Assembly (NCBI GenBank): GCA_051313645.2
Contig: JBNRSN020000018.1
Location: 28,954,001-29,018,000, forward strand
Direction of reading: 5' to 3'
DNA: 64,000 nucleotides
Source of the DNA: Centroscyllium fabricii
Lineage: Eukaryota
The notes under the pieces are model-generated. The model ran no database searches and was not told the DNA's origin. It worked only from the letters and a program-made list of their open reading frames with translations. The position numbers and the translations under genes are program-made. This document shows positions 1 to 64,000 of this stretch, piece by piece. How positions within the stretch are numbered: the stretch's first letter is position 1; every line of letters begins with the position of its first letter.

Positions 1-848
1 ATCAAGTTTGCGGATGACACCACGGTGGTTGGCCAGATCACCAACAACGACGAGTCAGCCTACAGGGATGAGATCCAGTGCCTTGTGGGTTGGTGTGCCG
101 ACAACAACCTGGCACTGAACACTAAGAAAACTAAGGAGATCATAGTGGACATCCGGAGGACTGGAAGCAGAAGACACACCCCTATCTTCATCCAAGGGGC
201 TGAGGTGGAAAGGGTGTCCAGCTTCAAGTTCCTCGGGGTCCACATCTCGGAAGATCTCTCCTGGTCACTAAACACCTCCTCTCTGGTCAAGAAGGCCCAA
301 CAGCGCCTGTACTTCCTAAGGAAGCTGAAGAAAGCCAGGCTGTCATCCGGCATCCTCTCCAACTTCTACCGCTGCACAATAGAAAGCATACTGACAAGCT
401 GCATCACTCTCTGGTATGGAAATTGCACTATCTCAGACCGAAAAACCCTGCAGCGGGTAGTCAAAACTGCCCAACGAATCACCGGTACCCAGCTACCGTC
501 AATGGAAAGCATCTACCTCAAACGCTGCTTACGGAGGTCTATGAACATTATTAAAGACCCCACACACCCCAGCCACAGTCTGTTCGCCCCCCTGCCCTCC
601 GGGAGACGCTACAGATCAATTCGCACCCGCACGACTAGATTTCAGAACAGCTTCTTCCCCAGGGCTGTCAGCCTCCTGAACTCTAAAAATAAACTCCGGT
701 ACCTGCACGCCTGATAATGTACTTTACTGTATGCGATTTGCATGTAATTTATTTGCACTACTCTCGGGAGAGTCGAGTCTTCGTCTCGTTGTATTGTACT
801 AGTACTCTGCAATGACAATAAAACTTGACTTGAATTGAATTGAATTGA
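1..848 (+). mobile_element. Rex1/Babar-type LINE, 3' portion (RT C-terminus ORF 25-714, 3' UTR, (TTGAA)n tail)
   Basis: IKFADDTTVVG RT motif at window start; LNTKKTKEIIVD, FKFLGVHISEDLSW and RFQNSFFPRAV C-terminal motifs; AATAAA then TTGAA repeats ending ~848; near-identical to six other copies in the window. Confidence 0.9.
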
Positions 849-849
849 G

Positions 850-1992
850 ATGGGAGTGGTGTCCTGCTGCATTACATTGGCATGGCACAGAGACACTGAC
901 AGAGACGCTGACAGCGAGCACCAGTCATGGCCAGGCGCAGGAGGCCAGAAAGGCGTGCGCGCAGGAGACCTTACCGTTGCAGGGTTTTTGGATAGCAGTA
1001 CTCATACATGAATATGTCTGAGGAGCAGTGTCTGCATAGGATGCAGTTCAGGAAGGAGGTGGTGATGGAACTCTGCCAACTGGTTCAGCCAGACCTGCAG
1101 CCTCACCAGAGGACCAGGACTTCTCTGTCGGTGGCAGTCAACGTAACTGTGGTTCTCAGCTTTTATGCCACTGGCTCATTTCAGGCAGGTACTGAGGACA
1201 TATCTAACATCTCGCAGTTTGTGGTGCATTGCTCCATCCGTCAGGTCACAGAAGCCCTATACAGAAGAGGCAACAGTATATATCGTTCCCCATGGCCCCG
1301 GACAAGCAGCAGGAACATGATGAGGGGTTTGCCTATGTGCAGGGCTTCCCCATGGGGCAGGGCACCATTGACTACACGCATGTAGCTTTGCGGGCGCCGT
1401 ATCGCAATGCTGAACAAAACCGCAACAGAAAGGGCTTCCATTCCCTAAATGTCCAGCTGGTGTGTGACCACCGACAGCTGAGCCTCGCTGTGAATGCCCA
1501 CTGTCCAGGCAGCAGCCATGATGCCTTCATACTGCGCCAGACTACTGTGGCAGACCTCTTCCAGAATCACCCAGCTGGATGGCTTCTTGGGGACAAGGGA
1601 TATGCTCTGACCCCCTGGCTGATGACCCCGCTCCAAGCACCCCAAACCCCTGCTGGGGTTCGATACAATGAGAACCATCAATGACTAGGAACCTCATTGA
1701 GCAGACAATTGGCGTGCTCAAACAATGGTTCCGCTGTCTGGACCATTCTGTAGGAGCCCTCCAGTATGTGCTTGACCGAGTCTCCTGCTTCATTGTTATC
1801 TGCTGCATGCTGCACAACCTGGTAATCCTCAGGACCCAGCCACTACCGCCAGACATTGTTGCAGCACCAGAGGATGAGGAGGAGGAAGATGAGGAGGAGG
1901 AAGATGAGACGCATCAGCAGCAGCTCCAACGCAGGAGGTGTGCGGAAACTGGAAGGGCTGTTTGTCAGAGGCTCATAGACAGCCGCTTCTAG
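850..1992 (+). pseudogene. PIF/Harbinger (HARBI1-like) DDE transposase, frameshifted
   Basis: ORFs 1008-1385, 1229-1684 and 1681-1992 join into [69 protein letters not shown], then an acidic tail; ATG at 850. Confidence 0.88.
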
Positions 1993-2343
1993 GTTCCTGC
2001 TGATGAAAAGAGGTCTGCCCTTAAGAATGTCCTGACTGAGACCAACCCCCTACCATTAAGCCAGTCAAGGTATTAATGATGGCAAACAGGAACCATAAAC
2101 ATTTTCATTAAAAGAACTGTTTATTGTACAAAAACTGCCCCAACAACAACGCCCCAAAAGAATTGTAAACATAACTGGCAATGCGCCCCAACAACAACTC
2201 ACAAAAGAATTATGAACATAACTGGCTGTCAAAGCCAACAACAACCCCCCCCCCCCGCCCAAAACTATGGTCAACATAACTAGCCACGAACCTTGGCCTT
2301 TCAAAACACGTCACTGGTGTCTGTGACGTCAACCAGATACTTC

Positions 2344-5202
2344 TTAGCCTCTGATGAGCTCCTGCCCTTCAGCCATTCCCCCCGCCCCCCCAATGCTCCT
2401 CCTTAATGTCACCCCAGTGGGTGCATTAATGCTGGTGGAAGGCTGCGGGGTGTCTGAATTTGACACTGCCACAGCCTTCGAAGGTCGGCCTCGACCAGCT
2501 CTGGGCTCAGAGGGCCCAGCTTCAGACTGCTCCACCTCTGAATGGGCGGCACCAGTCTGGTGTACGGGCGGGGCCAACAGCAGTGGAGAAGTGGGACTGC
2601 TGGCAGCAGCAATTCTGCCCTGGTGCGAGAGGCTAGCACCTCCCTGTTCCACCAATGCAGTCTCACTCCCAGGGGCCCGCGCCTCATCTTCCCCAGCAAT
2701 CTGCTGGAGCACAGATTGCTGGCTTGCTGTGGTGCGTTCAGAACCCAGGATAATGGTGTCCGAAGACAGGACGGCACCAGTCAGCTGACGCATGGCATCA
2801 GTAAGTGGCTGCACAGCAGGACCCACTGACTGCACTGCATCAGTGAGCATCTGTGACGCTTCTGCCTGCACTGCTGCGCAGTGCTCGACACTTTGTGCCA
2901 TGTCCTGCATGGCTTCGGGCAATCCCCCCACCGCCTGCATGAGCTCATTTTGCCGCTGCCCTGCCTTGGCTCACATTTGTGAGAGGACCCGCTCGTCCTC
3001 CGCGGTCAGGCCATCAGGGATCGATGACCCACTCTCCTTCCGGGCAACACGCTTTGGAGCTGCCCTCCCCCCACTCCGTTGCTGCACCCCGCTGGGGCCT
3101 GAACCACCCTGCATGTCCCACCACTCCTCGCTCTCCTCTGTGGATGGCGCCCTCCCCCTGTCGCCATCGCCTTCATCGGCAGATAGTGGCCGTCCTGCTC
3201 CTTCTTCCTCTTCCTCCTCCTGGCCTTCCGACGGCGTCTCCTGCGAAGGTTGAGGGGCCGCCTCCTCAGCTGATGATTGACCGTCTGAAACAACAGAGGT
3301 ACAAGAGTCGGTTTAGCGTGAGGACAAGGTGGCAGCGTGAGGACAATGTGGCAGCGTGAGGACAAGGTGGCAGCGTGAGGACAAGATGGCAGAGTGAGGA
3401 CAAGATGGCAGAGTGAGGACAAGATGGCAGAGTGAGGACAAGATGGCAGAGTGAGGACAAGGTGGAGAGTGAGGACAAGATGGCAGCGTGAGGACAAGGT
3501 GGAGAGTGAGGACAAGGTAGCAGCGTGAGGACAAGGTGGAGAGTGAGGACAAGGTGGAGAGTGAGGACAAGGTGGAGAGTGAGGACAAGGTAGCAGCGTG
3601 AGGACAAGGTGGAGAGTGAGGACAAGGTAGCAGCGTGAGGACAAGGTGGAGAGTGAGGACAAGATGGCAGCATGAGGACAAGGTAGCAGCATGAGGACAA
3701 GGTGGAGAGTGAGGACAAGGTGGAGAGTGAGGACAAGGTGGAGAGTGAGGACAAGGTAGCAGCGTGAGGACAAGGTGGAGAGTGAGGACAAGGTAGTAGA
3801 GTGAGGACAAGGTGGAGAGTGAGGACAAGATGGCAGCGTGAGGACAAGGTGGCAGCATGAGAGCAAGCTGGCAGAGTGAGGACAAGATGGCAGAGTGAGG
3901 ACAAGGTGGAGAGTGAGGACAAGGTAGCAGCGTGAGGACAAGGTGGAGAGTGAGGACAAGATGGCAGAGTGAGGACAAGGTGGAGAGTGAGGACAAGATG
4001 GCAGAGTGAGGACAAGGTGGAGAGTGAGGACAAGATGGCAGAGTGAGGACAAGGTGGAGAGTGAGGACAAGGTGGAGAGTGAGGACAAGGTGGCAGAGTG
4101 AGGACAAGATGGCAGAGTGAGGACAAGGTGGCAGAGTGAGGACATGGTGGCAGCGTGAGGACAAGGTGGAGAGTGAGGACAAGGTGGAGAGTGAGGACAA
4201 GGTGGCAGAGTGAGGACATAGTGGCAGCGTGAGGACAAGGTGGAGAGTGAGGACAAGGTGGCAGAGTGAGGACAAGGTGGAGAGTTAGGACAAGGTGGCA
4301 GAGTGAGGACAAGCTGACAGAGTGAGGACATGGTGGCAGCGTGAGGACAAGGTGGCAGAGTGAGGACAAGGTGGCAGAGTGAGGACAAGCTGGCAGAGTG
4401 AGGACAAGATGGCAGCGTGAAGACAAGGTAGCAGCAAGGGAGCAATGAGTGCAGGCACCGACTTCTTTGGATGGAAAGTGCCAAAGGCAGCTGTTGTGAG
4501 GAGCAAGAGGAAGGAGAGAGGAGAGGAAGGTCATGAACTCACCACTGCTGCCCAGAACGGGGTCGGCATCTCCTGAGCCAACAGGAGCACTCAGGCGGTT
4601 GCCCATTATCCTCTGTACACGCACTTCCAGGGGACTCAGCTCCACCAGATCAGGTGGACCGCCACCCATGCAGTCCTGCTCACATCGGTTGTGAGCCAGT
4701 TTCGCCTGCAAGGAAAAGGACAGAGTCTGAGTTACAAGACAGCAAGTTTTTCATCTGAAGTGCATGCCATGGGTGAATAGCCCTTACTGCATGCAAACTG
4801 TCTTTCAGGAAAAGCCTATGCAAAACCCTGGAGCAACAGGCTGATCAAGGACAGTGACCCTGAGGGACATTAGATTCTGGCTGAGTGTTCTGCATTGGGG
4901 GTTTAGAACCCTCTGGCCATACAGTTACGTTGAGATGGAGAGATACACAAAAATACACTCACCCTGACACCCCTAGTGAGGTCGTTGAATTTTTTTCAGC
5001 ACTGATAGAGGGTCCTGGGCACCACGCTGTGGCTGCTGACATGGTGAGTCACCTCCCTCCACAGTTGCCTGCGCTCCTGTGGCACAGGTTTCCTGCCACT
5101 TGCAGCAAACAAAATGGCTCTGCGGGCCTCCACTATAGTGAGCAGGGCCTTCAAGGCCCTGTCACTAAATCTTTCAGCCCTTTCTCTTGGACGGCTCTCC
5201 AT
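2344..5202 (-). pseudogene. Harbinger ORF2 Myb/SANT-like DNA-binding protein, 3 exons (~5202-4963, 4705-4543, 3284-2344)
   Basis: Exon 1 RAERFSDRALKALL...LWREV...RTLYQC*KKFNDL (Myb/SANT trihelix, in-frame stop); exon 2 GGGPPDLVELSPLE; GTGAGT donors and CAG acceptors; convergent to the transposase as is typical of Harbingers. Confidence 0.8.
3316..4435. repeat. Minisatellite of mixed 18/21-bp units (GTGAGGACAAGGTGGAGA / GTGAGGACAAGRTGGCAGMGT-type) in intron 2 of the Harbinger Myb gene
   Basis: Directly visible tandem units; unit lengths divisible by 3 explain the long repetitive ORFs. Confidence 0.95.
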
Positions 5203-5494
5203 TTTCTCCAGGTTGGGGCACAGGTGTGGCCACAGCAGCAGCCTGAGAGGAAGTTAGCAGGGTGTGCCTGGAATCGGAGGAAGACCCTCCCCCTTTAAGA
5301 GCTGACCAGCGCCAGCGTGTCTGGCCAGCCGTTGACTGACAGATGAAGCACTGCGTCCGCGCTGCACCCGCGCTTGCCGCTAGTGCCTGAGTTTTCGCCG
5401 TTTGCACCCTAAGAGTGTCGTGCAATGCCTGATTTAGTGCTCAAATGCAAGAAGTCACACAACACCAGATTATAGTCCAACAGTTTTATTTTAA

Positions 5495-5536
5495 ATCACA
5501 AGCTTTCGGAGCTTCTGCCCCTTCGTCAGGTGAAAG
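5495..5536 (-). ncRNA. Minimal type I hammerhead ribozyme motif in PLE pseudo-LTR
   Basis: Minus strand reads TTCAC-CTGACGA-A-GGGGC-AGAA-GCTCC-GAAA-GCTT-GTGA: core CUGANGA and GAAA, stem II, palindromic AGCT stem III, stem I TCAC/GTGA. Confidence 0.75.
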
Positions 5537-6087
5537 AGACCAGTCGGGGAACATTTCAGCGGTCAAGGACATTCAGCTTCCGATCGTCGGGTGAGCATTC
5601 TCCAGGGTGGCCTTCGAATTACACGACAACGCAAAATCGTCGAGCAGAGGCTGATAGCCAAGTTCCGCACCCATGAGCATGGCCTCAACCGTGATATTGG
5701 GTTTATGGCACGCTACATGTGACCCCGCCTGACGTAGAGTCATCCAGACTTGAACCATCTTTGGCTTGTTCTGCGATTTTAAGTAAGAAAAATCCTGGTT
5801 TTAAAAAAATCATGATGTGGGATTTAAAGCAGACTAACATTTGACCCTTTGTGACTGCAACCTTTGATATGTTGGAAAACCTTTGATTGCTTTGATGTCC
5901 CTCAGCTGAGGTGTGATGTGAAACAACTGGAGAGACCACATTGTTATCTCTCTCTATATATGCTATGTTTAAATGAAACACTTAAAATATGTTAATAAGC
6001 CTTTGTGTGTCTAGCTCTACTGAGGTGAGATGTGGGAGATATCAGATTTCTCTCTTCATCACACATGTGCGTTCTTTAAGTCAGTCT

Positions 6088-6130
6088 CTTTCACCTGACG
6101 AAGGGGCAGAAGCTCCAAAAGCTTGTGATT
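6088..6130 (+). ncRNA. Hammerhead ribozyme motif, core-mutated copy (GAAA to AAAA)
   Basis: TTTCACCTGACGAAGGGGCAGAAGCTCCAAAAGCTTGTGA. Confidence 0.6.
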
Positions 6131-6966
6131 TAAAATAAAACTGTTGGACTATAATCTGGTGTTGTGTGACTTCTTGCATTTGTCCACCCCAGTCCAACAC
6201 CGGCACCTCCACATTATGGCTACAGTCAATTTCAGGGGTTACCTTTATGTCTGTATATATTGCTTCACATCACACTTTGGAACAACAGAAAGCGAACACT
6301 CTCTAACGCAGCTACAATTCAAAAACTGAGTGAGTTAAACGTAGATTGCCCACAAAAATACTAATGATATCATCATGGAGTTCAAATCCTCTCCGAGACA
6401 GATGGGATTAAAGCTGTCTCTCTAACAGCTGATAAGGGTCCAAAGAGAAATGAGTTTGAACAGCTTCAATACGCACTCCATGACGGCTGGGCAAAATCCG
6501 CGATTCTGATTGACTAGGCAGCACTTAGTAATTTCTGGCAGAGGCATTTTAACAACTGAGTCAAAATTATTTTACTCTCAATGTAAGGGAGCGGGGTCAA
6601 GAGAGTAACAATCCAAGAACAAAACTCAGAAAATCGCTGGTCCTAAAATACATGCAAAAGCAGTTAATCTGACCTGTAGCTATTAGCTCATCCTGTCGTA
6701 GGATTACAAGCATCTCAAGCTGTCACCGAATGCACAATGGAGAGACGTTTCACTCCCTAGCACTGAGTAAGTGCAACGCTGGAACAGATGAGACTCAGAG
6801 CTGATTTACATCGTGCCTTTTGTTGCTTGGTCTTGTGGCGTAAACAGCTGTGTTTTTTTCCCCAGTAAGCAGCCTTGCTCCTTCATCGCATCCCAGTGCC
6901 AGGTACCAACCCGAGGGCAGCAAATGCTCTCTGGCCTTTTCCACTGTAGCCTGGCGCTCGATTGTG

Positions 6967-7489
6967 TACAATTCAATCCAATTCAATTCAAGTTTTATTG
7001 TCATTGCAGAGTACTAGTACAATACAACGAGACGAAGACTCGACTCTCCCGAGAGTAGTGCAAATAAAATAAATAAATTACATGCAAATTGCATACAGTA
7101 AAGTACATTATCAGGCATGCAGGTGCCGGAGTTTCTTTTTAGAGTTCAGGAGGCTGACAGCCCTGGGGAAGAAGCTGTTCTGAAATCTAGTCGTGCGGGT
7201 GCGAATTGCTCTGTAGCGTCTCCCGGAGGGCAGGGGGGCGAACAGACTGTGGCTGGGGTGTGTGGGGTCTTTAATAATGTTCAGAGACCTCCGTAAGCAG
7301 CGTTTGAGGTAGATGCTTTCCATTGACGGTAGCTGTGTACCGGTAATTCGTTGGGCAGTTTTGACTACCCGCTGCAGGGTTTTCCGGTCCAAGATAGTGC
7401 AATTACCATACCAGACAGTGATGCAGCTTGTCAGTATGCTTTCTATTGTGCAGCGGTAGAAGTTGGAGAGGATGCCGGATGACAGCCTG
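6967..7489 (-). mobile_element. Rex1/Babar LINE 3' fragment
   Basis: (AATTC)n tail at ~6970-6991; ORF 7111-7392 matches the C-terminus of the first copy. Confidence 0.9.
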
Positions 7490-7764
7490 ATACAAGAGCG
7501 GCCCAGGGTAATTACTCCTCCAATTTTCCCTCCCGCAGTTGGGACTGGTTTTAAAAAATCATGTGGGGGGGGGGTGGGGGGGCGGGGGTGTGGGTGGCAT
7601 CATGACTTTGAACTTTGAATTCTTGTCCTATTACTTTGTGGAAAAGTGCACTGCAATGTCAAGGTGCTGTGACATCAGCCTCTCACTGTTAATTGCCTCC
7701 AAACATCAAATATTATTGCAATAGGTCTGATAGATTTATTCAGCCAAAGAAAGCTGACATTAGA

Positions 7765-9136
7765 AATAACAACAGAAAATGCTGGAAAAACTTCAGTTTA
7801 GGCAACATCCGTGAAGAGAGAAATAAGAGTCAACGTTTTGGGTCGGGACCTTTTATCAAAACTGAAATTAACACGGGGAAATGCGAGGTGATACACTTCG
7901 GTAGGGCAAATAGGAATAGGGAATATAGGGTCAACGGCAGGGTCCTGAGCGAAGCAGAGGAGCAAAGGGATCTGGGAGTATATGTACACAGATCATTGAA
8001 GGCTGCCACCCAGGTGGATAAGGCAGTAAAAAAGGCCTACGGTGTATTGGCTTTCATCAACAGGGGAATAGAGTTTAAGAACCGGGAGGTCATGCTACAG
8101 CTGTACAGGTCACTGGTGAGACCACACTTGGAGTACTGTGTGCAGTTCTGGGCACCGTACTACAGGAGGGATGTGGAGGCGTTGGAGAGGGTACAGAGGA
8201 GATTCACCAGGATGCTGCCGGGAATGGGGGGAAAGTCGTACGAGGAGAGGTTGAGGGAGCTGGGACTCTTCTCCCTGGAACGGAGAAGGAAGAGGGGGGA
8301 CTTAATAGAGATGTTCAAGATGATGAAGGGGATCGATAGAGTAAACGTGCAGAGACTGTTTCCCCGGGTGGGAAGAACGACAACAAGAGGGCACGAACAC
8401 AAGATTCAAGGAGGAAGATTCAGAAGGGATGGCAGGGGCAAGTTCTTTACACAGAGAGTGGTCGGGGAGTGGAATAGGCTACCATCTGAAATAGTGGATG
8501 CGGACAGTCGGGGAGCTTTTAAAAGGATGATAGATAGGTACATGGAGGGGAAGGAAGAGTAGGGGGGACATGAAAAATCAGAGACGGACTAAGCGTGGCA
8601 CTACATTGAGGGCCCAAGGGCCTGTACAGTGCTGTATAATCTATGTTCTATGTTCTATGTTAAACATATAAGAAGGACAGAAGCGGCCTGTGAGAGAACA
8701 AAGGGTGAGGAGAGACATTAAGAGTTATTCAAAATGAGACGAGGTGGTAACAGGTCAGAAGACAGCTCTAGATTAGGTGTGAAATGCGCTAGCATAATGG
8801 GAGGCAGCTGCCATGTGGGGGAGAGAAAAAAAGGGGGGGCGGGGGAGGGCCGAGGCAAAGGTGTGGATACTTTTTTAAGAAAGGTTATGATCTGAAATTG
8901 TTGAACTCGATATCGAGTCCGGAGGGCTGTGAAGTGCCTAATCGGAAGATGAGGTGCTGTTCCTCGAGCTTACGCTGAGCTTCTGTGGAACAATGTAAGA
9001 GCCCGAGGACGGTGCAGTCTGAGTGGGAATGGGGTGGTGAATTAAAGTGATAGGCGACCGGAAGTTCAGGGTCACCCTTACGGACTGAACAGAGGTGTTC
9101 CACAAAGCGGTCACCCAATCTACGTTTGGTCTCCAT
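7765..9136 (-). mobile_element. Penelope-like element (second family), interrupted by a CR1; GIY-YIG C-terminus ORF 8885-9136
   Basis: ETKRRLGDRFVEH...PVAYHFN...RKLEEQHLIFRLGTSQPSGLDIEF is the GIY-YIG C-terminus; decayed hammerhead-like segment at ~7828-7864. Confidence 0.75.
7869..8661 (+). mobile_element. CR1 LINE 3' fragment (ORF2 C-terminus to 8562, (TTCTATG)n tail)
   Basis: KCEVIHFG, LYRSLVRPHLEYCVQFWAP, LFSLERRRKRGDLIE, FFTQRVVGEWNRLP; nearly identical to 37549-38532. Confidence 0.92.
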
Positions 9137-12100
9137 TAGGTTGATAATGATATAGTGGTTCTAATATTAGCCCCAAAAAAACAATTTTATCTCCATGCGA
9201 GTTTCAGGTGCGCTGGGGTGAGAGTAAAACACACTCGCTGGAGAAAATTTGAGACCCGGGCTATTTCAACTCCTGGCATGAACGGGTGGTAAATGAGCGG
9301 GAAGCTTCTGCCAGCAAGCGACCCGTGGCCATCTGCTGACATGAAGGCAGGTGTGGGGAAGGGGATCTCGTGGGAGAGTTGGTAGGTGTAGGGGGCGGGG
9401 GAGGGAGGGGGGCTAGGGAGGGTAGGGGGTGGCGTGCGGAGCAAAGGAGGCCTCAAATTTCATTGTGGGGCCCAGAGGAGCATTTCCTGTTACCTCTTAG
9501 GGTCTCTTTGGCAGGTTCGCGACTCCATTCAACCTGGAGACTTCCTTGCTCGGGCCCGAGTTATAATTGCAGTCGGGGCCTGATGACATCATCGGACTCC
9601 AATCTGTATATGTAAAAAAGGACCCTGCCTGCTTAGCTGCCCAGCCAAAAGCCTGAGTAAAAATCGCTATCGGTGGGATCCGGGAGGCTTTGTGGCAGTT
9701 AAGTAACCCGAGGGCGGCAGGGGGCATTTTAATTGTAGGTTGGAATTCCCCACCAAAATAGTGCGAATTAAGCCAGTAACATTAGGACCATGAATGCCAA
9801 GCAGAAAGCATGAACAGGCAGACAGGAGCATGCAAGACGTGAAGTAAGTTTTAGGAAATCTGCCACGATAAAAGACTCATGGTAGAATCTCACATATTGG
9901 CCCCTTGCACATTATCATTTAATTGATCTCAGTCGCCGCTAGTGTAGTGGTGGTAGGTTACTTAACAGGTCGCGTTCAAGGAAGCATTGTGTTAGCTTGG
10001 CGCATGAATATTTTGCCTTTTTATGCTTTTTGAAAGGTCTTATATCTCGTGTCATTAGGAGATTGACATCTGTCTCACTGCACACAAAAGGAATGAAGCA
10101 ATTTTGGAAAGCAGAAATGTTCTTCTCAACAGAGTTCATAACGTAAGTGTTTACAAAGTGAACTTGCTCTGATGGGGCATAGACTTTGGAGCAACACAGC
10201 ATGGAAATGGCCAAAGTTCTGTAATGAGCAGAAAGAGGTCTGTCCTTCACCAGAGAGGTAGTGATGATGGGCTAAAAACAGAAAATGATGGAAATGCTTA
10301 GAAATACCAGAAAGGTTATTGCAATGATATCAGCAAATAGTGATCGTATTTGCCTGTTTGATTATCCATGCCTCACCAGCAGAGGGATCATAGTTGCCTG
10401 TTTGATTATCTACGCCTGGCCAGCAGAGGGCATGTGACAAGAAGCAAGTTAGTTTAGCTGCTGTGTAAGATTGATCTCCAAGATGGAGTCTACCTGTAAG
10501 CCTCATGTAAAGCAGTAAGTTACTTGAACATACTTTAGATTAAACAACATTATCCTTCATAAATGTGTTGTCATTGAACCCACATAGAAAACAATACATG
10601 GTGTCAGAAGTGATTTAAGAAAATTAAGAGGAAAAATCTGAAATTAACAACTAGTTGTGGCAAGTAAACTACCCAGCAAAATCAGCTCTCCACATATTAG
10701 CAAGCAAAAAGAGAACATTGTTACTTACCTTTGGAGAATAGCTAACAAAGTGAAAAATGGAAGGGTTACACCCACCGGCGAAACTTCAGTTGACAGGTAA
10801 TGTGGCTGAAAATTGGAACAGGTTCAAACAAAATTTTGAGTTGTATTTAGCGGCAATCAGAGCTGATGAGAAAAGTGATAAAATGAAAGCGTCAGTGTTC
10901 TTACATGTCGTGGGTGATGAAGCGCTGGAGGTGTATAATAACCTCACATTCGCTGCTGATGGAGACAAAATGAAGTTGTATAAAATAATGGAACAGTTTG
11001 AGGCATACTGCATACCTAAACATAACATGATGTTTGAGAGGCACAGAGTTTTCACATGTGTACAGAAAACAGGAGAAACTATTGATCAGTATGTGACTGA
11101 ACTGAGAAACAGAAGCAAAAAGTGTGAATTGGATGGACTGACAGACTCACTGATAAAAGACAGACTTGTGTGCGGTATTCCAAATAATAGTCTAAGGGAT
11201 AGACTGCTAAGAGAGCAAAATCTAGACCTGGGAAAAGCTATAGCACTCTGTAGGGCTACAGAGACTGTGAAGTTGCAGGCAAAGGAGCTGTTCAGTGACA
11301 GTAGCTGCAACGTGGATGCAGTGAGAAAGAACGGACACAAACCGTTTAACAAAAAGAGCACCAACATCAACAAAGAGGCGTGGCCAGTGAACAAAAGTGG
11401 AAGGGGCAATCGAAAGCCATGCAGTCGATGTGGTACACAACACCTACCAAAAAAGTGTCCAGCATATGGTAAAACATGCAATATGTGCAACAAAAACAAC
11501 CATTATGCCCATTGCTGTAAGAACCAAGCGCAACAAAGCAAGGTCCATGCAGTAGATTAAAGGGAGATAGAGGAGTTCTATGTGAACGTTGTGTCTGAAA
11601 ACAAAAAAGAAAAAAGAGACTGGATGTTGACATTAAAAGTGAATGACATACACATTTCATTTAAATTGGATACTGGAGCACAAATTAATGTGATATCAGA
11701 GACTGATTTTAAGAAAATTAGACCCAAACCAAAGATATATGCAACAAAACTGAAAGTGACATGATACTCAGGTACTGATATACCAGTGCAAGGAAAATGC
11801 ATTGTCAAAGTGACACACAAGGACAGAGAGCACATGCTAGCATTCATCGTGGTGCCAAAGGATGTGCAGGTCATACTAGGCTTAATAGCCTGTGAGAGGC
11901 TGAACCTGGTAAAGAGAGTCGTCTTTGTGGAAAGCGAAGGAGAGACAGTCTATGATGAACTCATGAAAGAGTACAACGACCTATTTCAGGGTCTAGGCTG
12001 CCTTCCAGGAGAATACACGATCGGAGTGGATAAAAGTGTGCCACCGATAATACATCCATGCAGAAAAGTTCCGTTTTCTCTTCAAAAGCAACTGAAGGCA

Positions 12101-12445
12101 GAGTTGGACAGGATGGAAAGCCTGAACGTGATTCAGAAGATAGATGAGCCAACTGAGTGGATGAGTTCCCTCGTCATTGTGGACAAAAAGAATGGAAAGC
12201 TCAGAATTTGCCTGGATCCAAGAGATCTAAACAGAGCAATAAAGAGAGAGCACTTCAAGCTTCCGGCACGTGAGGAAATCATGTCACAGTTTGCAAATGC
12301 AAAGTATTTCAGCAAGTTAGATGCATCATCAGGATTTGGGCAGTTGAAACTGGATGAAGCAAGTTCAAGGCTTTGCACGTTCAATAGTCCATTTGGCAGA
12401 TACAGATTCCTAAGGTTACCATTTGGCATTGTCTCAGCTCCTGAA

Positions 12446-13416
12446 TAAAATAATAGAGCGAGTTATTATCTAAATGGAAAGGAACTGGAAAGTACTTCAG
12501 TGCAAAGGGATCTGGGGGTCCTGGTGCAGGAAACACAAAAAGTTAATATGCAGGTGCAGCAGGTGGTCAGGAAGGCCAACGGAATGTTGGCTTTTATTGC
12601 TAAGGGGATTGAGTATAAAAGCAGGGAGGTCTTGCTGCAGTTGTACAGGGTATTGGTGAGACCACACCTGGAATACTGCGTGCAGTTTTGGTATCCCTAT
12701 TTAAGAAAGGACATACTTGCTCTCGAGGCAGTGCAGAGAAGGTTCACTAGGTTAATTCCGGGGATGAGGGGGCTAACATATGACGAGAGGCTGAGTAGAT
12801 TGGGCCTCTACTCATTGGAGTTCAGAAGAATGAGAGGCGATCTTATTGAAACATATAAGATTGTGAGAGGGCTTGATCGGGTGGATGCGGTGAGGATGTT
12901 CCCAATGGTGGGTGAAACTAGGACTAGGGGGCATAATCTTAAAATAAGGGGCTGCCATTTCAAAACTGAGATGAGGAGGAACTTCTTCACTCAGAGGGTG
13001 GTGGGGCTGTGGAATTTGCTGCCCCGGAGAGCTGTGGAAGCTACTACATTGAATACATTTAAAACTGAGATAGACAGTTTCCTGGAATTAAAGGGAATTA
13101 GGGGTTATGGTGAGCGGGCAGGTAAGTGGACGTGAGGCTAGGTTCAGATCGGCCATGTGATCTCCTGGACCAGTTTTCGATCGCCTAGATGGGTCGGAGA
13201 GGAATTTTCCTGGTTTTTTTTCTCCCAAATTGGCTACTGTTTTTTTAAAATCTGTTTTTTTCGCCTCTCCCAGGTGATCACATGGGTCTGGGCGGGGTGG
13301 AGAATAAAAATAAAATTGAGGTTAGGATCAGATCAGCGATTATCTTGTTGAATGGCGGAGCAGGCTCGAGGGGCCGATTGGCCAACTCCTGCTCCTATTT
13401 CTTATGTTCTTATGTT
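12446..13416 (+). mobile_element. CR1 LINE 3' fragment inserted in the Gypsy RT (ORF 12500-13135)
   Basis: LVRPHLEYCVQFW and RMRGDLIETYK motifs; (TTCTTATG)n tail; flanking duplication CTCCTGAA at 12438-12445 and 13417-13424. Confidence 0.92.
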
Positions 13417-14162
13417 CTCCTGAAGTGTATCACAAAACTATCCATATGGTCTATGAGCACCTGAAGGGAGTTGATACCTCAATGGATGACATCATAGTAT
13501 GGGGAACCACAAGAACTGAGCATGACGAGAGACTGAAAAAAGTGCTGGAAGCAACAAGGAAAACAAACCTGAAGCTGAATAGAGAGAAATGCCAGCTCGG
13601 GGTGACAGAACTGACATTTGTGGGAGATATCCTTAGCAGTGAGGGCATCAGACCAGATCTCAGAAAGGTGTCCGCCATTGGGAATATGCCAAGGCCACAA
13701 TGCAAAAGGGACGTGCAGAGGTTTAATGGAATGATCAACTACATGGGTAAATTCATATCCAACCTCTCAGAAAAGATGGCGCCACTGAGAAGACTAACTG
13801 AAAAGAACATGGAATGGGAGTGGAATCATGAGCATGAGAAGTCATGGAGCGAACTAAAGAAACTGCTCATAGAGGAACCAGTTCTGAAGTTTTATGACCC
13901 AGCGAGATCCATCAAGAGATCATCAGACGCATCACAGAGTGGGCTCGGTGCCTTTCTTCTGCAAAAATATAACGACTGGCAACCTATTGCATATGCATCA
14001 TGCTCAATGACAGATGCGGAGACACGATATGCTCAAATAGAAAAGGAGCTGTTCAGCATCACATACGCCTGTGAAAGATTTCACCAGTTTGTGTCAGGAC
14101 AAGCAATCAGTGTAGAGACTGACCATAAGCCCTTGATTGCATTGTTCCAAAAGCAACTAAAT

Positions 14163-14551
14163 CAGTGGTTCCCAACCGGTGCTGGTCCGCGGGACAGTTT
14201 TACCGGTCCGCGGAAGGTTCTGTGAATCGGCGCATGCGCAGATCATTCGCCGACGGTCCGCGGCAGGGTCTGTGAATCGGCGCATGCGCAGATCATTCGC
14301 TGACGGAAGACGTTTAACGAGGCACAGACGGAAGACAGCACCCCCCCCAGGTCAGTCCCCCCACCCCCGGTCAGTCAAAAAAACTCCGCCAGCACCCCCC
14401 CCCCCGGTCAGTCAAAAAAACTCCGCCAGCAGCCCCCACCACCGGTCAGTAAAAAAAACTCCGCCAGCACCCCCCACCCCCCGCCACCAGTCCGTGAAAA
14501 AATTGACAAGCCCAAAATGGGCCGCGGTCCCAAAAAGGTTGGTGACCCCTG
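14163..14551. mobile_element. hAT (Charlie-like) MITE inserted in the Gypsy RNase H region
   Basis: TIRs CAGTGGTTCCCAACC / GGTTGGTGACCCCTG; 8-bp TSD AACTAAAT / CACTAAAT; second copy at 52957-53288. Confidence 0.88.
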
Positions 14552-16900
14552 CACTAAATGCCTGTCCGCTTGGAATACAAAGAATGATGATCAGGCTGCA
14601 ACGCTATACACTGAATGTTGCATACACTCCAGGTAAGCTGATGTACATAGCAGACACGTTGTCTGGAGCTGTTGACCCAAGAGAGCACGCAAACACCAAA
14701 ATGGGTGAAGATGTGAACGCCTACGTGGACATGATCACAAGTGCACTGCCCATAGCAGATGCAAAAATGGAGCTCATAAAGACTGAAACAAACAAAGATG
14801 AAACACTGAAACGGCTGAGAAAAAACATCTTGGACGGATGGCCCAACATGAAGCAAGACTGCTCACCTGACATTGCAGAGTACTGGAACTGCAGGGTGGA
14901 ACTATCAGTGGTCGAAGACATCATCTACAAAGGAAGTAAAATAGTTATCCCAAAGAGTCTGAGAAAAGAGATGCTATAAAGGACCCATGGAGGACATCGG
15001 GGAATCGAAAACTGTAAGAAAAGAGCACGAGAGGTGATGTACTGGCCACGAATCAACCATGATGTGACAAATGAGGTGTCAAACTGCACAATATGCCAGA
15101 AATATCAAGCAAGCAATCCTGCAGAACCACTAAAGCCACACCCAGCACCAGATAGACCTTACCAGAAGGTAGGCGCTGCCCTATTTGTATGTCAAGGGAA
15201 GGACTATCTTGTAGTCACAGACTATTACTCCCTGTATCCAGAGGTTTGTAGACTGTACACCACCACTGCAGATGCTGTGATAACATGTATGAAAGCCATA
15301 TTCTCCAGACATGGCGTGGTAAGCGAGGTCTTCACAGACAATGGACCCCAGTTTTGCAATTCAAGTTTCCGACACTTTGCCAAAGAGTGGGACTTTGTCC
15401 ACACAACGTCAAGTCCTCATTTTCCACAGTCCTTATGGGACGTATGCTAAGATCAAACCTACCCATCCCGGAGAACCTCCTGAAAACAAAAGAGGTGGAG
15501 AAAGTGAGGAAGTTCAAAGAACAACAGAAAGAAATGCAAAAGTACTACTTTGACAGAGGAACACAAAACCTACCTAAACTTTACACTGGTGATCAGTTAA
15601 GGCTCAAAGACAAAACAAACATATGGACTCAGAAGGGAACTGTCCTTAGTGAAGTCCAACCAAGATCATATACCATTCAGACAGATGAAGGTGCTGTTCT
15701 TCGAAGAAATCATTAGGATCTTCTCATGCGACCAGCCACAGCAGGCAGAAAGACTGATACTGTTGAACAACCTGATTACACAGCTGAGAACCCATCATCT
15801 GAGGCAACAACTCAGATTCAAGGACAATCAATCAGAAGATCCTCAAGGCACGTGAAGCCTCCTGAGAGACTCATAGAGCAAATTTAAAGACTCTTGTTAT
15901 AGATTGAAGTAGTGTTACCTTATTCGCTCTTCAAGTTCTAGTGTATGTACATATTTCATGTGAACACACAAAACAAGGTTAAAAAACCTTAATAATGATA
16001 ATAATAATGATAATGTAAGTTCATTAAGTGTTACAGTTAAAATTGCAGAGTAATACAAAGAAAACATGTTGTTAGTTAAAAGTAGGATACTTTTATTTTA
16101 AGAAAGGGAGAAGTAATGATATCAGCAAATTGTGATCGTATTTGCCTGTTTGATTATCTATGCCTTACCAGCAGAGGGATCATAGTTGCCTGTTTGATCA
16201 TCTATGTCTGGCCAGCAGAGGGCATGTGACAAGAAGCAAGTTAGTTTAGCTGCTGTGTAAGATTGATCTCCAAGATGGAGTCTCCCTGTAAGCATCATGT
16301 AAAGCAGTTTTAGATTAACATACTTTAGATTAAACAACATTCTCCTTCATAAATGTGTCATCATTGAACCTACATAGAAAACAATACAGTTATCGACCTG
16401 AAATGTTAACTCTTTTTCCATAGATGCTGCCTGACCTGCTGAGTAGTTCCAGCATTTTCTGCTTTTAGTTCAGATTTCCAGCATCTTGCTTTTGTAGTTA
16501 TGGCTATTTGTTGCGTGCCTCCTAATCGTGGGCTCAAGGTGAGCAATGACCATGGTGTTCTACATGGCCTGCACTTTGATTGTTCTCTGGGATGCGCAAG
16601 GCCAGGGGAACTGCAACAAGAGAGCAAAATGTGGGAAGGATCATGAGGCTAGTGGGAAGGATCATGAGGCTAATGTACTCTCACATAAATTTGAAGTAAG
16701 GAGGTAATGAGAGAGCCAATTAGTTCATTTTTGTAGGAACTAGACGAAGGATCAGACATACTGGTCACATATTTTACACAGAGGTTCCATCATGTTGGGA
16801 ACACAGAACTGCTGTTGCAGAAATGCAACAGGTCAGAAGTGAATAATATACAGTAGATTGTTTTGTGAGACTGACATTCTGAAGTTTTGATGACAGTTAA

Positions 16901-16976
16901 TACACTCACACACGCACACACACACACTCACATGCACCTATACATGCACACGCGCACGCACACACACATGCACGCT
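16901..16976. repeat. Imperfect (CA)n microsatellite
   Basis: Visible CA/CG dinucleotide run. Confidence 0.8.
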
Positions 16977-17403
16977 CCAGCACGAGTAGTAAAGCTTTGA
17001 GTCATCGTCGGCTTGCTCTCATGCATTCCCTTCCTACACCCTTCCCCCTTGCTCCACCACCGGTACCTTCGGTTTGACCGCACCTTCGCTCACTTCCATC
17101 AACACTTCCCTCAATTGCTGTTTGGTGTCCCATTGTTATTTTTTGCCCCGTCTTGTGAATTTCCTTGGGACATTTCACTGTGTTAAAGGCTCTTTATCAT
17201 TGTTGTTGTTCATAGTCTTTGGGCGTATGTCACAGAATTTATCTTCTTAAAAGTGTTAGCTGTAATTGGCGTCGATGCAGTGGACGCGTCAATGACCGTG
17301 GTGTTCTACATGGTCTGGTGGACGGAGAAAACCTCAATTAGCGGGATGGGCTTTTTTTCTGCTCTGTATTGTCTTGCATTTGGCTTTCCTTCAATTAAGG
17401 GTT

Positions 17404-18200
17404 TTCAATTCAATTCAATTCAATTTTATTGTCATTGCAGTGTACTAGTACAATACAACAAAACGTAGACTCACCGCTCCCGAGAGTAGTGCAAATAAGT
17501 TACATGGGTTGCACACAATAAAGTACATTTCAGGCGTGCAGATACTGGAGTTTATTGTTGGAGTTCAGGAGACTGACAGCCCTGGGGAAGAAGCTGTTCT
17601 TGAATCTGGTCGTGCGGGTGCGAATTGATCTGTAGCGTCTCCTGGAGGGCAGGGGGGCGAACAGACTGTGGCTGGGGTGTGTGGGGTCTTTAATAATGTT
17701 CAGAGACCTCCGTAGGCAGCGTTTAAGGTAGGTGAATTCAATTGACGGTAGCTGGGTGCCGGTGATTTGTTGGGCTGTTTTGACTACCTGCTGCAGGGCC
17801 TTCCAGTCCGAGATGGTGCAGTTTCCATACCAGACAGTGATGCAGCTTGTCAGTATGCTTTCAATTGTGCAGCGGTAGAAGTTGGTGAGGATTCCGGATG
17901 TCAGCTTGGCCTTTTTCAGCTTCTTTAGGAAGTACAGGCGCTGTTGGGCCTTCTTTATCAGAGAGGAAGTGTTTAGTGACCAGGAGAGGTCTTCCGAGAT
18001 GTGGACCCCGAGGAACTTGAAGCTGGACACCCTTTCCACCTCAGCCCCTTGGATGAAGATGGGGGTGTGTCTTCCGCTTTTAGTCTTCTGGAAGTCCACT
18101 ATGATCTCCTTGGTTTTCTTCGTGTTTAGTGCCAGGTTGTTGTCGGCACACCATCTCACAAGGCGCTGAATCTCATCCCTGTTGGCTGACTCATCATCAT
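17404..18200 (-). mobile_element. Rex1/Babar LINE 3' fragment (ORF 17530-18159)
   Basis: (AATTC)n tail at 17404-17424; same RT C-terminal peptide as the other copies. Confidence 0.9.
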
Positions 18201-18925
18201 TTATGTATGTTCATACAAATCAGGTAATGGAGTGAATGAATAAATGGAACAGTGGAGGCTTTAGGAAAGAGCAGTTACAATATGACTGAGTCTTAAAACT
18301 ATGGGAGATTGAATCAGTTTTATTGGGGGGAAAAAGATTAAGGAACATATATGATCCAAGATTGCTTTTTAAAGTCTGTATGAGAGGTACTTAATGCTGA
18401 ACCTTGAAAAGAGAATCAGAATTGTTGAAATTTCATAGAGAAGGTCGCAATCCTACTTGCAATGCTTGCTTACCAGAGCTATCTTCTCTAATCCCATTTC
18501 CTTGCCATTTCCTGTACCCTTTAGTAAATTTCATCTTCAAGTGCTTATCTAATTCCCTCTTAAATCTTAGTGTTCTCTCTGCTTCCTTTCTGTCATCTAA
18601 TAACCCTTTGTGTGTGATGTATCGTCGATGACTCCAATTAAAAGACGACAAGTAGATACCGAAACTAAAAGGCTTTTAATTGCTAAACAATGGAGCTACT
18701 CTCCAGACGAACAACTTTACAGAACTGGGTGGAGCCCCGGTCAGACCACACCTATATAGAGCCTCACAAGGGGAGGAGTCGGGGGTGTGGCTGACCTGGC
18801 TCCCAACAAGATTACAGTAAACAGGGCTGTGCCCAACATCTGCACAGCCCATAATTAGTCATGGTAATACATTGGAATAACTGTGGAATACAGTGGAATA
18901 GAACGGTTACCACATTCACCCCTTC

Positions 18926-20206
18926 TTAAAAACTTTGAGTCCGGGGGGGTGAATGGATCGAACAGTTCATTATAAGACGGTCCGGCGGTTGTTTCTTCCT
19001 GGAGGACTGTCGGCGCACCGGTGTTGGAGGTGATGCCTCCATGGTTGAATAGTCCGCCTCTGCCGGCGCTGTGACTTCCGGTGGTGGTGTGCTCGTCGGG
19101 TCGCAGTCAGGGAAACTCGGGGGCAATCTTGTGTCTGGTGGGTGAACAACTTGATGGCCGGCGGGTGGTGCTGTCATGGTGTTTCCGGCCGGGGCCAGGT
19201 CCCTGATGGACACGGTGTCCTCACGCCCGTCTGGGAACTGCACGAAGGCGTAGTGCGGGTTGGCGTGTAGTAGCTATACCTTGTCCACCAGGGGGTCCGT
19301 TTTGTGGCTCCGGACGTGTCTCTTAAGTAAAACCGGCCCCGGAGTCGTCAGCCATGGGGGAAGGGCTGTTCCCGAAGTAGACCTCCTGTGGAACGAAAAA
19401 ATGAGATCATGCGGAGTGGCGTTAGTAGCAGTACACAACAGTGATCGGATAGAGTGCAGCGCATCTGGGAGGACTGCCTGCCAATGGGACACTGGAAGGC
19501 CTCTGGACTTGAGAGCCAGGGTGACCGCCTTCCAGATGATCCCATTCTCCCTTTCTACCTGGCCGTTCCCCCGGGGGTTATAACTGGTCGTTCTGCTCGT
19601 GGCAACCCCTCTCTGGAGCAGAAACTGGCGCAGTTCATCGCTCATGAACGATGACCCCCGGTCGCTATGCATGTAGCCGGGGAGACCGAAAATGGCGAAC
19701 AGTGTGGTGAAATGTTTGATCACCGTTGCGCTCGTCATATCTGGGCAGGGGAAAGCGAAGGGGAAGCGGGAGAACTCATCCACTACCGTGAGGAAGTATG
19801 AGTTGCGGTCGGTGGAGGGGAGGGGGCCTTTGAAGTCTACGCTGAGACGTTCAAAGGGGCGGGTGGCCTTGATGAGATGCGTCGTGTCTGGCCGGAAAAA
19901 GTGGGGTTTGCACTCGGCACAGACAGGGCACTCTCTGGTTATATCCTTGATCTCCGTGATGGAGTAGGGGAGGCTACGGGATTTGACAAAATGGGCGAGT
20001 CTGGTGACACCCGGGTGACAAAGGCAGTCGTGGAGGTCCTTCAGCCGGTCTAGCTGGGCACTGGCGCACGTTCCCCTGGACAGTGCGTCTGGGGATTCAT
20101 TGAGTTTACCTGGTCGGTAAAGAATGTCGTACTCGTAAGTCGAGAGTTCGATCCGCCACCGCAGGATCTTATCATTCTTGAATTTACCCCGTAGTTTATT
20201 ATTAAA
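18926..20206 (-). pseudogene. Gypsy pol C-terminal part: end of RNase H plus integrase (in-frame stop at ~19274)
   Basis: NDKILRWRIEL, HDCLCHPG, CPVCAECKP, DFKGPLP, DEFSRFPFAF, HSDRGSSF, NGQVEREN. Confidence 0.9.
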
Positions 20207-20615
20207 TGTAACCCTTTTTACGATTGGCCCCCCCCCTCTCCTTTACTGAGAATGGGGGGTAGGTTAATACCAATTACCCCGTAGGTTCTTAACGTACCCC
20301 ACGTGTAGAACTCTGTGACCTGCACCCAAATGTAACCCTTTTACCTTAAGAGAGATGAATCAGAGACAAAATTTATTATTTACAAACTTTAATAACAGGG
20401 ATGGGAGATAGAGTTCAAACACAAACAGTGTTAAACTAGCAACTGCATACACAAATAGAAAGTAGCATTAATGTCATACAACAAATCACTTACACATTCA
20501 TTCAATTCACAGACACTCCCAAGAACACATTTCAACTGGACATTTACAATGGCAAGGCACTCGCTTTAGCACCCTTACAGCTTGTTCCCCAAGCCCTTTT
20601 CTCAGAAGTACTACT

Positions 20616-21531
20616 CACGACTGTCCGAATAGGGCTTGACAATGAGGACCGTACACTACAGTCTCCTCATCTCAAGGGAGACAACGACGGCTCTTGGATC
20701 TGCCTCTGTCCTTTTAACACGAAAGCTTCCAGCATCTTCCAGCAGTGGGCGTCGCACACAGCTCTCCACCCTCTGCTTCCTGCAACCTCGTCTTCCCCAA
20801 GCCCCTCTCCCGGTAGCCGCCACCCACGACTGTCCGAACAGGGCTTGGCAATGAGTACCGTACACAACAGCCTACTCATCCCAAGGGAAACAACGACGGC
20901 TCTTGGGACTGTCTCTCAGTCCTTTTAACACGAAAGCCTCCAGCCTCTTCCAGCAATGGGCGTCGCACACAGCTCTCCACCCTCTGCTTCCTGCAACCTC
21001 GTCTTCCCCAAGCCCTTCTCTCAGTAGCCGCCACCCACGACTGTCCGAACAGGGCTTGGCAATGAGTACAGCCTACTCATCCCAAGGGAAACAACGACGG
21101 CTCTTGGGACTGTCTCTCAGTCCTTTTAACACGAAAGCCTCCAGCATCTTCCAGCAATGGGCGTCGCACACAGCTCTCCACCCTCTGCTTCCTGCAACCT
21201 CGTCTTCCCCAAGCCCTTCTCTCAGTAGCCGCCACCCACGACTGTCCGAACAGGGCTTGGCAATGAGTACAGCCTACTCATCCCAAGGGAAACAACGACG
21301 GCTCTTGGGACTGTCTCTCAGTCCTTTTAACACGAAAGCCTCCAGCATCTTCCAGCAATGGGCGTCGCACACAGCTCTCCACCCTCTGCTTCCTGCAACC
21401 TCGTCTTCCCCAAGCCCTTCTCTCAGTAAGTGCTACTCACGACTGTCCAAATAGGGCTCGACGATGAGGACCGTACACTACAGCCTCCTCATCCCCAGGG
21501 AGATAACGACGGCTCTTGGAACTGCCTCTCT
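20616..21531. repeat. Tandem array of ~201-211 bp units (4 full + 1 partial) in the 3' LTR
   Basis: Units begin CACGACTGTCC at 20616, 20825, 21036, 21237 and 21438. Confidence 0.93.
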
Positions 21532-22456
21532 CATGGCTTCTCTGGATCTTTCCCGGATCTTCTCTCCATCTAACCTCCTGCTCAATCTTCTCCCTTCTCT
21601 CCAGCTCAATCTTACTCCTTCTCTCCAGCTCAATCTTACTCCTTCTGGATCTAACTAACTGTCTCTAGGCGTGTCCAGCCTTTTATCCTGTCCTGGCTCC
21701 ACCCTCCAGCAACTCACCCCACTTTTAGCCAGCCTATCGCAAAGCAATCACACAGCCCCCACCTGCAAGACCCCTTGTTTTTCCAGACTGCCCGGAGCCG
21801 AGTGCTGGTTTCCATGGCAGCCCAGCCTATCTGAAACATTGTCCATTCTCACACCTGGTCAACAACCCCATGTGATCTGAACTTCCAGACAAACTGGCAC
21901 CGAAGAGGTCACCTGACCTCAGACCACTGGATCCCTAGATTTTTAACCCTTTAGGGAGATTCTCCCTGACTCTGGGTTTCAGACCCAGGTTACACTCCCC
22001 CCTTACCAAACCTAGTCATGTCCTCATGACTACACCACAAAGTAACCGTGCTCACGTCCATCTCTCTCTCGGCAACAATGGGTTCACTCCACTAGGGTAT
22101 GAAACTGGAAGTCACAGTATCCCGAAGACGAGCCCCCAAATGTAACCCTTTTTACGATTGGCCCCCCCCCTCTCCTTTACTGAGAATGGGGGGTAGGTTA
22201 ATACCAATTACCCCGTAGGTTCTTAACGTACCCCACGTGTAGAACTCTGTGACCTCCACCCAAATGTAACCCTTTTACCTTAAGAGAGATGAATCAGAGA
22301 CAAAATTTATTATTTACAAACTTTAATAACAGGGATGGGAGATAGAGTTCAAACACAAACAGTGTTAAACTAGCAACTGCATACACAAATAGAAAGTAGC
22401 ATTAATGTCATACAACAAATCACTTACACATTCATTCAATTCACAGACACTCCCAA

Positions 22457-22684
22457 GAACACACTTCAATCAGAACTTTACAATGGCAAGGCACTCGCTT
22501 TAGCACCCTTCCAGAACACATTTCAATCAGAACTTTACAATGGCAAGGCACTCGCTTTAGCACCCTTACAGAACACATTTCAATCAGAACTTTACAATGG
22601 CAAGGCACTCGCTTTAGCACCCTTACAGAACACATTTCAACTGGACATTTACAATGGCAAGGCACTCGCTTTAGCACCCTTACA
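22457..22684. repeat. Four tandem 57-bp units in the 5' LTR (single unit in the 3' LTR)
   Basis: GAACACATTTCAATCAGAACTTTACAATGGCAAGGCACTCGCTTTAGCACCCTTACA x4; LTR length difference 171 = 3 x 57. Confidence 0.93.
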
Positions 22685-22720
22685 GCTTGTTCCCCAAGCC
22701 CTTTTCTCAGAAGTACTACT

Positions 22721-23636
22721 CACGACTGTCCGAATAGGGCTTGACAATGAGGACCGTACACTACAGTCTCCTCATCTCAAGGGAGACAACGACGGCTCTT
22801 GGATCTGCCTCTGTCCTTTTAACACGAAAGCTTCCAGCATCTTCCAGCAGTGGGCGTCGCACACAGCTCTCCACCCTCTGCTTCCTGCAACCTCGTCTTC
22901 CCCAAGCCCCTCTCCCGGTAGCCGCCACCCACGACTGTCCGAACAGGGCTTGGCAATGAGTACCGTACACAACAGCCTACTCATCCCAAGGGAAACAACG
23001 ACGGCTCTTGGGACTGTCTCTCAGTCCTTTTAACACGAAAGCCTCCAGCCTCTTCCAGCAATGGGCGTCGCACACAGCTCTCCACCCTCTGCTTCCTGCA
23101 ACCTCGTCTTCCCCAAGCCCTTCTCTCAGTAGCCGCCACCCACGACTGTCCGAACAGGGCTTGGCAATGAGTACAGCCTACTCATCCCAAGGGAAACAAC
23201 GACGGCTCTTGGGACTGTCTCTCAGTCCTTTTAACACGAAAGCCTCCAGCATCTTCCAGCAATGGGCGTCGCACACAGCTCTCCACCCTCTGCTTCCTGC
23301 AACCTCGTCTTCCCCAAGCCCTTCTCTCAGTAGCCGCCACCCACGACTGTCCGAACAGGGCTTGGCAATGAGTACAGCCTACTCATCCCAAGGGAAACAA
23401 CGACGGCTCTTGGGACTGTCTCTCAGTCCTTTTAACACGAAAGCCTCCAGCATCTTCCAGCAATGGGCGTCGCACACAGCTCTCCACCCTCTGCTTCCTG
23501 CAACCTCGTCTTCCCCAAGCCCTTCTCTCAGTAAGTGCTACTCACGACTGTCCAAATAGGGCTCGACGATGAGGACCGTACACTACAGCCTCCTCATCCC
23601 CAGGGAGATAACGACGGCTCTTGGAACTGCCTCTCT
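22721..23636. repeat. Same ~200-bp unit array in the 5' LTR
   Basis: Matches 20616-21531 at an offset of 2105. Confidence 0.93.
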
Positions 23637-24099
23637 CATGGCTTCTCTGGATCTTTCCCGGATCTTCTCTCCATCTAACCTCCTGCTCAATCTTCTCCCT
23701 TCTCTCCAGCTCAATCTTACTCCTTCTCTCCAGCTCAATCTTACTCCTTCTGGATCTAACTAACTGTCTCTAGGCGTGTCCAGCCTTTTATCCTGTCCTG
23801 GCTCCACCCTCCAGCAACTCACCCCACTTTTAGCCAGCCTATCGCAAAGCAATCACACAGCCCCCACCTGCAAGACCCCTTGTTTTTCCAGACTGCCCGG
23901 AGCCGAGTGCTGGTTTCCATGGCAGCCCAGCCTATCTGAAACATTGTCCATTCTCACACCTGGTCAACAACCCCATGTGATCTGAACTTCCAGACAAACT
24001 GGCACCGAAGAGGTCACCTGACCTCAGACCACTGGATCCCTAGATTTTTAACCCTTTAGGGAGATTCTCCCTGACTCTGGGTTTCAGACCCAGGTTACA

Positions 24100-26425
24100 T
24101 AAACATAAACGCCACCGACCATTGGTCGGTGAGCAGGGTAAAACGCTTACCGGCCAGGTAATGACGCCAGTCGCGCACGGCCTCCACAATGGCCTGAGCC
24201 TCCTTTTCCACTGCAGAGTGGCGAGTCTTGGGTCCCTGTAGGGTGCGGGAGAAAAACGCTACGGGCCTGCCTGCCTGATTCAGGGTGGCAGCAAGGGCAA
24301 AGTCCGAAGCGTCGCTCTCCACCTGGAAGGGAATGGATTCATCAACAGCGAGCATGGTCGCCTTGACGATGTCTTCCTTTATCCTTGCAAAAGCCGTCTG
24401 GGCTTCTGCAGAAAGGGGGAAGGCGGCAGCCTTGAGAAGTGGTCTAGCCTTATCTGCGAACTGTGGGACCCATTGTGCATAATAGGAGAAAAATCCTTGG
24501 CATCTCCTCAAGGCTTTGGGGTTGTGAGGTAGGGGCAGTTCTTGCAGGGGTCGCATACGCTGTGGGTCGGGGCCGAGGAGCCCGTTCTCCACCACGTATC
24601 CGAGAATGGCGAGCCGGGTTGTATTAAAGACACATTTGTCTTTGTTATACGTAAGGTCCAGCTTGTCCGCCGTGGCGAGGATTTTGGCCAGATTGGCATC
24701 GTGGTCCTGCTGGTCGTGGCCGCAGATGGTCACGTTGTCCAGGTAAGGGAAGGTGGCCTGCAAGTCATTCTGGTCAACCATACGGTCCATCTCCCATTGG
24801 AACACGGACACTCCATTGGTCACGCCAAAGGGGACCCGGAGGAAGTGGTAGAGCCGACCGTTCGCCTCGAAGGCGGTGTAGGGGCGGTCGGCTTTCCAAA
24901 TCGGGAGCTGATGATACGCCGATTTAAGGTCGATCGTAGAGAACACCTTGTACTGGCCGATCTGATTGACCATGTCTGAGATGCGGGGAAGGGGGTAGGC
25001 GTCGAGCCCGGTGTAGCGGTTGATAGTCTGGCTGTAATCGATCACCAGCCGTTGTTTCTCGCCAGACTTCACCACCACAACTTGGGCGCGCCAGGGGCTG
25101 GTGCTGGCTTCAATTATTCCCTCCTTTAGCATCCGCCCGACCTCCGACCTGATAAACGTGCGATCCCCCTCACTGTACCGCCGACTCTTAGTGGAAATGG
25201 GCTTGCACTTGGGATCGAGGTTGGCGAACAGCGAGGGGGGGTCGATTTTCAGGGTGGAGAGGCCGCAGGCCGGGCTCCGCTTTGGGGGGGAATTGTCCCT
25301 GCTACTGACGGTGAGTGACGGTAAGGTCCCGCCGAACTCCACTGTCACACTCTGGAAGTGGCACTGGAAATCCAAACCTAGTAAGGCTGGGGCACACAAC
25401 TGTTGGAGGGTATACAATCTAAAATTACGGTACACGCGCCCCTTGATGGTGAGCGTGACGGAGCAGTAGCCGGTGATGTCCGCGGTGTGGGACTGTGAAG
25501 CTAGGGAGATTTGGTAGTTGGTGGGCAGGATCTGCAGTCCGCAGCGCCGCACTGTATCCGGGTGGATGAAACTCTCCGTGCTGCCTGTGTCGAAAAGACA
25601 GTCAACAGTATGGTTGTTAATCTTTATAGGTATTATTGAGTTAGACAGGGTATGAGGCCTGCCCTGGCTAACTCTGATTTTAGCTGCAGCAGCAGCCCCT
25701 GCTGGTCGGGGCTGTGCACAAGATGGCCTTGCCCCAAAACAAAATGGCGTCGTCCCTGCCCCGCACAGAGAGGGGCACTCGTGACAAAATGGTGTCGCCC
25801 CTGGCCCGCAGCTCGTGGAACCCCGTACATCTGATGACGTCGCCCCAAAACAAAATGGCGCCGTCCCTGCCCCGCGCAGGGAGGGGCCCTTGAAGCAAAA
25901 TGGCGCCACCCCTGGCCCGCAGCTCGCGGAACCCCGTACATCTGATGACGTCGCCCCAAAACAAAATGCCGCCGTCCCTGCCCCGCACAGGGAGGGGCCC
26001 TTGAAGCAAAATGGCGCCGCCCCTGGCCCGCAGCTCGCGGAACCCCGTACATCTGATGACGTCGCCCCTGCCCTGCACGTGGAGGAGCCCTTGGTATAGG
26101 GAGACATCGCCCCTGGCCCGCAGCTCGTGGAACCCCGTACATCTGATGACGTCACCCCAGCCCCGCACGTGGAGGAGCCCTTGGTATTAGGAGATGTCGC
26201 CCCTGGCCCGCAGCTCGAGGGACCCCGTGCATAAGATGGCGCCGTCCTTGGCCCGCATATGGAGGGGCTCTGTCTCTGGCGTGGAGCCTCTGAAGGGCCC
26301 TGTGAACGCGCTGGCGGCGCCCGTGATTCGCACGCAGCAGACCGCGGTGGTCGGGTTAGCGGTGCCCGTGATTCGCACGCAGCCGGCCGCGTTGGGGGGT
26401 CGCGCTTGGCCGGCCTTCTCTGCAT
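24100..26425 (-). CDS. Gypsy pol N-terminal part (repeat linker, protease, RT, RNase H), interrupted by the nested element
   Basis: CLFDTGSTESF protease; RLVIDYSQTIN, FSTIDLKSAYHQ, VPFGVTNG, PYLDNVTICG RT; ESDASDFALAA, EKEAQAIVEAV RNase H. Confidence 0.9.
25730..26255. repeat. In-frame tandem repeats (~66-120 bp) between gag and protease
   Basis: Repeated peptides GATSSDVRGSASCGPG and APFCFKGPSLCGAG; repeated CAAAATGGCG and GATGACGTC on +. Confidence 0.85.
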
Positions 26426-27330
26426 CAGGTAAGAAGGGGTGGGGGCGCTCGTTGTCTACCCCCGTACCGTCGCTGGATCGCGCTGCTAATGCATCTTACC
26501 TGGTTGGTGCTCTCACAGGCTGCACTGTTGTACCTTCTGCTAGGCGCTGGTGGAGATGCTGCTGGAGCTGACTTGCAGACCCTAGCGAAGTGCCCCTTCT
26601 TCGAGCATTTTTCACAGCTCGCTGTCCTGGCTGGACATTTCGCTCTAGGGTGCAGTCCTTGGCCGCAGAAGTAACAGTGCTTATTTTTAATGTCTTTAGT
26701 GACCGTCGCGGCCATCGTGGGGGCCTCGGCCCGTGGCGCCCAGGCCTGGGCCTGTTGTGGCGCGGCCCATATGTTGTAGGCTTGCGGGTTTGTGCCGCTG
26801 TACGCCTGTAACTTGCTACGGGCCCCCTCTACCGATTTGGCTAACTTGGTCGCCTCCTCGAGGGTCAAATTGTCTCTCTCAAGTAGCCGCTGATGGGCTT
26901 CTACACACCTCAGTCCTGTGACGTAAGCTTCCCGAATGAGGAGTTCTTCCTCCTCTGCAATAGTGGTACCTTTGCAGCCACAGGCCCGTACCAGGGCCAG
27001 GAGCGCTTGCTCAAACTCCTCGTTTGACTCACCCGGTAGCTGGGATCGGGTCGCCAGCACGTGTCGGGCGTAGACAGAGTGGACCGGGCATTCGTAGCAT
27101 TTCTTCAGGACTTCTACGGTTTTTTCGTAGGTTGGGGCGTTCATGACGAGGGTGAATACCCTGCTGGAGATCCTAGATCTCAGGACATGTAGCTTGTCCT
27201 TGTCCGAAGTAGCCTTGGCGGCTTCCGTGTAGGCCTCCAGTAGGCCGAACCAGTGTTTGAAGGTAGCGGGAGCAGCCGCGTCCTGGGGACTGATGTCCAG
27301 CTTCTCAGGCTTTACCGTGCTGCAATCCAT
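26425..27330 (-). CDS. Gypsy gag with two zinc knuckles
   Basis: KPEKLDISP...FKHW; YARHVLATRSQLPGES; CYFCGQGLHPRAKC and CEKCSKKGHFARVC. Confidence 0.9.
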   Translation of the reverse strand: MDCSTVKPEKLDISPQDAAAPATFKHWFGLLEAYTEAAKATSDKDKLHVLRSRISSRVFTLVMNAPTYEKTVEVLKKCYECPVHSVYARHVLATRSQLPGESNEEFEQALLALVRACGCKGTTIAEEEELLIREAYVTGLRCVEAHQRLLERDNLTLEEATKLAKSVEGARSKLQAYSGTNPQAYNIWAAPQQAQAWAPRAEAPTMAATVTKDIKNKHCYFCGQGLHPRAKCPARTASCEKCSKKGHFARVCKSAPAASPPAPSRRYNSAACESTNQVRCISSAIQRRYGGRQRAPPPLLT

Positions 27331-28019
27331 TTTAACTTTTAGCAATTAAAATTGATGTATCGTCGATGACTCCAATTAAAAGACGACAAGTAGATACCGA
27401 AACTAAAAGGCTTTTAATTGCTAAACAATGGAGCTACTCTCCAGATGAACAACTGTACAGAACTGGGTGGAGCCCCGGTCAGACCACACCTATATAGAGC
27501 CTCACAAGGGGAGGAGTCGGGGGTGTGGCTGACCTGGCTCCCAACAAGATTACAGTAAACAGGGCTGTGCCCAACATCTGCACAGCCCATAATTAGTCAT
27601 GGTAATACATTGGAATAACTGTGGAATACAGTGGAATAGAACGGTTACCACAGTGTGAAAATATTTCTTCTAAACTCCCTCTTGATGTCTCATGAACCAA
27701 TTCTAAAGTAATAAAGCCCATGAATCAGAAATAGTTTTCTATTGATAATAAAAACAGAAAATATATGTATGATAGGGGCTGGGGTTATGATCTGAAATTG
27801 TTGAACTCTATGTTGAGTCCAGAAGGCTGTAAAGTGCCTAATCGTTTTCTATTGTCCTGGCACTGCCAACCCTTATATGCATGAGTTGCACGTACAAAAT
27901 TAGTAAACACTGACAAAACGTCAGAGCACTACAAGGAAACAATGGATCATGTTGGTGCCCTTGTGAGGTCCACAGTGGCTTTCAAAGGTTGCTTTTTAAG
28001 TTCCGTACACCTTACAGAC

Positions 28020-28289
28020 TGTGGTAACCGTATTACCAGTGTATATAGTAACCGTATTACCAGTGTATATATATGGATGTGCTCACCTTTGACACTGTAC
28101 ATTGTATGCAAGGCCAGGTCAGCCACACCTCTAACTCCTCCCCTCAGGTGGGAGCATATAGGTGAGGGCTGCCCTGCCCCCCGCTCATTCTTGCCTTGAA
28201 CTCGACAGGAGACTAGCTCCATTGTAAGTGAATAAAAGCCTGTAGTTTGGGTAACTACTCGTCTTTCGTGTTTGATTGACGATACGTCA
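28020..28289 (+). mobile_element. Solo LTR related to the 18615-27652 Gypsy LTR; TSD CAGAC
   Basis: TGTGGTAACCG...GACGATACGTCA; CAGAC at 28015-28019 and 28290-28294; shares CCAGGTCAGCCACACC and TAGCTCCATTG; AATAAA at ~28231. Confidence 0.9.
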
Positions 28290-28353
28290 CAGACCAACTG
28301 CTTCCAAAGAGTGGTGCATTTAGCTGAACGTATGCCAAGTGCCCACTTATTAT

Positions 28354-29106
28354 GGGCCAGAAATTTGGGTTGGAGGCTTCCCGCGAGTGCAAGCCTCCAA
28401 CCCACACTTACGGAGCGCGCCTGCCATTCTGGATTCCACCATCCTGAAATCCCGATCCAGGAGCCTGCTGAGAGGGCCCCGCGCCGCGCTGGTGCATCTT
28501 AACGTCGGAGTTAGTGCGAAGCTTCCCGCGGGATCACGTGGTCCGCGGGGAGCCAATCGGAGCAAACAATGCTCCATTCATAAGTTTGACAGAAAGACCT
28601 GTCAAACTTATGATTTACTACAGCCGCAAAATCACACTAAACCTTAAAATAAATTTTTAAACAATCACATTTTTTTAAATAACTATACATGACACAATAA
28701 AGCTATTTTAAACAAAAATAAAAAAGTTTGAAAAAATAATTAAAGTCGTTAACGGGGCTACAAATCAACTTACCTGTCTTTAAAGTTTTTAAAAATGAAA
28801 AACCTGTGGAAAAAAATGTTTAAATTAAACTTACCTGATGAAAAGGGATCTTTACGGATGAAAATATCAGCCGTAACTTTCCCGATACTTACCCTGATAA
28901 AAAATGGAGAAAAAAATCGGAAGTGCATTGCGCGCACCGCCCTGCCGCGCACGCAATGCGCTCCGGCTCCTGACCCCTTCTTTCAGGGGATCGGAATTGC
29001 CGGTTTCGCGCGCATGCGCGGTGCATACCGAAAACCGGCAATTCCAATGGCCCGACGCGTGAGTACACCGTCCGTATTGACACGTTGCGGGCTGAATTTC
29101 TGGGCC
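28354..29106. mobile_element. Harbinger-type MITE
   Basis: TIRs GGGCCAGAAATT / AATTTCTGGGCC; GC-rich subterminal regions and AT-rich core; TSD imperfect. Confidence 0.65.
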
Positions 29107-29214
29107 ATTGTAAACAGCGGAGGAATTCTTAGAGTGCCGTCAAACTCATTGAATACTGGCTCAGCTGAAGTATTTTTAAAAAGGAAAAAGATTTCTGATT
29201 CAAAAATGAAGACT

Positions 29215-29505
29215 TGGCAGGTCATCACAAAGCGCTTTACAGCCAACGAAGCACTTTGTGAAGTGTAGCCACTGTTGTAATGTAGGAAACGCGGCAGCCA
29301 ATTTGTGCACAGCAAGCTCCCACAAACAACATTGTGATAATTCTGTTTTATTAACGAGGTTGATTGAGGGATAAATATTGGCCCAGGACACCAAGGAGAA
29401 ATCCCCCGCTCTTCTCCAAAATAGTGTCATGGCATCTTTTACGTTCACCTGAGAGAGCAGGCGGGGCCTCGGTTTTGCCTTTCATTCAAAAGACACTGCA
29501 GCATT
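29215..29505 (-). mobile_element. Deu-domain SINE (SacSINE1-like) fragment
   Basis: Reverse complement of the AAACCGAGGCCCCG...CTCTCAGGTG...ATGACACTATTTTG core; homologous to 53662-54016. Confidence 0.7.
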
Positions 29506-29535
29506 CAAGAGGGACTTAAAGGTGTCAGTGCAGAT

Positions 29536-29850
29536 AGACATAGAAACATAGAAACATAGAAGATAGGAGCAGGAGTAGGCCATTCGGCCCTTCGAGCCTG
29601 CTCCGCCATTCAATGAGATCATGGCTGATCATCCAAACCCAGCACCCTGTCCCTGCCCTGTCCCCATATCCCTTTCGAACCTCCACGGCCAATCAACCTA
29701 ACCTGCACATCTTTGGACTGTGGGAGGAAACCGGAGCACCCGGAGGAAACCCACGCAGACACGGGGAGAATGTGCAAACTGCACACAGATAGTCACCTGA
29801 GGCTGGATTTGAACCCGGGTCTCCAGTGCTGTGAGGCAACAGTGCTAACA
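29536..29850 (-). mobile_element. HE1-like tRNA-derived V-SINE with CR1-type tail
   Basis: B-box GGTTCAAATCC on -; V-domain GGGTTTCCTCCGGGTGCTCCGGTTTCCTCCCACAGTCCAAAGATGTGC; (TTTCTATG)n tail. Confidence 0.85.
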
Positions 29851-31015
29851 TGGAAATGGTTTACCTGTGTCATGAACGAGGAGATGTGACATGATTTCCT
29901 TGTTCCTATCTTCTGGTGTCTTTCCATTTGTTAAAAGTAACTGCTGGCCTTGTAGCTACAATTATTTTGTATACTTTCAGTTGGTCACTTTGTATCATTA
30001 TACTGTATTTCCCTTCAAGAAGAAATAAAAGTGTATGCATTTTCCGTGTACCATTCCATGTAGGTGTACATTGTTAATGTTATAGCGCCAGGAAACTTAG
30101 GTCGTACTCAACGCTAGTTGCAATTAGTTATAAATATATTTTTGCAAATCTCACCAAGGTGAGAGATGCTGTTGCTGGTCAATCACTTGACTTCAGGTAC
30201 CTACTGTCAGTATCGAGCAGTCCACATTCAGGTAGAACACAGCTTAAATACAGTTCTCGGCACTCTGCCCCAACACCAGAAAGGCATCTCAAACTGCACC
30301 AATATGACTCTTCCATTTCCTCACACAAGTCAGCCTTAGGAGCATGATTGACAAAGAATACCAGGTTAGGAACAGTCATGTGCTGGTGCTCATGGCCACT
30401 GGAAAGTGGGCTGATTCCGTTCAAACTCATTTTAATCGGACGCTTGCTCAGAGACACTTAATCAGAGAGAAGGGACACCCATTGGGCAGGATTTTCATTG
30501 GACTGTGGATGTGGGATTGGAGGCGTGTGGAGGATTAAAATTGCAAAATATGGCGGGCGGGCCCAACCCCGCCTCCATCCTGCCTCCAAACAATTTTTAA
30601 TAATTTGTGTCTCATGGTCCTGTCTCCATCCCACCTCCAAGAGGCGGGATAGGCCGTTAAGGCCCTTAACAAGCACTAAATTGCCTCTGTAATACCATTT
30701 TCAATGGTCTTTGCTACTTTAACGCTTTTCCCACGTGAAACACGCCTGTTCTAAAACACGACGGTGAAACTTGGCGGGACCACAATTGGATTGCTGACTA
30801 TCAGCTGCAGCTCAACCATTGAAGAGGAGATTTGATCAGTCATTATTTGCAGGTGGCAGGAATTTGTGGTCTCAGATTTGGGGGAATTTTTAGAAGGCAT
30901 AACCACAGCTGTGGAAGTTTGAAGCCTGACACCCATCTCCAGTGTGGCCTCCTGGGAAACCCATCTCACCACCTTCACTGAGCACTTCTTCAACTGAGGT
31001 ATATACCAGAAGCTT

Positions 31016-32236
31016 GGGAGCCATTTATTTCCTTCCCTTCTGGACATTAGATGAGGACGAAGACCAGCCGCGGCACCAGCAGAACCATGAACAACAGCAG
31101 CACCAACAGGAGCGCTAGGCTGCTGCTCACCCACTGGAGGCAGCACAGGCCAGAAGGCGCCAGCCCATGGAATGCCGTCGCCGCAGGAGATATCCCCCAT
31201 ACAGGGTCTACAGGCACAGGGTCAGCTACCTCAACATGTCTGAGCAGCAGTGCCAAAGGCGGCTCTGACTTTCTCGAGAGGTAGTGGGTGACATCGGCAC
31301 AATGCTGCAACAAGACCTGCAAGCCAGAGGGCCAGGAGGACACCCCTTACCAGTGGCCGTCAAAGTCATCACCGGACTCAACATTTTGCCTCAGGTTCAT
31401 TCCAGGGATCAGCAGCAGACATCAGCGGCATCTCCCAGCCGGCCACACACATTTGCATCATGCAGGTAACCGATGCCCTCTTTGACATCGCGCACAATCA
31501 CATCCATTTCACCAAGGATCAAGCAAGTGTCACGGCGCCTGCGGTTGGATTAGCTAATCTGGCAGGCTTTCCACGGGTGCAGGGCGTCGTTGACTGCACA
31601 CATGTGGCCCTTAAGGCACTCCATCATAATCCAGGTATTTTTGTCAACCACAAGGGCTTCCACTCCCTTAACGTTCAGCTGGTGTGAGATCACAAGAAGG
31701 AAATTTTGCATATTTGTGCCAAGTACCCTGGCAGTTGCCATGACTCCTTCATACTGCGCCAGTCTAGTGTGCCTCCGCTATTCAATCCGCCAGACCAACT
31801 TAACGGATGGCTGCTTGGCGATAAGGGCAATCCCCTGAAGACGTGGCTAATGAGGCCGTTGAGGAGCCTATCTAACAAAGCTCAGGAGCGCTACAACTCC
31901 AGCCACATGTCCACCAGATTCATTATCGAGCAAACCATCGGTTTTCTGAAGCACTTCAGATGCCTAGATAGATCAGGTGGTGCCCTGCAGTACTCAGCAG
32001 CCAGGGTCTCCAGAATCATCGTGGTTTGCTGTGCACTTCACAACATGGCACAGCGTCGTGGCTTGCAGATTCCTGAGGACCAAGTGACTCCTCACATATC
32101 CTCCTCAGATGAGGAGGAGGAGAAGGAGAGTGAAAACGAACATCTTGCAAAGGCCCATCAACCAGCGGCAGCAGTACACGAGAACATTGCTGGCCGGGAT
32201 GCAAGTTATGCACTCATCTTGGCCAGATTTGCTTAG
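31016..32236 (+). pseudogene. Harbinger (HARBI1-like) transposase, disrupted
   Basis: [66 protein letters not shown]. Confidence 0.88.
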
Positions 32237-32493
32237 CCTAGCCAATCAATCACTTTTGCTTCACAGCTTCTTACCTGAGCATCGACAATGGCCACGAACC
32301 AGCCGATTCTGAGCAATTTGACCAACATGCTGACAATTGCAAGTAATCCTAAACTCTCAATGTGAAAGTCCCATTCGCGAAATGGCACACTCCACAACTA
32401 CAGCAGCAGCCATCAGATTTTTTATTTACATTATTCATCTGATGGCTTTTTCACAGAAAATATCAAATTTCACCCAAGTGACTACCCTTGTGA

Positions 32494-34471
32494 CTATTTG
32501 TGCAATATCTTTCTCTTACGCGTGCTCCTGCATGGTGTTTCCCCTGCAGCTTCAACAGATGTGGCGGCCCCTTGCTCACTTTCCTGCTTCTCCTGTCTCA
32601 ACACCTTTGGCAGGTGTCCTCTGGGGTTGCAAGCCTGTGAGGGCTCGTCAACAGTCTGCTGCTCCTGTGGCTGTGCAGGGGTTGAGACGTCAATCACAGT
32701 TGGGTGTGGACTCTGGTGGGGCTCTGAGCGAGGGCTCTGCAGTGGCTTGGAAGTGTGAGTGCTTGGAGAGGAGCTTCCACTTCCTTGATGTCTGCCACCA
32801 ACTTCCCTCTCATGCGTCAGGGCCCCCTCAGAGCTTGCAAGTGGCTTGAGAGCACCTTACTGCACATCAGGGGGGCCATGGGGACACATATCTGCACTGG
32901 TAGTCCTACTCAGAAGGACTTCCATGAAGGTCTGGTTTCTCTGTTCAATAGATGCCCATCGCTCCTCCAGAGATGTCATTCTATTCTGAACACTCACCAT
33001 GTTTTCTGCACTCTGGTGACTTATCACCTCAATGGCTGCAGCCATCCTCTTATCTACTATAGCCATCCATTCGACGGAGGTTGCCATCATTTCCACAGAG
33101 GTTGCCATCTTTTCCATGGTGGTGCATTCATGCACCAATGACTCCACAAAGGCTCTGCTCATGTTTACTATGGACTCCTCCATTCGCTCCACACTCACAG
33201 CGACCCTGGAAACAAAACCTGCCAGAGACTCCTGTATCTGTTCCTGGAATTCCAGCACCGCTGATCTTATGGATGGACCCAGAGGCAGAGGGTCGACATG
33301 CAGCTGATCTGAGCTGGCAGATTCCTGCACCCTCTGACTAGGACTCTCCAATGCTGTCCCTGTCTCCACAATCTGCTGATGCTCACTTGTGAGCTGTGAT
33401 ACACCAGGTGACAACACTACTCTATGGCCCGAAGGACCCACCAAGGTGTGCATGTCTGCGCTGGTGCTGGGTGCGCTGAATTGTGCTGATGCCGCGCCCT
33501 CAGAGGTTGCAGCTTCCTCTGAGGAGTCTGGAGGCTCAGCCTGTTCCTCCTGGCTAGTGGGGACGGGTGCTTGCGATTGTTCTGTGGGGGAGTAAAGGAA
33601 AGAGTCAGAGATGTGATGCCAAGGTTACATGCACATTGCATATTGCAGATGATCATAAGTCCATCTGGTAGAGCTTCAGAGTAATTATGAGTGACTCATG
33701 CAATGTCAGTAAGAGAGATGGAAAACTATTCTGTCACCAGCTTGCTGTGATGCACCCATCTGTCCATCCCCCACTTGCACATTTTCCTCCACTCCTATGA
33801 TCTCCAGGACCGCCTCCTCCCAGGTGGGCTACTGAGGGTGGCCCTCCTCCTGTCCTCGCTCTTTCCCTCTTTTGTGAGCTCTATTTTCCTGCAACAAGGG
33901 AGACAAGTGGCGGTTGAGTGGGAATGAAGGAGTGAGTGTAGAGATTCCACAGCATAGATACTTAGAAGGAGACAAAGATGGAGTGAGGTGGCAAGACCAA
34001 GGACCCTCCCTGGGTGTTGTCAGTTGTTTTCATAGCATCAGAGTGATAGGGAGTGTGAGGGCTGCATAGTGGAATAGTTAGGTGAATGTGACCATAGAGA
34101 GAGAGGGAATGGGTAAGGGTGCATGGATGTCAGTGTCAAGTGAGATGTGGAGGAAGAGATTGCTAAAGCTGATTGCTGGTAAGGAAAGTCAACGGGGATC
34201 AGATTGAGGGTGATGGGAAATTCATACTCACTTTTCCAGTGCGCAGAAGGTCATGAAATCTCTTCCTGCACTGAATCCAGGTTCTGCGGGTTACTGATAA
34301 GGAGTTGACCTCCTCTGCCACTTGCAGCCACACAGCCTTGGTCTGCTGGGGATGCTTCTTCCTCCCTGAAGAAGGGAAGAGCATCTCTTTATGAGCTCTT
34401 GCTCCCTCAACTAAAGCTTGCAGGGCAACGTCGTCAAATCTTGGAGCAGACTGAGGTCTTTCACTGGCCAT
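32494..34471 (-). pseudogene. Harbinger Myb/SANT protein gene, 3 exons (~34471-34232, 33888-33738, from 33581 downward)
   Basis: MASERPQSAPRFDDVALQALVEG...WLQVAEEVNSLSVTRRTWIQCRKRFHDL; GTGAGT donor; same layout as the element at 850-5202. Confidence 0.8.
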
Positions 34472-34819
34472 TCTCCCTCCAGATCCCTGTAGCAGCAAAG
34501 GCCAAAAGGTTGGGAGTCTGCAGAAGAAGCAAGGCTTGTTGCAGACCTTAAATGCAGCAGTAATGATGATGTCATCGGAGGCGACTTTCAGACTGGAAAA
34601 ACTTTTTGTCATGGGTTCCCACATGCTGGAACGCAATTGGCCAATTAAGTTAAATTCACATCAATCTCCCACATCGATTTAGATTCGTGTGGATAAATGT
34701 GGATTACACGACCCCAGCCCGCCCCTGAATTAAAACCCAGCCCATCATGTCAATCAGGGTGGGGTTTAACCCAAGGTTCCATTGCACCACCCAGTCCCGT
34801 GTTATTTATAGATTTAATA

Positions 34820-36320
34820 GAAACATAGAAGATAGGAGCAGGAATAGGCCATTCGGCCCCTCGAGCCTGTTCCGCCATTTAATAAGCTCATGGCCGATCA
34901 TCCAAATTCAGTACCCTGTCCCTGCTTTCTCCCCATATCTCTTGATGCCTTTAGCCTTAAGACCTATATCTAACTCCTTCTTGAATATATTTAATGAATT
35001 GGCCTCAACTGCCTTCTGTAGTAGAGAATTCCACAGGTTCACCACTCTCTGGGTGAAGAAATTCCTCCTCTTCTCAGTCCTAAATGGCTTACCACTTATC
35101 CGTAGACTGTGACCCCTGGTTCTGGACTCCCCCGCCATCGGGAACATCCTACATCTAGTCTGTCTAGTCCTGTTAGAATTTTATAGGTTTCAATGAGATC
35201 CCCTCTCATTCTTCTAAATTCTAGCGAATATAAGCCTAATCGACCTAATCTCTCTTCATGCGTCATTCCTGCCATCCCAGGTATCAGTCTGGTGAATCTC
35301 CGCTGCATTCCCTCCATGGTAAGAACATCCTTCCTCAGATAAGGCTACTAAAATTGCACACAATACTCGAGGTGTGGTATCACCAAGGCCCTGTACAACT
35401 GCAGCAAGACATCCTTGCTCCTGTACTCGAATCCTCTTGCTCTGAAGGCCAACATACCATTTGCCTTCTTTACCGTCTGCTGCACCTGCATGCTTACCTT
35501 CAGCAACTGGTGCACAAGGACACCCAGGTCTCGTTACACTTCCCCTTCTCCCAATCTATTGCCGTTCAGATAATAAGCTGTCTTCCTGTTTTTGCCACTA
35601 ATGTGGATAACCTCGCATTTATCCACATTTCCTGCATCTGCCATCCATCTGCCCAATCACCCAACCTGTCCAAATCATACTGGAGTTTCTCTGCATCCTC
35701 CTCACAGCACACACGCCCACCCAGCTTTGTGTCATCTGCAAATGTGGAGATACTACATCTAGCTCCCTCGTCTAGATCATTAATATATATTGTGAATAAC
35801 TGGGGTCCATAGAAACATAGAAACATAGAAACTAGAAGCAGGAGTAGGCCATTCGGCCCTTCGAGCCTGCTCCGCCATTCAATGAGATCATGGCTGATCA
35901 TCCAAACCCAGCACCCTGTCCCTGCCTTGTCCCCATATCCCTCGATCCCTATCAAGCCTGCACCGACACATATCCCACCCTATCCCCGCAACCCCACATA
36001 TTCAAACCCCCTAACACTAAGGGTCAATTTATCCTGGCCAATCAACATAACCCGCACATCTTTGGACTGTGGGAGGAAACCGGAGCACCCGGAGGAAACC
36101 CACGCAGACACGGGGAGAATGTGCAAACTCCACACAGATAGTACCCGAGGCTGGATTTGAACCTGGGTCTCCAGTGCTGTGAGGCAACAGTGCTAACCAC
36201 TGTGCCACCATGCCGCCCAGTCCCTGCGGTACACCACTAGTCAATGCCTACCACTTGGAAAAAGATCTGTTTATTCCAACTCATTGCTTCCTGTCTGCCA
36301 ACCAGTTCTCTATCCAAGTA
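34820..36320 (-). mobile_element. CR1 LINE fragment interrupted by an HE1-like SINE
   Basis: FADDTKLGG, RRMRGDLIETYK, FFTQRVVNLWN motifs; tail at ~34817-34830. Confidence 0.88.
35808..36215 (-). mobile_element. Full-length HE1-like V-SINE
   Basis: tRNA head GGCGGCATGGTGGCACAGTGGTTAGCAC...GGTTCAAATCC; V-domain; CR1-like tail. Confidence 0.9.
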
Positions 36321-36369
36321 TCTATAGTAAACCTATTCTGGAGGGACTACAATATGTTTTCAAATAAAT

Positions 36370-36695
36370 GTTTAAAAAGGGAGAAACTGTCTTCACTGTC
36401 AGAAGGGTGGGTAGCCAGAGGACATTGATGTAAGGTGATTGGCAAAACAGCCAGAGGTGAAAGGAGGAGAAGTCTTTTTGCGCAGCGAGTGGTTGGGTAC
36501 GATCTGGAATGCACTGCCTGAAAGGGCGGTGGAAGCAGATTCATAGCAACATTCAAAGGGAATGGGATATACACTTGAAACTTGAAAGAATTGCAGGGCT
36601 GTGGGGAAAGAGCAGGGGTGTGGAACTAATTGGACGGCTCTTTCAAAGAGCCGGCACAGGCACGATGGGCCAAATGGCCTCCTACTGTACTGTAA
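36370..36695 (+). mobile_element. Old CR1 3' fragment
   Basis: CAGCGAGTGGTT...TGGAATGCACTGCCTGAAAGGG motif and CR1 3' UTR. Confidence 0.7.
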
Positions 36696-36696
36696 T

Positions 36697-37073
36697 ACAG
36701 AAACACAGAAGATAGGAGCAGGAGGAGGCCATTCGGCCCTTTGAGCCTGCTCCGCCATTTTGATGAGATCTTGGCTGATCATCCAAATCCAGCACCCCCC
36801 CACACTCCTACCCTCTCCCCATATCCCCCGACACCCCCAACTCTAGGAACTACACCTCACACACATACTCATGGGCAATTTTTTAGTATCTCCAATTCAC
36901 CTAACCGGCATGTCTTTGGGTGGTGGGAGGAAACCGGAGTACCCGGAGGAAACCCACACGGACACGGGGAGAACATGCAAACTCCACGCAGAGAGGTCCC
37001 GGGCCAAACAGGATTCGAACCCAGGAGCTCCTTATTGCGAGGCAGCAGTGCTAACCACTGCGCCACCGTGGCG
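36697..37073 (-). mobile_element. V-SINE (divergent HE1-like subfamily)
   Basis: Head CACGGTGGCGCAGTGGTTAGCACTGC...GGTTCGAATCC; V-domain; CR1-like tail. Confidence 0.85.
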
Positions 37074-37548
37074 TCCTGATTCTATGAACCTATAAACCTG
37101 GACCAGATTTTATTTTTAAGTCTTCTGGATAATTCTGTGTTAATCATTCCTGAGAGGTGATTTCTCACAGCAGAATGGAGAAGTCTCCGTTGCAGGAGAG
37201 TGAACAGATTTTCCGTTTACACTTAATAAATCTTTCAGTATTAATTAGTGAGGTGATGACTATCACTGCATGGAGCTATTTACTTATAATTCTTTTGTGA
37301 ATACTCTGATATTGTGTGATGTCAGAGACACTTAAGCTTTCTTGACAATATCAGCAATCTTCCTCATCTCCCACCCTCCGCAGCCCACCCCTCAAAAAAT
37401 GTCACCTTGTTTTCCCTGCACTTTCAAATAATATTATTTAAATAAAGAAAAGATTAATTGAATCTCTCACTGAGCACACATTTCCTGGATTTTCCCATAA
37501 CATGTCAGGAACAATGATTACCGATTCAAAATCTCTTCCAGATAGGGT

Positions 37549-38532
37549 ACATAGAACATACATAGAACATACAGCACTGTACAGGCCCTTGGGCCCTCAA
37601 TGTAGTGCCGCGCTTAGTCCGTCTCCGATTTTTCCTGTCCCCCCTACTCTTCCTTCCCCTCCATGTACCTATCTATCATCCTTTTAAAAGCTCCCAGACT
37701 GTCCACATCCACTATTTCAGATGGTAGCCTATTCCACTCCCCGACCACTCTCTGTGTAAAGAACTTGCCCCTGCCATCCCTTCTGAATCTTCCTCCTTGA
37801 ATCTTGTGCTCGTGCCCTCTTGTTGTCGTTCTTCCCACCCGGGGAAACAGTCTCTGCACGTTTACTCTATCGATCCCCTTCATCATCTTGAACATCTCTA
37901 TTAAGTCCCCCCTCTTCCTTCTCCGCTCCAGGGAGAAGAGTCCCAGCTCCCTCAACCTCTCCTCGTACGACTTTCCCCCCATTCCCGGCAGCATCCTGGT
38001 GAATCTCCTCTGTACCCTCTCCAACGCCTCCACATCCCTCCTGTAGTACGGTGCCCAGAACTGCACACAGTACTCCAAGTGTGGTCTCACCAGTGACCTG
38101 CACAGCTGTAGCATGACCTCCCGGTTCTTAAACTCTAATCCCCTGTTGATGAAGGCCAATACACCATAGGCCTTTTTTACTGCCTTATCCACCTGGGTGG
38201 CAGCCTTCAATGATCTGTGTACATATACTCCCAGATCCCTTTGCTCCTCTGCTTCGCTCAGGACCCTGCCGTTGACCCTATATTCCCTATTCCTATTTAC
38301 ATCACCTCGCATTTCCCCGTGTTGAACTCTATTTGCCATTCTTCAGCCCAGCTCTGCATGCTATCTATATCCCTCTGAAGCCTTCTACTTCCTTCCTCCT
38401 CGTCCACTACTCCCCCAATCTTTGTGTCATCTGCAAATTTGCTGACCCACCCCTCAGTCCCCTCCTCCAAGTCATTGATAAAGATTACAAATAGTAGTGG
38501 CCCCAACACCGACCCCTGTGGCACCCCACTGG
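37549..38532 (-). mobile_element. CR1 LINE 3' fragment (ORFs 38297-38524 and 37644-38339)
   Basis: [23 protein letters not shown]; nearly identical to 7869-8661. Confidence 0.92.
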
Positions 38533-38761
38533 TAGGGGGGGCAAAAAGCTCTGGATTCCTTCAAGAGGCTGTTAGAGGCTGTGGGGGAGCAATTGTAGTT
38601 TTCTGTGGATACATTAGATGGGCTGAATGGTGTTCCTCATCTGCCCATTAAGGCAATAACACAAGCAACCTTCTGCGCTTCCTCCTCACTGTGGTGTATC
38701 CAAAATGGAGGCAAATGGACACTCCCTCCTCTTAATCCAGTCAATATAAATTGTAGTCTTT

Positions 38762-39504
38762 GGGGGCTAAATTGGCACTCTAGCGCCAGCCCATTAGCGC
38801 CCGAAATGGGCGCTAATCGGGCACCACATAATTAGCGCTATAAATAACGGCCAGCGCTAAATTTAGCTGGGCGCTAAGTTGGGGGCTAACTAGTAGCGCC
38901 CCAATGAATTTAGCGCCCAGCTGGACGTCGAGAATGACGTTATCAGGCCGTGCAGTGCCTGGCAGGCGCCCGCAGCCAAAATTGGGCAGTGCACGCCATC
39001 TTGTCCCTGGGCGCTGCCCGCGCCAGCTTTCCCTGGCCGAAAAAGCAGCACTCGAGCGCTGCTTAAAGGGAAGTGCGATGGTCGGCCATTTTTTATTGCT
39101 AGCCGACCACCAGCACCTTCCCCCTCGGCCTCCCCTGGCCTCTCCCGCTGCTCCCCCGGCGGGCTGAGGCCTCCGTCAGCTGAGCCCGGCACTTCCCTCC
39201 AGTGCCGGGCTCATTCTCCGGCTCCTGCTACCTCAGCGGCCCCGCGGGGCTCCGGCCGCAGCCGCGCTAGGCCCCTCCCCTTTAATGGGGAGGAAGGCCT
39301 GCCGTTCCGCGGGCCGCCGCTGCGGCCTCAGTCGCGCAGCGCTGCCGCAATGGCCCAGTATTCGGCCGCCTCGCACTAAGAGTGAGGCGGCCCGCCCGAT
39401 TCAGCGCCCGTCCACCCGTAATGGGCGATGTGGCCAATTTCGGCATTTTTAGCGCCAGCTCATCGCTCATCATAAAAATGTGTGCGCTGACCAATTTATC
39501 CCCC
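38762..39504. mobile_element. GC-rich Harbinger-type MITE
   Basis: TIRs GGGGGCTAAATTGG / CCAATTTATCCCCC; repeated TAGCGCC/GGCGCTA motifs; paralog at 60895-61562. Confidence 0.8.
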
Positions 39505-39514
39505 ATTGAGTCAT

Positions 39515-40895
39515 AACAGCTCAGAAGGAGGCCATTCGGCCCATCGAGTCTGTGCCGGCTCTCTGTAGAGCAATCCAGTCAGTCCCATTTCCCCGCTCTA
39601 TCCCCGTAGCCCTGCAAGTTTATTTCCCTCAACTGCCTATCCAGACTCCCCTTGAAAACATTGAGTGTCTCCGCTTCCACCACTTCTGTCGGCAGCCAGT
39701 TCCAGGTCCTCGCCACTCGCTACGTGAAAATGTTTATCTTCACGTCCCCCCTGTATCTCTTGCCCAAAACCTTAAATCTGTGTCCCCTAGTTCTTGTACC
39801 ATCAACTAGTGGGAACAGCCTTCCCCGTCTAGCCTATCCAAACCCGTCATAATCTTGTACACCTCTATCAAATCACCCCTCAACCTCCTTTGCTCTAATG
39901 AAAACAAATCCATCTTCTCCATCCTGTCCTTGTAGCTAAGATCCCCCATCCCTGGAACCATTCTGGTAAATCTCCTCTGCACCCTCTCAAGGGCCTTCAC
40001 ATCCTTCCTAAAGTGTGGTGACCAGAACTGGACACAATACTCCAGTTGTGGCCAAACCAGCGCTTTATAAAGGTTCAGCATAACTTCTCTATTTTTGTAC
40101 TCAATACTTCTATTTATGAAGCCCAAGATCCCATATGCTTTGCTAACCAGTCTCTCAACCACTCTCTGCCACCTTCAGGGACCTATGCACATTAACTCCC
40201 AGGCCCATCTGTCCGTGCACTCTCATTAAAACTGTGCCATTAAGTGTATATTGCCTCTCTCTGTTCTTCCTGCCAAAATGTATCACCTCACACTTCTCTG
40301 TATTAAATTCTTTCTGCCACTTGTCTGCCCATTCTACTAGCCTTTCTATGTCCTGTTGCAGTTGATTGGTTTTATCATCAATGTTTGCCACACCCTCAAG
40401 TTTGGTGTCATTGTCAAATTTAGAAATTCTACTCTGTATTCCAATATCCAGGTCATTAACATATATCAAAAAAAACACTGACCCTTGGGGAACACCACTG
40501 TCTACCATCCTCTAGTCTGAAAAACAGCCATTTACCACAACTCGCTGTTTTCTGTCCTTAAGCCAATTCCACATTCAAGCTGCCACTGACCCACCTATTC
40601 CATGAGCCTCAATTTTGTTAACCAGCCTTCTTTGTGGTACTTTGTCAAATGCCTTCCGAAAATCCATGCAGACAACATCCATTGCATTCTCTTCATCAAT
40701 TTTCTCTGTTACCTCATCAAAAAATTCAATTAGATTAGTCAAACCCGGTCTACCTTTTACAAATCCATGTTGGCTCTCCTTAATTAGCTTAAACCTCTCC
40801 AAGTGCCCGTTAATTCTTTCCTTGATTATTGTTTCTAAAACAGATGTTAAAATGACCAGCCTGTACGTACTAGAATTGTCTTTACACCCAATTAT
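39515..40895 (-). mobile_element. CR1 LINE fragment (RT domain, decayed)
   Basis: [36 protein letters not shown]. Confidence 0.88.
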
Positions 40896-41541
40896 TGAAA
40901 GTGTTTAGTAAGCCATTAAAACATGGACACACTCCCAAAGAACCCCCCTGCAATCATTGACACTCCCAGAGACCCCTGCAAACACTGACACTCCCAGAGA
41001 CCCCTGCAAACACTGACACTCCCAGAGACCCCTGCAAACACTAACACTCCCAGAGACCCCTGCAAACACTGACACTCCCAGAGACCCCTGCAAACACTGA
41101 CACTCCCAGAGACCCCCTGCAAAAACTGACACTCCCAGAGACCCCCTGCAAAAACTGACACTCCCAGAGACCCCCTGCAAACACTGACACTCCCAGAGAC
41201 CCCCTGCAAAAACTGACACTCCCAGAGACTCCCTGCAAACACTGACACTCCCAGAGACCCCCTGCAAACACTGACACTCCCAGAGACCCCCTGCAAAAAT
41301 TGACAGTCCCAGAGACCCCCCTGTAAACACTGACATGCCCAGAGACCCCCTGCAAACACTGACACTCCCAGAGACCCCCTGCAAACACTGACACTCCCAG
41401 CGACCCCCTGCAAAAACTGACACTCCCAGAGACCCCCCTGTAAACACTGACATGCCCAGAGACACCCCTGCGAACATTTACACTCCCAGTGACCCCCTGT
41501 AAACACTGACACTCTGCCAGAGACCCCCCTGCAAACACTGA

Positions 41542-42321
41542 GGCGTCAATTTTCCCATAGGTGCGGGCAATTGGTGGGTTTCGGGCAGGTCAGGGAGGCC
41601 CATGCAATTTTGGCTCAATTGGCCAATTAATTCCCTGCATGCGGGAACCCCTGCAAATTGACTGATTTCAGACAGAAAGCCAGCGGGGTTCCCATTGTGT
41701 AACCACCAGAGCCCTTGATTAACAAGTCTAAGTAGTTTGGATTGCTTGTATCTGTTGACTGAGTGCTTTGTGATGTCATAAAGCCCTGGAACCACAAGCC
41801 CTTGATTGACAAGTCTCAGTAGTTTTGATTGCTTGTATCCTCTTGACAGCTAGGGAAGACCTATCTGTCAATCAATGGAAATCAGCTGTAAGGTGAGTTT
41901 TTGAAAGGTTTTTTCCCACTGATCTGTTTCACCCTAGGGATACAGTTAGTCCCAATGCAGGCTGGAGCCCTGGGATGGCTTCTGCTGCAGCTGCTTGAAT
42001 GATAGTCAGGAAGTCACTAGTGTCCCTGCCAGGTTTCACCAGCGGGGTTTGAGACTGTTGGGTTATAGGAGGGAAATGCTTCAAAATCATGGGGGGCCCT
42101 TAAAATGACATTATACATGCCAATTAGAGGTCCCTAATGAGCCTAATGACCATCCCCACTGGCCGCTGGTGGGAAAGATTCGGGATGGCTTGACATGGCG
42201 GTGGGAAATCGCAAAGCAGTGGGAATCCAGCGAGGGGGGGGTGTCGGGATCCCCCGTTTTTTGTATTTTATGACCATTCCCGCTGAAAAGCCTGCCTCAC
42301 GGCTCACTGAAAGTTGATGCC
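41542..42321. mobile_element. Harbinger-type MITE inserted in the minisatellite; TSD TGA
   Basis: TIRs GGCGTCAATTTTC / GAAAGTTGATGCC; perfect 3-bp TSD at 41539-41541 and 42322-42324; related to 62155-62946. Confidence 0.85.
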
Positions 42322-43564
42322 TGACACTCTCCCAGAGACCCCCCCTGCGAACACTGACACTCCCAGAGACCCCCTGCGAACACTGACACACCCAGAGACC
42401 CACTGCAAACACTGACACATTCCCAGAGACCCCCTGCAAATACTGCCACTCCCAGAGACCCCCGCGAACATTGACACTCCCAGAGACCTCTGCAAACACT
42501 GACCCACTCCCAGAGACCCTCCTGCAAACACTGACACTCCCCCAAAGACCCACTGAAAACACTGACACTCCTCGAGACCCCCTGCAAACACTGACACTCC
42601 CATAGACCCCCCTGCAAACACTGACACTCTCCCAGAGACCCCTATACACTCTGACACTCCCAGAGACCCCCCTGTAAACACTGACACTCCCAGAGAGGCT
42701 CCTGCAAACATTGACACTCCCAGCGACCCCCCTGTAAACACTGACACTCCCCCAGAGACCCTCTGCAAACACTGACACTCTCCCAGAGACCCCGTGCGAA
42801 CATTGACACTCCCAGAGACCCCCCTGTAAACTCTGACACTCCCATAGACCCTCCTGCAAACACTGACACTCCCCCAGAGACCCCGTGCGAACATTGACAC
42901 TCCCAGAGACCCCCGCTGTAAACTCTGACACTCCCATAGACCCCCCTGCAAATGCTGACACTCTCCCAGAGACCTCTGTAAACTCTGACACTCCCCCAGA
43001 GACCCCTGCAAACATTGACACTCTCCCAGAGCCCCCTGTAAACTCTGACACTCCCCCAGAGACCCCCTGCGAACACTGACACTCCCAGAGACCCCCTGCA
43101 AACACTGACACTCCTAGAGACCCCTGTAAACTCTGACACTCTCCCAGAGACGCCCTGCAAACACTGACACTCCCCCAGAGACCTCCCTGTAAACTCTGAC
43201 ACTCCCCCAGAGACTCCCTGCGAACACTGACACTCCCCCAGAGACCCCCCTGTAAACTCTGACACTCCCCCAGAGACCCCCTGCGAACACTGACACTCCC
43301 AGAGACCCCATGTAAAGACTGACACTCCCCCAGAGATCCCCTGTGAACACTGACACTCCCAGAGACGCCTGTAAACACTGACACTCTCCCAGAGATCCCC
43401 TGCGAACACTGACACTCCTAGAGACCCCTGTAAACTCTGACACTCTCCCAGAGACGCCCTGCGAACACTGACACTCCCAGAGACCCCCTGTAAACACTGA
43501 CACTCCCCCAGAGATCCCCTGCGAACACTGACACTCCCAGAGACCCCTGCAAACATTGACACTC

Positions 43565-43685
43565 AATTCAATTCAATTCAATTCAAGTTGCTTTATTGGC
43601 ATGACAAGATACATCCTATGTTGCCAAAGCACAGAAAAAGAACATATACAGTTGGACATACAAATGCATAACCAGACGTATTGAA
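43565..43685 (-). mobile_element. Short 3' end of a (TTGAA)n-tailed LINE, distinct from the Rex1 UTR
   Basis: CATGCCAATAAAGC plus TTGAA repeats on -; flanked by TGACACTC on both sides. Confidence 0.7.
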
Positions 43686-45304
43686 TGACACTCTCCCAGA
43701 GACCCCCTGTAAACACTGACACTCCCCAGAGACCCCCTGTAAACACTGACACTCCCTGGACACCCCCTGTAAACATTGACACTCTCCCAGGGACCCTCTG
43801 CAAACACTGACACTTCCAGAGACCCCCCTGTAAACTCTGACACTCCCATAGACCCTCCTGCAAACATTGACACTCCCATAGACCCCCTGTAAACACTGAC
43901 ACTCTCCCAGAGACCCCCCTGTAAACACTGACACTCTCCCAGAGACCCCCTGCAAACATTGACACTCCGAGACCCCCCTGCAAACACTGACACTCCGAGA
44001 CCCCCCTGCAAACACTGACACTCCGAGACCCCCCTGCAAACACTGACACTCCCCCAGAGACCCCCCTGCAAACATTGACACTCTCCCAGGGACCTCACTG
44101 TAAACACTGACAATCCCCCAGAGACCCCCCTGTAAACACTGACACTTCCAGAGACCCCCTGCGAACACTGACACTCCCCAGAGACCCCCCTGCAAACATT
44201 GACACTCCCAGGGTATTTTATTATCATACAGCAACTCAAAATAATGTGCTAGGAAAGCAACAAAAATAGCATCGATGCATTTAAGCGTGAGCTCGATAAA
44301 CACAGGAATGAGGAAGGAATAGAGGAATATGCTGATAGGGTGAGATGAAGTAGGGTGGGAGGATCGTGTGGAGCCTAAACTCCGGTATGGACCAGTTGGG
44401 CTGAATGGTCAGTTTCTGTGCTGCACATTCTAGACAATTCGACATAAAATAGAAGACAATCGGGAATTTTTGATGGACCGTGCTGGTGGATTGCAGTCTG
44501 CCTGGCCTCAGATGGAGTGGAATCAGTTTGAAAAGCTCTGCTGTGACGCGATTGCCAAACAAGTCATAGGAAATTTTGTCAGTCGCCTATTTGCAACATT
44601 TTGAATACGTGACAGCTATGGGCCGATTTCCATCATTGTCCTACCTTGCATTGATCCTGGTAATGATCAGCCTCTTGCCTGTATTTGCTACCCAGCTGTT
44701 GTTTAAATAAATAAAGTAAATATTGCCGCTAAATGGATCAGCACTCTGACTCGAATAAGTTTTGTGGAGAACGATTAGATCACTGATGCCTAACGGCACT
44801 ATCAATGATCCAGATAATAGCAGAATTGATGACTGGTACAATGATGCTAATTAGTTCAACAGCCAATTTATTAAAACTGGGCTCGGACTCTCTCTCTCTC
44901 ATAATACCCATCAGAGCTGTTCATTTGCACAGCTGACTTACATTGAAATTTTGGCACAATTACATGGCAACTGAGCCAGGTGCTGATGGTGAAAGTTCTG
45001 GAAACCGGTTAAAACGAGGGCCATTGATGCCTCTAACTAGTATTATTGCTGTCAGTTTTCTCACTCTCGTAACAGTGGAGTCTGCCTCTCTGCATTGTGT
45101 GTAAACTACTTGATAAAGAAGGTATTCGATGCCTTGCCGCCCCCATTAACACCAGCGATGTGGTTGGAACCATTTTGAAAACACTGCTGCCTGTATCCTA
45201 ACTCACACCAAGTCCTGTTCACCCACCAGTCCCTGTGCTCCCGGTCCGGAATTGTCTTGATTTTTAAAATCGCCATCTTTGTGTTCAAATTTCTCTACAG
45301 CCTA

Positions 45305-45709
45305 CATAGAAACATAGAAACATAGAAACTAGGAGCAGGAGTAGGCCATTCGGCCCTTTGAGCCTGCTCCACCATTCAATGAGATCATGGCTGATCATCC
45401 AAACCCAGCACCCTGCCCCTGCCCTCTCCCCATATCCCTCGATCCCTATCGAGCCTGCACTGACACTTATCCCACCCTATCCCCGTAACCCCACATATTC
45501 AATCCCCCTAACACTAAGGGTCAATTTATCATGGCCAATCAACCTAACCCGCACATCTTTGGACTGTGGGAGGAAACCGGAGCACCCGGAGGGAACCCAC
45601 GCAGACACGGGGAGAATGTGCAAACTCCACACAGATAGTACCCGAGGCTGGATTTGAACCCGGGTCTCCAGTGCTGTGAGACAACAGTGCTAACCACTGT
45701 GCCACCGCG
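45305..45709 (-). mobile_element. Full-length HE1-like V-SINE
   Basis: Nearly identical to 35808-36215. Confidence 0.9.
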
Positions 45710-46377
45710 CTGCCCCTCCCCTCCCTATCTCTGTAACCGCCTCGCCCCTCCCTATCTCTGTAACCGCCTCTGACCCTACAACCCTCCGAGATCTCCACCC
45801 TCCTCCAATTCTGGCCTCTTGAGCATCCCCCGATTTCCCTCACTCCACCATTGGCGGCCGTGACCTCAGCTGCCGAGGTCCTAAGCTCTGGAATTCCCTC
45901 CCTAAATCTCTCTGCCTCTCTCCCTCTCTTTCCTCATTTCCTTAAAACCTACCTCTTTGACCAAGCTTTTGGCCATCAGTCCTAATATCTCTTTAGGTGG
46001 CTTGGTATCAAATTTTGTTTGATAATCGCTCCTGTGAAGCGCCTTGAGACACCTTAGTGCATTAAAGGTGCTCTATAAATGCAAGTTGTTATCTTATCTG
46101 TTCTGTGCCCGCTGACCTGCATTGGCTCCCGGTTAAGCAGCTCTTTGATTTCAAAATTCTCATCCTAATTTTCAAATCCCTCCATGGCCTCGCCCCTCCC
46201 TATCTCTGTAACCTCCTCCAGCCCAACAAACACCCGAGATATCTGCGCTCCTCAAATTCTGCCCTCTTGAGCATCCCTGATTAGAATCGCTCAACCATTG
46301 GTGGCCGTGCCTTCTGTTGCCCGGGCACTAAGCTCTGGAATTCCCTGCCTAAAACTCTCCACCTTGCTACCTCTCTT

Positions 46378-46937
46378 TGAGTATTGTGTGCAGTTTTGGT
46401 CGCCGCATCTGAGGAAGGATGTTCTTGCCATGGAGGGAGTACAGCGACGATTCACCAGGCTGATACCTGAGATGGCAGGAATGACTTATGAGGAGAGATT
46501 GTGTAGTCTGGGCTTATACTCGCTGGAGTTTAGAAGATTAAGAGGGGATCTCATCGAGACTTATAAAATTCTGTCAGGCGTGGACAGGTTAGATGCAGAA
46601 AGGATGTTTCCGATGGCCGGGGAGTCAAGAACCAGGGGGCATAGTCTAAGGATAAGGGGTAAGCCTTGTAGGACTGAGATGAGGAGGAAATTCTTCACAC
46701 AGAGAGTGGTGAACCTGTGGAATTCCTTGCCACAGAGGGCGGTGGAGGCCAGTTCATTGAATATATTCAAGAGGGAACTAGATATATTTCTTCAGGCTAA
46801 AGGGATTAAGGGATATGGGGAGAAGGCAGGGACTGGGTACTGAACGTGTAAGATCAGCCATGATCTCGTTGAATGGCGGAGCAGGCTCGAAGGGCCGAAT
46901 GGCCTACTCCTGCTCCTATCTTCTATGATTCTATGAT
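46378..46937 (+). mobile_element. CR1 3' fragment inserted in an L2 copy
   Basis: EYCVQFWSPHLRKD...GDLIETYK...FFTQRVVNLWN; (TTCTATGA)n tail. Confidence 0.88.
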
Positions 46938-47394
46938 TTCCTTCTTTAAGACGCTCCTTAAAACCTACCTCTTTGACCGAGTTTTTGGCCACCTGCCCTA
47001 ATTTATCCTTATGTGGCTCGGCGTCAAATTATGTGTCTTAAAATACTCCTGTGCAGCACCTTGGGACATTTTACTCAGTTAAAGGCGCTATATAAATACA
47101 AGTTGTTGTTGTTGTTGTTGAAAGGGGCCTACTGCTAGGTGTCCAAAGCATCTGCCATTTTCAGGCAATAAGCCCCTTTTAATATGGCAATCAGGGTCCT
47201 ATGATGTAAGTAGGAACCCGAATGCCATCTTACGTGGGGACTGTTTGGAGCCGCACTGCGCTCACTCTGACCAGTTCCACGGGCGAAGGAACCAAAGAGG
47301 CCCGGCCAGAGGCAAGTGGAGAATTATTTTTATGGGCCCTGGAGGAATAGAAGAGGGTTGTTGCCCCCCTGGGAGCTCCACCCGCTGCGATTGC

Positions 47395-47592
47395 TAATCA
47401 ACATCACTAAAAAACAGATAGGTCTGGTCATTGTCACGTTGCTGTTTGTGGGATCTTGCTGTGCGCCAATTGGTTGCCGCGTTTCCTACAATACAACAAT
47501 GACTACACTTCGAAAAGTACTTCATTGGCTGTAAAGCGCTTTGGGACATCCGGTGGTCGTGAAAGACGCTGTAGAAATGCAGGTCTTTCTTT
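47395..47592 (+). mobile_element. Deu-domain SINE 3' fragment
   Basis: CAACATCACTAAAAAACAGAT...GTTTCCTACA...GTAAAGCGCTTTGGGAC. Confidence 0.65.
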
Positions 47593-47930
47593 ATGAATAG
47601 CAAGCGAAGATTTTGAACAATAGAAAACCCAGTCATCTCCCCCTGACCTTCAATGGCACCACGAGCATCGAGTCCCCCATTATCAACATTTTGAAGATCA
47701 CTCTTGAGCAGAAGGTGGACTGGACCAGGCATATCAACTCTGTGATTCCGAGAGCAGTGCAGAGTTTAGGCCCTCTGCGTCAAGTGGCTTTTTAAATTCT
47801 TTTATTCATTGGGTGTCACCAGCAATGCCAGCATTTATTGCCCATCCCTAATTGCCCTTGAGAAGGTGGTGGTGAGCTGCCTTCTTGAACTGCTGAAGTC
47901 AGTGTGGTGAAGGTGCTCCCACAGTGCTGC

Positions 47931-48470
47931 TTCAATTCAATTCAATTCAAGTTTTATTGTCATTGCAGAGTACTAGTACAATACAACGAGACGAAGACTC
48001 GACTCTCCCGAGAGTAGTGCAAATAAAATAAATAAATTACATGCAAATTGCATACAGTAAAGTACATTATCAGGCGTGCAGGTACCGGAGTTTCTTTTTA
48101 GAGTTCAGGAGGCTAACAGCCCTGGGGAAGAAGCTGTTCTGAAATCTAGTCGTGCGGGTGCAAATTGCTCTGTAGCGTCTCCCGGAGGGCAGGGGGGTGA
48201 ACAGACTGTGGCTGGGGTGTGTGGGGTCTTTAATAATGTTCAGAGACCTCCGTAAGCAGCGTTTGAGGTAGATGCTTTCCATTGACGGTAGCTGTGTACC
48301 GGTAATTCGTTGGGCAGTTTTGACTACCCGCTGCAGGGTTTTCCGGTCCGAGATAGTGCAATTACCATACCAGACAGTGATGCAGCTTGTCAGTATGCTT
48401 TCTATTGTGCAGCGGTAGAAGTTGGAGAGGATGCCGGATGACAGCCTGGCTTTCTTCAGCTTCCTTAGGA
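47931..48470 (-). mobile_element. Rex1/Babar LINE 3' fragment
   Basis: (AATTC)n tail; ORF 48070-48282. Confidence 0.9.
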
Positions 48471-48788
48471 AGTGCTAGGGAGGGAGTTCCAGGATTTTGA
48501 CCCAGCGATGATGAATGATCGGTAATATACTTCTAATTCAGGATGGTGTGTGACTTGATGGGGAACTCGGAGGTGGTGGTGTTCCCATGCGCCTGCTGCC
48601 CTTGTCCTTCTAGGTGGAAGAGGTCGCAGGCTTGGGAGGTGCTGCCGAAGAAGCCTTGGCGAATTGCTGCAGTGCATCTTGTAGATGGTACACGCTGCAG
48701 CCACGGCACGCCGGTGGTGGAGGAAGTGAATGTTTAAGGTGGTGGATTGGGTGCCAATCAAGTGGGCTGCTTTGTCCTGGATGGTGCC

Positions 48789-50776
48789 TGATACGTCTCT
48801 GCGTCTTCGCTCTTACGTATTTCTAATTCCAATCCTCAAGGTGTATGTGAGACAAATGAGAGACCAGTCCAGAGAGCTTAGTAAACACTGCTTTACTATC
48901 GATCATCCAGGGAAGCCCAGGGATACGTTCCAGGGCATCGCCTTATATTCACAGTGCCCTAACGCTGCACTACTGTAACCTTCCACTACACATACTAGTC
49001 CCGGTCCAGCTGCTATGCCATTGGCTCACAGTCTGTCCATCACAGTCTACTCACATACACCACACTCCTCCCCCCTTACATGAGCACATCACCCCTCTTT
49101 GTTTTTCATTACACATTTTTAACAACAGTACAGTGTTATTCTACATTACTAGGTAATTCTACTGTGCTCATTCACTAACATGAACATACTACAATTTTAC
49201 TCGTTACAACATGGTTATCTAGTGACTCCTTACTTTAACATTTACACACATTAATAAGAGTCAATGACTTTACTGTACATTCAGTCCAAGCCATAAGGAT
49301 CTTCCTCCGTCGGTGGAAAAGTGTCAATGTACAGTCCTTGAATCTTGGTGTTAGGATGATGGTATTCGTGTTCCCTTGGTTGTTTAACTTCTGCAGCATT
49401 TCTTCTTGCTGACTCTTGCGACACCGCTATGTTAAAAACTGTTTCCAAGGTTAAATCTTTCTTCATCAAGAGAAGTTTCTGTGTGTTTTCACTCAAGAAT
49501 CCACAAACAAATCTGTCTCTTAATAGTTCAGTTCGCATCAAATTTAAAAGAGTAATTGCTTTCCGGTCTTTCGCTATTTCAACCCTTTTTAAATAAGTGT
49601 CCCAGTTCTCGATATCATTATCGCACGATGTTACTATAAAAACTTTTGTCATCTTCAGTTATCTTTTCTTTCAGTTTTCAAAACTTTCCTTTCGTTTTCA
49701 AACTTTTCTCTTTTTCAAAACTTTTTCTCTTATTCTTCAAAGCTTTTCTTCCTTTTTCAAAGCTTCCCTTTCTTTTTCCCAGCTTTCTTTCTTTTCAAAG
49801 CTCTTTAAAGTTCTTTCCTTTCTGTAAACCGTTTTAAAGATTTCTTTCAAAATGGCTTCTGCCTCGTTTTGCAACTTTTACAAAATGTCTGCTTTCTCCT
49901 TTACTAAGATGGATGCCGCCTTCCACAATGCTCAAAATGGCACCCGTCTTTTTCTCTTCTTCCTTTACTAAGATGGCTGCTGCCTGCCATGATGCTCTGA
50001 TGCTTGCAGCTCCCGTTTTCAACGCTTTTTCAGGGTAAGGGAAAATACAATGACTTTCTTCTGCAACTATTTCCCTTACCTCCCCCTTCTTTTGGGTTCT
50101 CCTGCAGGGAAACTAAGAAAATCGGCTTCCTTCTGCTCCTCTCTCCCGTTTTTGCAGGTCTCTCCCTTTCTCCCGTTTTTGCAGGCTTCTGCCGCTTTTC
50201 CCCGCGGTCTACACGGTGGCCTGGCGTCACTATGCCCCCAGCAGTGGTCTTCTCCACCCCTAGACACAGTGTACCCCTTACTAAACCACCGGGGGCTTCC
50301 CGACTCACCCTGTGTCGTTACAGTGGCGTCGGTTTCTGTCCTGGAGATGCTGTGTTGTTTCTCTCTCTCTCTCTGCTGCTCTCCCGTTTTTGTCTCCAGC
50401 TCCTTCTTTTTCTTCTGGGTGTTTCTTCTTCGAATTTTTAAATCTTCAGACTTTTTCTGCAAGTTCTGTAGGTTCAAATACTCCGCTATCTCGTCGCCAA
50501 TGATACGTCTCTGCGTCTTCGCTCTTACGTATTTCTAATTCCAATCCTCAAGGTGTATGTGAGACAAATGAGAGACCAGTCCAGAGAGCTTAGTAAACAC
50601 TGCTTTACTATCGATCATCCAGGGAAGCCCAGGGATACGTTCCAGGGCATCGCCTTATATTCACAGTGCCCTAACGCTGCACTACTGTAACCTTCCACTA
50701 CACATACTAGTCCCGGTCCAGCTGCTATGCCATTGGCTCACAGTCTGTCCATCACAGTCTACTCACATACACCACA
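48789..50776 (-). mobile_element. Non-autonomous Gypsy derivative; 276-bp LTRs 48789-49064 and 50501-50776; TSD GTGCC; gag remnant 49281-49652
   Basis: LTRs look identical; TSD at 48784-48788 and 50777-50781; PBS TGGCGACGAG (tRNA-Ser) next to the 5' LTR; PPT at 49065-49077; ENWDTYLKRVE and LRDRFVCG...DLTLE gag motifs. Confidence 0.93.
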
Positions 50777-52329
50777 GTGCCGAGCTTCTTGAGTGTTGGT
50801 GGAGCTGCACTCATCCAGGCAAGTGGAGAGTATTCCATCACACTGCTGACTTGTGTCTTGTTGATGGTGGAAAGGCTTTGGGGAGTCAGGAGGTGCGACA
50901 TTGGTCGCAGAATAGCCAGCCTCTGACCTGCTCTTGTTGCCACAGTATTTATGTGGCTGGTCCAGTTAAGTTTCTGGTCAATGGTGACCCCCAGGATGCT
51001 AATGGTGGGGAATCTGGCGATGGTAATGCTGTTGAATGTCAAGCGGCGGTGGTTAGACTCTCCTACCTCCTGATCCCTCAGTGCCACTCCACGATCTACG
51101 AGGCTGAGGTCAGGAGCGTGGCGGAATACTGACTTGGATGGTTGCAGCCTGCACAACACCCAGGATGTGGGACACCATCCAGCACAAAGCACTTCGCTTG
51201 TTCAGTGTCCCTCCAACTGAAATCAGTATCCACCCACTCCACTGTTCCTGCAGTATGTGCGATCTTTAGGATGCATCATGGCAATTCACCAAGATTACTT
51301 CAACCCAACTCCCCCTTGACGACCTCTATCACTGAGAAGGACAAGAGCAGCAATGTTGTGGAAATGCCATCACCGCCAAGATTTCCTCCAAGCCACACCA
51401 CCCTGACTTGGACATATGTCACCATTCCTTCATTGTTGTTGGGTCAATTGCCTATGTAGCACCATTGTGGGTGTGCTTTCACTACACAGACTACAGCAGT
51501 TCAAGGAGAGTGCCCAGCACCACCTTCTCAGGGCAACTAGGGAATGGGCAATAAATGCAGGCCTTGCCAAAGTCACCCACAACATGAGAGCAATTTTTTT
51601 TTTAATGATTTGAGATGCTGATGGTATTACAAGGCTTTCTTTCTGCTTCTTTACCAACACAGAAGCAGAAAAATAGAAATGTACAAAGAATATTAAAATG
51701 AAACTCAGCCTCAGGCTCCTGTCTGCCAAATAGATTTCATTCCTTCAGCATGTTTTAATGTTGTACTAATTTTGCTGTATAATGTAGCTATAATTCATAG
51801 CTGGTATAGACATAGAATCATAGATCATAGAATCATACAGCGCAGGGTGAGGCCATTCGTTCCATCGTGTCTGTGCCGGCATGCATGACCTTTTTGATGT
51901 TGTAAAATATAAATGTATTTTACGGTCTCTGCATCGCTCTAATTTTGCTTTCCAATTTAATTTCCTTTTTTTTTATTGTGAAGAAGGTTTGCTATTTCCT
52001 CTGTTTTATTGACCATATAACTGCTGCCAGAGTGGTTTCCTGGATAAATGCAATGCCTACTGTGGTGCTGAGTCTTACACATTAGAGGGCACTTGGCTCA
52101 TTACCAGACTGGGCAGAGAAAAGAAAGAAGAATTTGCATTTCTATAGCGCCTTTCATGACCCCAGGACACCCCAAAGCACTATACAGGCAATTGAAGTAC
52201 TTTTGAAGTGTAGTCACTGTTGTAATGTAGGGAACGCAGCAGCCACTTTGCACACAGCAAGCTCCCACGAACCGCAATGACCTTGTGGCAGGTCCAACAT
52301 CCGTGGTATATACAGGTTGTGTACCATCA

Positions 52330-52845
52330 ATCCGCCACGGGCGGGACCAGGCCCGTGCCGGGAAACTGAAAAAACCAGGAGAATGAGGTTGGACACTGCG
52401 CATGCGCACCATTCAAAATGGCCGCGCGCATTCGCACAACATTGTGATTGGCTGGCGCGCGCATGCGCAGATCGGGCCCGGGTCCGCCTTCCCTCTCCAT
52501 CGCCTTTCGGGTTGTTGCTGCCGCCGAGCCGTACTCAGGCTGACAGCTGTTGCCTAGTGACTGTCCGCCTCAGTCACGGGGCTCAGCTGTCGAGAGAATA
52601 ACCGGCGGCCGTATTGAATTATCTGCGCATGCGCTGGCCGTCCGGCGACGCATGCGCAGATCATTCAAAACACCCGGCAGCCGTTTTGAATGATCTGCGC
52701 ATGCACTCGGCGCATGCGCAGGTCATTCGCCGAAGCCGCGATGGCGGCTGCCATCTTGCGCATGCGCAGTGCAGTCGGGGCAATTTGTGCCGGCAGACTG
52801 AAGCTGCCGGCATTTCGGGACACGGATTTTCGGTGCACAACCTGT
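52330..52845. promoter_or_regulatory. CpG-island / promoter-like region with NRF1, YY1, CCAAT and RFX-like motifs
   Basis: High CpG density; several GCGCATGCGC palindromes; CAAAATGGCCG at ~52414; GATTGGCTG at ~52446; X-box-like GTTGCCTAGTGAC at ~52548-52561. Confidence 0.5.
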
Positions 52846-52956
52846 AATTGTATTTAATACCCATGTATATAATTCTCTCTAACAGACTCCTAACACCCTT
52901 CGGACATTCAACCAGGGTGTTAGGCACAAATGTAACTGTCAATGTATCTTTTACAT

Positions 52957-53288
52957 CAGGGGTCCCCAACCTTTTTTGGACCGCGGCCCATTTTGGACTT
53001 GTCAATTTTTTCGCGGACCCGGGGGGGGGACGGTGCTGGCGGAGTTTTTTTGACTGACCGGGGGGGGGGGGGGGGTGCTGGCGGAGATTTTTTGACTGAC
53101 CGGGGGGGGGGGTGCTGGTGGAGATTTTTTGACTGACCGGGGGCGGGGTGTCTTCCGTCTGTGCCTCGTTCATCGTCTTCCGTCGCCGAATGATCTGCGC
53201 ATGCCCCGAGGCACAGACCCTTCCGCGGACCGGTAAAAATGTCCCGCGGACCGGCACCGGGTCGCGGACCGGCGGTTGGGGACCACTG
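52957..53288. mobile_element. hAT (Charlie-like) MITE; TSD TTTTACAT
   Basis: TIRs CAGGGGTCCCCAACC / GGTTGGGGACCACTG; perfect 8-bp TSD; reverse-oriented paralog of 14163-14551. Confidence 0.92.
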
Positions 53289-53661
53289 TTTTACATGTAT
53301 GGGGCGTGTCCCCTTTAAGAGCGCGGGAAGCGCGGACCCGCGTGATGATGCCATCATGTTGGGCAGGAGATTGTACAGTCAGTTTGATCAGCGAGTGTTT
53401 GGAGTAAAGACCTTTAGTTAATCGTTCCTGTGTGTGGAGCTCGTTTCTTTAGTTAGGAATCGACCAATTCCTACAACATAATGACCAGATAATCTGTTTT
53501 AGTGAATGTTGGTTGAGGGATTATGAATGAACGCATTCATATGAATTACTTTGCCGACTAATGGAACCACGGGTTTACTTTAAGCAGGTTGGCCCAGTCA
53601 TTAAATTAAAGGACAGCGGAATTCAATACCATCGCGCTGAGGTGATCGGCGCTGCTCATGG

Positions 53662-55960
53662 TGTCAGCCGTGACTCAGCTGGTAGCGCTCTCGCCTCTGA
53701 GTCAGAAGGTTGTGGGTTCACGTCCCACGTCAGAGTTCTGAGCATAAAATCTAGGCCGACACTCCAGCGCAGGACTGAGGGAGTGCTGCAATGTCGGGGG
53801 TGCTGCCTTTCAGATGAGACGTTAAACCGAGGCCCCGTCTGCTCTCTCAGGTGTAAAGGCTCCCATGTCACTATTTTGAAGAAGAGCATGGGGAATTGCC
53901 TCCGGCGTCCCGTCCGATATTTATTGCTCAACCAACCTCACTAAAAAACAGATTATCTGGTCATTCTCGTTGCTGTGTGTGGGAGCTTGCTGTGCGCACA
54001 TTGACTGCTGCGTTTCAATTCAATTCAATTCAAGTTTTATTGTCATTGCAGAGTACTAGTACAATACAATGAGATGAAGACTCAACGCTCCCGAGAGTAG
54101 TGCAAATAAATTACATGCAAGTTGCATACAGTAAAGTACATTTTCAGGTGTGCAGGTACCGGAGTTTATTTTTAGAGTTCAGGAGGCTGACAGCCCTGGG
54201 GAAGAAGCTGTTCTTAAATCTAGTTGGCGGGTGCGAATTGATCTGTAGCGTCTCCCAGAGGGCAGGGGGGCGAACAGACTGTGGCTGGGGTGTGTGGGGT
54301 CTTTAATAATGTTCAGAGACCTCCGTAGGCAGCATTTGAGGTAGATGCTTTCAATTGACGGTAGCTGGGTACCAGTGATTCGTTGGGCAGTTTTCACCAC
54401 CCGCTGCAGAGTCTTCCGGTCTGAGATGGTGCAATTTCCATACCAGACAGTGATGCAGCTTGTCAGTATGCTTTCGATTGTGCAGTGGGAGAAGTAGGAG
54501 AGGATGCCGGATGACAGCCTGGCTTTCTTCAGCTTCCTTAGGAAGTACAGGCGCTGTTTGGCCTTCTTAACCAGAGAGGAGGTGCTTAGTGACAAAGAGA
54601 GGTCTTCCGAGATGTGGACCCCGAGGAACTTGAAGCTGGACACCCTTTCCACCTCAGCCCCTTGGATGAAGATAGGGGTGTGTCTTCTGCTTCCAGTCCT
54701 CCGGAAGTCCACTATGATCTCCTTAGTTTTCTTGGTGTTCAGTGCCAGGTTGTTGTCGGCACACCATCCCACAAGGCACTGGATCTCATCCCTGTAGGCT
54801 GACTCATCGTTGTTGGTGATCTGGCCAACCACCGTGGTGTCATCTGCAAACTTGATGATCGTGTTGGAGCCATGGACAGCCGCACAGTCGTGAGTGAAGA
54901 GGGAGTAGAGGAGTGGGCTCAGCACACAGCCTTGTGGGGCCCCCGTGTTCAGGGTAAGGAGGGGGAGGTGAGGTTGCCTAACTTCACAGACTGTGGTCTG
55001 TTGGTTAGGAAGTCCAGGGTCCAGTTGCAGAGGGAGGTGTTCAGGCCGAGGGTGAGGAGTTTGTTAGACAATTTGCTGGGGACGATGGTGTTGAATGCTG
55101 AGCTGTAGTCAATAAACAGCATTCTGATATACGTATCTTTGCTATCCAGGTGGTTTAGTGCAGAGTGAAGAGCCATAGTGATAGCATCTTCCGTGGATCT
55201 GTTCCCTCGGTAGGCGAACTGGTATTGGTCCAGGGCGGCGGGGACGCTGGCTTTGATGTGGGCCAGGACCAGCCGCTCGAAACACTTCATGATTATGGGT
55301 GTAAGTGCGACAGGGCGGTAGTCGTTCAGGCACGTCACGGCCGTTTTCTTGGGCACAGGGATGATGGTGGTGGTCTTGAAGCAGGTAGGGACAGCTGCCT
55401 TCGCCAGTGACAGGTTGAAGATGTTGGTGAAGACTTCAGCCAGTTGGTCGGCACATTCTTTGAGTGCCCGGCCGGGGATGCCATCAGGACCCACGGCCTT
55501 CCGTGCGTTCACTCCACGTAGAGCACCTCTTACGTCGGAGGAGGACAGTGTTAATGGCTGGTCTTCCGGGGATTGCAGGACTTTGGTGGCTGGCTCCCTG
55601 TTATCCCTATCGAAGCGAGCATAGAATGTGTTGAGTTCTTCCAGTAGGGAGGCATCGCTGGTCGGGGGGCTGGTGTTTCTGCACTTGTAGTCCGTGATGG
55701 ACTGTGTGCCTTGCCACATACGTTGAGGGTCCGAGTTGTTGTGAAAGTGTTCCTCTATCTTCAGTGTCTGATTTAGTTTGGCAGACCTGATACCCCTCTT
55801 TAGGTTGGCCCTGGCTGTGCTGTAAGCCACCACATCCCCAGATTTGAAAGCTGTGTCACGCGCCTTCAGCAGCGAGCGGACCTCCCCGTTCATCCAGGGT
55901 TTCCTACATTATAACAGTGACTACCCTCCAAAAGCGCTTCATTGTCTGCAAAGCACGATT
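53662..55960 (+). mobile_element. tRNA-headed Deu-domain SINE (SacSINE1-like) split by a Rex1 insertion
   Basis: Head GTGACTCAGCTGG...GGGTTCACGTCCC; Deu core GATGAGACGTTAAACCGAGGCCCCGTCTG; resumes at ~55899 GTTTCCTACATTATAACAGTGAC. Confidence 0.75.
54017..55898 (-). mobile_element. Longest Rex1/Babar LINE copy (RT ORFs 54949-55893 and 54179-54925, frameshifted)
   Basis: [69 protein letters not shown]; (AATTC)n tail; GTTTC on both flanks. Confidence 0.93.
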
Positions 55961-56692
55961 TCAAGTGATGTGGCAGCCTGTGAAGGAACAAGCTTGACTT
56001 TTTCAAACACGGATATTCTGCGGACACCACGATGGGAGCATGCTCCTGGCTGCGACCTCTGCTTCAGTAACAGCATCTCACCATGGCCGCCACTGCGTTG
56101 CGAACGAGGAACGCCGCCCGATTAGAAATTGAGGAAAAGAAAAGAAAAATGCAGCAACTAAATGAACTGAGCTGTTCTGGGAGCGCTGACGGCAGGAGAA
56201 CCCGGGGGAATTTAACATGGATCAAGGCTGAAAGACAGAAGGGCTGAGTTCAAAGTCTTATCTGGGAGACAATGAGAGGTGTCAGCAAAGACATGAGATT
56301 CAATAGCAGGATCCACAAGGGCAGGACGCTCAATAGCTTCCAAAACATTCGAGTCACATAAAAGGTTAGGAAAGCGTTAGCAGCGATGTGGAAACGCAGC
56401 CGTATCATTTAACTCTGTCCTGAGCAATTCTACATGATTGGGCGCAATTGAGGTTAATTAAGGGATAATCTTCCTTTTGTCAGCAAATGTACTGTATGAG
56501 TCGTTACTTGTCTCCTGTGCCAAAGGTCCAGGCGCTTAATCTGAATGTTAAGGAGCAGTATGGTGTTGATGATTATGGGGGATTCACATGATAAGATTGT
56601 TCCACCATGATGGCATCACAATAGCATCTTGCTCTCTCTCCAGTCAAGGTCATTTCAGCTCAGCGTGAAGCTGTCACCAGCAGCCACTTCTT

Positions 56693-56945
56693 CATAGAAT
56701 CATACAGCCTGGAAGGAGGCCATTTAGTGTTTGTCGTGCCTGTGCCGGCTCTTTGAAAGAGCGATCCAATTATTCCCACTTCCATAGTCTTTCCCAATTG
56801 CCCTCGCATTTTTTTTTAAGCAGAGATCCAATTCCCTTTTGAAAGCTACCATTAAATCTGCTTCCACCAGTCCATTCAGGCAGCGCATTCCAGATCACAA
56901 CAACTCGCTGAGTAAAAAAAAAATCTCTTCATCTCCCCCTTTTGC
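56693..56945 (-). mobile_element. Old CR1 3' fragment
   Basis: CATAGAATCATACAG tail and GCATTCCAGATC...CTCGCTG motif. Confidence 0.65.
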
Positions 56946-57431
56946 TGTTTTTCATTTTCATTTTGGACTCATGCCCCTGACTCACCCCTTGGCTCTCTTG
57001 TATTTTATTTTTGTCTTTCCAGTACCTGCATTTCCAGCCCCCTCCACCTGGAGTGCCCTTTACAACATGCGGGACACATCACGCCAACCTCCAGCATGTT
57101 TAAATCTGTGGTCGGACTGCCAGCCGCCTCCTTGTGAAAGCAGATTTGGATCTGCCCTCCCTCTCTCCCTCTCTCTTTCTCTCTTTCTCTCTCTCCTCTT
57201 GGTTTCACTCCCTTCTTGTTGTCAGTTTTATTAAAGGGACCTCTCCTGTCCCCGACTCTGATGAAGTTGCTCTCGCGTGAAACGTTAACCCGTTCTGATC
57301 TGCATTTGTGCATTTGCGATTTTTTTTTTTCGATGTTACTGACACCCGGCGGTAATTCCAACCTAACCCTCCCGTCGGGACACTGAGGGGTTCGGGCGCA
57401 CCGCTGCTTTTATTCCCCGCCCCATGTTACT

Positions 57432-57620
57432 CTCAATTCAATTCAATTCAATTCAAGTTTTATTGTCATTGCAGAGTGCTAGTACAATACAACGAGATGA
57501 AGACTCGACGCTCCCGAGAGTAGTGCAAATAAATTACATGCAAATTGCATACAGTAAAGTACATTTTCAGGTGTGCAGGTACCGGAGTTTTTTTTTAGAG
57601 TTCAGGAGGCTGACAGCCTG
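57432..57620 (-). mobile_element. Rex1 3' end fragment
   Basis: (AATTC)n tail and same 3' UTR as the other copies. Confidence 0.88.
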
Positions 57621-57678
57621 TCAACTGAACCTTTTGGAATAAATTACAGCTTTAACGTTGACTCCCAGCCAGTCAGTA

Positions 57679-58462
57679 CAGGTACACAACCCTTTATCCG
57701 AAAACCTCCGGACCGGGCGGGTTTCGGTTTTCGGATAAATACGGTTTTTAGAGTTGGCCACAGTGCGCATGCGCAGATCGCAATCGCATGCGCAATTCCG
57801 TGTTTGCAGTCCAGCTCGCAGTCGGGTAACGGCATATCGGCCGTTTGCAGGGGGAGATCGGCCGTTTGCAGGGGGAGATTGGCCGTTTGCAGGAGGAGAT
57901 CGACCGTTTGGAGCGGGAGATCGGCCGTTTGGAGCGGGAGATCAGCCGTTTGCAGGGGGAGATCGGCCGTTTGCAGCGGGAGATCGGCCGTTTGCAGGGG
58001 GAGATCGGCCGTTTGGAGCGGGAGATCAGCCGTTTGCAGGGGGAGATCGGCCGTTTGCAGCGGGAGATCGGCCGTTTGCAGGAGGAGATCGACCGTTTGG
58101 AGCGGGAGATCGGCCGTTTGCAGCGGGAGATCGGCCGTTTGCAGGAGGAGATCGACCGTTTGCAGGGGGAGATCGGCCGTGTGCAGTGGGAGATCGGCCG
58201 TGTGCAGTGGGAGATCGGCCGTTTGCTGAAGGAGATTGGCCGTTTGCAGGGGGAGATCGGCCGTTTGCAGGGGGAGATCGGCCGTTTGGAGCAGGAGATC
58301 GGCCGGTTTTTTCCACAGCACGGCATCAACAGCATGAGATCGGGGGAGGAATGTGTTTTTTCTGCTGCAGCTTCAATTTATTTAAGAAAAAAATTATTTC
58401 AGAAAAGCTTTTCGGTTTTTGGAGCTTTTCGGTTTTGTTGCGGATAAGGGACTGTGTACCTG
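57679..58462. mobile_element. Tc1/mariner-pogo-type MITE (TA TSD) carrying a 21-bp tandem array
   Basis: TIRs CAGGTACACAACCCTTTATCCG / CGGATAAGGGACTGTGTACCTG flanked by TA on both sides. Confidence 0.85.
57834..58305. repeat. About 22 copies of a 21-bp unit GGGAGATCGGCCGTTTGCAGG
   Basis: Directly visible; no length variants seen. Confidence 0.95.
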
Positions 58463-58521
58463 TATTACAAACAGTTAGATTTGTAGCTACTTTTTGCAAT
58501 CCCTGAGATATCAGTGTTAGA

Positions 58522-58905
58522 GAACACATAGGATATATGGCACAGAAACAGGCCATTCGGCCCAACCAGTCCATGCCGGTGTTTATGCTCCACTCGAGCC
58601 TCCTCCCGTCTTTCCTCATCTAACTCTATCAGCGCAACCCTCGATTCCCTTCTCCCTCATACGCTTGTCCAGCCTCCCCTTAAATGCATCGATACTATTC
58701 GCTTCAACCACTCCCTGTGGGAGCGAGCTCCACATTCTCACCACTCTTTGGGTAAAGAATTTTCGGCTGAATTCCCGATTTGATTTTTTGGTGACTATCT
58801 TATCTTGATGGCCTCTAGTTTTGTGCTTCCCCTCAAGTGGAAAAACTCTCTCTGTGTCTACTCTATGAAAACATTTCACGATTTTAAAGACCTCTATTAG
58901 GTCTT
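58522..58905 (-). mobile_element. CR1 3' fragment
   Basis: DLIEVFKIVK...FFTQRVVRMWSSLP (ORF 58616-58954). Confidence 0.82.
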
Positions 58906-59126
58906 TAAAGAACGGAATCCTTTTTGACACTTTCAGTACCCACTTCAGCAGCAAGCACTCCTAAGTCTGGTTTATAGCACGGTTACATGCAGAGTAAAAC
59001 CGTCTCCCCAAGAATGGGGCAAGAATTCCTCCCATCGCCGTGTGTGAGGAGGCATCCTGTGCAGTATTTCTGTTGAAGGTGTTTCTTCTTAAGATTTCAG
59101 TAGAAAGCACAGAGCAGAGGGAATAC

Positions 59127-59596
59127 AATAGAAAGCATACTGACAAGCTGCATCACTGTCTGGTATGGTAATTGCACTATCTCGGACTGGAAAACCCTGC
59201 AGCGGGTAGTCAAAACTGCCCAACGAATTACAGGTACACAGCTACCGTCAATGGAAAGCATCTACCTCAAACGCTGCTTACGGAGGTCTATGAACATTAT
59301 TAAAGACCCCACACACCCCAGCCACAGTCTGTTCGCCCCCCTGCCCTCCGGGAGACGCTACAGAGCAAATTGCACACGCACGACTAGATTTCAGAACAGC
59401 TTCTTCCCCAGGGCTGTCAGCCTCCTGAACTCTAAAAAGAAACTCCGGTACCTGCACGCCTGATAATGTACTTTACTGTATGCAATTTGCATGTAATTTA
59501 TTTGCACTACTCTCGGGAGAGTCGAGTCTTCGTCTCGTTGTATTGTACTAGTACTCTGCAATGACAATAAAACTTGAATTGAATTGAATTGAATTA
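59127..59596 (+). mobile_element. Rex1 3' fragment
   Basis: ORF 59251-59463; (TTGAA)n tail. Confidence 0.9.
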
Positions 59597-60177
59597 AGAT
59601 GTTGCTCTACACGTAGTGACAAGAGCTATTCCTAGCCCATTGCGACTTAACTCTGGCCCTTTAAGATGAACACCTCCTCCAGCATCAGCCCGACGTGTTT
59701 CCATTTCTCACACCAGCTGCCGTCATGGGCTGAGAGCGAGACACCTAATTTGGTGCTAATTTGTGCTGCATTATGGACAGTTTTGTGCTGTGAACTGGTG
59801 CCCATCAGGAACTAGGGTAAGACTGCCAAAACCTGATTCATATTGAACCCTTACAGCTGGCAGAGAGGAAGAGGCTTTCAGTACTTCCAGTCTGGGCTGG
59901 ATTCTTTGGCCTCAGACTAAAAGGGCAATGCACTAACCCACCCACCCAGTCCCATCTGTCTGTATATAAAGGAAAAGAAAGACTTGCATTTATATAGCGC
60001 CTTTCATGACCTCAGGACGTCCCAAAGTGCTTTGCAGCCAATGAAATATTTTTGAAGTGTAGTCACTATTGTAACATAGGAATATATATCTATATATGAG
60101 AGAGAGAAATAATCATTTACATTGATTTAAACTTCCCTGTTGATGGCGTACACAGGGATCTGTTATCTGTTCAAATA

Positions 60178-60883
60178 AATGCAAGAAGTCACACAACACC
60201 AGGTTATAGTCCAACAGTTTTATTTTAAATCACAAGCTTTCGGAGCGGCTGCCCCTTCGTCAGGTGAAAGAGAAGCTGACTTAAAGAACACACATATGGG
60301 AGGAAGAGAGAAATCTGATCTCTCCCACATCTCACCTTAACAGAGATAGACAGAGCACACAAAGGCGTATTAACATATTTTAACACATCAGTCTGAGATC
60401 AATGAGGCACAGTCACAAGGGGTCAAATGCTGCAAAACACACAGAATGATTTTAAAAAAAAAAGGAATTTCCTTACAAGACAAAGATGTCTCTGGTCTGG
60501 ATGACTCTACATCAGGCAGGGTCACATGTAGCGTGACATGAAGCCGATATCACGGTTGAGACCGTCCTCATGGGTGCGGAACTTGGCTATCAGCCTCTGC
60601 TCGATGATTTTGCGTTGTCGTGTGTCTCGAAGGCCGCCTTGGAGAATGCTTACCCGAAGATCGGAGGCTGAATGTCCTTCACTGCTGAAGTGTTCCCCGA
60701 CTGGGAGGGAACACTCCTGCCTGGCAATTGTTGTGCGGTGTCCGTTCATCCATTGTCGAAGTGTCTGCATGGTCTCGCCGATGTACCATGCCCCGGGGCA
60801 TCCTTTCCTGCAACGTATGAGGTAGACAACATTGGTCGAGTTACATGAGTATGTACCATGTACCTGGTGTGTGGTGTCCTCGA
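60178..60883 (-). mobile_element. Penelope-like element 3' part with GIY-YIG endonuclease (to 60522)
   Basis: NVVYLIRCRKGCPGAWYIGETMQTLRQWMNGHR...PVGEHFS...GLNRD. Confidence 0.9.
60229..60270 (-). ncRNA. Minimal type I hammerhead ribozyme motif
   Basis: Minus strand TTCAC-CTGACGA-A-GGGGC-AGCC-GCTCC-GAAA-GCTT-GTGA; differs from 5495-5536 only in the stem II loop. Confidence 0.75.
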
Positions 60884-60894
60884 CAACGGATCAC

Positions 60895-61562
60895 CTGGGC
60901 GCTAAGTTGGGGGCTAAGTGGTAGCGCCCCAACGAATTTAGCGCCCAGCTGGATGTCGTGAATTACATTATCAGGCCGCGCAGCATCTGGGAGGTGCTGT
61001 GCGGCTGAAATTGGGCAGTGCCCGCCGTTTTATCGCGGGGCGCTGCCCGCGCCAGCTTTTTGCAGTCCTAACAACAGCGCCCGAGCGCTGCTTAAAGGGA
61101 AGTGCGGCGGTCGGCAATTTTTATTGCTGGCCGACCGCCAGCACCTTCCCCCTCAGCCTCCTCCGGCCTCCTCCGCTGCTCCCCGGCGGGGTGAGGCCTC
61201 CCTCAGCTGAGCCCGGCACTTCCCCCGAGTGCCGGGCTCGTTATGCGGCTCCCGGTCCCTCGGCGGCCCCGCGGGGCTCTGGCTGCAGCCGTGCTAGGCC
61301 CCTCCCCTTTAATGGGGGAGGCCGGCCTGCTGTTCCACGGGCCGCCGCTGTGGTCTCCCTCGCGCAGTGTGGCGCCGGCGCCCAGGTTTTCGGCCGCCAC
61401 ACACTAAGAGCGAGGCGGTCCGCCTGACCTCATCGCCCGCTCAAACGGAATGGCTGATACGGCCAATATTGGCATTTTTAGCACCAGCGATGAGCTGGCG
61501 CTAAAAATAGCTCATCGCCCAGGTCAGCGCCACTATTTGTGCGCTGACTAATTTTTTGCCCA
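60895..61562. mobile_element. GC-rich Harbinger-type MITE, left end missing
   Basis: Colinear with 38866-39504. Confidence 0.78.
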
Positions 61563-61564
61563 AT

Positions 61565-62152
61565 AGCGCGGAAATTATGATGACCCTGTATAAAACACTG
61601 GTTTGGCCTCAACTGGAATATTGTGTCCAATTCTGGGCACCGCACTTTAGGAAGGATGTGAAGGCCTTAGAGACGGTGCAGAAAAGATTTACGAGAATGA
61701 TTCCAGGGATAAGGGACTTCAGTTACGTGGATAGACTAGAGAAGTTGGGATTGTTCTCCTTGGAGCAGAGAAGATTGAGAGGAGATTTGATAGAGGTGTT
61801 CAAAATCATGAGGGTCTGGACAGAATAGATAGAGAGAAACTGTTCCCATTGGCAGAAGGTTCGAGAACCAGAGGACACAGATTTAAGGTGATTGGCAGAA
61901 GAACCAAAGGCGACAGGAAGAGAAACTTTCTTATGCAGCGAGTGGTTAGGATTCTGGAATGCACTGCCTGAAAGGGTGGTGGAGGCAGACTCAATCGTAG
62001 CTTTCAAAAGGGAGTTGGATAAGTACCTGAAAGAAAACAATTTGCAGGGCTATGGGGAAAGGGCGGGGGAGTGGGACTAGCTGAAGTGCTCTTGCAGAGA
62101 GCCGGCACGGGCTAGACGGGCCGAATGGCCTCCTTCTGTGCTGCAACCATTA
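61565..62152 (+). mobile_element. CR1 3' fragment
   Basis: LYKTLVWPQLEYCVQFWAP, RLRGDLIEVFK, WNALPERVVE. Confidence 0.87.
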
Positions 62153-62154
62153 TA

Positions 62155-62946
62155 GGGGGGATTTTGCCGGAAGTGTGGGAACCTGGCGGGCATTGGTCTG
62201 GGCAGGTTCCTGTCCCGCCCGCCCAAGGGCCTGCGAAGCCCACGCAATTTTAATTTAATTGGGTTGTTAAATCCCCGCCAGCGGCAGCTGGTGGTAATTA
62301 ACTCAATCGAGTCAGGCTGCAGCGGGGCTGCGAGGAGCTTGATTGACAGTTCCAGCACTGGTTGTTGACAGTTCCCATGGAAACACTCCACTGTGACATC
62401 ACAGTCGAGTGGAACCAATGAGAAAGGTCAAGTGCTGGTGACTGACAGGTGGGCGGGCGGGCTCCGAATCCTTGACAGCTCGGCAGCGGCTGTGAGCAAA
62501 TGTGCAAAGCTGAGATTTCTCAGTTTTTGCCCACAGCTGGTCCACACACCACGGAGTAACTTACTCCTCTAAGGTGCTGGAGGCATGCCAAGCATTTGGC
62601 AGCATGTCCTTCACACCTTGAAGGAGAAAGTAGTGACCAGCGCTGTTCTCCCACTGGGTTTCACCCAGCAGGGTTTAAGGTGACAGGGTTAGGGTGGCAA
62701 ACGGCTCAAAATGGCTGAGGGCTCTTAAAATGGCATTAAACATGCCAATTAAAGGTCCTTAACGAGGTGACAACCCATCCCCGCCGGCTGCTGGCGGGAA
62801 GGTTTCGGGGTGGGGAATCAGGGTGAGGGAAAATGATAAAGCGGTGGGTATCCGGCAAGGGGGGGGGGTCGCGACCCACTGGATGCGCTATTTTGCCAGC
62901 TGAGCCGCCAAAAACCCCGCCTCACGGGGACATGAAATTCTCCCCC
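62155..62946. mobile_element. Harbinger-type MITE related to 41542-42321
   Basis: Imperfect TIRs GGGGGGATTTT / AAATTCTCCCCC; shared internal blocks (TTTCACC(C)AGC, CTTAAAATG...CATGCCAATTA). Confidence 0.6.
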
Positions 62947-64000
62947 AAAGATTCTAAAATGGAAGGTTCCAGAGTTTGTCAGAATAAACCTTGGGTGTAC
63001 CCCCATTTGCTGATAGTCATTAATACCCATCTGAGATATCAATGGTGCTCCAAATTGTGTTCAATTGCTGTCCAGATTTATGTCTAATATGTTTTATCAA
63101 ATAAATTCATCCTTCTATTTTTAACTTTGAAAGTCTATCAGTGATCAGTGACTTAGAGAATGGAGTCAAGCCACTACATTAGTAATGGAAAATTTAGTGG
63201 AATCTAGAAGGGAGCAATGGAATAGCAAAGCGAGAGTCAGGGATTGAGAGTCAGGGATTGAGAGCAGTGGGCCAAGAGGTTGTTACTGACTGCAACAGGC
63301 CAAGAACCTGGTACTGAGTGCAACATGGCATACTGTTTATGTTATTCGTCTAGTAATCTTGAGGCCTGGACTAATAATCTGGAGACAATGGGCTGGAATT
63401 TATCAATGAGGGCACGTTGGGGGCAGGGCTGCTGGTTGTCGGGTTTCAGTCCCGCCCCCAACTATGTCCGGCCAACCAACGCTATTTTCCCTTCATTGAT
63501 CCTGCGGGCTTAGCAGTCCAATTAATGGAAAGCCGGTGATAGAGGGAGTCAGCGAATTTTTGACAGATTAATTGTCTTTGTTTGACAGCTTTGAGAAGCT
63601 GTGAAACACTGACAATCTCTCTTGTTTGGTGAGTCCTTGTACTCAAGACTCACCAAACCTCTTTCCTGAGCAGAAATCAGATGGCTGTTGCATTGGAGAA
63701 TGCAGCAGCCATTCTGTCATCTCTGCCGTGGAGATGAGAAGCCTTAGGATCCCCAAGGGCTGAAGCCTGCAGGAAGAAACTGTCATGGGTGGACTGTCCC
63801 TTTAAATTTCTATGCTTCTTTTCTGTTATTGGCTTTAATTACCTGTTGTCATGTCTCACACCTGATTGGCCAGCTCCAAGCATACAGTTGAGCTAGAGCT
63901 GGATATAAACTCCCTGCTGGCTCTTGGCCTTTGTCGGATTGTTATTTTCATGTCACTTGTTGAAGTGTTCTGTGTTGCTTTACCTGTTACTGTTGTATTA

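Follow-up and report, generated by a model that had tools for sequence, protein, structure and literature searches.

The LTRs of a non-autonomous retrotransposon in Centroscyllium fabricii carry a tandem array of units of about 200 nt, each predicted to fold into a three-way junction accompanied by a hairpin, within what is likely to be a very long R region. Our preferred interpretation, to which we would give about an even chance of being right, is that these stem-loops aid strand transfer during reverse transcription, and that the units multiply when transfer occurs out of register. The analysis concerns a stretch of 64,000 nt (the window; contig JBNRSN020000018.1, positions 28,954,001 to 29,018,000 of the forward strand, numbered here from its first letter) together with related copies in the rest of the genome.

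Structure of the element and its array

The element occupies 20207..24099 (3,893 bp, or 3.9 kb) and, like all of the features of it listed below, reads on the minus strand. It has TG...CA ends and is flanked by a 4-bp target duplication, TTTA, at 20203-20206 and 24100-24103. The 5′ LTR (22141..24099; 1959 bp) contains five units and four copies of a 57-mer, the 3′ LTR (20207..21994; 1788 bp) contains five units and a single 57-mer, and the two are apart by one substitution and one indel. Between them lies an interior of 146 bp (21995..22140) that retains a primer-binding site at 22127-22138, presumably of the tRNA-Pro type, the first codons of the gag gene of the parent described below (ATG near 22061), and a polypurine tract at 21995-22005. 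This interior was identical at all 40 places scored in the genome. The form of the primer site found in the window is exact in at least 40 copies, and the genome has another form 451 times.

The insertion interrupts a host Gypsy element of another family (18615..27652, minus strand), which is split within RNase H such that PR-RT-RH and IN domains flank the newcomer; the LTRs of the host are 99% identical. The host has a 5-bp target duplication, and its gag-pol junction (25731-26265) contains 45/90/111-bp tandem repeats. Minisatellites of 19/37, 29-31 and 21 bp are also present in the window, at 3318-4434, 40929-44211 and 57836-58305.

A preliminary description of this DNA had reported a tandem array of roughly 200-nt units in the LTR. 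We find it at 20585-21542, with a period of 201-211 nt and five modules on the minus strand, and an identical five-unit array, absent from that description, is present in the 5′ LTR at 22680..23620. As laid out along the LTR, five copies of a 110-120-nt module, designated A, are separated by four copies of a spacer hairpin, designated B. Unit 1 (21396..21515), of the first type, is predicted to form a three-way junction; units 2 and 3 (21195..21304 and 20994..21103) are of an inner type with a 10-nt deletion, unit 4 (20783..20902) is an inner type of full length, and unit 5 (20575..20693) is of the last type. The copies of hairpin B, at 21354-21391, 21153-21190, 20952-20989 and 20741-20778, are predicted with pair probabilities of 0.91-0.99. 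The 10-nt indel between units had been assigned to a hairpin loop; the indel itself is real, and it extends beyond the loop, removing the upper stem between two GTAC words.

Tandem amplification is not peculiar to the structured module, since pieces of 24, 35, 57 and 67 nt, located in the span from the TATA box to the ATTAAA signal considered below, have been tandemly amplified beside the ~200-nt unit. Hairpin B (~67 nt) and a 35-nt piece with a perfect 6-pair hairpin show independent amplification in sister copies (L031, L065, L109, L111; L033, L048, L050, L053, L108). The LTR end is duplicated inside the window's own LTR, with a second copy at 20331 (region 20207-20345), and an inverted repeat in the last 110 nt of the LTR has been tightened in one lineage (P 0.017-0.025).

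Family and parent element

In the 7.2-Gb genome the LTR start was matched 3,698 times and the module or unit 7,894 times, against 0 for control queries. LTR sizes in the family range from 1.1 to 2.1 kb. Nearly all LTR pairs differ by 0-5 substitutions, so the family, judged by this divergence, is very young. A search for more distant families by way of the primer site led to two places in the genome.

When the rarest unit type was used as a query, parent elements of 6.44 kb were recovered. Their gag encodes 474 aa with PNMA and zinc-knuckle (CCHC) domains, and their pol encodes 1251 aa in the order RT, RNase H, integrase. Protease is visible as a DTG motif alone, without a Pfam hit, and no env candidate, in the form of a frame of at least 100 aa, lies between pol and the 3′ LTR. 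The parent has the structural features of Ty3/Gypsy elements, namely TG...CA LTRs, a primer site, a polypurine tract and 4-bp target duplications. It is a PNMA-gag Gypsy retrotransposon, and the element in the window is its internal-deletion derivative. An endogenous retrovirus, which had been our first guess from the primer site, was dropped as a candidate, given that the gag and pol of the parent are those of a Gypsy element.

In the LTR of the parent a single unit follows a 330-nt segment (X), and one unit is likewise found in 11 of 12 gag-bearing LTRs. To describe the family more broadly, 98 LTRs were classed, the first at each locus, with loci chosen by interior, primer site, IGF1 or unit and hence not at random. 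All 98 carry between one and six units, such that the module is missing from none. X is kept in 33 of these LTRs, 32 of which have one unit, and is absent from the other 65, every one of which has 2-6 units.

Retention of the module in 98 of 98 LTRs, together with its multiplication and tightening mainly in gene-less elements, would also be expected of a Gag-binding, dimerisation, export or stability element that multiplied as parasites competed with the parent for Gag or export. Three-way junctions are common protein-binding folds. We nevertheless judge this to be quite unlikely. The module would sit on solo-LTR and 5′-LTR-terminated RNAs too, and if it lies in R, as argued below, its presence at both RNA ends would make it a poorer packaging mark than the leader that follows the primer site and is retained by the mini-element. 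It is also without a conserved loop or a self-complementary loop, and mini-elements with a single unit are common (20 of 66).

Some loci show more elaborate arrangements. At L071+L072 and at L073, four or five LTRs of differing types lie within one target duplication, the first and last being of the same type. L155 and L156 contain gag-pol-bearing elements in tandem, whose LTRs have IGF1 and 3-4 units, and at L155 both gag (474 aa) and pol (1271 aa) are open. In the flanks of L031-L090, target sites may often read as alternating purine-pyrimidine (TATA, CATA, TGCA, CGCA).

Position of the array within the LTR

The array had been placed between a TATA-like sequence and AATAAA/ATTAAA. This is borne out for the TATA-like GGATAAAAGG (21679..21688, with a second copy at 23784-23793), a putative promoter on the strength of motif conservation, and for ATTAAA (20387..20396, with a second copy at 22321-22330), a putative polyadenylation signal on the same grounds; AATAAA is not conserved. 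Across the family, GGATAAAAG is kept in 78 of 81 LTRs and a 15-mer containing ATTAAA in 79 of 81. Measured from the start of the LTR to the position immediately behind the TATA box, the stretch that would correspond to U3 is 317-320 nt in 79 of 80 LTRs, and the stretch behind ATTAAA measures 179-196 nt. A repetitive insertion of 137 nt in the U3 of L095 is the sole exception to constant U3 length among the 80. Variation in LTR length resides in the span from TATA to ATTAAA, which extends over 636-1620 nt and takes 59 different lengths in 78 LTRs.

A fixed U3 combined with a variable span that contains tandem pieces is the pattern expected of R, which is present twice per RNA and open to mis-registered jumps. 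The span is thus likely to represent an R region of 0.6-1.6 kb, and the earlier proposal of a very long R gains support from motif conservation and from the length pattern. In sister LTRs, the frame of an IGF1 insert described below begins about 70 nt behind the TATA box without an ATG before it, and this position suggests that the region is transcribed; the transcription start would be located just behind the TATA box. Fixing the borders of U3, R and U5 takes RNA data (PMC3601003).

A different assignment would place the array in U3 as a repeated DNA enhancer and give the role of true promoter to TATTTAAA, a second TATA-like word that is found just upstream of ATTAAA, close to the LTR's 3′ end, in 61 of 80 LTRs. 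Such an arrangement agrees with the R lengths of only 11-150 nt in the retroviruses tabulated in PMC3601003. We consider it improbable, as TATTTAAA is lost in 10 of 80 LTRs, including the window's copy, whereas the upstream TATA is kept in nearly all. In addition, the IGF1 frame lies behind the upstream TATA, and the sequence of the array turns over fast while pairing is kept.

Predicted fold of the unit

We used RNAalifold on an alignment of 66 distinct natural units, comprising 63 of the 70 listed and three first-type units. The consensus is a three-way junction in which a stem of 13-17 pairs (P2) and one of about 17-20 pairs (P3) are joined, and on this prediction each unit consists of the junction plus a hairpin. 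The stems YCAAGCCCU/RGGGCUUGG, UUCGG/CYGRG and AUGAGKA/UMCUCAU, proposed at the outset from the window's copy, are present and are 94-99% paired over the 66 natural units. Two registers fit the alignment, with strand YCAAG common to both; 95.5% and 97.8% of cells are paired, as compared with 40-54% in slid controls. The unit counts and the fold predicted over natural units both support the idea of an amplified, undescribed structured RNA module.

The fold differs in several respects from the one first sketched. The long stem thought to close each unit does form in the prediction, mainly as a local hairpin inside the unit (pair probabilities of 0.96, 0.53, 0.64, 0.22 and 0.91 in the five units), and cross-unit pairing of this stem, at 0.26-0.39, is restricted to inner units. 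When the whole putative R is folded, P3 closes mostly inside each unit. The suggested hairpin GGACUG/CAGUCC is predicted unevenly, with pair probabilities from 0.19 to 0.91, and CCCAAG/CUUGGG is not predicted at all (0.00).

With respect to stability, a 301-nt piece is more stable than its shuffles (z -3.04, with 0 of 100 shuffles as good), as the earlier proposal required; the value for the whole array, z -5.59 against 20 shuffles, owes part of its size to repetition and was discounted. By the same model, single units are modestly stable on the minus strand (z -0.92, -1.94, -1.58 and -2.17) and about equally so on the plus strand (-1.84, -1.47, -0.84 and -2.47), and parent units do not exceed their shuffles in stability (z -0.57 and +0.77). 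An energy gap between strands runs along most of the G-rich LTR. The minus-strand specificity originally claimed is therefore weak, with some support from the variant counts reported in the next section.

Covariation and direction of change

The hairpin that alternates between AUGAGUA/UACUCAU and AUGAGGA/UCCUCAU had been interpreted as a compensatory change. The G-C/U-A switch is real, with the two pairs present in 25 and 25 of 66 rows. Autonomous-type units carry U.C at this position (6 of 66 rows), and the pairs are for this reason best read as two one-step changes from the parent's mismatch. A second pair (G-C, A-U) derives from G.U in the parent type, and two pairs, at columns 31/49 and 24/57, have each been tightened in two different ways. 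Double-change cells beat all 500 shuffles in rows that are close kin, and pairs with changes on both sides were no more numerous in the 66-unit alignment than under a column shuffle (171 and 94 of 500). The covariation reported for this module is weaker than it appears, being drawn from one family and few independent events, with a mismatch as the starting point.

At places where mini-elements show Watson-Crick pairs, the two parent-type lineages both contain mismatches or wobbles, and by parsimony the loose state is taken as ancestral. With the older parent-type unit as reference, P2 shows 12 recurrent changes, of which 8 replace a mismatch or wobble by Watson-Crick pairing (a share of 0.14 was expected; P about 5e-5, with the structure chosen on the same sequences) and 2 break a pair. 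Of 20 changes in P3, 2 disrupt pairing, against an expected share of 0.32-0.41 (P 0.003-0.024), 5 lead to G.U and 11 occur in unpaired places. Under a structure-free null with matched substitution types, all seven mini-element units are more stable than expected (P 0.013-0.043), these units being kin rather than independent and the region having been picked for looking folded. The same null gives P 0.82 for the young parent unit; of 24 tests on other parts of the LTR, two fell below 0.05, and both of these concern the U5 end. The gain in stability shown by last-type units is equally strong on the plus strand (P 0.013-0.017).

A wider survey covered variants in 461 modules from 87 loci. Recurrent stem variants maintain pairing in 19 of 31 cases on the minus strand and 11 of 31 on the plus strand, and singleton variants do so in 5 of 10; the P value against the recurrent-versus-singleton background is 0.0003-0.056, depending on transition bias. 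Two common variants break P3 (in 14 and 16 of 87 loci), and either upper stem can be deleted, the hairpin deletions being bounded by short direct repeats. No segment of the LTR changes faster than the module, which has 38 derived alleles in 103 columns as compared with 12 in 278 for U3, a rate inflated by the larger number of module copies per LTR. ADAR editing was considered as a source of A-to-G changes and was set aside as not specific: A>G accounts for 10 of 38 changes in the module, and also for 4 of 12 within U3 and 7 of the 27 that precede the poly(A) signal.

Taken together, the tightening of P2 and the rarity of breaks in P3 lend modest support to a real RNA structure, and on our preferred reading the tightening would reflect selection. 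A reading without any selected function deserves close comparison, although we find it less likely. It holds that template-switch mutation in the course of copying perfected inverted repeats that had been imperfect, and that the unit was amplified as one among several pieces of R prone to recombination. According to PMC8794818, template switching is able to fix pairing in existing stems. It predicts repair from either arm, conversion of wobbles to Watson-Crick pairs and strand symmetry, all of which are seen in P2, and it is consistent with the deletions between direct repeats in hairpins and with the duplication of the 24-, 35-, 57- and 67-nt pieces and the LTR end. In contrast, a DNA-level process does not predict that P3 should tolerate G.U and avoid breaks, or that pairing variants should favour the minus strand by 19 to 11. 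Also against it is the loss of the module from 0 of 98 LTRs while X was lost from 65. Template switching without selection would fit the changes in P2 well and those in P3 less well.

Ribozyme and small-RNA candidates

The size of the module, its three-way junction and its tandem arrangement are features that might be expected of a new self-cleaving ribozyme or small-RNA precursor in a retrozyme-like element, and multimeric elements do occur. Both had been put forward at the outset, and both now appear highly improbable. Inspection by eye had disclosed no exact ribozyme core, and our searches concur. Using the core words of the hammerhead, twister and other ribozymes, we found no hammerhead CUGANGA on either strand and one twister-like word on the plus strand, without the rest of the motif. 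An Rfam search at E<=10 gave five chance-level hits, none of them a ribozyme (twister, pistol, hatchet, HDV and hairpin included), miRNA, tRNA or 5S family, and ARAGORN reported 0 tRNA genes. The rapid change of the module, the absence of an Rfam family and the lack of a hammerhead core all argue against a ribozyme; the junction letters vary among units, and several cuts per LTR would destroy R. A typical microRNA precursor is an unbranched stem of about 35 pairs. Here the stems are branched and have the 13-17 (P2) and about 17-20 (P3) pairs given above, lengths that make a small-RNA precursor unlikely.

A spliced IGF1 copy in sister LTRs

Sister LTRs carry a cargo that is absent from the window's copy. 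A spliced IGF1 junction gave 143 genome matches in sister LTRs, with 61 places among the first 100 matches listed. IGF1-bearing copies were examined at L042:1423-1761, L043, L071-L090 and L155-L174, and the native gene at L091 and L151. The 112-codon frame behind the TATA box was recognized in 2 of the first 40 sister loci. It consists of a signal peptide, the B-C-A-D domains and a short new tail, contains an insulin-family domain, and has IGF-I as its best PDB match (E 1e-39). All 68 frames that were read are open, 67 of them 112 aa and one 110 aa in length.

The native IGF1 gene was found once, as an exon ending at a GT donor and a next exon about 24 kb away on the same contig, and the cargo is identical to these exons at 155/159 and 163/172 bases. 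Because two native exons so far apart are joined in the copies, the cargo is an intron-free, spliced copy of host IGF1 fused to the element, as in LTR-mediated retrocopies. At the 3′ junction the IGF1 exon end resembles module B. The 5′ junction has a 15/16 match to an upstream donor site, which is weak (E 1.1), followed by 28 further nt. In two DNA-like runs from one study the insert is present as a single 356-nt contig with 0 differences from the copy it was compared with, at depths of 1147 and 727 that are uncalibrated against single copy, and one of the runs may be the assembly's own source. Its presence at depth in both runs indicates that the insert is not an assembly artefact. In runs X5 and X6, which have other organism labels, LTR pieces with the array are present and the IGF1 part is left uncovered.

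The insert is found in LTRs that keep X as well as in those that lack it, alongside 1-5 units, and in mini, solo and gag-pol-bearing elements, demonstrating free recombination across the region behind the TATA box. The substitutions in the IGF1 copies do not demonstrate selection. In the mature peptide, four synonymous and zero amino-acid differences are fixed relative to the native gene (37 copies); the synonymous changes may belong to the native lineage, and 7 of the 8 variable positions among the 68 copies change the protein.

A mobile promoter has multiplied the growth-factor gene within it more than a hundredfold, which raises a further reading that we think unlikely. The family would still be spreading, and its LTR would serve as an expression cassette, with secretable IGF-1 produced from about 143 LTR promoters and the hairpin array as 3′ UTR; a growth advantage in the germ line or embryo would spread the element, and the hairpin module would be selected in parasites. 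If true, this would parallel, in a retrotransposon, the way in which acutely transforming retroviruses capture oncogenes. Expression of the copies would change IGF-1 dosage, and the cargo would make IGF1 counts too high in genomic and transcriptomic studies of C. fabricii.

A strand-transfer model

Hairpins in retroviral R are established as sites where reverse transcriptase pauses and jumps. In our preferred reading the module has an analogous role, argued from its position in R. At hairpins towards the 3′ part of a long R, the enzyme would pause and jump, and strand transfer would thereby be aided. Non-autonomous elements would borrow the enzymes of the parent, and tighter and more numerous hairpins would favour such elements. 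Slips in register during transfer would change the number of units, and the same jumping could give rise to the tandem copies of five different pieces, the reshuffling of modules and the uptake of IGF1 mRNA where R begins. A point against this reading is that the multi-unit LTRs may all descend from one event. With thousands of young copies, a loose parent with a single unit and tighter derivatives with up to six, the family constitutes a natural experiment in which selection and template-switch mutation can be tested directly against one another as the source of 'compensatory' pairs.

Comparison with known systems

Stem-loops are familiar features of retroviral R regions and include TAR, the poly(A) hairpin and the HTLV RxRE. 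Like these, the module lies between a TATA box and a poly(A) signal and would be present at both RNA ends. It differs in having no sequence or model match to them, in a putative R that is ten times longer, in its variable unit number, and in a parent without a trans-activator gene. LTR retrozymes are non-autonomous too and have a structured RNA module in both LTRs; in the present family there is no hammerhead, and the modules number 1-6 per LTR. Conservation in long R regions has been linked to stem-loops (PMC3601003). A structured RNA module in each LTR of a non-autonomous element is likewise described for Cassandra, Helenus and Ajax (TRIMp3, PMC10886601), from which our elements differ in lacking tRNA or 5S sequence and in having 1-6 modules per LTR.

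A Gag of PNMA type has been tied to Gypsy12_DR (PMC3789554). The parent resembles the Gypsy12_DR-related elements of that account, by description rather than by sequence, in its Gag with PNMA_N, PNMA and CCHC domains, its RT-RH-IN pol and its lack of env; as far as the account goes, a structured LTR module is not described there. In a literature search reaching few subscription journals and neither supplements nor repeat libraries such as Repbase, we came across no description of the module or of a growth-factor reading frame that had been amplified within an LTR, and a search on repeats and structure in retrotransposon R regions likewise gave none.

Earlier accounts such as PMC4717578 and PMC5131818 already describe non-autonomous LTR elements, tandem arrays of them, and the capture of mRNA through template switching. 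TRIMs, as described by Gao et al. 2016 (PMC4717578), share with our element the two LTRs, a short gene-less interior with primer site and polypurine tract, and a target duplication, as well as tandem LTR-interior-LTR arrays, an autonomous partner and occasional intron-free gene cargo. Most TRIMs in that account are <1 kb, whereas the present element is 3.9 kb long with LTRs of 1.1-2.1 kb and a vertebrate Gypsy parent; its cargo and repeats are inside the LTR instead of the interior, and its arrays can mix LTR types. It works like a TRIM and is larger than a miniature element. The LTR-mediated retrocopies of Tan et al. 2016 (PMC5131818) similarly comprise spliced, partial mRNA without a poly(A) tail and further rounds of copying, and their short shared sequence at the 3′ junction may have its counterpart in the resemblance of the IGF1 exon end to module B. 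Those retrocopies replace internal genes and are described at low copy number (1-5 for Bs1), whereas IGF1 lies inside the LTR, behind its TATA box, doubles at every insertion, has reached 143 places, and is also carried by a copy in which gag and pol are open.

Follow-up and report, generated by a model that had tools for sequence, protein, structure and literature searches.

A recently active, near-empty LTR retroelement family in Centroscyllium fabricii, probably derived by internal deletion from a co-resident PNMA-gag Ty3/Gypsy element

The locus and its question

The window (the whole stretch of DNA analysed, 64,000 nucleotides) contains a retroelement of 3893 bp whose two long LTRs enclose an interior of only 146 bp. 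The question is where such an element comes from and what moves it. A sequence-only reading had proposed a new class of recently active, non-autonomous element, with nearly all cis-information in the LTR and a helper other than the Gypsy element into which it is inserted.

Structure of the element

PBS and PPT are placed such that the element runs on the minus strand, which makes the right-hand LTR the 5' LTR. The features are listed below in window positions; 'helper' denotes the long coding element described further down.

18615-27652, minus strand: host Gypsy, of a lineage unrelated to the element, with 300-bp LTRs and the 5-bp TSD GTGTG
20203-20206, no strand: left TSD copy TAAA (flank match)
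24100-24103, no strand: right TSD copy TAAA (flank match)
22141-24099, minus strand: right-hand LTR (5' LTR), 1959 bp, ends TGTAACC...GGTTACA
20207-21994, minus strand: left-hand LTR (3' LTR), 1788 bp, ends TGTAACC...GGTTACA
23755-24099, minus strand: putative U3 of the 5' LTR, ~345 bp, from a TATA-like motif and the identity switch described below
21650-21994, minus strand: putative U3 of the 3' LTR, counterpart of 23755-24099
23785-23792, also 21680-21687, minus strand: TATA-like motif GATAAAAG, putative function
22690-23647, also 20585-21542, minus strand: tandem array of ~200-bp units in the putative R
22456-22685, minus strand: four 57-bp units of the 5' LTR (one unit in the 3' LTR)
22321-22327, also 20387-20393, minus strand: ATTAAA, likely polyadenylation signal, putative function
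22265-22276, also 20331-20342, minus strand: inner copy of the LTR 3' end with a PBS-like start, ~124 bp inside U5
22119-22138, minus strand: tRNA-Pro primer-binding site with a 2-nt insertion
22031-22140, minus strand: helper-derived 5' piece, 110 nt, with PBS, leader and first 10 gag codons (ATG at 22061)
21995-22032, minus strand: helper-derived 3' piece, 38 nt, with pol stop codon, hairpin and PPT
22013-22032, minus strand: 8-bp hairpin inside the 3' piece
21995-22007, minus strand: PPT inside the 3' piece
22031-22032, minus strand: TA common to both helper-derived pieces

The architecture described from the letters alone was recovered: the only differences between the two LTRs are a single substitution (G at 20322, C at 22256) and an indel of 171 bp, which corresponds to three extra 57-bp units in the longer LTR; TAAA is present on both flanks; and PBS, hairpin and PPT all lie within the interior at 21995-22140. 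As described, the insertion lies in a Gypsy pol, where it separates the RNase H part from the integrase part. The host LTRs (18615-18914 and 27353-27652, 300 bp each) show two mismatches between them.

The PBS is complementary to the 3' end of the genome's own tRNA-Pro genes (ARAGORN), in agreement with the proposed primer, though with the 2-nt insertion. In this check, the four loci taken first contained no gene, and one of three further loci contained two tRNA-Pro genes. On two other contigs (G000:C480 and C945; loci L173 and L175), tRNA-Pro-like gene arrays carry an insert after the anticodon region and ARAGORN made no call; the array on C480 has a spacing of ~3.9 kb.

The statement that the element has no recognisable coding capacity is correct in that no gene is left, but the first 10 codons of the helper gag are still recognisable in the interior. 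A Pfam search of two LTR ORFs gave no match, and a coding role for the LTR ORFs was dropped. Compared with 100 shuffles, no special RNA structure was seen in the interior (z +1.3), the 201-bp unit (z -1.8), the 57-bp units (z 0.0) or U5 (z -1.2).

Two further kinds of tandem repeat were recorded in the window. The host Gypsy carries in-frame 111-bp and 90-bp tandem repeats upstream of its protease (25722-26265), and long minisatellite arrays with periods of 19, 29-31 and 21 bp lie at 3318-4434, 40929-44211 and 57836-58305, respectively.

A recently active family

Near-empty copies with an interior of 143-146 bp are called minis here and were counted by the exact deletion-junction motif. This motif occurred 927 times in the 7.2 Gb genome (control motif: 0). 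Searching with the interior plus the LTR ends yielded 1958 candidates; the 40 that were scored had 99-100% identity. LTR starts numbered 3306; the first 100 listed comprised 21 short elements (three of them with three LTRs), 15 long elements and 25 singles.

Twenty of the scored loci formed a first sample, and all 20 had a 146-bp interior and their own perfect 4-bp TSD; the LTR pairs differed by 0-7 substitutions, and two of the 20 were three-LTR tandems. The second sample was drawn from the junction listing of contig C1, where 20 of the first 33 were taken and eight tandem or paired rows and five loci fetched before were left out. Again, the 4-bp TSD was perfect in 20/20, and the interiors measured 144-146 bp. 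A third set of complete minis had a perfect 4-bp TSD in three of four. The TSDs followed the pattern Y-N-N-R in 22/24 minis and 16/19 long copies, and more weakly in the second mini sample (13/20). With 927 junctions and an own TSD in 40/40 copies of the two samples, the family is recently active, multi-copy and non-autonomous, as had been proposed; the copy count with one interior and different TSDs, suggested as a check, has thereby been supplied.

The same counts bear on a one-off post-insertion deletion or an assembly artefact, the case that the sequence-only reading had named as its refutation. At the locus itself, none of the public-run pieces listed crosses the whole 751-bp stretch. Against this stand the 927 exact junctions with distinct TSDs, and a 302-bp contig (X10) from an independent public run that crosses the junction with four differences and no gap at a depth of 2.9. 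The run carries another organism label, which may reflect a related species or a labelling matter. For the family this explanation is refuted, and we give it practically no credence.

The LTR pairs differed at 32 of 33,015 bp in 20 minis (~1.0/kb) and at 19 of 24,775 bp in 20 long copies (~0.8/kb). As these divergences are similar, minis and helper were active at the same time. LTR length was dropped as a mark of younger copies, since the two were not correlated in 20 minis (rho -0.10, p 0.66).

Two composite arrays were also seen. One (L178, G000:C1:301545000-301552600) has four LTRs of 1310, 1549, 1549 and 1310 bp inside one TSD; its middle two LTRs are only 6 bp apart, and that junction occurs once in the genome. 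The other (L177, G000:C1:511792000-511801900) is a four-LTR array in one TSD with identical outer LTRs of 1648 bp and inner LTRs of 2703 and 1854 bp.

A co-resident candidate helper

The search for a helper covered 31 of 72 LTR-PBS junctions listed on C1, namely those without an exact PPT motif at short distance. Ten were mini variants and 21 ran into a long interior. Among 20 long copies fetched whole, the interior was 5.2 kb in 18, both frames were open in 15 and the 4-bp TSD was perfect in 18. The gag frame contains the Pfam domains PNMA_N, PNMA and a zf-CCHC zinc knuckle, and pol contains RT, RNase H and integrase in this order. No Pfam match was found for a protease, with a DTG motif visible upstream of RT, and a search for env found no third frame of 150 codons in the full-length interiors. 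Gag followed by an RT-RH-IN pol without env is the order of Ty3/Gypsy. PNMA-gag Ty3/Gypsy elements of fish have the same three gag domains. The best named relatives are fish proteins (~40-48% identity); no close relative was found among 8000 candidates scored.

Helper and mini have LTR ends, PBS, PPT and the 4-bp TSD length in common, so that the autonomous element to be looked for by its LTR termini and PBS is present, in ~450 copies. Helper-type motifs were counted 443 times (5') and 462 times (3'), internally deleted long copies included, with zero for each control; compared with the 927 junctions, minis outnumber long copies by ~2:1. The match of the partner in sequence, TSD length and age suggests that the minis are mobilised in trans by this helper. 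Five PBS variants among helper and mini copies leave the tRNA-Pro complement after ~10-12 nt and persist in young copies, which suggests that only part of the PBS is restored from the tRNA.

The host Gypsy was considered as a helper and ruled out: its TSD has 5 bp, its PBS and LTR are different, and its pol is only 30% identical to the true helper pol over 402 aa. The proposal that the helper is not the host is thus borne out.

The tRNA-Pro PBS and 4-bp TSD had also been read as resembling gamma/epsilon-like ERVs and some fish Gypsy lineages. The genome does contain a Gag_p30 ERV family (L051-L068; 27 matches scored, 18 fetched), with an LTR of ~510 bp unrelated to the mini LTR and a tRNA-Pro PBS in 17/18 loci, as a non-autonomous ERV moved by it would lead one to expect. 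In a BLAST of mini LTR and interior, none of the 18 ERV 5' regions gave a match, and the 5' part of the mini interior is identical to the Gypsy with the same LTR. The ERV derivation was rejected, and we regard mobilisation by this ERV as extremely improbable.

Origin of the interior

In the window, the first 110 nt of the helper and its last 38 nt meet at a TA microhomology to form the interior. The 110 nt have no mismatch to helper copies L111 and L117, and the 38 nt start at the pol stop codon and hold hairpin and PPT. Judged from this junction, the mini arose by a deletion of apparently ~5.07 kb, comprising nearly all of gag and all of pol. Splicing was rejected as the source, since the sequence at the junction is not what a GT-AG cut would leave. 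Because it sits in the 38 nt, the hairpin was inherited from the helper 3' end; it is mismatched in 5/20 long copies and 1/51 minis. A stop at gag codon 8 was found in 27/51 minis and 0/40 long copies.

Six more internal-deletion derivatives were taken from the listings; their TSDs are intact and their interiors range from 129 to 2523 bp. The shortest interior belongs to an independent near-empty derivative (L180, G000:C2:89869000-89873600) with 129 bp between LTRs of 1175 bp, whose junction occurs seven times. Both independent near-empty families retain the PBS-leader and the 3' end, and together they delimit the interior required for mobility: ~87-110 nt behind the first LTR and 38-45 nt ahead of the second. 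By length, the LTR does hold most of the cis-information; by function, this is putative.

Why the LTRs are long

Helper LTRs measured 1056-1351 bp (40 copies), and mini LTRs of the second sample 1354-2173 bp (median 1691), with no overlap (p = 4e-10). Some minis outside this sample were shorter, with LTRs of 1134-1197 bp. The 57-bp unit is present two to five times in minis of the second sample and once in 40/40 long copies. The ~200-bp unit is present three to five times in 13/20 minis vs 1/40 long copies, the latter a full-length copy with three units, and most helper LTRs have one unit. By this comparison, the long LTR is mostly inherited from the helper and enlarged by the 200-bp and 57-bp repeats. 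From the middle of the helper LTR, a 275-bp segment is lacking in 31/51 minis and also in 7/40 long copies. Changes in R are therefore not exclusive to minis.

With a TATA-like motif near LTR position 308 and ATTAAA ~185 bp before the LTR end, we infer a U3 of ~345 bp, a U5 of ~165 bp and between them a very long R in which the repeats lie, with limits based on these motifs and the identity switch. For the copy in the window, this division would predict a transcript of ~3.2 kb. The putative leader contains a median of 16 ATGs in minis vs five in helpers, an excess that fits a loss of translational constraint. The inner copy of the LTR end with its PBS-like start, ~124 bp inside the LTR, is present in most helper and mini copies and may mark an older, later extended LTR end.

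Split ancestry of U3 and R/U5

We compared 51 of ~900 minis with 40 of ~450 long copies, the long copies all from one contig. In U3, the distance of minis to the nearest long copy was 1.2% in the median (0.9% for the element in the window), and 35/51 lay within 2%. In the R segment, the median was 7.3% and none of 50 lay within 2%. For the last 170 bp it was 4.7%, with 7/51 within 2%, and for the last 330 bp 4.7-5.7%. In 26/51 minis analysed in 50-bp windows, the distance was 0-1 up to LTR position 325 and jumped at 350, which places an identity switch near position 345; it was back to 0-1 in the last 45 bp of the LTR and in the leader. The leader diverges by a median of 2% among helpers; because it is conserved there anyway, leader identity is weak evidence of exchange.

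The trees separate the two parts of the LTR. In the U3 tree, built from 90 rows after dropping one helper that carries a U3 duplication, minis and helpers are intermingled: 11 label changes are needed, and strong branches force at least five of these. The R/U5 tree, also of 90 rows but lacking one mini, needs two label changes, and 47 of 50 minis form one clade with an SH-aLRT of 99 and no helper inside. An AU test on the U3 tree rejected the 47-mini clade (p = 1.5e-7); as the 47 had been grouped by the R/U5 tree, only this U3 test is independent. Four minis lie outside the main R/U5 clade or are unplaced, so the junction may have arisen more than once. The mini R/U5 clade contains no sequence from the 40 long copies. 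Possibly such an R/U5 does not suit a coding element, or sampling may account for its absence there; a helper subfamily beyond the 40 copies could match it.

Four PBS variants occur in minis and long copies alike. U3 and PBS variants of the minis match several helper subfamilies, pointing to repeated exchange in reverse transcription. The mosaic pattern is observed; the mechanism is what it suggests, and the exchange may have run in either direction.

The same origin might also have gone without any exchange, with U3 and leader kept alike by selection or minis re-derived repeatedly from current helpers. The leader does vary little among helpers, and deletions are frequent, with six further derivatives and one junction in seven copies. 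However, helper U3s are a median of 7.5% apart among themselves (every third copy compared) and minis stand beside several helper U3 types; the helper-free R/U5 clade and the codon 8 stop, seen in minis alone, likewise speak against this reading. We consider an origin without exchange unlikely.

Mosaic LTRs could further be produced by gene conversion between chromosomal copies instead of template switching. Since the arrays L177 and L178 combine unlike LTRs inside one TSD, DNA-level recombination does occur. Yet both LTRs of each mini carry the same variant, with 0-7 substitutions between them, so the U3 exchange predates insertion, and the switch falls at the putative U3/R edge. Gene conversion is a still weaker candidate, quite improbable in our judgement, and exchange during reverse transcription is the reading followed below.

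Comparison with known element classes

TRIMs have a total length of <1 kb, or 1.5 kb in a relaxed definition (PMC4717578; bioRxiv 10.64898/2026.03.01.708851; PMC10886601). The minis share with TRIMs a short non-coding interior between two LTRs, the presence of PBS and PPT, a TSD in the 4-6 bp range and many dispersed copies. Their size is not that of a TRIM, with 3893 bp in the window and LTRs of 1134-2173 bp across copies. LARDs exceed 4 kb with a non-coding interior of ~3.5 kb (bioRxiv 10.64898/2026.03.01.708851), and the mini interior has 143-146 bp. A TR-GAG keeps a gag domain with or without protease, and the minis keep 10 gag codons, often with the stop at codon 8. The mini would function like a TRIM with a known partner, yet it is oversize, and it is neither a LARD nor a TR-GAG.

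The rice TRIM OsajRetroS10 is derived from the autonomous OsajLTRA10 (PMC4717578). It is similar in its LTR-PBS-PPT-LTR structure without coding capacity, internal deletion, near-identical partner LTRs and three-LTR tandems, but it is <1 kb with partner-sized LTRs (115 bp), whereas minis measure 2.4-4.5 kb and their LTRs outgrew the partner's; its junction is a 25-bp repeat (PMC4717578), and that of the mini a 2-nt microhomology. In sugar beet, families form a size continuum with LTRs up to 5.5 kb and relatively short interiors in 65/115, a nameless class of 1.5-4 kb, tandem copies and mostly a Gypsy origin where traceable (bioRxiv 10.64898/2026.03.01.708851). Minis resemble these in long LTRs, short interiors, tandems and Gypsy origin; the difference is that beet is a plant and that clean deletion breakpoints are not described in the accessible part of that source (bioRxiv 10.64898/2026.03.01.708851). 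The Helenus-group vertebrate TRIMs (zebrafish LTR-11_DR, coelacanth LTR1/2_LCh; 311-1263 bp) are likewise from fish genomes, with 4-bp TSDs, thousands of copies, tandem arrays and a presumed Gypsy helper, but their LTR promoter is tRNA-derived (PMC10886601). In the mini, the LTRs are much longer and contain a TATA-like motif, and the helper has been identified.

The proposal of a new class did not hold. The mini is, by all appearances, an internal-deletion derivative of a PNMA-gag Gypsy with LTRs of 1.06-1.35 kb, and plant parallels are described; the structure by itself is no new class, and the kind of parasite is known, here unusually large and traceable. Our literature search, a weak one that covered few subscription papers and neither Repbase nor Dfam, returned no report of the mini family or of a vertebrate long-LTR near-empty family.

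LTR swapping between autonomous and non-autonomous partners was reportedly described in soybean by Du et al. 2010. In Onsen, the first template switch is described as a point where recombination takes place, within R (PMC5668417). Both plant cases resemble ours in having mosaic LTRs by template switching among co-packaged relatives.

Proposed mechanism and meaning

Taken together, we think it very probable that the family originated by internal deletion of a co-resident PNMA-gag Ty3/Gypsy element, is mobilised by this helper and exchanges LTR parts with it. Mini RNA would be transcribed from U3, packaged in helper particles and reverse-transcribed from a tRNA-Pro primer, and the helper integrase would insert the DNA. 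Since the mini no longer has to make Gag, its long R would tolerate loss of the helper segment and growth of the 200-bp and 57-bp units, leading to LTRs of 1.1-2.2 kb. Where helper and mini RNA share a particle, the reverse transcriptase could switch templates. The first jump would use R homology, as in Onsen (PMC5668417), and a second switch in U3, PPT or the 38-nt piece would restore the mini body. This would swap U3 and PBS/leader variants with the helper, while R/U5 would stay a separate lineage.

The origin is more ordinary than the sequence-only reading supposed, and the family is real and well resolved. It provides, within a single vertebrate genome, a parasite together with its helper, the two of similar age, and deletion point, copy numbers and LTR mosaics can all be read. 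Because U3 and R/U5 differ in ancestry, the idea that such elements track their partner by exchanging LTR parts can be tested outside plants as well. Moreover, near-empty long-LTR elements are easily mis-annotated as tandem solo LTRs. What stays of interest is that the empty form outnumbers its helper by ~2:1, that repeats have grown in its R region, and that U3 is apparently exchanged with the helper.

A more far-reaching idea, which we offer tentatively and hold to be rather doubtful, is that the mini behaves like a defective-interfering RNA: it would repeatedly capture the helper's current U3 and primer-site variants, keep its own R/U5 and out-replicate the helper by ~2:1 with the amplified R modules as packaging or strand-transfer signals. 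The PNMA/Gypsy lineage is the source of the domesticated PNMA capsid genes. If the idea is true, hundreds of natural mosaics would map the cis-signals of this lineage.
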